Both the position numbers and the translations under genes were made by a program. Of a stretch of 64,000 bases of DNA, positions 1-64,000 are shown piece after piece. Numbering within the stretch: position 1 is the stretch's first letter; every line of letters begins with the position of its first letter. The notes under the pieces were generated by a model. That model was not told the DNA's origin and did not search any database. It saw only the letters and a program-made list of their open reading frames with translations. This stretch comes from Chrysemys picta bellii. Taxonomy: Eukaryota. The stretch covers positions 122,388,001 through 122,452,000 of the forward strand of contig NC_088794.1 in the NCBI RefSeq assembly GCF_011386835.1, in the 5' to 3' direction.

Positions 1-354
1 AGCCCTTCCACAGTTGGATCCTGCCTTGCTGAGCCTGCTTGCCCACACCTGGTGCACTTCGCATGGAGGGGCAGGGCCCTGGGGTGTTTCTGGGGCAGGC
101 CCGGTCCTTGTGCTGTGTCAGGGTTGGGTGCAGCCTCACCATGGAGTCTGTCCCCTGGGTGGGAGCTGTACAGTGATCTCCCACCTCTGTGCAGCCAATG
201 GCCTGTGCTCCTCAATGCCATGCTGGAGCCTCCATATTTATTTGACAAATAAAATTTGCAGAATTTTGCAGAATTTTAAAATATTGTATGCAGAATTTTT
301 TTTTTTTTTGGTGCAGAATTTTTATTTTTTTGGTGCAGAATGCCCTCAGGAGTA
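1..354. mobile_element. Right-hand part of an interspersed DNA-transposon-like repeat, truncated by the window edge
   Basis: Ends in ...GCAGAATGCCCTCAGGAGTA after several GCAGAATTTT repeats; recognised as a turtle repeat terminus, family not assigned. Confidence 0.4.
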
Positions 355-1628
355 AACATTGGGAGCCTCGCAATACCTTGCTTATAGTAGCTCCCACCTA
401 GGCTGCTCACAAACAGCCTTCCAGCATGCAGGTCACACCATGAGTCTCTGTTCAGCTGCAGCCTGCCAGCCACACTTGGGTTTCACTCTGGTTCTTACCA
501 ACCTTAGTTATACTGCAGGGTGACCCCAACACACTCCCAGTCCTGGATTTCTCCCCCCTAAATGTATGCCTTGTACTGCACAGCCCTCTCCTGAACAGTC
601 CACATTAATTCTGTCATTCCTTTAAGGAATAATACACACAAGCTTACCACCTTAAATGGAGTTACTCAGACACTTCTACTTAAATACTGCATTAGCTTAA
701 TCAAGTTTATTAACTACAAAGAGAGCGTTTTAAGTGAGTACGAGCAATGAGGCGTAAAAGTCAGAAATGGTTACAAGAAAATAAAGATAAAAATGCTTTC
801 TGGTGCCTAGCTTAAGAGATTTAAAAATGTTATTAAAGCTAATGTTAAAATTATACAATACACAGGTTGCGAAAAGAGTGACTGTACATCTGGGTATAGT
901 GCTTGGATTATCCACAAATACAAAGTTTGTTTTTAAAAGTCATATGGTACATATAGTACAATATCAACAGTAACCCAGATTTAAGTGAATAAATTTAAGA
1001 ATACAGGTTAGATATTAGATTCAAAGCAAAATTTCTTACCACATGTTTCCAACAGCATTACTGACCAACTTCCAGGTGAGGATCCCTCCCCCAGAGTCCA
1101 ATGGCTGCTTCTTTTGTCTTCTCAGGTGTAAAGAGGGAGTTGGCCAGGGAGGGAGAGGAGGGGAGCTTTGGAGTGCTTGCCCCTCCTTTTTATAGTTTTA
1201 GTCCCTCTTTGAAAAGCATTTCCAGCTGAGAACCGAGAGACTGGGGGTCTGATGGACCAGGGACACCTCATGCTGTTTCTTTTCTAAGATGCAGCTTTCT
1301 TTGTCCTTGTCCCCCTTTCTTGCCAAAGGATGGTCACTGGATAGGGGATGGCCCATCAGCTTTGTTGACACCTGGCTGGAGTGTCTGCTTGCCCTTTGTC
1401 TTTGAGAAATTGGTTTAGCTACTCCCCAGATTTATCTGGGAAACACACTTAAGTCATGATTTCATCTTATGTTCATAACTTTACACACAATGTTGCTAGA
1501 TGCATTTTACAATGATATTACTGATCAGCAAGTTAGGAGTTTTCAAATGATACCTCACAAGGCATGCCTTGTACAAAGATTATCACAGTAGTGTGTAGGG
1601 TGTGAATACAGGGGTGCATTTCATCACA
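355..1628. mobile_element. Partial LTR (Gypsy-like solo LTR remnant)
   Basis: Ends in ...CATCACA at 1628 before unique intronic sequence; resembles turtle Gypsy LTRs; the other end was not identified in the window. Confidence 0.5.
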
Positions 1629-2019
1629 ATATGTCAGAACATAGAAGGGTTTTGATGAAGCAACTTTATGGTGCTACATCTAGTGTTGTCAGTGATGTAG
1701 ATTTTTCATTGCGAAAGAGAGAACCTTGAAAGCTTTTGATTTTGTAAGAAAATGTGCAAGTAATTACCAGTCAGTTCAAACAAGTCTGTTTGGCCATGAT
1801 TTTGCTGTTCTCTTGCTACCTCTGTGCTTCCTGTTTAATGAAGATCTTCATTCCAAGGGGTTTATAGTAAAACTGGAGAAATATTCTGATGTCTTCTTTG
1901 GGGATCTAATCTCTTTTGTGCATCTACTCTACTTTGAAAATCTTATAAAAATGTCATTGTTAATTGCAAAGTTGCTTTGAAAAATAATAACAAATTGTAT
2001 ATTTTTTCCTTCCAATTAG

Positions 2020-2134
2020 ATGAAGAGCTCCCTGATTATATTATGGTAATGGTGGCCAACAAGAAGAGTCAGGAGCAGATGACAGAGGACCTTTCTCTTT
2101 TCCTAGGAAACAACACTGTCAGGTTTACTGTATG
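2020..2134 (+). CDS. ZC3H14: ZC3H14 coding exon 3 (PWI-like N-terminal domain, DEELPDYIMVMVANKKSQEQMTEDLSLFLGNNTVRFTVW)
   Basis: ttag|ATGAAG...GTATG|gtatgt, 115 bp; peptide is the recognisable ZC3H14 N-terminus. Confidence 0.96.
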
Positions 2135-3963
2135 GTATGTTTGTGAGCTACTTTTTCCATGAACCTTACTTCTTACAATCATTTCATAACTGCTTTCTGT
2201 ATATGAGACTTGAGAATATAAGAAATTACACATAACATTTGATCAATTCATTTTTTCTTGTGCATGAAGTGATGCAATATAGTAACTGATATTTTTTAAA
2301 ATTATTACTTGTAGCTTGCCAATATTCAGGCAGTGGTAACACTGACATATATATACAGCAGTTAGAGATTGAGGTATTGGTATTCTCCTTTTATCCACTT
2401 TTCCAGCTGAACCTCAAGGTTCTGAAATGTTCAAAATAAATTAGGAGTTTATTTAGACATGGTTAGCAAAAATGAGTTTAAACATTTGAATCCCATCAAG
2501 GGAGTCACCCTCAGAAAATTATTACTGCAAAATTCTATAAGAATAGAGAACATTACAGAGTGCAGCCACAGCTGGTTATGGTAGATTTATTTGGTAAACT
2601 TCCCGTTTATTCAGATTAACACAGCTTCAGTTAGAGATGTTAATATCGTGTAGGCATTATTGTTATGCAGTGTTGTATCCGTGTTGGTCACAGGATTTTA
2701 GAGAGACAAGGTGAGTGAGGTAATATCTTATATAGGACCAACTTCTGTTGGTGAGAGAGACAAGCAACTTCTTCCACAAACTCTGCAACATTAACAACCT
2801 CCCTCAGAACACTATCCTTACCACCAGGGATGTCACTTCCCTATACGCCAATATCCCTCACAGTGATGGCATAGCTGCCTGCCTCGAAATATTTTCAAGA
2901 CAATGGACAACCCTCAGATATCTACCTCAAACACATCGAGAAACTCCTCCATTTCATCCTCACCCATGACAATTTTCCATTCAACAACACCACGCTTTGT
3001 CCAAACCATGGGAACAGCCATGGGTACCAGGATGGATTTCCAGTATGTCAACCACTTCATGTTCCTCCTTGAAGAAGAATTTCTGAGCAAATGCACCATG
3101 AAACAAGTGATATGCCTCAGATACATCAATGATAGATTTCCACCACAACATTAAAAACCACCACCTGTCCACTAAACTCTTTCTGGAACGCTCCCACGCT
3201 AGCATCAATTTCTTGGATACCACAATCAGCTTCAACAGTGGAACCCTACAGACAACCATATACAAGAAACCCATGGATCACCACATCTATCTTCATAGAT
3301 CAGGTAACCACACCAAAAAATCTGTTCTTTACAGTCAGGCACTCAGATACCACAGAATATGCTCCAAGGAGAAAGTCCAGGATATATACCTTAACACACT
3401 TCAACCACCTTCACCAAACAAGGGCACTCCACCAGAGTAGAAGATCTGGTCAACCATGGAATGGGCCACCCAGATACCCTGAGAGACTGAATACCCCTAG
3501 TTATCACCTACCAACCCACACTGGAACCCATATGAGTATCGTGAAACAACTAAAACCCATACTCGATGGGGACTTCATCCTGAAAGAAATCTTTCCAGAA
3601 CTCCCTCTTCTGACCTTCAAACAATCTCCCAGCCTCTCCAAGCTCCTCATCAAAAGCAAGCTCCCCACAGACCAAAATGCATCAACTCAAAGCAGCACCA
3701 GACCCTGCCAGAGCAACAGATGCAAAGCCTGCAGACATATCTCCACTGTTGCAATGATCAACACCCCCCACAACAAACCTTTCAAGATCCATGGGTCCTA
3801 CAAATGCCTATCACAACGTGGTGTACCTCATCCAGTGCACTAAATGCCCCAATAAAAACTATGTGGGTGAAACCAAACAATCACTACGCTCTTGAATGAA
3901 CTCTCACAGAAAAAGTGGTCACTCTATCTCAGACCTATCAGTCCTCATGCTCAAAGGAAAGTT

Positions 3964-4565
3964 ACATAAGAATGGCCGTACTAGGTCAGACCAAAGGCCC
4001 ATCGAGCCCAGTATCCTGTCTACCGACAGTGGCCAATGCCAGGTGCCCCAGAGGGAGTGGACCTAACAGGCAATGATCAAGTGATCTCTCTCCTGCCATC
4101 CATCTCCATCCTCTGACAAACAGAGGCTAGGGACGCCATTCCTTACCCATCCTGGCTAATAGCCATTAATGGACTTAACCATCATGAATTTATCCAGTTC
4201 TCTTTTAAACACTGTTATAGTCCTAGCCTTCACAACCTCCTCAGGTAAGGAGTTCCACAAGTTGACTGTGTGCTGCGTGAAGAAGAACTTCCTTGTATTT
4301 GTTTTAAACCTGCTGCCTATTAATTTCATTTGGTGACCCCTAGTTCTTGTATTATGGGAATAAGTAAATAACCTTTCCTTATCTACTTTCTCCACATCAC
4401 TCATGATTTTATATACCTCTATCATATCCCCCCCTTAGTCTCCTCTTTTCCAAGCTGAAAGTCCTAGCCTCTTTAATCTCTCCTCATATGGGACCCGTTC
4501 CAAACCCCTAATCATTTTAGTTGCCCTTTTCTGAACCTTTTCTAGTGCCAGTATATCTTTTTTGA
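3964..4565 (-). mobile_element. CR1 LINE 3' fragment nested in the Penelope-like element
   Basis: ORF 4156-4425(-) is a CR1 ORF2 C-terminus (DMIEVYKIM...RTRGHQMKL...WNSLPEEVV); GAAAGTT duplicated at 3957-3963 and 4566-4572. Confidence 0.92.
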
Positions 4566-4883
4566 GAAAGTTGCACAATGCTTTCAAAAGATGACCCAGG
4601 GAGCTTAAATTCATGATTTAGCTAAACACTAAAAATCATGGACTGAACAGACACTGGATTTATGCCTTATTACAATAATCTGTAACCAACGACCTTCCCC
4701 CAGCTGCCTCCCCCTCTCCCTTCCTCTTCCCTTTATGACTGGAAGGGTGTTAATGGGTCACTTCACCTTGAATGGTCCCTTGAAATATGTGTTAACTACT
4801 TATGCTAAACAATCTGTTCCACTTTGTATTTAGTTATGACACTCTGAGTACCTTTCCCAGACCGGAAGAAGAGCTCTGTGTAA

Positions 4884-5179
4884 GGCTATGTCTGCACTGT
4901 AGCACATGTCAGCATAACTTATGTTGCTCAGGGATGTGAAAGAATCACCCCCTTGAGTGACATAAGTTACACTGACATAAGTGCCGTAGTGGACAGTGCT
5001 ATGTCGGCGGGAGAGCTTCTCCCACCGACATAGCTACTGCTGCGAACAGAGATGGTTTTGTTATGCTGACGGGAGAGCTTTCTCCTGTCGGCATAGAGCA
5101 TCTTCGCCAGACGTGCTGCAGCAGTGCAGCTGTATCAGTACAGCTGTGCCGCTGCAGCCCTGTACGTATAGACATGGCC
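4884..5179. mobile_element. PIF/Harbinger MITE nested in the Penelope terminal repeat
   Basis: TIRs GGCTATGTCTGCAC / GTATAGACATGGCC; TAA on both sides (4881-4883, 5180-5182). Confidence 0.9.
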
Positions 5180-5622
5180 TAAGTTCATAAGCCTGCCTCT
5201 CTCATCAACAGAAGTTGGTCCACTAAAAGGTATTACTTCACCCACCTTGTCTCTCTAGGCATTATAGGAACATAGGAATTGCCATATCAGGGCAGATGAT
5301 TGGTCCATCTACTTCTGTATTCTCTCTTTGGCAACAGCTGTAGATGGTTCAAAGAAAGGTGTGGAAAGCCCCTAAATTAACACAACACCCCTTTAAATAT
5401 TATCAAACTTTAAAACCATTCAAGACCTAAATTTAATGAAAGGTGAAGACAGTAAGCCCCCCTAGTGTTACATTAGATAGGAGAAAAGTTATGAGGGATT
5501 CATACTGTCGTGTTTCAGGGTATAAAGTATCCACAGCTGCTAGGACTTTGGAAGAAATTTCCCTGATGGGAAAGTTTTTTCATAATTGTTCATCATGAGG
5601 TTTTGGAGTCATGGGGGGAGGC

Positions 5623-5753
5623 TACCACTTCGCAGGGAGGTGGATTACCTACATCAACAGGAGAATCCGTCCTGTCAGCATACGCAGTGTCTGCACTGAA
5701 GCACTGCAGTGGTGCCGCTGTGCTGCTATAGCATTTTAAGTGTAGTCAAGCCC
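5623..5753. mobile_element. Partial Harbinger MITE (right end)
   Basis: Similar to the right half of the 15366-15630 MITE; ends GTGTAGTCAAGCCC. Confidence 0.55.
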
Positions 5754-5852
5754 TGAATGTGAAAGTTGATCCATGATGATCACATCAGCCGGGCTCAGCT
5801 GACGCTGGTTTGGGAGTGTTCTAGTGAGAATTCACGGAAGAGGATCACAAAG

Positions 5853-6845
5853 GCATTTCCAGCTGAGAACCGAGAGACTGGGGGTCTGATGGACCAGGGA
5901 CACCTCATGCTGTTTCTTTTCTAAGATGCAGCTTTCTTTGTCCTTGTCCTCCTTTCTTGCCAAAGGATGGTCACTGGACAGGGGATGGCCCATCAGCTTT
6001 GTTGACACCTGGCTGGAGTGTCTGCTTGCCTTTGTCTTTGAGAAATTGGTTTAGCTACTCCCCAGATTTATCTGGGAAACACACTTAAGTCATGATTTCA
6101 TCTTATGTTCATAGCTTTACACACAATATTGCTAGATGCATTTTACAATGATATTACTGATCAGCAAGTTAGGAGTTTTCAAATGATACATCTCTGCCCC
6201 GTTATAACGTGATCTGATATAACATGGGTTTGCTTATAGCGTGGTAGCAGCGGGGCTCGGGCAGCGCTCTAAAGGGTCCAGGGCTCTGGCTGCTGTGGGG
6301 AGCCCCGGGCCCTTTAAATCACCGCCAGAGCCCTGCTGCTGCTACTCTGGGGCTGTGGCAGCGGGGCTCGGGCAGCGCTTTAAAGGGTCCGGGGCTCTGG
6401 CTGCTGTGGGGAGCCCCGGGCCCTTTAAATCACTGCTGGAGCCCTGCTGCCCCACCCTGGGGCTGCGGCAGTGTGGCTCCGCCGGCGATTTAAAGGGCCC
6501 GGGATCCCCGCAGCAGCCGGAGCCCAGAGCTCTTTAAATCACCGCTGGAGACCTGCCGCCCCACCCCGATATAATGGGGTTTCAGCTATAACGCGGTAGG
6601 GATTTTTGGCTCTCCACGACCGCATTATATCGGGATAGAGGTGTACCTCACAAGGCATGCCTTGTACAAAGATTATCACAGTAGTGTGTAGGGTGTGAAT
6701 ACAGGGGTGCATTTCATCACAATATGTCAGAACATAGAAGGGTTTTGATGAAGCAACTTTATGGTGTTACATCTAGTGTTGTCAGTGATGCAGATTTTTC
6801 ATTGCAAAAGAGAGAACCTTGAAAGCTTTTGATTTTGCAAGAAAA
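5853..6845 (+). repeat. Direct local duplicate of 1216-1752, interrupted by a MITE
   Basis: Manual alignment: about 8 substitutions and 1 indel over ~537 bp; includes 124 bp of non-LTR flank (1629-1752 = 6722-6845). Confidence 0.95.
6189..6643. mobile_element. Tc1/mariner (Tigger-like) MITE with internal ~115-bp tandem repeats
   Basis: TIRs CATCTCTGCCCCGTTATAA / TTATATCGGGATAGAGGTG; TA TSD at 6187-6188 and 6644-6645; the empty site is seen in the paralogous copy at ~1547-1560. Confidence 0.93.
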
Positions 6846-7421
6846 GATCCTTTACTCAATCTTTCAATGGAATTTGGGCACATAACTCTCTTAGGCTCCT
6901 AAATTATGAAGATGTCTGGTTGCAACCGAGTAGGTCGGGTTGAATTCTAAAATGGGCTAAAAATGGGGCATGCATTTCTGTTTTTCTCTGAAGGCAGGTG
7001 TTCAGTCAGTTTGAAATTTTACACAGGATTGTTTTATTCCCTTGTAGTTTTCTTTGTTGGTTTTACTTGATACATTTTTAATAGGAAGCCTTTGAATTTG
7101 GGCTCTAGCTGAAATTTTTCCTTGGCAGTGTTTCTTGACTGCTCTCTCTTTAAAAACATTGTGTCCATATGCAACATTTGCTAGGGAAGTGGATCTTGCA
7201 TCGATCAGGTGCAGAGTGTTTTATCTGTGTGTACAAAACTGATTGATGGAGTCTGGGAGTGTGCAGATCTTAATTGATTGATTCTGGGGTTGGATGTACA
7301 AAGGGCTGATTGTTTAAGTGGAAAGCAGGCTCACTCAAATGACACGAAAAATAAAACTTATAAACCTTGCTGATTTTTGAATGGCTACTGTTCTGAAAGA
7401 ACTTCTCTCTCTTTTTTTCAG

Positions 7422-7462
7422 GCTACATGGTGTGTTAGATAAACTACGGTCAGTAACTACTG
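7422..7462 (+). CDS. ZC3H14: ZC3H14 exon 4 (LHGVLDKLRSVTT)
   Basis: ttcag|G...ACTG|gtaagt, 41 bp, phase compatible. Confidence 0.95.
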
Positions 7463-7847
7463 GTAAGTAAAGTTTGTCCAAGAAAGCAATAGCTTAGCTT
7501 TGGAAGCAGATCTCAGTACAGTATTTTCTTACACTCGTATATATATTTTGCCAGTTTTTTAAAATTGTCTTAATTGTCTGTATCATTAATATTTAATGTA
7601 TATGATGTCTGTGGCTTCTGGCTATTAAGAAAATTGTCATGTATGTTGCTTTTTGGATGAAGTAAATATGACCTTTTTAAGCAGGTCTTGCTGCTTTTTA
7701 AGTCCAGTGGGTTTGCTTCTGAGGATTTCTGTAGAGGCCAATTGTTCATTAGCTTGTGGCTTTAAGGCTGCACTTGCTGTATAATTGATTTACATAAGCA
7801 AAGTCACTGAACTTTGATGTAAGGGTGAAGTGCACGTGTCTTCACAG

Positions 7848-8043
7848 AACCTACTAGCCTAAAGTCTTCAGACTCAAACATCTTTGAGAGCAACTTGCCT
7901 TCAAGCAAAAGCAGTTCATGTGGGAGTGATGAGAGACGGCGTGAGGAAATCTTACCACCTCTTGCAGTCTCCAGCACTCGGGCTGAAAGAAATGATTCAA
8001 GAGTTTCAACCAGCTCACAGGAGCAGAGAGCCGCTGCTGCCCG
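7848..8043 (+). CDS. ZC3H14: ZC3H14 exon 5 (EPTSLKSSDSNIFES...DSRVSTSSQEQRAAAAR)
   Basis: cacag|AA...CCCG|gtaagg, 196 bp, open in the correct phase. Confidence 0.93.
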
Positions 8044-8441
8044 GTAAGGCTTCTACCTGCTTATTGGCAAGAGCTCAGATTTCAGGGGATACATCACTGG
8101 AATTGTTGTTTGGAAGAGCAGTAGGGATTAACTAGCTGACGAGACCAGAACAGGAGAATGGAGGCTTTTCCAGTCTCAAGCAGAAAAGGGTTGCCTACTG
8201 TGTGTTGCATAAAATAAATTATACCTGGAAAGTTTACTTCATGCTTCTTTATGCAATACATGTTCTTATCTTAACTAACTAAACTAAAACTAAAAGTAGA
8301 TGTCAAGTCTGCCAGATTTTTTAAAAGAGCAAAATCTTGTTTTTTATTTCTGCTTATATTTAAAGCGTTCTTCTAAATTTTGTTTTTCAGGGATTCTTAT
8401 CTGGCAGTTAGTTAAGACATTGTAACCTCTTCTTTCTCCAG

Positions 8442-8865
8442 GCAGTCTTATGAAGATGGATCTGCATCCCGCTTAATGTCAACGGTCAAGCCTCTAAGAG
8501 AGTTGTCGCCTTCTGAAGCTGTGATTGACATTAAACCTGAACCAGATGATCTCATTGATGAAGACCTAAATTTTGTGCAGGAGAATCCATTGTTGTCTCG
8601 GAAGAAAGCTGTTGTAACTGTAACTTATGGATCTTCCCGTCCTACTGCTGAAATCTACAGACCACCAGCTAGCAGAAGCACGGACAGCCATATACACTTA
8701 CAAAGATTGCCGCAGCAAGGCAGTCTACAGGGTGGTAGGCAGTTGGACATGGAAAGCTGCAGGTCTTTGGAAACAATCCCACTATGTGATCCAGAAGCAT
8801 TTGGCAGCTTAGCAGAGAGTTACAGGCCCACCTCCAAACTGAGTGCTGATAAAATAAGCAGTGAG
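8442..8865 (+). CDS. ZC3H14: ZC3H14 exon 6 (QSYEDGSASRLMSTVKPLRE...KISSE)
   Basis: tccag|G...GAG|gttagt, 424 bp; matches ORF 8476-8883. Confidence 0.95.
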
Positions 8866-9629
8866 GTTAGTATGCAGATCTAAACTATGTCTGTATTTGA
8901 CACACACTCAACAAAGCCAAGTCACCTTGGATGACACCTAGGAGGGCATCCTGGCCCCAGTGAAGTCAATGGGAGTGTTGATGTAAGTTGGGCCAGGATT
9001 TCACCACTTTGGTCTGCTGGCCAAAAACCAGTGTGCTTCAAAAAAAAAAAAAAAAAAGCCCTCACAAATTGTTGACTAACTTGGTGATGTGGCATCTGTT
9101 TGGTGCTTTACTGACTTGGAGTAATGAATTAGAACATTGTTGGCAGTGAGCATATGGTAGGTAAGAATAATCATTTTAATCTCTAGATTTTTTGGAATAG
9201 CTGTGTTCGTGCATAAGTTCTTTGTAGATCTCCAGTTTGCCAGGTGTGGAATAAAGACCAGCACTGAAGATCAAAGAAGGAAATATATCCATCTACCTAT
9301 TTGTGTATGTATCTCTATGTATTTTTAGTGTGCCAAACAACTTTGTATTTAGGGTGCATGAATCTTAGTCTCAAAAGTCATGGCTATTACATCACTTGCT
9401 GTAGATGTCAAAACGATCCTGTCAGCAGTAAGCTAATAATTCTAGGAATGTCATATTAATTTATTTAGGAGCATTGTGTGTAAAAGAAAAGGAATAAATG
9501 GATAGTTGACTTTCAAATTGTTAGGACTGCTAACTTCTTAATAAAGTAAAAAAATTATTTGCCTTCTATTCTAAGTGGAACTGTTTTTTGTTTTTTATTG
9601 TTTTGTGACTATAATAATTTGTTGTGCTT

Positions 9630-9760
9630 ATATAATGCTTTTCATCCAAAATGCTTTATAAATGCAGGTAAACATCATCCTCCCATTTTATAGACAGGGT
9701 ATCTGGGTCTTGAGAAGTGATGTTTCTTGCCCAGTGTCTCTCATGAGTTAGCAGCAGACC
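9630..9760 (-). mobile_element. Degenerate MIR/CORE-SINE
   Basis: CATCCTCCCATTTTATAGACAGGG...TTGCCCAGTGTC resembles the reverse MIR core. Confidence 0.45.
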
Positions 9761-10338
9761 AGTCACTTCCCTTCCTGGGGTATATTAGACACGCCCCTTT
9801 GAGCTGTTACTTTCTCAATTTAAAAAAAATTAATATTACAATCCTGTATTTAAAAAAAATAGAGGGATATTTATGGAGAGAGCCCTAGAATTTGGAGTTT
9901 TATCATCTTCAGCCTTGCCTTAGACTAGTTTTTGTGTCTTGAAAGGTTTTTCTTTCTTCACCAAAGATGTTGATTTCTGTCACTAAAATCATTTGGCGCA
10001 TCAGTCTGGCTAGTGAACACACTCTGTATTTATCCAAAGATAGTGCTGCTGCATAGGGGAAATAGGAAAGTATAAGCAGTATAAATGATACTCTTGGCAG
10101 CAGAGTTCTGTCTAGGTATTCCTTGGAGGGGATTGTGAGTCACATCCCAAACCTCATTCTTTCTATAGCACTTTTTTTTTCTGCACACAGTGCAATACAT
10201 CCAGGATTTTAAGCGTGTCTCAGTGTCCTAGATTAGTGTTAAAGTGAAAGCTCTCCATCATCTGTATATTGGTGGAATAACAGGGTCTTGTTTGTTTGCA
10301 TATTAATGTGGATCTGATTAATGAATTGTTGGTTGCAG

Positions 10339-10499
10339 GAAGAAAGCTCCAGGAAGAGAAAATTGCCAGTTATAAGCTCAGTGGTCAAAGTGAAAAAGTT
10401 CAGTAATGATGGGGAGGAGGAGGAGGAGGAGGAAGACTATGGGTTACGAATAGGAAGTATCTCCAGCAGTGTGTCTGTACCAGCAAAGCCTGAAAGAAG
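10339..10499 (+). CDS. ZC3H14: ZC3H14 exon 7 (EESSRKRKLPVISSVVKVKK...PAKPER; basic NLS-like RKRK)
   Basis: tgcag|GAA...AGAAG|gtactt, 161 bp. Confidence 0.96.
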
Positions 10500-10838
10500 G
10501 TACTTGAAGATTTCTATGATCTAGTACTGGTTTTTAATATGAATCTAATAAAGGGGAGTATGGAAAAGGAATGAGGTGATGGATAAATCAAGGTTACCTA
10601 AAGGTTTAGTATAGTATGTGAGCTAACTGGTTTAAAACATTAGAATTGAAGAATATCTTATAAAAAGATTTAGTTAGTTAAAGTGTATTTTCAGATTGTC
10701 TTCTAGCAACACTGTACTTAAATATGCAGTGTTTCAACATTTTGTTGAAAGTGAAACATCACAGTACTGGAACATTTACAATGGCTATTGGAATTCATAT
10801 ATCTTCAGGAAAAATTAATTTCTCTCTCTCTCTCTTAG

Positions 10839-10939
10839 ACCTTCACTACCACCCTCCAAACAGGCCAATAAGAATTTAATACTGAAAGCTATATCTGAAG
10901 CTCAGGAATCGGTTACAAAGACAACCAACTATTCCACAG
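10839..10939 (+). CDS. ZC3H14: ZC3H14 exon 8 (RPSLPPSKQANKNLILKAISEAQESVTKTTNYST)
   Basis: cttag|A...ACAG|gtaatt, 101 bp. Confidence 0.96.
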
Positions 10940-11614
10940 GTAATTCATGCTATTTTTATGCTTGGCAAAGCTATGTTATTTCTAAGTCCTTTCAAGGGAG
11001 TTGCTTACATAGCTGCTGATAGGTAGATCTGAAGGTTGATCTGGAGTGTTGAAGAGTTCTTTACATCCAGCTCACGGTCAAAACCAAAGCAAGGAAGTCA
11101 AACTGCCATCCTGATGTCATCAAATTCCACATGCTGCTGCTGTCACGTTCTACACTATTTCCAAGGATCCTTGGGTAGGATTCTTCAGCATCCTGGCTAT
11201 CACAGGTTGATTCAAACGTATCCGTAGCATAGTCATACTGACAGAAGGCAGGAAGAGCAATGGCTTTGAAAGTCACTAGAAAGTCCAATTTGCATTTGCC
11301 GTCCCTTTAACTACAACACTCTTCTGGCCCTGAAAGCTGGGTGAGTGAATGCTGTTGCTAGTGTCAATCTTAGTTCCACTGTAGGCCAGCTGTGGCTCTG
11401 CACCGGCTGTTTGTGTGAGGGATCAGAAGTTGATCTTACAAAGCAGGCGTCCTAAGATTGCAGCACGTGGAACTGCCACTAGGCCAGTCTCTGGACTGCG
11501 TTTAAAGTTATACACTTAGATTGTTGAGAATGAAATTATTTTGGAATTAAATGCAAACGTAGTACCACTATGTGTGTTTTTTTTAACATGCTCAACTGTT
11601 TGACTTATATAAAG

Positions 11615-11770
11615 TTCCACAGAAGCAGACAGTTCCAGTTGCACCCAGAACAAGAATTGCCCAGGATGAAACGCTATTAGAAGTGATCCATGTACAGAGC
11701 CGACCTTCCAGAGTGAGCGCCCAGATTGAGGCAGAAGAACCCAAGGAACAGACATTAGAAAGAATTCAAG
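11615..11770 (+). CDS. ZC3H14: ZC3H14 exon 9 (VPQKQTVPVAPRTR...LERIQ)
   Basis: ataaag|TT...CAAG|gtaatt, 156 bp; weak AAG acceptor but peptide and phase fit. Confidence 0.9.
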
Positions 11771-12538
11771 GTAATTCTGATAATACTTTTCAAAAACCCA
11801 TAAGTGGGAAAGTTACTTTACTTAAACATGGAAGCCTGTTCCAGGCTGATTATCAAGTTGTTGGTCACGTGCATTATGGTAGCATATAAAACTGAAATTT
11901 CACCAAAAGTGCACCAGAAAAAAACAAAGTATGCACTGGAGAAGCAGATTTGAGCACCTTCTAGTGGTGCCGCAGCTTGTTAGTTGCTTCTGTAGCTGTT
12001 GGACTCTCTTAGAAGCCAAGAATCAAAACCATAAAGGGCTTTATAGATCAAAACCAGCCCCTTGTGTTATACCTGGAAATGAGCTGAAAGCCATTGAGGT
12101 TTCTGGAGCAAAAGTGTAATATGTAATAATCGCTTCTGATGAGCCAAGCAGGAAGCAAAGATTTGTATATCCTTCTGGTTTATAGTGAATAATTTCACAT
12201 AATGGAGCTGCCACCAATCAGGATACACTTATTTGCATATGTATTATGTTTGGTTACTATTTCCCCATCCTTAGTATTTTTGACTGTACTCTTCACAGGA
12301 GGGAAGGCTTAATCAGTATCTTATGAAAGAGAGAGAGTTACAGTATTGGAGATATAGAGTCAAGGTGCAGTGTGCTTTGAGATATTACAAAATATTTTCA
12401 GCGTTACTGTTATCAGATGAGTTGTCTTCAAAAGTTTTTACCACTTTATAGGTTTTAAAACGTACTGTAGTCAAGGGTTGTGGGAAGACTGGTAAGACAG
12501 TGGTTACTTAAAATATCAAGCTCTGTCTTCACCTTTGT

Positions 12539-12545
12539 TATAAAA
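12539..12545 (+). promoter_or_regulatory. TATA-like motif upstream of the putative alternative first exon
   Basis: TATAAAA about 55 nt upstream of the ATG at 12601; function is inferred only. Confidence 0.3.
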
Positions 12546-12600
12546 CTGCTAAAAGAAAACCGACTCAACATTAAAGGCAATAAAGAGTATAACTCTGAAA

Positions 12601-13012
12601 ATGTCAGCAAAATATTTAGCTTTTCCTACATCAAAGGGCAGTGCCAGAGCAACAAGTTAAACACCTCACCTGGGCTAACTGAAAGAGAAGCTGCTGTGTG
12701 ACACTCTGATGCACCTGAGGATTCAATTACTGTTTTAAGCATGTTGGAAAAAATATCCAAAGATCTTGCTAAAATTAAGGGAATAAAAGAAATTATTCTA
12801 ACAGCTCAGTCAGATATTTCTGCCCTGAATGCCTTGATAGCAAAGAATGAAGCTGAAATTTCTGCTTTAGAGATTTCAATAAATGAATATGCAGCCTCAG
12901 CAAGTGCATGTGACAGGCAGTTTGAAGTGTTCTTACCGAAACCTAATGGGTTTTGAAAGCCATGTGACAGGCATTAATAAAATAATTTTCACCTTTGGAA
13001 ACACTGACAAAG
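12601..13012 (+). pseudogene. ZC3H14: Degenerate homologue of the alternative first exon of the short ZC3H14 isoform (coiled-coil ORF 12741-12956; donor after 13012)
   Basis: MLEKISKDLAKIKGIKEIILTAQ...KNEAEISALEISINEY...CDRQFE and, in another frame, KIIFTFGNTDK-G|gtaatc resemble the recalled human short-isoform N-terminus; the phase-1 donor matches exon 10; stops and frameshifts break the ORF. Confidence 0.75.
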
Positions 13013-13691
13013 GTAATCCCATTTAAAAAAAAAGGTTTTGGCAGTAAAACCTGCTGGCACTATTGAGCTCTTCTGCTTACCTTCCAGTTAGTTGTGGGAA
13101 GGGCTCATAAATCATTCACTCTCCATCCAGCTTGGATCAAAAACATAAACCTGTTATAATTATATTTTTTGAGATTCGATGCTAGAATTGTGAGAACCCA
13201 AAGGAAGCACAAAAAATCATTTTTATATCGTGTATATACCCAAACTATATAATTTATCTTTCTAGACTTAAAGTTGGCCAAAAAAATAGTCTTCCCTTGG
13301 AAGACCCTTCTCCAGTCTAAATTAGCAATAATGACCAATGTGGGCATTTCATGGCTATTAATGAACCCTGGCAAGAGTTGAGGGCCCAAGGTAAGTCTTT
13401 GTTGGTTTACCCCTTCAGAATTTTGGGTATCTTCATCCCTAGGTTTTCCAAGATCTTTGATACAACCTTTAACAGTGGGATGATTACCTCCATTTTCTCG
13501 AAGAGGGTCACTTAGAATTAGCCTGTAGTTGCTCATTATCTACTCTTCATGTAACTGCACTCATGTGTGCTGCTTTCATGGCTAAGAAACTAATCCTGGC
13601 AAAATCTTAGATAACATACAACATAAATAAGTGATTGGAGTAATAAAAGACCTAATCCTGCATTGGGTTCCACATGGGCCAGGGTCTTGAA

Positions 13692-14026
13692 CAGGGATCG
13701 GCAACCTTTGGCACGCGGCTCACCAGGGTAAGCACCCTGGCGGGCTGGGCCGGTTTGTTTACTTGCTGTGTCCGCATGTTCGGCTGATCGCGCCTCCCAC
13801 TGGCCGCGATTCGCCGCTCCAGGCCAATGGGGGCTCAGGGAAGTGGCGGCCAGCACATTCCTCGGCCCGCGCCGCTTCCCGCAGCCCCCATTGGCCTGGG
13901 ACAGTGAACCGTGGCCAGTGGAAGCCGCGATCGGCTGAACCTGCGGACGCAGCAGGTAAACAAACTGGCCCGGCCTGCCAGGGTGCTTACCCTGGTGAGC
14001 CGTGTGCCAAAGGTTGCCGATCCCTG
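13692..14026. mobile_element. Palindromic hAT MITE
   Basis: TIRs CAGGGATCGGCAACCTTTGGCAC / GTGCCAAAGGTTGCCGATCCCTG with long inverted arms; TSD GTCTTGAA/GTCTTGAG. Confidence 0.92.
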
Positions 14027-15365
14027 GTCTTGAGCAACATGTGCTCTTATGTCTTTGAACCAAATGAGTTGAATATAAATTATATCTACTAGTAAACATC
14101 TTTCTTCCTCCTTCTTTTTCTAAAATCTGTATTTCATAATATTAGCATCTATTCAAAATTAAGAAGTAATTGAGATGAAAATAGTTTAAAAAAATCCAAT
14201 AAATGTCAGTTGTGTTAAAGGAGCACCATCAATTTAATAATCACACTGAAACTTTGTTACTTGCTGTTGCTAGAAAAACACCTACGATTATTATATTTGA
14301 TAGCGATTAGAGGAAACGAATTGTTTTTCTCTCTTTGTTAATGTTTTCTTTGTGCATTTGAGAGCTTTTTTTCTTATAGTCAGGTTCGTTGTTTCTCCTG
14401 TGTATATGTAGTAAGTCTGTTGTGCCTACTGTTTGTGTGTCTTTCATATAGCAACCAGGGAGAGAAAAACATTTAAAGAGAAAAGCTGTCAGGGAGACTT
14501 GGGTGTAGGACATTCAGTTGTTTTCATGTTGTGAAACTGACCAGATTTCAAGTTGACAGGGGGTCTCTGTCTCCTGGGGATTCTAAATATGGCATTCTGC
14601 TTTGGGGTAGATCTGCATCTTCACCAGTGACCCAATGGAATTGCATGTACACTCCAAACTTAAAGGGATTTTCCCAATATTATACCAACCAAAGTGAAGT
14701 TCACTGAACATTTATTATCGCTTCATGTTAATTCTTTTTGCTCAGTTAGCCACTGATCCTGCAAACAAACATGACTTTGCTACTGTAAGTGGTCCCTGTG
14801 AGTGTTTGCAGGATTGGGGTCTTAACCACTTGCTACTGCAACATAAACTTTTTTGAGGAACCCTCATTGCTCACTATTTTCTGTGCATCTTTGCTATAAA
14901 CAAACCTGGTCATGTGTGTGACACTGGGGAAATGGAGTGTGTCCCAGTGCGAAATGTTCAGGGAGGAATTCTTGGTTTTTAAAAAAGAAATTAAGGTAAT
15001 GTAGAAACAGCATAAATAAAGCACATCAAATATCTAGATTAAATTAAAGGATAAAATGGATTTGAGTGGGATCTCTGTCAAGTTGGCTCAACTTCATTGT
15101 CTGGGGGTAACAATTTCCTGTTAAAATTAATCATTGTTTTTTCAATCCCTTGTTTTTGATTTTATTTTTTTATCTAGCCACGTTAGTCTATAGCATTTAA
15201 TGCTGGCAGATTACTTCAGAATAGGAATGAGTTTGAATAGTTAATTTATAATGTATAGGAAAACTTTTCCTGTATCTGTATATGAGATGGTTTCGTGTTT
15301 ATAAACTAAATGTTGGGGGTTTTAAATGGAAATGACTGCTTAGGAACACTATCAACCTATTGTAA

Positions 15366-15630
15366 GGGCCGGTTTACACTAGGTACTTACATCTCTCAGG
15401 GGTGTGACAATCCACACTCTTGAGAGATGTAGCTATACCAACCTATCCCCTTGTGTATACAGCACTACCTTGTCAGAAGAATTCTTCCGTTGACCTAGCT
15501 ACCACTTCTCGGGGATGTGGATTACCTATGCTGACAGGAGAAACCCTCCCGTCAGCGTACGCAGTGTCTCCACTGAAGTGCTATAGCAGTGCAACTGTAC
15601 AGATGTAGCATTTTAAGTGTAGACGTGCGC
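15366..15630. mobile_element. PIF/Harbinger MITE
   Basis: Degenerate TIRs GGGCCGGTTTACACT / AGTGTAGACGTGCGC; TAA on both sides. Confidence 0.75.
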
Positions 15631-16157
15631 TAATTTTTCCAAACGTTAACAATAAATCTAATGCAGAAGAATGTTCTAACCTCATTTGTCTAGCAACTTT
15701 AAAGCATAAAGTAGCCTCTGTTTTAGTTAGTTCCTTGCATTTGAGTGTGCCTGAGAGGAGGCAGCTGGAAATGGGGATACCTGCTGTACTACTCAAAATA
15801 TAGATAATCCCTGTAAAAATAAGGGATGAAGGTGCAAGCAGAACTGATCTTTATAGTACTGTTTCTCCCAGAAGACTATGCATCCACAAACATAATCCAT
15901 GCAGTCACAACAATGGGAAAGATTGGGCTCTCTAAACACCTGGATTTTGGTGTGATCTTGTCCTGCTGGAAGAAATGTTTTATTGCTATATGTTTTGGAA
16001 CATTTGAGATGGAGAAATAAAAACACAGAAATGAAAATTTCTTCCTCTGTTAGTTTTGATTTTTTTTTAAGATCAGAAAGAAAGGAGAGTTAGCAGTTGG
16101 GTCCTCTTTTAATTTTGACATGCAGTAAAATGTGCTTCTAATCCATATTTTCTTTAG

Positions 16158-16232
16158 GAACTCAACAAATGCAGCTCTTTTCCCGACTCCAGACTGAACC
16201 GTTAATTGAAGAAACTTTGCAAATGACTCAAG
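16158..16232 (+). CDS. ZC3H14: ZC3H14 exon 10 (GTQQMQLFSRLQTEPLIEETLQMTQ)
   Basis: tttag|GA...CAAG|gttaag, 75 bp, symmetric phase 1. Confidence 0.92.
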
Positions 16233-16684
16233 GTTAAGGATGGCTTTTCTTTTTTTCTTTTTGAAAATGTGATAGTTTGACCAAAGAGGCCATTGTATTT
16301 TAGGTTTAAAATAGCACTTCCCTTTAAATTAGTTATATTTGTAATGTCCTCTAGTTTTTATACGTTAAGTAAAATCTTTCCATCAGTGGGTGCCAAAAAT
16401 GAGATATTGGTGAATAGAGCCAGCTGCTGCTGCAGAGCCAGCCCGATAACAAACTCCTAGTGATCAGGCCATAGGCTGCTCCACCTTCAGCTGATATAAT
16501 CAGAGTTGGTGCATAAAGAAGGAAGTACACTCATTTTCTGTTTAAAAACTAGTACAGAGAATTGAAAACAAAATGCTAGTTGGTTGGTCTCTTCGAAATT
16601 ATTATTCAAAAACATGACTGTATACTAAAGTGCAATACAGTGGTTCTTTTATTCCAACTTTGATCCAATTTTTCTGTGACTCAG

Positions 16685-16844
16685 ATTATTATGACGTGGA
16701 GAGTGTGGTCCACACTGATACTAGATCATTTATTCTGAAAAAGCCAAAGCTATCTGAGGAAATAGTAGTGCCACAGAACCAGGAATTGGGAAAGAAGGCT
16801 GCAGAGGCAATGCGGGCACTTTCAGGACGTCTTATACAGACAAG
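16685..16844 (+). CDS. ZC3H14: ZC3H14 exon 11 (DYYDVESVVHTDTRSFILKKPK...LIQTR)
   Basis: ctcag|AT...ACAAG|gtaaaa, 160 bp. Confidence 0.95.
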
Positions 16845-17316
16845 GTAAAAATTCAGTCCTTTACTTCATTTAAAGAAGTAACGGGACCAAATATAAGCCA
16901 AGTCTTGTTACTGTAATGTATCTTGTAATTGGTTAGAATGTTTATTTAAATGTAACAGGTTGGAAGAACAAATTCATTTCTTGGTTTCCATGCTGCAGAA
17001 GCCCAATCAAGACTGATGAAAACATGGACAAAAGAGCCTGCAGCCCAGCCCAAACTCGGAAATCCTGACACTCATTTCTTTTAAATTGAAAGTGTGTCCC
17101 AGGCTTGTGGTTAGAGCAATTTTTTCATTTACCAGGAAAATAGAAAAAGGAATTGGATGGCTTGCAGGTATCAGAGGGTGGCCCACTTGTATTGTCATTT
17201 TTATTACAGCTGTTACATCTTGCTGAAATCTAAGCAATAGTTTGCATGGGGTCTTGTTAAGGAGTTTTAATTTTGTTTAACTTTTTTACTCATTATATTT
17301 ATTCTTAGCCCATCAG

Positions 17317-17757
17317 TAAGACTAAGATTTTGTCATGGTTATTTTTAGTAAAAGTCACAGACAGGTCACAGGCAATAAACAAAAATTCACGGAAGCCGTG
17401 ACCTGTCTGTGACTTTTGCTGCTGCGGCTCCATAGTTTCCCCCACCACCGTTGTGGCCGGGAGCTGTGGGGTTCCCCCTCTGCCCACAGCAACTGGAAGC
17501 GGCAGGTGACTATATTTTCCAAAGAGAAAATGGGACACCCCACCCTCCACTCCCCCTTCCTGCGAGGCTGTCGCCCATTGCTGGAACCCTGAGGAGAGTC
17601 CCCTCAGGAGTCTGTCACCTGTCACTGGAACCTTGAAGGGGGCTCTGCTGGCTGCCAGCTTCAGAGTCCCACAGCCCCTGGGGCTGAAGCAGAGAATGTC
17701 ACGGAGGTCTCTGGAAATTACGAATTCCGTGATTTCCATGACATAAACGTAGCCTTA
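17317..17757. mobile_element. Non-autonomous hAT element
   Basis: Ends TAAGACTA.../...TAGCCTTA; perfect 8-bp TSD CCCATCAG at 17309-17316 and 17758-17765. Confidence 0.9.
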
Positions 17758-19231
17758 CCCATCAGACTACATGCTAAACATTTTAAAATGGTCTCTTTGT
17801 TGTATTGATGTCCTCTACCCACCTATCATTTTGAACCATAGATGTGTAGAGAACGGAGGCAAACAGCAAGGTTAATGTTAATTTTAGATGGTAGACGCTA
17901 TTTAAGGAGGACAGCAAGTGAATGTATTCCTGATTGTGTTTGCCTGGGAGTGTGGGTGTAAAACTGAGCTGACCTAACTGGAGCCTCCATACTCAGAAGC
18001 CAGCAAACAGCTATTAAGTAGGTAAATGGTGTGTGGGAGCCCTGCTTTATGGGGGTTTTCCTATAAGGTGTTTAGCTAAGGGAAGCGTGGGACTCATAGC
18101 TGTTGAGAAAGGTCTATGTTGAGTTCACTGGGTCTGCAGAAATCAGTGCCCAGTGGACAGCACTCCTTTTAGTTCATCCTAGTAGGGAGCAGCTCTGGTT
18201 TTGGGGTATGTGTATGTTTTACCTGTTTATATACAAACTTCAGGAGTGGATGTGATGCCATATGATGAATGGCATTTAGCATGTACCTTTCATCACTTCA
18301 CTGGCCCTTAGCCTTCTAGTTCCTCTTTACCAGGGATCTGCTAACATTCCAAACCCCTGAGCAGTTTCTGTGTAAAAAAAGGCAACCTTCCAGAGAAGTG
18401 TTTCCTTTTTTGCTCTCCAAAAGTGAAATGTTGTCACCAAAATTACAGTTACTCAAGGCCCTGGATGGTCATGATTCAGTCCTGTACTAGACAAGTTTAG
18501 CATCCAATATCTCATGACGCTGCAGGGCTGGAAACTGGAGCTTTATACCTTTGGAAAGAGGTGAGTCCTCCCATCCAATGGGACCCTGCTCTGACATCTA
18601 GCCCTAAAAGGTCTTAATATATTGAGCCTTACATTTGTAATGTTTTTAATATATTAAAAACACATTTTAGGCCCTTTATAGACATGTATTCAATTTCAGT
18701 TGCTTCGTTACCCCTTCTAACTATGTAGCATATAAAGAATACATGATGGTGTGGTGATAGATAAAGGCTTTGGTAGCACTTGTTTGGGATGGCTGCATAA
18801 TTCACTTTTGCCTTTGCCACTTGTGAGTAATGCAGCCATCCTAAACTCAAGCTCACCTACTCTTTTCAGACCTCAACATGTATCTTTCACTGTGTCTCTG
18901 AGGGGTATATGCATGTATATTGTACATGAAATAGCTTCTTCCAAGGATTCTGAATGGCATTTAGCTCACTTTTATGCCTCAAAGTTGACTTATTTTAAAC
19001 GGCTTAACTGTGCTCCTTTAGTGACTTTGCACCTATCAATGAGTCTCTGAATTTGTCCTTTTGAGCCAGTGTGCACAGGCTGTAAAATCTACCTGTTGAA
19101 ATTTACTACTCTCTGTAGGTGTAGATTCCTGTTCTTTTTGGTGTGTCAGTGATGCACTAAGGAATGTTGATATTTGAAGACGGTGATTATTGTTGGCCAA
19201 AAAAAAAAAAAAATCAATCCTGGATAGTGAC

Positions 19232-19688
19232 TCATAGACTTTAAGGTCAGAAGGGACCATTATGATCATCTGGTCTGACCCCCTGCATGCTGCAGGCCAT
19301 AAAACCGTCCCTACCCCTTCCCTGGACTCTGCTGCTGAAGTCCCCAATCCTGTTACTAGTGACTTCAATCAGCAGAGACCCTCCTGCTAGAGATCCCTGC
19401 CCCATGCTGCGGAGGAAGGCGAAAAACCTCCAGAGGCTCAGCCAATCTGCCCTGGAGGAAAATTCCTTCCCGACCCCAAATATGGCGATCAGTAAGACCC
19501 CGAGCATATAGGCAAGAGTCTCCATCCTGACCCCTGTCAGCCATTATACTATTTACCTACCATTGCTTGGTTTTCCTTGACTACTATGTTTTACCATTAA
19601 ACCATTCCCTCCATAAACTTATCTAACTTAATCTTAAAACCAGACAGGTCCCTTGCCCCCACCGTTTCCCTCGGAAGGCCGTTCCAAT
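19232..19688 (-). mobile_element. CR1 LINE 3' fragment
   Basis: Starts with the reverse CR1 tail CTCATAGACTTTAAGGTCAGAAGGGACC; long 3' UTR-like sequence; ends ...GGAAGGCCGTTCCA. Confidence 0.85.
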
Positions 19689-19821
19689 GAGATGCGCCTT
19701 GTACTTTGCTCTATGGACTCATTCTTACAGCTCTGTTGGTATCAATACAACTGACTTTACTTTGATTTCTTAGAGTTCAATTCCCTGTGATTTTTACCAT
19801 GTGTTTTCTTCTGTTTTTTAG

Positions 19822-20045
19822 AGAGCAGCTTGCACAACCAGAAAAGCCTGCTAGCCCCAAGTTCATTGTGACACTGGATGGTGTCCCCAGCCCACCAGGG
19901 TACATATCTGATCAAGAAGAGGAGGAAAGCTGTATAACTGAAGGAGTGAAGCCAGTTACCCAAAATGCAGCTGCAAACAAGGGATTAAAAAGCTTTCAAG
20001 CACAGCAGATGCAGGTTATAAGCAGGCAGCTGGAGAGCCCTTATG
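19822..20045 (+). CDS. ZC3H14: ZC3H14 exon 12 (EQLAQPEKPASPKFIVTLDGVPSPPGY...LESPY)
   Basis: tttag|A...TATG|gtaaat, 224 bp. Confidence 0.95.
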
Positions 20046-22156
20046 GTAAATTATCCTAGCCAACAGGGCCTTCATATTGGAGTTAGATTACTTTTTAATG
20101 TGGGGCTTTCATACTGGGGAGAACTCTCAAGCCTACCAGCCTTAAACATCACTCCTTGCATTGTTTTTATATTATTTGTTCAGGGTGTAATGAGAGCACA
20201 AAAGTGAAAGTTCAGCATTTTAAGGGGATAGGGCCGTTTAACCTGCTGACCAAGAGCAGTAGCTGAAATTGTTCTCCACACAGCTTTATATGTCAGTAAA
20301 ATTAGATAAGTCGTTTCTTTTAAACTTCAGTGAACTTTTACTTGTCAGAAAGAGCCATCATTCCCCTTACTTGCTGCATGATTGGCCCCAGGCAGGACAG
20401 TATGTTCTGAGATGCACCTTATTAAATTGTATTGAGCCATTGAAAATGTGCCAGGTTGTGGTGGTAACCATGATCTTTCGGGCCAGATTTGTTCATTTCA
20501 AAAGCTGTTTTTAATGATAAAGACTGTCTTTCAAATTGGTAGAATCTTTCAAAATAGAAGACACTTTACCTATGATCACTGTATGTTTTTCTTAATATCT
20601 CATACATTCAGAATACCCTGCCCAGGAATTTAGAACATCGGCCTCTTTTAAGCTGTTTAGAACTCTGTTTTTGAAATGTTGATTTTGGAATGCAAAGTAA
20701 AACTCACTTTAAAATGTGGAGTTTCCTTTCTCTTGGGCTCCTTAAACACTCGCTGGTTTGAGGTCATGTTTACATTCAGGATTTCCATTTGTAGTACGAG
20801 AATGTCAGTCCCTCAGATAATAACAGTGCATCAACATTTCCTGAATGTGTATATAAGAAACTCAGGGCTAGGTACTATGCTGAGTACCCTCAACTCCATT
20901 CACTGGATCAGGGCCGAAATCAGTGAAATGCCTAGAGGTCTTTTTAAAGGATAGTTTCAGAAAGTTTGCTTAATAGGGAGATTTAGGCACTGATCCTGCA
21001 AATACTTGCTTGCATGCTTAGCTTCATGTGCTGCTTAGTTTGCTTCAGTGGGACTGCTCACAGCACATAAAGCTAAGCAAGGGAGTAAGTTGTAGAATTG
21101 GAGCCAGGATTTGAAGCAGCTTGGAGAAGATAGAGTTTCAGATGGGGCAGTACCACTCAGTTTTGAAGGAAGGTGAATCGGGTCCATAAATGAGGCCAGT
21201 AATGGAATGAGGGTGCAGAAAGATTGCTACTAGTGAGGATGGAGAGGGATATTGGTGTGAATTTTGAATTGCATGTGGATAGTTAAGAACCCAGTGAAGG
21301 TGCCAGAGAATGAGGGATAGGGCAATCCTATTCTGAATCCTCAGAACAGGACAGGGTAGAGATTTAAGAACAACTGAAGAAGGGAATTGCAGGAGGGAAA
21401 CCAAGAAGTGATTAAAGTGCAGTGATTGTATGAAAGTTGCACCTTCTTACTCAACAGTTCAGCTTGCCCTGTTAATAAGGAGTCCTGTCTGCTGAGTGCA
21501 GTGTCAGAAGTAACTTCTTAATGCTGCTTTTTCATGATTGTCTCCCAAAGCCAAAACTATCCATGAGAAAGGGAGGTTTTATTCTGACACATGCATCAAC
21601 AGAACAGTTAGTGAAGTTTCAGTTGCAGAATCTTTTTCTTAGTCCAGTCAGAGTAAGGAAGGATCCAGTTTTTGTTTGCATATCTGGCAGAAAACCATTT
21701 TTTTTACTAGTAAACTGAGCTCATTTGATGATCTGTAAGTCCTTGAAAGATGATAAATATCCAACCCTAGGATGTTTTTAGTAATTTTAAGAAGAAAGTA
21801 AGGATTTAGCAGGGACAGTCTTGTGTAGGTTTCAATGGGCTGGGGTATACACTGCGGAACTATTGAGTGCACAATTATTTTTGATCACTTTGTAATTGAG
21901 AAATTAACCCACTAAATAAAATATTGCAGCTTTCACCAGCTAGCAATCTCCACTCTAGTTAGAGGTTGACTAAACTCTGTGTATGTTCAGGTGATCTGAA
22001 GTCTTGAGAGATTTCAATTTTTGTATAAAAGCTTGTCGTATGTTGGTGAGAAAGCAGTCTGTGCAGGGAACATGCTGAATTTAAAGGGTGGTCTGCTTCA
22101 TAAACCAAACTGCACATGTAATAAAAGACGGTCCCTGTGTCATTTCTCCCCCACAG

Positions 22157-22277
22157 TGGAGATGGAGGAATTGACTGGGCTGCAGAAACAAGAGAAAGTG
22201 CTTGAGCGTTGCAAGTACTGGCCTGCCTGTAAAAATGGAGATGAATGTGCATACCACCACCCCACATTACCATGCAA
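22157..22277 (+). CDS. ZC3H14: ZC3H14 exon 13 (first CCCH finger CKYWPACKNGDECAYHH)
   Basis: cacag|TG...TGCAA|gtaagt, 121 bp. Confidence 0.97.
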
Positions 22278-22590
22278 GTAAGTGCTACAGAACTCGATGA
22301 CATCTGATCTTCTTTGTCCTTCTGGGCTCTAAATGCTGTGTTAGTTATTTCACATCTGTTACTCAATTAACATGTTTCATGGTGGGAGATGGGAGTTGAA
22401 CTTTGCTTTGTAAATGTAACTTCCTCTCCCCTTCTGCTTTCCTCTCTTTCACCATGTGGCAGAATTTAGTGGTATTTACAATCAGCAGAGTCACATCTGA
22501 TCTCCTGCAGGAGAGAGCCTTTTACACTGTGCAGGATGCTGTTTGTCTGAGCTCTTTATAAGAGAGCTGGGAGTGTACTGTACTGTCAGA

Positions 22591-22826
22591 GGCTATGTCT
22601 GCACTAGAGCGCTTACAGCAGCACAGCTACAGCGCTGCTAAGTGCAGACGTTCTCCCGTCGACTTAATTACTGCAGCCCAGATGAGTAGCGGTAGCTATG
22701 TTGACGGGAGAAGCCCTTCTTGAGACATAGCGTGGTCTGTACCGGGGCTTAGATGGGTATAATTGCGTCACTCCCTGAGTGACATAGTTATACCGACATA
22801 AGGCTGTAGTGTAGTAGAGCAAGCCC
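22591..22826. mobile_element. PIF/Harbinger MITE
   Basis: Starts GGCTATGTCTGCACT, ends GTAGAGCAAGCCC; internal similarity to 4884-5179. Confidence 0.75.
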
Positions 22827-23269
22827 AAGATGCCTCAGCTAGGTGTCCCCAGAGGTTTGAGCACAATTGCTCCCATGTATATGGTGGTACAATGCTTTTT
22901 GGCTTAAAAGCAAAGATTTAGAGGAGTTGTCCTGAAGATTTTACTGTGCTATTGACTCTTTTTCAACTGGCAGCGACTGTCCAGAATAGCTCTCTTGCTG
23001 TTGTTCTCCTGGATTGCTGCATGTCAGGCAGGCACTCAGCTTTACTAGCTCCGGTCAGAAGAAGGGAAACTGAACCACATCACAGTGGAACAGGCATGGT
23101 CCACCTAAGAGAATGTACACTGTTGTGGGATTCATTCCACAAGGTGGAATCTTTCTGATACAGGGTTAGCTGACAGATCATCAAGCCCTTGCTTTCCCCA
23201 CCCTCTATCCCACAGTGAGGGAGTGGAGAATAAAATTCACATCTTGATGCTGATTGATTCAATGCATCT

Positions 23270-23320
23270 CTGACCAGATGATCACAATGGTCCCTTCTGG
23301 TCTCGGAATCTATGAATCTG
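23270..23320 (+). mobile_element. Short CR1-type 3' tail
   Basis: GACCAGATGATCACAATGGTCCCTTCTGGTCTCGGAATCTATGAATCT. Confidence 0.6.
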
Positions 23321-24167
23321 TGACTGGGAAAGCAGATTCTCAGTCTGAAATTAATCAAAGGGGACCATAGTACTGTAAAAGAGCATATTCCTTGTATTTG
23401 TACTTAGTACAGTAGATAGAGTGATTCAAGGTTGTATAGTAAGTGCACTTGCTTTATGAATGGTGGTATTCTCTGTGGTTTGCATTACTTTGTCTCACAA
23501 ATGAATGAGATAATATTTTGGAAGGCGTTTATGGCAGCTTCTCATTTCTCCAAAAGGCAATGATACATTGTAACGTATGCCACCCTATACCTCTGAATTT
23601 CTGGTAGACAAACACAAGTGGTTCCACTCCACAATAATTCTGAAAAGAAAATTCACGTGAGATCAGAATACTAGTTCTTTTATCGCCCTCAAACTGAGAT
23701 TGAAAAGGCGACATTGTTGGGTCCAAGTATTCAGTACCCAGTGAAAATGATTCTCCTGGGGCGTGTACAGCTTGTGGTGTTCCTGCAGTGGGAACTCAGA
23801 AGCTGAATCTTAGACATGTTTTGTCTGGTTTGCTTAGCCTTTCAGCTGTGGTTTTAAATCTAACTGCCTTCACTCTGCTGTTTGGGGATATACTGGTGCT
23901 CTTTTTAGATAGCAGGTATTATCAGACTTGGGGTCCATCAGCCTTGATGTTGTCTTGTTGAAAGAGTTCATTTTGAATTACGGCCTTACATCATCTAATC
24001 CTTATTTGGAAATCTCACCTTCTGCAAAATGAATTCACTCTCTTTCTGGGTGCTATGGCTCAGACCGTATCTGATCTGCGGGAACTGTAGTTTGCTCTGG
24101 AGCAGGTGTGCACTAGCTGCTGCATGGAATATGGTTCAAATAACTGGTTTGGGTTTTTTTCCCCCAG

Positions 24168-24304
24168 AGTCTTTCCCAGTTGCAAATTTGCTGATAAATG
24201 CCTGTTTATCCACCCCAACTGTAAATACGATGCAAAGTGTACTAAGCCAGACTGCCCTTACACTCACGCCAGCCGACGAATCCCATTGCCGCCTCCCAAA
24301 CCAG
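24168..24304 (+). CDS. ZC3H14: ZC3H14 exon 14 (CCCH fingers 2-3)
   Basis: cccag|A...CCAG|gtgagc, 137 bp; VFPSCKFADKCLFIHPNCKYDAKCTKPDCPYTH. Confidence 0.97.
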
Positions 24305-24961
24305 GTGAGCACTCTTTGCTATTGCTAGTTTACTGTGAATTTGTGAGGAAGGGAACAGTGCATGTGAGGAATCGAAGCTAACCCACAGAATCTGATTTGA
24401 TGATATCTAAGAGGAAAAAGTTATCTGTATGAAACTCGACATTCCCTTCGCTTTTGTTATCCCCTGGGCATTAAGACTTGAGTTAATATAACTGCAAAAT
24501 CTGTTATGAATGTCAAATCCTTGAGCTCCTCTGTGTAAGTGCTGCATACCAGCAACTCTCATTCACTGCAAAGGGAGTAGCATGGGGCAGAGGTGGTGGC
24601 ACACAGAAATAGCCTATCACTTCTGAATGGATCAGGTAATTAGCCAGTTCTGTAAGAACAAATGTACCTAAACTGTCCACAGATTTAATCTGTATTATAA
24701 CAAGAATGATCTTTTGATGTGAAAACACAAATTAAAGGCTTACGTTTCTGGAAGTCTGCTTTCTGTCTTGTAATTTTACATGATTGTGATCATTTTTATC
24801 TTTCACTCATTAAAACAGATAGACTATCCTTTAGTAAAGAAATGTTAACCTAATTTCTATCAAGTCAACTAAATGCAGATATTTGAGTTGGAATTTGCCC
24901 AAAACATAGGGGTTAAATTCTTACCCCCATAAAAACCAATGTGGTAAGAGAGCCTTTAAAC

Positions 24962-25272
24962 CAGGGGTAGGCAACCTATGGCATGCGTGCCGAAGGCAGC
25001 ACGCGAGCTGTTTTCAGTGGCACTCACACTGCCTGGGTCCTGGCCACTGGTCCGGGGGGCTCTGCATTTTAATTTAATTTTAAATGAAGCTTCTTAAACA
25101 TTCTAAAAACCTTATTTACTTTACATACAACAATAGTTTAGTTATATATTATAGACTTATAGAAAGAGACCTTCTAAAAACGTTAAAATGTATTACTGGG
25201 CACACGAAACCTGAAATTAGAGTGACTAAATGAAGACTCGGCACACCACTTCTGAAAGGTTGCCGAACCCTG
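24962..25272. mobile_element. hAT MITE
   Basis: TIRs CAGGGGTAGGCAACCT / AGGTTGCCGAACCCTG; perfect TSD CTTTAAAC at 24954-24961 and 25273-25280. Confidence 0.92.
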
Positions 25273-25367
25273 CTTTAAACCACATCCGAAAGACCACATC
25301 TCCAGTGGCTTAGTGCTTCCTTTCATTACTGTGTCAGGATAGAGTCCTACATACTGATCACCTATGC

Positions 25368-25809
25368 CAGGGGTGGCCAAACTGAGCCTGAGAAGGAGCC
25401 AGAATTTACCAATGAACATTGCCAAAGAGCTACAGTAATATGTCAGCAGCCCCCCATCCGCTACCCCCTTCCAGCCCCCACCGACCGGCAGCCCCGCCAA
25501 TCAGTGCCTTCCCCTCCCTCCTCACACCTCCCGCCCGCCACAATCAGCTGTTTTGCAGTGCGCAGGAGGCTCTGGTGGGAGGGAGGAGGGCATGGCAGGC
25601 TCAAGGAAAGGGACAGGGGCCTTGGGGGAAGGGGTGGAGCGGTGGCAGGACCTGGGGCAGAGCAGGGGGTTGAGCAGTGAGCCCCCCACAGCATGTTGGA
25701 AAATTAGCATCTATAGCATCAGCCTCAGAGTCAGCGCCTGTGCAAGGAGCCACATATTAACCTCTGAAGAGCTGCCTGCAGCTCAGGAGCCACAGGTTGG
25801 CCACTCCTG
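25368..25809. mobile_element. hAT MITE
   Basis: TIRs CAGGGGTGGCCAA / TTGGCCACTCCTG; imperfect TSD ACCTATGC/ACCTGTAC. Confidence 0.8.
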
Positions 25810-26217
25810 ACCTGTACCACTTCAGGCACTGCTGTACGTGCCTGGGAAGAGCCCCACCGAGCTGTTATGTCCCAGTCCTGTTTAATTTGAAAACTAACAG
25901 GCTTGCTGCAGCCTCAATGCGAGATTGGAACCTCTTTGTCTGCCTAAATTCCCCTGAAGTTTGTTGGAAGCAATAGAAGTGCTTCTGTGTGTGGTTAAAT
26001 AGTGGCCATGTTCCAGCCCAGAATCAGCCGCTTTTCAGTGCTGGGTGACATAATCCTGATATATCTTACATATTTCACAGGGCTATTCCAAGGTTTAATT
26101 GTTTGCAGAGTGCTTTGAGATCCTCAGATTAAATGAACTCTGGAAATACAGAATAGTAATTGCTGAGAAAATGGAATTGTTTTGATCCATACAATATTCT
26201 TGTTCTTTTTCTAACAG

Positions 26218-26312
26218 CACCACTACAAGCCCCACCAGCAACCTCCAACAGTCAGCTCTGCAGATTTTTCCCCGCTTGTAAGAAAATGGAATGTCCATTT
26301 TATCATCCAAAA
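26218..26312 (+). CDS. ZC3H14: ZC3H14 exon 15 (CCCH finger 4, CRFFPACKKMECPFYHPK)
   Basis: aacag|CA...AAA|gtaaga, 95 bp. Confidence 0.96.
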
Positions 26313-27109
26313 GTAAGAAGTGTCTGTTAACACTTCTGTAGAAGGAAATCTGAAAAATGTTACATTGCGTTACTGTGTTTTATGACGCAATCCTTAGAAA
26401 TGCTTCTATAATTTGTATCTGAAACGTAATCAATTTATAGCTTGAAACGAGAGACAGAAAAGCACTGATTTATAGTTGTACATTTCTGAATGATCTTTCC
26501 TAAACGCTTTTTGGTAGTCTAGTAAAACTGTAGAAAATGCTAAATATCAGACTTGTTCAGTTACATCAGACTGGCCCCAATGAGTCAGTTGGCACTGTGG
26601 TATGCTTTCAGTGTCAGCTCATAGCTAACCACTTATCCAAACTCTTCTGCTTATGAGGAATGATTGGAACATAGGAGAAGAAAATTCACTTCTGCAACAT
26701 ATCGTGGGGAGAGCACACAATAAATGCTGACGTGGGATTTCATTTTTCCTGCAGCTGGGGTCATATAGTTAGCTTAGAGTATGCACAGCTAGATGATTAT
26801 CCCATTGAGGATATAGCATCCAGAAGTGGCCACACTTAAAGTTTATATTGAGGGTATCTCCAGAGAAAGATGTGATCGGCTTGGTAAAGATAGCCACCAA
26901 AGGAAGAGAAGAAAGGAAAGGCTGCCTTTAATTGTGGATTGTGTTTCTTTACATTAGAAATTTGTCTTGCTGCTCTTCATGTTCGCTGTAAGAGGAAGCT
27001 GTAGCCTTTGTGATATGAATTTTGACTGACGGTGGACAGGGAATCTTCTCTTTTGTTATGAGAATCACCTTTGATACATGTGGTGATTTCATGAGCAGTC
27101 TGTCTTTCA

Positions 27110-28893
27110 GGATTTATCTACACAGCAATGTAAACCCAGGCTTGAACCTGGGCTCAAGCCTAACCCCCCTCGCATTCACAAACCAATTGTGTTAACCTAG
27201 GGCTCGAATTTAGGAGCCCAGGACCCTGAAGGGCTGGAGGGTCTGAGCCCATGTTAAGTTGGACCTAGGGTCCAAGCCCTATTGCTTTCCTGTGTGCATG
27301 TGACCCAGGCTTGACTCAGGTCCTGGGCATCTTCTGGATGTATCCCAGTGTCCCTTGGGGCAACTTTCTTAGTCCTCTCTATGCCCACAGACAATCTGTG
27401 TTGCAGTCTATTGCAAACAGAAGCAGGCCAGATCAGCGTTAACCCATTGTCTGCCGAACACTGGTCTCCAAGCACACTATCAGGGAGCCTGCAGGATTTT
27501 CAATGGAGACCAATCAGAAGAAGCTTTTTGCAGAGAGCTCCTTCTGGGTCACAAGAGCACAGCCAGATTTTGCTGCCCCTGTGGGGAGCGGGGGCGGAGG
27601 CGGGAGTGGGCCAAAGAGCAGAGTGTGGACTAAGTGGCTGCCTTGCAGGGAGGGGGAGCAGCAGAGGGGAGGATGACCCCCAACACCCCATCTGCTCCCC
27701 CTCCCTGCAGGGCAGCTACTTGGTCTCTGCTTTCTGGCCCCCTCTGTGGGTGCATGTGCAGGGTGCCTGGGCAGCGTGCATTGTCCGGGCAGCGAGTGGG
27801 AGCAAGACCCTAAACCTTCCCACACCCTCCTGCAGCTCCAGCTCCTCCTTACTGTTGCATAGACTTGCCCGGAGCAGGGAGAAAAGCTGACAGGTGGGAG
27901 GCAGCTCCCATCTGCCAGGCTGTTGGGGTCATCCATCCCCTGGCTATGCTGAGCCGGGAGCTTTACTGTTCCCCATCCCTGCAGGGCAGCCGCTCACTCA
28001 GCTCTCTGTCGCTTGCTCTCAGGCCCCCCCGCCCTTCCTAGGGCTGTGTCTGCAGAGGCACCTGGGCTGTATGCACTGTCAGGGCGGTGAGTGGGAGCCA
28101 GCCCCAAAACTTCCACACAGCCCCGTGGGGTTCGTATCCCCGCCTCTCAGGATATGAACGGGGCAGGGATAAGAGATCCCTGGGAGGTGCTGGAGCACAA
28201 TGCACCCCAAGCCCTGGGGATGCACTTCACTGCTCTGCAGCGGGCAGTAGCAAGGCTTGACGTGTGTTTGTTTTTCCTCTGAAACCACCATTTTATGTCA
28301 AACTTCCAACCAAACAAAACACCTTCATTGAACATCCCTTTTTAAAAATGAGAAATTGCCAAATTTCATTTTAATAGTTTGACAGCTCTGGAAACTGATG
28401 CCCTAATTATCCTCAGAGCAGGTGCACAAAGGCATTATCCTGCCACTGTGGCTCAACCTGGAACTGGAGCCCAAATCACTGGTTAGATGATGGTTCAGTA
28501 TAAAGCTTTCTCAAACTGCACTCATTCTACTGAGGCAGCCACCAAAGGCGCTAATGATGCAACTCATGCTCCTTATGGGCACCTGAGTCTCATCAACAGC
28601 ACTGTCACTGTTAGGAAACAGGGTGGGCAGTAGTTTCCTCACAGAGCAACACATTCATAGGGCTAGACTGTTGAGACCGATATAGTGGGTACTAAGAATC
28701 TGGGACAGGGTTACTTTGATTCAGGTCTGTGCAGTGCAGTGTGGACGCCAGAGCCCTAGGGTAAAACGAGTCAGAAAATCCTTAACCTAGTGTTAAAATG
28801 CAGTATAGATGCACAAGCCCAGGGTTCCCTGACACAGGTCAGCTGACTCAAGTCCCACTAACCCTAGGCTTACATTGCTGTGTAGATATACCC
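27110..28893. mobile_element. Large non-autonomous PIF/Harbinger-like element
   Basis: Long TIRs GGATTTATCTACACAGCAATGTAAACC / GGCTTACATTGCTGTGTAGATATACCC; GC-rich interior with no recognisable transposase. Confidence 0.7.
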
Positions 28894-29601
28894 TTAGAGG
28901 CCTTAGAATACTTTCTAGGATCTGATTAAGAAATACATTACAATACATTTCCTAAACTCTTACTTTCTGTCTAGACAAAATGTAATCACTATGTCAACAA
29001 TGAGATAGTGCCTGAGATCTTTTTCAGAAATCAATTAGGGACATGATGAAAGAAGGGAAATACCCTAATTTAAATTGAATAATGTATTCACTTTTGGTCT
29101 GTAATTGCTGCTTTATCATTGTAAAAGAAGAGAGCGAGATTTAGAAGGCAGTGATGTGATTGAATCTCTTCTAGCATAACTAATGGTCCCAAGAAATACT
29201 GTTTTCCAGAACAGTAATGTAATTTTACAAGTCACTAGAGAGATGAGAAGTGTAAGGTAAAATCTTCTAACAACGTATTTTTTCGTCATTGCAGATAAAA
29301 TCTTGCTGCTCTTCCATATATGGTAGCAGAGGTCTAGTAGCTAACTGTAATTCCACTGATGAATTGCCTTAGTGACTTTGTAACAGGGACTTGTGAGTCT
29401 TGGAATACTCAAAACTAACCCCTTATCTAAACTCTTCCTGTGAGGAGGAATGACATTTTTATAATTTCATGGTCAGTTATTAAATATCCTGTTGATAGAA
29501 CATTTCCTTATAGAAAACAGAACCCCTGCCATTAGTGGGTTCAATTGACACTGGTATTAATTTTCAAAATTATTGACCATCAGGTATTTTGGACTATACA
29601 A

Positions 29602-29815
29602 GTATCAGGGGGTAGCCGTGTTAGTCTGTATCTACAAAAACAACAAAGAGTCTGGTGGCACCTTAAAGACTAACAGATTTATTTGGGCATAAGCTTTCGT
29701 GAGTAAAAACCTCACTTCTTCGGATGCATCCGAAGAAGTGAGGTTTTTACTCACGAAAGCTTATGCCCAAATAAATCTGTTAGTCTTTAAGGTGCCACCA
29801 GACTCTTTGTTGTTT
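29602..29815. mobile_element. Minimal Penelope-like insertion made of an inverted terminal-repeat pair (182-bp perfect palindrome)
   Basis: GTATCAGGGGGTAGCCGTGTTAGTC start; 29636-29817 is self-complementary around ATGCAT; TTTTGGACTATACAA at 29587-29601 and 29816-29830. Confidence 0.9.
29726..29766 (+). ncRNA. Minimal type I hammerhead-ribozyme-like motif (mirror copy on the - strand, 29687-29727)
   Basis: GCAT-CCGAAGA-A-GTGAG(gttttta)CTCAC-GAAA-GCTT-ATGC: stem I, core with U4C, stem II, GAAA and palindromic AAGCTT. Activity untested. Confidence 0.65.
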
Positions 29816-29833
29816 TTTTGGACTATACAATAA

Positions 29834-30691
29834 TTCATAGATTCATAGATTCTAGGACTGGAACGGACCTCGAGAGGTCATCGAGTCCAGTCCCTTGCCT
29901 AATGTCCAACCTAGACCTCCCTTGCTGCAGTTTAAGCCCATTGCTTCTTGTTCTACCCTTAGAGGCTAAGGTGAACAAGTTTTCTCCCTCTTCCTTATGA
30001 CACCCTTTTAGATACCTGAAAACTGCTATCATGTCCCCTCTCAGTCTTCTCTTTTCCAAACTAAACAAACCCAGTTCTTTCAGCCTTCCTTCATAGGTCA
30101 TGTTCTCAAGACCTTTAATCATTCTTGTTGCTCTTCTCTGGACCCTTTCCAATTTCTCCACATCTTTCTTGAAATGCGGTGCCCAGAACTGGACACAATA
30201 CTCCAGCTGAGGCCTAACCAGCGCAGAGTAGAGCGGAAGAATGACTTCTCGTGTCTTGCTCACAACACACCTGTTAATACATCCCAGAATCATGTTTGCT
30301 TTTTTTGCAACAGCATCACACTGTTGACTCATATTTAGCTTGTGGTCCACTATAACCCCTAGATCCCTTTCTGCCGTACTCCTTCCTAGACAGTCGCTTC
30401 CCATTCTGTATGTGTGAAACTGATTTTTTCTTCCTAAGTGGAGCACTTTGCATTTGTCTTTGTTAAACTTCATCCTGTTTAACTCAGACCATTTCTCCAA
30501 TTTGTCCATATCATTTTGAATTATGACCCTGTCCTCCAAAGCAGTTGCAATCCCTCCCAGTTTGGTATCATTTGCAAACTTAATAAGCGTACTTTCTATG
30601 CCAATATCTAAGTCGTTAATGAAGATATTGAACAGAGCCGGTCCCAAAACACACCCCTGCGGAACCCCACTCGTTATGCCTTTCCAGCGGG
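29834..30691 (-). mobile_element. CR1 LINE 3' fragment with an uninterrupted RT C-terminal ORF and an internal deletion
   Basis: ORF 29835-30647(-): GPALFNIFINDL...KFANDTKLGG...FNKDKCKVLHLG...RPQLEYCVQFW...LEKRRLRGD; tail (TCTATGAA)n. Confidence 0.95.
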
Positions 30692-30780
30692 AAAGTACTC
30701 GTGTATAAAATGTGCCAAGATATCTTGTTTGTGGCTTTAGGGGTGCTAATTTTAATTAGTCTTCTCTGAATTAATTTTAG

Positions 30781-30887
30781 CACTGTAGATTTAACACCCA
30801 GTGTACCAGACCAGACTGCCCATTCTACCATCCCACTATTGCTGTACCTCCACGTCATGCCTTGAAATGGACTAGAACTCAAACCAG
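30781..30887 (+). CDS. ZC3H14: ZC3H14 exon 16 (CCCH finger 5, HCRFNTQCTRPDCPFYHP...ALKWTRTQTS)
   Basis: tttag|CAC...ACCAG|gtaatc, 107 bp. Confidence 0.97.
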
Positions 30888-32200
30888 GTAATCTAAGCAA
30901 TCTTTCACTGTGGTTAGCTTTTAAGGCCCTGATCATCTGAATACATATACACATGTGTAAGTTTACTTACGTGAGTAGCCCTGTTGCATGTATGCATAAA
31001 TGTTCATTGGGTTAGGGCCTAAGATTGGTAATTATTTCACAATGCTATTGTGTAGCAATGGTCAAAGGCTAATCTGTCTTTGAACCAGAGCTCTGTATTT
31101 GTTGTTTTGAACAGTGACTTAAACTGTTACTAACTCAACCCTTAGAAATGTGAAAAATCAGAGGTCTGCAGTGAGGGCGTGGAATAGAGCAAACAAGGTT
31201 CCAGGCCTGTGCCCAAAGACTAAGAGTGCATTGTTCTCCCTTGAGTCAGACTGTAAACTGCACATCTGTTCTTCCTTGTTCCTGGTCTCATGTCATGGTA
31301 CATGACACCCCAGATGGCTCAGGTCAGGTCTGCTTGCTCCTTTTAGTGTTCCTCATGTCATAGCAAAACAGCCTTCTTCCTATCACGGCCAATGAGTCCA
31401 CAAACCCCTAGCAAACTGGTTAGTCAACGAACTGCCATGGGAATTAGCCATCATCCTACGTATCAGTGTTTTTTTTAAGGCTCTGAACCAAGAAAATGTT
31501 ACAGTTTACTCTGAAAATATCCACGTGAGGGGAATTTATTTACCTGTAAAAATTTTGGCTGAGGGGGAAAGATGACAAAATGTAATATAAAATAGCCAGT
31601 GTTTAAAGTTGAAATAGCTTGTGTTGAGAGTAAATGCTTAAGTGTTTCTTGTTTTACTGGGAAAGTTTAAGATCGCTGTTGATAAAATTATTAGCAGAAT
31701 TTACATATTTCTTTCTGTATGTTATGCAAGTCATTGAAGGTGAATAGTACCTGTAATTTGTTTCGTCTCCTCGTACTTAATTGGTAACTTATAATATCCA
31801 CTGTTCCAAGAGTTAAGTATATTGTAAAACTCATTAAGAAAAATCTATACCATTAATCTGCATCTCTTTATATGCCAGTACTGTTAGGATTAAATCCTGT
31901 GGTGTCAGCAAGAGCTGCAGGTTTTGGAAATTGAAGTCAGTGGAAGTTGCAAGCGCTCAAAATAGCTGAAAATCAGGCTCTTTCTTAAGGTGCCTAAACA
32001 GAGATTTAGGAACTTAACTTTAGGCATCAAGTTTGAAAATGTTCACCTTTCTTTTAAATGCTCAGCTCTCTTGAGCATTTCTCACCATTTAATATCCCCT
32101 GAAATGGAAGTCTTGATACTTGAATCATTAAGACGCTAGGACAACACTTGTCAAATCATCTATAATAGGCTTGTTAATTATGTGGTTTTTCCCCCCCCAG

Positions 32201-32207
32201 TGAATAA
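32201..32207 (+). CDS. ZC3H14: ZC3H14 last coding exon (S-E-stop)
   Basis: ttttcccccccc ag|T GAA TAA after a strong pyrimidine tract; completes the AG-T codon. In-window CDS totals 2120 nt, in frame. Confidence 0.88.
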
Positions 32208-33200
32208 TTATCATACAATTTGTGGATGAAAGTTGCTGCCTTTGGATGCTGATGGAGAGGAAATCCTGATACTACAAAACTTTTCATCACACCTTTGGAA
32301 GTTTGAATATATATAGTTTTCATAAAATGAAATTGATTGCGTACTTGAAATGTCTCTAATTTTCCAAATTTGTAAGTTTAATAGCTGGTTTTACTTTTTT
32401 TTTTTTTTTACTCTGAAGAGAACATCTGTGTAGGGAAAAATTTTTACTTTAAATTCCATTAAAAATGTCAAGACCTGGTTTGTATTTTACTGTTCGGGTT
32501 AGTCTGTTCTTTCTTTGCGTAAAGACTATTGGGTAGAGCCACTCAAAGTTTTTTTTTTTTAACTAGAATAGATTTTTTATAAGGGTTGTTCCACCAGTGC
32601 AAATGGTCATTATATGATTTTTATTTGGGGGAAATGGCCTTAGTGTTCTCCAGATATACACACAGTCAAATTGATGCCCTAGTGCAATAGTGATTTCAGT
32701 TCTCACACATCCACTTTTAGTACCTGATGCGTACAACAATAACTACCCTCTTGTTCGGATGGAAAGTTGTTGTTTTTTCTTTTTATTCAAGGAATAGTAC
32801 ATAGGCCCCTGATAATCTGACAGTAGAAGATAAAGGTAAGAGGGAAAGTAGTCATTAGTAAGCAATTGTTTTTAAATGTAGCAAACAAAGTGAGTTGTTC
32901 CACTGTTTTTGAATTATCAAGCAGTTCAACTGGAAATCCAATTTTAAGGATAAGTGTAGGGAGAAGGCACCATCTTGAATCTGTCCTCAAGAGACTTTAT
33001 TGTTCTTCAAGAACACTGCTGCAAATACTCTGTTGTAATCATCTCCCTCCAGGGAGCACCTGTAACTTATATAGCAAAGATAAACCCATATAAATGGTAA
33101 CTGTGTAGAAATAGTTTAAAATCTGTAATTCATCTGTTCAAATGATGTAAATTATTAAACAATAACATGAATGCACTTTTTTTATTAAATCTTTTGTATC
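32208..33200 (+). other. ZC3H14: ZC3H14 3' UTR (proximal part); ATTAAA at 33154 and 33184
   Basis: AT-rich sequence after the stop with no recognised repeat; the end point is inferred from poly(A) signals only. Confidence 0.55.
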
Positions 33201-36200
33201 TTTTGGGGAACCACATTTTCACAAAAATATACAAAAGATATTTTTTTACAAATATTTACATTAGATATCAGAAAACAATGTCACCTACATATTTTAAACT
33301 CAAATGTGACAAATATATTTTTGAATTCTGAAATTGAACACTCCAGGAAATTAATTTAAAATATTATTTGTGCAGATAAAGTAATCAAAGTTTAGTTCAT
33401 ATTCAAATTTAAAAATTGTATGTTAAAATATTTAAATTAAATATTCATATTTTTGCATAAATTAACATAAGAACTACAGTATTGTATGATTACAGGGATT
33501 AGAAGGCCATGGCCAAAACCAAAATGGGAGCACACTTAAAACCATGATCCTTATTACAGTAATACATGAACATACACCTTTGGACTAGTTTAGAGTACAT
33601 TTTTTGGTTAAAGCAAGAGGGATTGTCTGACAAACACCATAATGAAACACAAACAATCTAAAAAGACAACTGGATCAATGATTTTAAGCTTAAAGAACTT
33701 CAGTAAGAAATTTTCCTAGACAATTGAGCAGAGGAGGATGGGGAACAGTACCAAAACAGTGATTTCCACCCCTTTTCTCCCCCTCCCCGAAATGAAAAGT
33801 AAAACTGCAAATGAAATTTTTTAATAGAATTTTCAAATACATCCATTAGCTAGCTGCACCTTTCAGAAGCATGCTTTCTCTTTTGGGTTTGAGACAAAAG
33901 TGAATCAATCATGATAGGGCAGCAAAACAGATTAATTCCTACACTGGTTAATTTCAACAGCTTTGATGTCTATAACCTATTGCACAAAGTTTAGCATAAG
34001 GCAATCTGCTGATGCGCTCCACTAATAAAAACAGTAAGTGACCAACCCACGAAGTCAAAAAAATATTAATTTCAGTCTAAGGGGAATGGTTTCTAATGAG
34101 TGCCATTTAGATTGATTTTACATTATTTTAAATAACTACTGTGGTCTTGATCTTATTCTTATGTAAAACTTTACATAAAATGTACATTTTACCTTTCTTC
34201 ACGCATTAATAATGCAGCTTTTCCATTATTTAGTATATGCTATAAACTCAGAAATGAACTAAAAACAGTTAAACAGTGCTCACAAGTACCAACTGTTTGT
34301 TCTTGTTAAAATTATAGTAGCTATTCCAAGCCCAAAAAACACAACACTATGACAAGTAGTAGCAGTAAAGGAAAAATAGGCTAGAAATATGGAAAGCATT
34401 ATCTGACAGCACCAAGAATTTCACAAAGGAGTAGTAAACCAGCTTTATCATGCAGTTTGTGTCAGTGCTGACACTTGGAGTTTCTTTATACATTTCCAAA
34501 TAATTCAATAATCAAGCATGTCCTGGATATAATACATGTTTGAAACAATTGTGGAACTGTAGAAGTGCCAGTCACCGTTCCATAGTTATGGCTGAGCATT
34601 AAGTTTTGTGTTTTAAGTCTTGTACTGAAAGTAGGAATGCAGCCACTTTATTACATAGGAAGATACAGTGTATCCTCCCAAAATTACAGCATTTTCCCCT
34701 TTGGGCACAGAATGATTTTTTTGAGAATTTATAAATAGATTGGTTAATTAGTTTGACTCTTTCAAAACAGCTGCCTTAGCTTCTTTTGTCCTCATGGGAC
34801 TGAGACTTAAAGTGCCCTTAGCTAGCAAATATGCCCTCTTTCAAAATGGCCACCAATGGGAGGCAGTGGCCATTTTAAAAGAGGGCATCTTGGCTACAGT
34901 CTCAGACTCAGTGAGACTAGATGGCTGCCATTTTGAAAGCAGGCAATTCTTATTAGCCCCTGCTGAAGGAGAAACTTTTAATTAAGAAAAATGGCAGAAA
35001 ATGAACACTTAACCCTAAAACTTCTTTTAAGAACTACCTGTTGCACCAGATTGACTCAACAGGTATGGGAAACTCTGGAGAAGTGTGCATGGGAAGTTGG
35101 GGGGGGGGAGGAGGAGGGGAAGGAATAGGAGAAATTTCTGTATGGCTGCATTCTGGGGAAAGTGCAGCTTATGTGTTAGGAGAAATTGACTAGTGCACTC
35201 CAGTTGCTTTGCACTGCTCCTGTGTGGGATTAACAGCAAGAATATCTGGTGAATCTGGTCCTAGAAGATTTAAGGTAGATACCACCCATCTTCAAATCAT
35301 TAAAAATATTAAATGGCAACATTCTCTTTGGGTTTCTTGTTTAGTGCTCTTCTATGACATTTTAAATAATAAAAAACTTCCAGGAAATAATCTATATTAA
35401 AAATAAGATTAACAGTATATATCAGTAATTTTAGAGATAAAACCATTACTGGAATCTTGTAACAATTCCCAAAACAAAAATTACCTAGGAAATTCAGATG
35501 TAGGTTAAGTACAAGAGAAATCCAAATGTGTTAAGGTATGGATAAAACAAACAAAATGTTAACTCTGTCCTCTAGTACCACCATTTGGGTGGGGGGGAGG
35601 GAGGGTAAAGAGACTTTAAAATCAGTTTAATCAAATTTAGGACGACAAACATTTATGCATTCATCGTAAGTGTATGGTTATTGCATAGTGTCACTATAGG
35701 GCAGAGTTGAGGTTGTTTGGGTGACTCAGTTGTGTATTTATTTTAACTTATGCCTTAAACTCTCTCCTGAGTTTAATTATTTGTTTCTTGATCACAAAAG
35801 CGCTGTAATTTTTTTTTGAATCCTTAAATTATTTATTTGTACTCAATTGTAAATCCCATCTCAATATAATTTGCCAGTAATTTAAAGAAGAGCTAATGAG
35901 TACAGGCTCATTAGCAAGATTTGTGCAACTCCCTCCTAAGCAACTGTAATTTGTGCAGGCAGCTCATGGGCACCATTTTCACAATGTAACATCTTATGGA
36001 ATTTCACAATTCTTTGGTTTATTTTCTACTAAAGAAAAGTTTGAATACCCCTGTTATTCAGCAATATGAAACCTGGACACTATCAGGTTAGGCCAGTTAA
36101 AATAACCCCAGTTTCGGGGTGTGGGCAAAACATAATGTATTTGTTTATTCCTTTTAGTCACATAGGCTGGAGGGTAGTAAAGCAGGCTCTTCCAAGCCTC

Positions 36201-51741: not shown

Positions 51742-52205
51742 TTAGCTAATACTTATAAATAGTAATAAATGAACCATGGTTATAATTCCATCAAGAAGGG
51801 CTGCTGAAATTAAATAAGGATTAAATTTTGTTAATGAAGAGATCGGCATGTGAATCTTCTTATTGTCTGAAATAAGTCAGACATCAGATATAAAACTGAA
51901 TCATTCTCTGCCTCCAAATTTAAAAGGATGTATTCGATTCAAGGATTGTTATAATGGTCTGGGTGCTAAACATGGAAAGCGATCCTTTGTTATTTTTTAA
52001 TCAAGTTGTATACACAATATCATCCTAACTGGGACTAGTATTTCCTTAAGTGTATTTATGTGTAGACTGGAAAGTATGCTTTATGACAGATAATCTACAG
52101 CCATGGTAAGCCTTTAATTTAAGAACATTTTACATTATAAATTAAAATTAGATTCTTCAGTAACTCTTTAAAGTTGACATCAACTTGTATTAATTATTCA
52201 AACTA

Positions 52206-52460
<255 letters not shown>

Positions 52461-52654
52461 CTAGCTCGTATTTTAGTCAATTAAAATATTTTGTTACTTA
52501 ATGTAGTTTAACGTCTCTCTCCTTCCCATTTTTTTTCATTTAGCTTATTCCCTCCTAAGAAAACCCACTCCTAAAAAGCATGGAACTAAAATGACATTGG
52601 CTGCCATCATACTTTTCACTGTTTGTGTGTTATATCCGTTTCCCTCAGCCTGAC

Positions 52655-52780
52655 TCTGTCTTGTCTATTTAAATTGTGAGCTCTCCAGGGCAGGGACCCT
52701 CTACAACTCTGTACAGTGCCAAGCACAGTGGGGCACCATTCTTGATTGGCCCTTAGGCACTAATGTAATAAACAAAATAA
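52655..52780 (+). mobile_element. L2-type 3' tail (L2 LINE or L2-tailed SINE)
   Basis: TTGTGAGCTCTCCAGGGCAGGGACC...TGTACAGTGCCAAGCACAGTGGGG...TAATAAACAAAATAA. Confidence 0.6.
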
Positions 52781-55337
52781 AGGCATTATAAGTTTATTCC
52801 TTAAAGATTCCATTAGCATTTGTATAGGAAAAATATTAATATGCAATATATACCAGTCTAAAAAAAATAAAATTCAGATTATAGATAAATTTATTAAACC
52901 TTAACAGTTTTTAAACCAAGGTCGATTTGCTTTTCGACTGTTTTAATCTCATCTTTCAAAAACACATTCATTCTTTGATTTGAATGAATTATGTATATTA
53001 ATCTATAAAGATGATCAATTTTGCTGAAATCTCTGAATTACTGTCCAGAGGAAAAATAAATCAAAGGCATAGTTAGATTACAGATTCTGTAATTCATATG
53101 GTGCTCCTCAATTTCCTGCACTATAATGCTTCTTCCCTGCTGTAGTGAAATGGCATTTAGAAAACTCTTTTGTGTAGTGACTAAAATCATATGATGTGAA
53201 GAAAGGAGTGAATTTCCCAAACTACTGGTTTAGTACTATAGGTTAAACACTACCTGTGAGCCATAACAGTAAAACAAGGAGAGTGTGAAGGAAGAGAAGA
53301 GAGAAGGAAAGAGGGAAGCAAAAGAAAATACAGGAAAAGAAACTGAAGAGGAAAACTGAAAGAGAAGCAATGGGAAAGGTGTTGATGGGGAAATAGGAAA
53401 CAGAATAAGATTTGTAGCATGTATTTTTAATTATTATTATTGTTTATTTTTTATGCAGTGCCTTCAATGTTCTAGATGCTTCATAGAACAAGTAAAAGAT
53501 ATGGTCCCTGTTCTGTAGAGTTCACAGCCCACAAATGGAAAAGGCATGAGATGGTAGACAATGGGGATGAGGAAATGGCAGGAAAAAGGCCAGATTCTCC
53601 ATTTCCCCCTTCTTGTACTGGGTGCAGAAAACAAGGTCAGTGGAGACTAAGTTATTTTTGTGTCTCCCTAATTTTGGCCCAGAATAAGGGCCTTCCCAGC
53701 TCTAAACACAACGTAGAGCAGCCAAACACAGCTTCTTAGAGCAGAACTGAGACACCAGGGTAGAGCAATAACATTGTGTGGTTATTTTGATAGGCTGTGC
53801 ATGCTCTGTGGAGGTTAATTTTAATTATGTATTTTAGCTATAAGTGTTACTAGACCAAAGCATTGCATTACATTTCTGCTAAATGATTCAATTACTTATC
53901 ATGAGCAACTGCTATTTTTCAACAGATAGTCATAAATATTGATGTGTAAGTATGCAGGCTTCCATTGCTCTTAAAAGTGGTCTCAGCATATCTTCAGAAA
54001 TCTGTGTGGTCAAAGCATTAGCCAAGTATGCAAACATATTGCATACATCAAGTTCCCTTAGGTGGTCACCCATACATCTTCTGTATTTGATTAGTAAGAT
54101 AGGTGAAGAGTCTCAAAATGCAATTCAGGGAACAAGAGGAGGAGATCTGGCTTTTAGTACTTTTGATCTACGTTAAATGCACACGCACACACGCACACAC
54201 ACCCTTTTGTCACCATTTTTTTTTCCAGGAAAACTGATATTTCCTAGTGATTTCCATTATCAAACATACTACAAAATTGTATGTCTTTGTGGTTTTAAGT
54301 AGTCTGTATAGTTTACATTAAAGTGTGCAATGTGTTTTAAGATTCTTCAGAACAGAAGAGAATGTACAGCAGTTATGAGCTGATTTTATTTTTACCTTTT
54401 TCAATATATTCATTGATTCTTTTGAACCTATGTGCTAAGAATACCCTTTTGGCTTTGAGACATTCAATATTACATTAGAATGTCGAGAAATAAGTAGCAA
54501 ATAAAAAAAACATATTAAAAGCAAAACATCTTTAAAAATGCAAGACTATTATTTTAGGGAAATAATCATAAATTTGATGGAGTTTTGTATTTGGATGCAG
54601 TGTATGTTAACAGCTATCTCCAAGGGAAAGCAAAAAGAATCACACCAAAATGAAAAGAAATATGTAGTGTTCTGCAATATTGAATCTTGTTGAGCTTTCA
54701 GTCTCATTAAATCTGCTGTGTGCTATTGGCATCTGCAAATGAGGCTAGAGGAGCAGAAGACAGCTCCCTCTCACAATGCTGCTTTCCTCTCTACTGCATC
54801 CCTTCTAATGCCAGCTCTGAAAGTGTAAAAAGGGATTGGAAGAAAACTGGCACTGGTAATGAAAATAAAGGATCTTCTTTTTGAAATCTGATTAAGACGG
54901 ACCCAAGGGCCATGCTACTGAATAGGTTTTCTTTAACCTTTCAAGTGTCTCATGAGTTTTCCTGACAAAGATATCTGTGTGAGAAAGGGGTGGTCAATTT
55001 ATATTTCATGGCAAGGGAAAACTGATAATTTCATTGTTACAGTTCAGGCCTGTATTTCCCCTCAGTGGTCCATCAAGGGCCCCATTCCCCGGCTTCCACT
55101 GTACGTAATGCTCCCATTGTAAAAGAGTGTTTATTTCTTTACTGTTTCAAAACTATTTGACCTAGTCAGTCTTAATCTTAATAATGAAAAATCATCACGA
55201 AATGTTTGAAATAGCTTGCATAGGTGCTTAAATAAAGTGACTGATGGTAACTACTGGAATTTCATGTTCTGAAGCACATTTGTACCGCACATAATATCTT
55301 AGTAAAACATATTTGAATGATAAAACAAAAAGACTCA

Positions 55338-55556
<219 letters not shown>

Positions 55557-56399
55557 TTAATTTTTGTAATAAATAAATAAATAATGAACACATTCTACAT
55601 TTTGGGCTAGACTGTGGCTTTATTAGTGCTATGCACTTTTAAAGGCACATGCTCTTCTCCAGTCAATGTGGAAGAAGGATAGAGCAAAGGTCATGCCTAG
55701 GCTGAGATGTCCAGCACTGCACAGAGCATGAACACTCCCCTCCCGCACTGAGAAAGTGCAAGGTATGGAATTTAGGGACAGAGCTCTCAAGTCCGTTCCG
55801 CATCATCCCTTTGCACAACCACGGAAGAGCAGCCAGGAAATCAGGAGCAGCTAAGATACTAGTTAGTATCATGTTTCACACAAAAACAGTAAGTCAGACT
55901 ATTACTACTATACTTCAAGCACAATGTTTGATGGAAATCATCTTCAGTGTCCAGCTATTAGGTACAGCACACTTCCCTCAATGGAGTACAGATACGGTCA
56001 GTTTAAAAAAGGAAAGAAGAAAGAATCTAACTCAATGGAACATAACTATGGTTTTCTTTAACTGTACGTCCTATTTTTGAGGAGTAGTAAAGTTAAGCCT
56101 AACTACCTTAGGTATTCAGAAGCAATGATACTGAAAAATATTTAAAACCAGTAACAACTAAATGCTTGGGAAGTACAAAATGTTTCTGTTAAGTAAGTGC
56201 AGAATTCTTTATGTTTCAAATTATTGGTGATATTTAATACATAAGATATTATATCAATGTGGAGAAAATACATTCCCATGATTGACTCTGCTGATTTTAT
56301 CTGTCATTGGTTTCCCTTGAAGTCACATCTCTATCTAAGGCACTAATATAGCCTCCATTATCATAGTATCTGAGTTCCTCACAATCTTGATGATGTTAT

Positions 56400-56690
56400 A
56401 TGCATTGAAAACATTTAATTCCCAGATATCCTGATTCACTTTCCAAGCTGTTTACGGTATTTACATGACTCATTGCCACCCACCACTGAAATGCAGCTGA
56501 TTCTGTGCAGGGAATGACACAACTGTTTATCTGTGTACAGCAACATCACATAACATCAAATGACTAAAAGTGAAGAAAAATATTATATCCAATTGAAACT
56601 GCAGTGGGCATTTAGGCAGGATGGATACATGGGAATGTGGCCAGGAAACTGCTACTAAACACCATCCCTATGCTTGTGAAAAGTTGCCCA
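56400..56690 (-). mobile_element. AmnSINE-like SINE, 3' half (Deu-domain region)
   Basis: TATCCAATTGAAACTGCAGTGGGCATTTAGGCAGG and CCACCCACCACTGAAATGCAGC resemble the recalled reverse AmnSINE1 consensus. Confidence 0.65.
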
Positions 56691-56699
56691 TACTTTTAA

Positions 56700-57850
56700 A
56701 AAAATTACTTATTTATCTAGATTTGTATGCAAAAGTAAAGAGAGGCACTTATCCACCCTTCCTAAGCATCCTTGGTATAAATTACAAAAACAGAAATAAA
56801 ACTGAAGTGCCAGCAGAAGACAAAACTTCCCCACAGGTTCACCGCTCTCAAACTTCACCCTTAGATGCAGCTTGGACCAACAACTACCGTTTGCACTGTG
56901 ACACAAAGGTCAACTGACTCAGATTATACTGGACCAGAAGAGGGAAGCCTGTTCCAGAGCTAAAGGCCACTCAAGGAGAACACTCTACACACCAGCCCCC
57001 CTCTTTTAAATCAAGGGGAATCCAGCTCAAAACACATCTTCCAATTGCAACTCTGATAGAGAGGCAGTCTGTCCCAAGCCATTTAGGGCTTTAGAGGTCA
57101 CAAACAACAATTTAAAGTCAGTCTGGAAACCAATAGGCAGCTACAGTCGATCATACAGAACAGTGTCATGTTCGGCCATTCAGAAGTACCAGTTAATAAG
57201 CAAGTTGCCACATTGTGCACCAGCTTAACTTATTAAATTTACTTAAGATATAGTACCATGTACAGCACATTGCAGCAGTCCAGTCTTCAAGTGACAAAGG
57301 TGTGGGTCCTGGTTTAGCATCTCAAAGAAATGGTCACAATCTTTTAGCAAGGCACAGATCATTTTCATAGACTCCAAGGGCAGAAGAGACACTGTGATCA
57401 TCTAGTCTGACCTCCTGTATACCAAAGGCCATAGGACTTCTCCAAACTAATTTCCTTTGAATTAGAGCATAACTTTTAAAATAATCCATCATAATCCTTG
57501 GTACATTGAGGATAATTACCCATGGCAACAAAGAGCATTCCTGGACACTTTTGCTGTATGATCATCCCACAGCAGCTGGGCAATGCAACAATACACCCAG
57601 ACTGTGAACAAGAACCACCCCATGGTGGGCCCAAAACCTTAATAAAAGTGGAAAAGTTATTCTCTTAATTTCTTCCGGTTGCCTCTCCCAATTTAACAAC
57701 ATCACCTCAGTCTTATCTGGAATGAACTTCAGCCAGCAAGTTCCCTGCAGAATTCCACATAAAAGTACCTTAAGGGAAGAGGTACTACCTCCCTGTACCA
57801 CCTTCTGGGAATCTTTAGGCAGGAGAGAACAGAGTCACCCTAGAGCTTCT
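56700..57850 (-). mobile_element. Degenerate L2 LINE fragment, itself interrupted by a short CR1 piece (~57360-57495)
   Basis: Peptide WLKFIPDKTEVMLL...VHSLGVLL (57562-57801, -) resembles the L2 RT C-terminus; reverse CR1 tail CATAGACTCCAAGGGCAGAAG...TCATCTAGTCTGACCTCCTG. Confidence 0.6.
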
Positions 57851-57869
57851 CTAGAGTCCACAGATAATT

Positions 57870-58112
57870 CTTCATGTTTAATGAACACAAGAGATGAGAA
57901 TCTCATGTTTTAGGTCTCAGCTGAAAGAGGGCATATTATTACAATGACCTAATTATACTGGGCTGCTAAATATTGACTTGAAGGGAAAAGTGGTACCAAC
58001 CAAAACACTAAACAACTTCTCATAGATGCTAGATTTCTCTTGGGGATCTCCCATCCAAGTATAGATCAGTCCTGATCCTGGTAAGATATGATGACCTCAC
58101 AATCTGGGGTGG
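57870..58112 (-). mobile_element. AmnSINE-like SINE, 5' half with a 5S-rRNA-derived head
   Basis: TCTCCCATCCAAGTA...GGGGTGGTATGGCTG matches the reverse complement of the 5S rRNA 5' region; followed by GTCTCAGCTGAAAGAGGGCA. Confidence 0.7.
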
Positions 58113-58509
58113 TATGGCTGTTTTTTATACCTTTTTATAAACTTTCTACATTAAATGCATACTGCATATTGTGACTTATTCCCCAAAAATTTGGATCTCG
58201 TTTAGTTAAATTTTGTCTTGGAACAAGCATGGACCCAAAGGTCAAACCTTCCTATCATTTTTTGTAAAGTAATAAAATAGAATGGGACTAGATGGGAATA
58301 TTTTTAGTGATCAAAAATCAATACATATGAAATGTATACAACACTGGGAGTATCTGAATTCATAACCTTTTTCTAAAGAGAATTCTGAATTAAAATTAAA
58401 TGAATAAGCTCTAGAAATAATAAGTTTATATACTAATCAGTAGGTTACAGCAATCTATTATGCAAATAGGCATTTATGGCAGAAAAGTTCAGGATAACTC
58501 ATTTTACTA

Positions 58510-58887
<378 letters not shown>

Positions 58888-59818
58888 TTATTCATCCCCA
58901 CAATAGTCAAAAAAGTAGCTGAAACTCCAAACTGTTCCTCCTATATAAATCCTGGAATGGCATATCTCCAATGCTTTAAACCCTAGAAAACTACACACAT
59001 ATACAAACTACGTACCCAGCATAGGAAACATTCCAGAATAGAGAAAGGTGGTGTGCGGGAGAACAATGAAATGAGGAGACAGATCAAGAAGAATGGAAGA
59101 CTGAAAGACTTGATGACCAAGACAGCATCTGGTGAAGATGCTATGTCTACTTGTAGGCTTTAATTTTCAAAGGGGCCTAATGATCAGGGCCTTACTCCTA
59201 TTGTATTTCAATGAGATTTGGGAGACTAACTACCTTAGGTCCTCTGAAAATCCCAGCTCTAGCATCCGGTCAAAATATGCAGAGATTTCCAGGGGGCTGC
59301 TCTGCAGATTTTTCTCCAAAGCTGCTCTATTTCTCTCTGTCCAAGATGAGTAGAGTACATTCAACAAAATCAGTCTAAGACTCGAAGATGGTGCCTTTCC
59401 AGCCTATATATAGTTTTCAAAATTAGATGTTCTGACCCATTTGAAGATGGTTGTCTTAGATGCTTTTTTCTTACCTGCACAGCAGATGAACAAAGTATCT
59501 GACTACCTAAAGTACTTTGTCCTATCCAGGAGGCATTTGATGCCTCTGTAGCTATCCAGATGGAAGCATATGAACTCTTGAGGATGAGCAAGTTTAAGAT
59601 AGTGGCATCTTGACTGAAATGGTAAGGAGAAACTTACTAGACAGGCCCTTACTAAACATACTATACAGGATCTATCTTTGCCCATGTGTGGGTCATTTTC
59701 ATTACATCCACTCATCACTCCTGATGGATTTCTCCTTGGTCAGCAAAGACCACCAGATGGGAAAGTGGCCAGTCATTGGGTAGTGTATCATGTCGGCACC
59801 CAGGGTTCAGGGCTCTGG

Positions 59819-60759
59819 TAGGGTTGCCAGATGTCCGGTTTTAGATCGGAACACCCAGTCGAGAAGGAACCCTGGCGACTCCAGTCAGCACCACTGACGG
59901 GGCTGCTAAAAGTCTGGTCGGCTGTGCAGTGGGTCTAAGGCAGGCTTTCTGTCTGCCCTGGTTCCGAGCAGCTCCCAGAAGCGGTGGCATGTCCGTCTCT
60001 AAGGCACAGGGACAGCCTTGGGGGCTCTGTGTGCTGCTCCTGCCCCAAGCGCTGGCTCTGCAGCTCCCACTGACTGGGAACTGTGGCCAATGGGAGCTGC
60101 GGGGGTGGCGCCTGCAGGCATGGGAAGCACACAGAACCCCCTGGCCTCTCCACCTAGGAGCCAGACATGCCGGCTGCTTCCTGGGAGCCACGTGGAGCCA
60201 GGAAGCCTGCCTTAGCCCTGCTGCGCCATGGACCGGGAGCCGCCTGAGGTAAGCGCTGCCCAGACGGAGCCCACACCCCAACCCCCTGCCCCAGCTCAGA
60301 ACTGCCTCTCGCACCCTAATTCCCTCCCAGAGCCCACACCCTGCACACACGCCCACAGCTCAACTCCCTGCCCCAGCCCTGAGCCCCCTCCTGCACCCCA
60401 AACACCTCATCCCCAGTCCCAACCCAGAGCCCACAGCCCAGCTGGAGCCCACACACCCTTCTGCACCCCAACCCGCTGCCCCAGCCCTGAGCCCTCTCCT
60501 GCACCCTGAACCCATCATTTCTGGCCCCACTGCGGAGCCCGTACCCCCAGCCAGAGCCCTCACCCACTCCTGCACTCCAGCCCCTTGCCCCAGCCTCATG
60601 AAAGTGAATGAGGGTGGGGGAGAGTGAATGACAGAGGGAGAGGGCATGGAGTGAGTGGGAGGTGGGGCCTCAGAGAAGGGGTAGGGGCCTCAGGAAGTGG
60701 CGTGGCAGGGGTGGGGCAAGGGTGTTCAGTTTTGTGCGATTAGAAAGTTGGCAACCTTA
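59819..60759. mobile_element. Non-autonomous hAT element with GC-skewed minisatellite-like interior
   Basis: Ends TAGGGTTGCCA / TGGCAACCTTA; TSD GGCTCTGG/GGCTCTGA. Confidence 0.88.
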
Positions 60760-61303
60760 GGCTCTGAGTGCACCAGCAACTTTGTAGTCATGGTCTGGGT
60801 ATGAACTTGCCAGTTGGGAAGGGGAGAGAGAGAAGGAGCAGGACAATGCAGAAGAGAGGATGGGCAACAAAACCCAAGGTCCTGTGGTCTAAAACCTTGA
60901 ACTCAGAGCAGAGATGCTATGAATGACTGTTTACTATAATTGGGCCTGTGTTGTAATTTCAGAGATTATAATTTCAGAGGAGGAGCAGTTTAGGCATCAC
61001 ATTTCTGAGAGTTTCAGCTTGTTCTGTGGTCTTTGAGTGTCAATCAGTCAAGTCTCTAGAGGACTCCTTCTGGGTGTGAAAAGATTTATATTGAGTAGAA
61101 AGAAATAGATTCGATACAAAACAATGAAACAAGGTTTACTTTCATTATTATAAATGGAGGTCAAGGGATTTTCTTATCCATTGTTTACAAGGATGATTCA
61201 CTGGAAATACATTTGGCAATTATCACAATAGTTGAGCACATTTATCTTATTTTTAACTTGTACAATATATGCTATGTAACATTTATTACAATCATTTTTT
61301 TCA

Positions 61304-61591
<288 letters not shown>

Positions 61592-62289
61592 TCAACAATT
61601 ATTTGTTATATGCTTACAAACAAAGGCAACATTTTTGCTACTGAAAGCCAATGAGTTTTTTAACACTAGAAAAATGAAATTGTTTTGGTAAAAAAAAAAA
61701 GGGGGAAATTTTGGTCTCACCTTATAAACTGACTTTTTGCAAACAAGACCACCAGTCTGGACTGCAGGCTTGTTGTTGTTGTTCCATATTATATTGGTGC
61801 AAGTAGCTCCACCCTTTAGTTGGTTGCTGAGCTTCTGAAACCCAACAGAGCCCCTCAGACCAGGAGTCCTCTCTTGTTTTCAACCTGAGATAAACTTTCC
61901 TTAGCTTGAAACAATAACTCAAAGTCTGAGAACTTCGAAACATACCTTCTCTAGTAGTATGTAACCTGGCACAGGTTTAATACCTGGGTGAGACTTTCAT
62001 ACTGGTGGTTTCTGCAGAAAGTCAGTTTACAAGACAAGAACAAAATTTCCTTTTCTATAAGGTGCCCACCAGTTTGGAATGCAAGCTTTATATCTAGCAG
62101 TATGCCAGCTGAATCACTGGTAGGCTTACTGAGGTAGAAGAACTAGAGGTGTGTATCTTGGTATGAGTTACTTAGATTGTAAACTCTCTGGGGTAGGGAT
62201 GGTCTTTCCACAATATGCATGTACATTATTAATCATGATGATGATGATGATGATTTATGACTATGGTAGTGCCTAGAAGTCAGGGACAC

Positions 62290-63256
62290 ACCAGGCGGCC
62301 AGGTAGAGAGCGGGGACGGGCTGCGCTGCTGGGCCCATTCGGGTCCGGAGCACTCGGGCCAGGCCGGGGGGAGCATGCGCGGCGGCGCGGGTCCGGGGGG
62401 AGGGGAAGCATTCGCAGTGGCAGGGGACCGGGGGGAGCATGCACGGCAGCGGGGCTGGGCACGTGCCGCTCGACAATATTGGGGCTGGCGGCCGGGGGGA
62501 GAAGCGGCGAGGGGGAGGAGGCTGGGCGCCTCAGCAGCAGCCTTGAGGGAAAGGCTCCGTTTGGCTGGGCTCAGTGCTGCCGGCCACCCCGCTGAGAACG
62601 GCCTGGCTCAGTGCACCCGCCGCGGGGGAGGGGGAGGAGGAGAGAGGGGAGGGGGCACGGCCGGAGGAGCGATGGGGGAGGGCGCGGCCTCCGCCACATC
62701 CTCCCGTGTCCTCTGGGGCGGTGGCCCTTCCCGGCAAGGCGGCCGCCGCGCAGCGCGGGAACATGGTGGCAAGAGGGACCCGCAGCTCTCCAAACGCGCT
62801 GCTGCTGCCGGCTCCGCTCCGCAGGCAGCCGCCGGCCTGTGTGTGCCAGGCGCAGCTCTGACACACACTCCCCTCCTCCTGCCCACCCTCCCTTATCACG
62901 GCTGCTCCCGCTCCCCGCCGCGGCTGCTGGGAGCCGATTAATAATTGATGGCAACAGCCCGGCTGCCGAAGCAGGGCGAGGTGTGCAGCCGGGCTCAGGC
63001 GGGCGGGTGGCCGCTTGCTGCTCAGCCTGCCGAGCTGCGAGCCCCGGCCCAGCGGGCATCGGCAGCAGAGGGGCGGGGAAAGGGCTGGCCAGGGACAATG
63101 GCAGGAGGGATGAGATGCGGGGGCGTGGGAGAGGAGCTGGGTGGGCGCGGAGCAGCCGGAGGAGGAGCCATGGGGGGCGTGGCCAGAGGAGGAGCCAAGG
63201 GGGGGCGCCTTTTTTATGTTTGCTCCCCCTGCTCTTAAAACCTGGCTACGCCACTG
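62290..63256. mobile_element. CpG-rich segment ending in one hAT-type TIR (one-ended element or captured CpG-island cargo)
   Basis: Right end ...AAAACCTGGCTACGCCACTG at 63256; no matching CAGTGGCGTAGCCAG left end seen; very GC- and CpG-rich. Confidence 0.55.
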
Positions 63257-63300
63257 ATCACAGAGACAGTCCCTTCCAAAAGAGCATACAGTCTAAGCAT

Positions 63301-63412
63301 GTTTCAGAGTAGCAGCTGTGTTAGTCTGTATCCGCAAAAAGAACAGGAGTACTTGTGGCACCTTAGAGACTAACAAATTTATTAGAGCATAAGCTTTCGT
63401 GGACTACAGTCC
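63301..63412. mobile_element. Penelope-like terminal-repeat fragment
   Basis: GTTTCAGAGTAGCAGCTGTGTTAGTCTGTATC...GGCACCTTAGAGACTAACAAATTTATT..GCATAAGCTTTCGTG; paralogous to 29602-29700. Confidence 0.8.
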
Positions 63413-64000
63413 AGTTCATGTCTAATCATGGTTTGCAATCTGTGTATAGAGCCTGGTACAATGAGGCCCCAATCCTGACTAAGGCTTGGACTTTCAGAGG
63501 TGTGTAAGTGACTCAGCAGCACAAACCTACTTGAAAAATCAGTAACAACCTTTGCAGAAGGAAGACAGAAGGACACTCCTTCAACTTATGAAGAGTCCTG
63601 AAAAGAGTGGATCCAGAAGGCTCTTTTCTGCTATGAAGATTTCCTTCATGCTGTTACACAGCCACATTGGCTTAACAAAATAGAAACCCTCCCCCTGCTC
63701 CTTTTTTTAAAACCTTACATAGCACAAAACAGGGAATCGAATCTGTGAAAATCCTGGGAAGATTCATTTGTTTGTATAGGCATCCAACTTCCTGAGCTAA
63801 GAAAACTACCTTGTCAAACCTCTCGCAGAACAGGTAGACAAGACCTTAGAACATGTTGAAGACTGTTTTCAGGTGGACCAATTTCTGAGAGCACACTAAT
63901 TCACTCTCCTTAAGGCTAATAATAAACCCCATATGAGTAAGCAGCTGTACTGACTCACAAACTAGTTTTGGAGCCTCTAGAGATGACTGAGCTTTCAGAA

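What the first reader, a model, noticed from the sequence alone, without database searches (positions are those of the whole stretch)
12539..13016. Decaying homologue of the alternative first exon of the short ZC3H14 isoform, with TATA motif and donor retained
Seen: TATAAAA at 12539; ATG at 12601 in the context L-K-M-S; a 71-aa heptad-rich ORF (12741-12956); then in a different frame KIIFTFGNTDK-G ending at a phase-1 GT donor (13012|gtaatc), exactly compatible with exon 10. Known (recalled, needs checking): mammalian ZC3H14 has a short, testis-enriched, cytoplasmic isoform whose unique first exon lies between exons 9 and 10 and reads ...LLRKISADINEIKGMKAAILTVE...KNEAKISSLEVKMNEY...CNRQFE...KIIGFLRNVEK|GTQQ. 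Inference: the exon predates the mammal/reptile split. Here ATG 12601 and the donor are net in frame (137 codons + 1 nt), but stops (12658, 12699, 12954) and two frame changes intervene. Either the exon is being lost, or it was rewired: ATG 12883 opens a 43-codon frame into exon 10, leaving the coiled coil as an overlapping upstream ORF or micropeptide. CATGTGACAGGCA occurs twice, 54 bp apart (12907, 12961), near the frameshift.
Basis: partly seen in the sequence, partly recalled or inferred. Interest (0 to 1): 0.75.

Follow-up and report, generated by a model that had tools for sequence, protein, structure and literature searches.

The report
Relic ZC3H14 short-isoform exon in turtles
An intron of a turtle's ZC3H14 gene holds the recognisable but broken remains of the alternative first exon that in mammals makes the short, testis-enriched form of this RNA-binding protein, so the exon is older than mammals and appears to have been abandoned in reptiles.

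Summary
Window 12702-12953 (+), in ZC3H14 intron 9, is the only stretch of the 64-kb window that matches a profile of the mammalian isoform-4 N-terminus (E 1.8e-19). The 71-aa ORF hits mammalian short ZC3H14 isoforms among 1.8 billion proteins (E 5e-10). The match is colinear and on the gene's strand. It ends at a phase-1 GT donor (13012|GT) that fits exon 10 (16158).

The exon is coding in placentals, a marsupial and platypus. In turtles it is broken differently in each lineage:
- this turtle: -1 at 12645, plus +1 at 12943 shared with Gopherus
- Gopherus: an extra +1 and a stop
- Caretta: +1
- Pelodiscus: stops and indels
- Mauremys: whole exon deleted

A TGA at 12699 is shared by all four turtles that keep the exon. 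An independent DNA sample confirms this turtle's lesions.

Among turtles the exon changes at the intron rate, with dN/dS about 1. No homologue was found in alligator, two birds or two squamates. Three RNA runs of unknown tissue show exon 9>10>11 splicing but no junction from 13012.

Verdict: a neutrally decaying relic exon, kept legible by slow turtle DNA evolution. The "rewired" and micropeptide readings lack support. Interest is modest.

The parts
11614..11770 (+). ZC3H14 exon 9 (context: upstream constitutive exon)
   Evidence: tblastn with opossum P0057 residues 376-428. RNA contigs join 11770 to 16158 with GT..AG ends in X15 and X16.
12539..12545 (+). TATAAAA motif upstream of the relic exon
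   Evidence: Read directly. Kept in Gopherus and Pelodiscus; TTTTAAAA in Caretta. No evidence of promoter activity. Flank 12440-12600 is no more conserved than the intron.
12601..12660 (+). Upstream ATG and its short ORF (20 codons here; 33 codons up to the shared TGA in other turtles)
   Evidence: ATG conserved in four turtles. No detectable similarity to the mammalian N-terminus (about -2 bits).
12645..12645 (+). Site of a 1-nt deletion specific to this turtle's lineage (other turtles read GCCAAGAGC)
   Evidence: MAFFT of four turtles. Absent as a difference in the independent sample X5 and in relatives X16 and X17, so it is real and shared by close relatives.
12699..12701 (+). TGA in the homologous frame, shared by all four turtles that keep the exon
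   Evidence: It lies just upstream of the statistically alignable core.
12702..12953 (+). Core of the relic exon: coiled-coil segment homologous to the mammalian isoform-4 N-terminus
   Evidence: Mammal-only HMM E 1.8e-19, the only hit in the window. tblastn with bilby P0028 E 8.8e-16. BLASTP 42% identity, 70% positives, no gaps over 71 aa.
12741..12956 (+). 71-aa ORF (Met aligns with Leu-42 of the mammalian peptide); ends at TGA 12954 because of the +1 at 12943
   Evidence: The ORF is not conserved: Gopherus has a frameshift 2 codons in, Caretta stops after 10 codons, Pelodiscus stops at codon 23.
12943..12943 (+). 1-nt insertion shared with Gopherus (Testudinoidea) and absent in Caretta and Pelodiscus; it separates the coiled coil from the tail frame
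   Evidence: Without it the frame from ATG 12741 runs open to the donor.
12944..13012 (+). Tail of the exon (M-G-F-E-S ... K-I-I-F-T-F-G-N-T-D-K + G) ending in phase 1
   Evidence: Colinear with mammalian D-F-E-S ... K-I-I-G-F-L-R-N-I-E-K. It adds about 4 bits when appended in frame but is not significant alone.
13013..13018 (+). GTAATC splice-donor motif
   Evidence: AAAG|GTAAT identical in four turtles. RNA contigs of three runs read straight through it unspliced.
16158..16233 (+). ZC3H14 exon 10 (phase-1 acceptor; G-T-Q-Q...), the exon to which the mammalian alternative exon splices
   Evidence: In P0028, P0044 and P0064 the alternative peptide is followed directly by the exon-10 peptide. 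The 16233>16684 joint is seen in three RNA runs.

Best explanation
This is a relic (pseudo-)exon. It is the turtle orthologue of the alternative first exon that gives mammalian ZC3H14 its short, cytoplasmic, testis-enriched isoform 4.

The exon existed in the common ancestor of mammals and sauropsids. In the turtle lineage it stopped being maintained as coding sequence, at or before the base of living cryptodires. Since then it has drifted at the neutral intron rate and picked up different stops and frameshifts in each lineage. One lineage deleted it outright. It is still legible only because turtle DNA changes very slowly.

Shown:
- homology of the core
- position, strand and donor phase
- lineage-specific lesions
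- neutral rate and dN/dS about 1
- deletion in Mauremys
- no detectable copy in five other sauropsids
- no spliced use in three RNA runs

Inferred:
- that the ancestral turtle frame from ATG 12741 to the donor was open
- that the shared TGA 12699 was the first lesion
- the timing of the loss
For: Homology:
- E 5e-10 and 6e-9 against 1.84e9 proteins. The hits carry Nab2-type zinc fingers.
- tblastn E 8.8e-16.
- the only hit in the window, E 1.8e-19.
- 42% identity over 71 aa without gaps.

Context:
- The stretch lies between exon 9 (11614-11770) and exon 10 (16158) on the gene's strand, with a phase-1 donor.
- The exon is coding in placentals, a marsupial and platypus.

Decay:
- The four-turtle alignment shows -1 at 12645 in the window lineage only and +1 at 12943 in window plus Gopherus only.
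- It shows +1 at 12746 and a stop in Gopherus, and +1 at 12767 in Caretta.
- It shows three additional stops, +1, -2, +1 and -6 in Pelodiscus, and TGA 12699 in all four.
- Mauremys lacks window 12279-13819, with no Ns.
- Exon versus intron identity is 93.2 vs 94.9%, 92.7 vs 93.0% and 84.9 vs 83.8% (p 0.16-0.84). Exons 9-11 are 97.7, 95.4 and 92.7% identical.
- dN/dS is 0.62-1.35, with no excess of third-position changes.

Reality of the lesions:
- Independent DNA sample X5 has no indel in the exon.
- Relatives share the lesions, and two of them add a further 1-nt deletion at 12717.

Use:
- RNA contigs show 11770>16158 and 16233>16684 but nothing from 13012.
- They cross the donor unspliced at intron-level depth.

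Other sauropsids:
- nhmmer best E 0.48; protein HMM best E 1 or worse in alligator, Centrocercus, Crypturellus, Python and Phrynocephalus.
Against: - The tissues of the three RNA runs are unknown. A testis-restricted transcript could be missed, and contigs drop rare forms.
- ATG 12944 (M-G/D/N-F-E-S), the donor and the tail frame are intact in all four turtles. A short unique N-terminus spliced to exon 10 is therefore possible on sequence alone, although 85-93% neutral identity predicts this anyway.
- With only 23-39 substitutions per pair (ATG 12741 to the donor), dN/dS has wide error and partial or past constraint cannot be excluded.
- The frame-corrected reading has only 1 stop in 137 codons here. 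This shows the loss is not ancient relative to the turtle mutation rate.
- Only one crocodilian, two birds and two squamates were examined. No pleurodire, tuatara or amphibian was examined.
Confidence: 0.8

Rival explanations
1. The exon is still used. It would be an alternative promoter and first exon whose old coiled-coil coding part has been given up. Translation would start at a downstream ATG (12883 or 12944 in the donor frame, or the Met inside exon 10) and yield an N-terminally truncated ZC3H14 with the zinc fingers.
For: - The TATAAAA motif, ATG 12944 and the AAAG|GTAAT donor are present in all four turtles that keep the exon, except that Caretta reads TTTTAAAA at the TATA site.
- The donor phase fits exon 10.
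- In Caretta the coiled coil and the tail are even in one open frame.
- RNA tissues are unknown.
Against: - There is no junction from 13012 in three RNA runs that do show the neighbouring canonical junctions. Contigs read through the donor at intron depth.
- The promoter side and the exon are no more conserved than the intron.
- Mauremys has deleted the whole region.
- Both ATGs near 12883 are lost in Gopherus.
- No turtle protein starting with this exon appeared in the exhaustive protein search.
Confidence: 0.08
2. Proto-exon. The sequence was never coding in the sauropsid line. Mammals exonised an intronic stretch that both lineages inherited.
For: - No sauropsid protein with this exon was found.
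- Turtle copies evolve neutrally.
Against: - The frame-corrected turtle reading is colinear with the mammalian coding frame over the roughly 84 codons that align significantly, with 42% identity, 70% positives and the heptad pattern kept.
- It has only one stop in 137 codons, where roughly ten would be expected from the base composition (my estimate).
- It ends at a donor in the same phase.
- A never-coding sequence would not keep a 100-codon open frame in the mammalian register.
Confidence: 0.07
3. The 71-aa coiled-coil ORF (12741-12956) is a functional micropeptide or upstream ORF in its own right.
For: - It is an intact ATG-initiated ORF with weak coiled-coil family matches (Fib_alpha E 8.6e-4, below the cut-off).
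Against: - The ORF exists only in this lineage. It is frameshifted in Gopherus, stops after 10 codons in Caretta, stops at codon 23 in Pelodiscus and is deleted in Mauremys.
- dN/dS is about 1.
- There is no expression above intron level.
Confidence: 0.02
4. The similarity is chance coiled-coil resemblance, or the stretch is a fragment of a repeat (for example LINE ORF1), and not a ZC3H14 exon.
For: - The top phmmer hit P0001 and several others are generic repetitive coiled-coil proteins.
Against: - Those hits are sums of many short stretches at 26-33% identity. The ZC3H14 hits are one colinear stretch at 46-48%.
- The locus is single copy in DNA reads: depth 36-45, like its flanks.
- There is no transposon domain in Pfam.
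- Position, strand and donor phase match the mammalian exon.
Confidence: 0.01

Closest known systems
Alternative first exon of mammalian ZC3H14 isoform 4 (short, cytoplasmic, testis-enriched; Leung et al. 2009 as cited in PMC3988569, PMC13174606 and PMC13730566)
   Same: - Same gene and same strand.
- It lies upstream of exon 10 and ends in a phase-1 donor.
- The central coiled-coil segment is 42-48% identical and colinear.
- The tail carries the same F-E-S and K-I-I landmarks before the donor.
   Different: - It is not an intact ORF here: a TGA at 12699, -1 at 12645 and +1 at 12943.
- No spliced transcript was seen.
- It evolves at the intron rate.
- The first 33 codons show no detectable similarity to the mammalian N-terminus.
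Unitary pseudogenes and 'dead' alternative exons (loss of one isoform while the gene stays functional)
   Same: - There is a single orthologous copy.
- The disabling mutations are lineage specific.
- dN/dS is about 1.
- One lineage has a complete deletion.
- The host gene's constitutive exons stay conserved and spliced.
   Different: Only one alternative first exon is affected, not a whole gene. It stays legible after a very long time because turtle neutral rates are low.

Membership tests
Orthologue of the ZC3H14 isoform-4 alternative first exon | Significant sequence similarity to the isoform-4-specific N-terminal peptide | tested here: met
   (E 5e-10 against 1.84e9 proteins; E 1.8e-19 within the window). 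This holds for the core 12702-12953 only. The head and tail are not significant alone.
Orthologue of the ZC3H14 isoform-4 alternative first exon | Located in the ZC3H14 gene, sense strand, between exon 9 and exon 10 | tested here: met
   Exon map from opossum P0057 and RNA joints. The same position holds in Gopherus, Caretta and Pelodiscus. The mammalian genomic position was not checked directly; it is inferred from the peptide junction to exon 10, 11 or 13.
Orthologue of the ZC3H14 isoform-4 alternative first exon | Ends at a GT donor in phase 1 compatible with exon 10 | tested here: met
   13012|GTAATC and AG|16158 restore a Gly codon followed by T-Q-Q. The donor is identical in four turtles.
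Functional isoform-4 first exon | Uninterrupted ORF from a start codon to the donor | tested here: not met
   Stops at 12658, 12699 and 12954 and two frame changes. Confirmed in an independent DNA sample.
Functional isoform-4 first exon | Spliced to downstream ZC3H14 exons in RNA | tested here: inconclusive
   There is no joint from 13012 in three RNA runs that do show the 9>10 and 10>11 joints. Tissue is unknown, and the data are contigs only.
Functional isoform-4 first exon | Testis-enriched expression and cytoplasmic protein | not testable with these tools
Functional isoform-4 first exon | Purifying selection on the peptide | tested here: not met
   dN/dS is 0.62-1.35, codon positions change equally, and the rate equals the intron rate.
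LINE ORF1 or other repeat-derived coiled coil | Multi-copy in the genome and a match to a transposon protein family | tested here: not met
   Single-copy depth in DNA run X5. No transposon family in Pfam. No such hit in the exhaustive protein search.

The most novel reading that the evidence does not exclude
The exon is not dead everywhere. In at least some turtles it may still work as a testis-specific alternative promoter and first exon. One candidate is the sea turtle, where the coiled coil and the tail share one open frame. Another route is the conserved ATG 12944 that reads into exon 10. Either would give sauropsids a cytoplasmic ZC3H14 isoform that no annotation shows, and the turtle lineages would then record repeated, ongoing loss of a germline isoform.
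Probability: 0.07. Interest if true: 0.5.

Novelty: new member of a known kind. Interest (0 to 1): 0.35.

Why it matters
The finding dates the isoform-4 first exon of ZC3H14 to before the mammal/sauropsid split. This exon makes the one isoform spared by the best-characterised human intellectual-disability mutation (R154X), and the isoform's function is still unclear (PMC3988569). The papers read here describe it only in mammals.

It also shows that a whole vertebrate branch has done without the isoform. The exon is decayed in turtles and undetectable in the crocodilian, birds and squamates examined. That bears on how essential the cytoplasmic/testis isoform is.

It is also a clean small example of how slow turtle DNA evolution preserves "fossil" exons that let isoform histories be read. 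The result is of modest interest: it is ordinary exon death and no new mechanism is involved.

Tried and rejected
1. Finding sauropsid short isoforms by protein search. P0003 residues 1-121 returned only mammals. The profile A2 (bilby plus window exons as separate rows) returned 120 mammals, of which platypus P0064 was useful. Sauropsid full-length proteins came only from a region-limited query (P0057 262-380), chosen because the turtle is closer to opossum there than placentals are.

2. MAFFT alignments of many exon fragments (A1, A4) were scrambled and were not used.

3. Look-ups for Emydura X3, Macrochelys and Carettochelys X2 were "not on record". No pleurodire, chelydrid or second trionychian could therefore be compared.

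4. The alligator intron 9 gave one nhmmer hit at E 0.48. It was treated as noise because the protein profile found nothing.

5. Pfam on the ORFs gave only sub-threshold coiled-coil matches. The 143-aa minus-strand ORF at 13108-13536 has no family.

6. Rfam on 12300-14200 gave only sub-threshold miRNA-like hits inside the repeat at 13807-13911.

7. The 13-nt repeat CATGTGACAGGCA (12907, 12961) is exact only in this lineage. In other turtles the two sites differ at 3-4 positions. I do not link it to the frameshift at 12943.

8. No human contig was fetched or compared. A human protein returned by the search tool (P0036) served only as one row in protein alignments.

Full report
**1. What is in the sequence**

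- TATAAAA at 12539
- ATG 12601 in the context L-K-M-S
- a 71-aa ORF at 12741-12956
- in another frame, a peptide ending K-I-I-F-T-F-G-N-T-D-K plus one G at 13012, followed by GTAATC
- an acceptor AG before 16158, whose exon reads (G)-T-Q-Q-M-Q-L-F
- stops at 12658, 12699 and 12954
- the 13-nt repeat at 12907 and 12961

**2. Gene context**

tblastn with opossum ZC3H14 (P0057) and with short isoforms maps the gene across the window. Exons lie at:
- 2016-2135
- 7838-8044
- 8416-8865
- 10336-10500
- 10837-10938
- 11614-11770 (exon 9)
- 16158-16233 (exon 10)
- 16684-16845
- 19829-20056
- 22156-22278
- 24160-24303
- 26220-26312
- 30781-30888

The finding therefore lies in intron 9, on the sense strand. 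Exon peptides are closest to Chrysemys and Trachemys (about 98%), so the window comes from a testudinoid, emydid-like turtle.

**3. Is it homologous to the mammalian exon?**

- phmmer of the 71-aa ORF against 1.84 billion representative proteins found two proteins hit in one colinear stretch over residues 1-65 at 46-48% identity. They are P0002 (E 5.1e-10) and P0003 (E 5.7e-9).
- P0003 is a narwhal ZC3H14 of 277 aa with Nab2-type zinc fingers.
- The nominal top hit P0001 and most others are generic repetitive coiled-coil proteins hit in many short pieces.
- A profile of ten mammalian N-termini, run against all 3842 six-frame pieces of the window, hits only 12702-12953 (E 1.8e-19; next best E 1.6).
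- BLASTP against bilby gives 30/71 identities, 50/71 positives and no gaps.
- The tail (12946-13011) and the head (12601-12698) are not significant alone.
- The tail adds about 4 bits when read colinearly. It shares F-E-S and K-I-I landmarks and the phase-1 donor with the mammalian peptide.
- The locus is single copy in DNA reads and has no transposon domain, so the LINE-ORF1 refutation test fails.

**4. What is known**

Three papers state that isoform 4 is short, has a unique first exon, is cytoplasmic and is highly expressed mainly in testis. All cite Leung et al. 2009 (PMC13174606, PMC3988569, PMC13730566).

In the protein data the exon is coding in many placentals, a marsupial (P0028) and platypus (P0064). 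The alternative peptide is followed directly by the exon-10 peptide (P0028, P0044, P0064), by exon 11 (P0036) or by exon 13 (P0003).

**5. Are the lesions real?**

Contigs of an independent DNA sample of the same organism (X5) cover 12027-13695. Inside the exon they differ only by 12810 T>G, with no indel. Close relatives (organisms B, D, E) share the lesions. D and E carry an additional 1-nt deletion at 12717.

**6. Is it used?**

Runs X15-X17 are RNA, because they contain spliced ZC3H14 contigs: 11770>16158 in X15 and X16, and 16233>16684 in all three.

None has a joint from 13012. Their contigs run through the donor (12661-13187, 13002-13232, 12911-13219). In X16 and X17 the depth there matches the rest of the intron (about 3-6 against 22-140 on exons). 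In X15 intron depth is close to exon depth throughout.

Tissue is unknown and these are contigs, so this is absence of evidence only.

**7. Other sauropsids**

Full gene loci were fetched for nine species:

| Locus | Species |
|---|---|
| L001 | Pelodiscus |
| L002 | Gopherus |
| L003 | Centrocercus |
| L004 | Python |
| L005 | Alligator |
| L006 | Caretta |
| L007 | Phrynocephalus |
| L008 | Crypturellus |
| L009 | Mauremys |

The exon homologue sits in intron 9 of Gopherus, Caretta and Pelodiscus. Over window 12300-13300 it is 92, 93 and 80% identical at the DNA level.

It was not found in alligator, the two birds or the two squamates by any of three methods:
- tblastn
- nhmmer with the turtle alignment (best E 0.48)
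- a mammal-plus-turtle protein profile (best E 1 or worse)

Intron 9 is only about 1-1.7 kb in the birds and squamates, and 3.6 kb in alligator.

In Mauremys mutica, window 12279-13819 is replaced by about 300 nt with no Ns. The exon is deleted there.

**8. Pattern of decay**

The four-turtle alignment shows these changes:

| Site (window coordinates) | Change | Where |
|---|---|---|
| 12645 | -1 | window lineage only |
| 12943 | +1 | window and Gopherus only |
| 12746 | +1 | Gopherus |
| one new stop | stop | Gopherus |
| 12767 | +1 | Caretta |
| 12680 | +1 | Pelodiscus |
| 12856-57 | -2 | Pelodiscus |
| 12885 | +1 | Pelodiscus |
| 12979-84 | -6 | Pelodiscus |
| three new stops | stops | Pelodiscus |
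| 12699 | TGA | all four |

ATG 12601, ATG 12741, ATG 12944 and the donor are kept in all four.

Once lineage-specific indels are removed, all four read as 137 colinear codons that align end to end with the mammalian peptide. By parsimony, the frame from ATG 12741 to the donor (about 91 codons) was open in the cryptodire ancestor. This is an inference. The net in-frame count in this turtle is a coincidence of two indels that cancel.

**9. Selection**

In the frame-corrected reading, pairwise dN/dS is 0.62-1.35. Substitutions are spread evenly over codon positions.

| Comparison with the window | Relic exon identity | Intron background identity | Fisher p | Exons 9-11 identity |
|---|---|---|---|---|
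| Gopherus | 93.2% | 94.9% | 0.16 | 97.7% |
| Caretta | 92.7% | 93.0% | 0.84 | 95.4% |
| Pelodiscus | 84.9% | 83.8% | 0.66 | 92.7% |

The promoter-side flank is no better conserved than the intron. The exon has therefore evolved neutrally through crown-turtle history.

The 71-aa ORF and the ATG-12883 ORF are not conserved in other turtles.

**10. Conclusion**

This is the orthologue of the mammalian isoform-4 first exon. It was inherited from the amniote ancestor, is no longer maintained in turtles, and is absent or unrecognisable in the other sauropsids examined. It survives as a legible fossil because turtle neutral rates are low.

- The rewired and micropeptide alternatives are unsupported but not formally excluded without testis RNA.
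- A proto-exon origin is unlikely, because the frame stays open and colinear.

**11. Limits**

- No pleurodire, tuatara or amphibian was examined.
- The joined spliced model was not searched.
- No human contig was fetched.

Noticed in passing
window 13690-14030: A very high-copy repeat. DNA-run depth is about 10^6 against about 36 for the flanks, with many contig ends and strand-switch joints. Sub-threshold miRNA-like hairpin hits fall at 13807-13911. It is probably a MITE or SINE-like element. It is absent from the Caretta and Pelodiscus alignments at this spot.
   Followed up: partly
L009 (Mauremys mutica) 22893-23196, versus window 12279-13819: A 1.5-kb deletion or replacement removes the whole relic exon. 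The right edge abuts the high-copy repeat, part of which (window 13689-13898) aligns in inverted orientation. This suggests a repeat-mediated rearrangement.
   Followed up: partly
window 13535: Three other samples or species (X5, X15, X16) carry 13 extra bases (TTCTGTAGAGCTT) behind 13535 that the window lacks. This is an indel polymorphism or a deletion private to the assembled individual.
   Followed up: no
window 12907-12919 and 12961-12973: The exact 13-nt repeat CATGTGACAGGCA is exact only in this lineage. Other turtles differ at 3-4 positions between the two sites. At the first site this lineage changed two adjacent bases (AG to CA) towards the second copy, which may be a templated multi-base change.
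   Followed up: partly
window 12810: Three states occur at one site: T in the window, G in an independent sample of the same organism (X5) and C in organism D (X15).
   Followed up: no
window 11400-17000, run X15: In RNA run X15 intron contigs have nearly the depth of exon contigs (about 16 against 24.5). In X16 and X17 the intron-to-exon depth ratio is about 1:5 (X17) to 1:30 (X16). X15 probably holds much pre-mRNA or genomic DNA.
   Followed up: no
window 60200-64000: A GC-rich end of the window (48-56% GC) with weak, non-significant tblastn matches to the zinc-finger region. It may be a CpG island or the first exon of a neighbouring gene.
   Followed up: no
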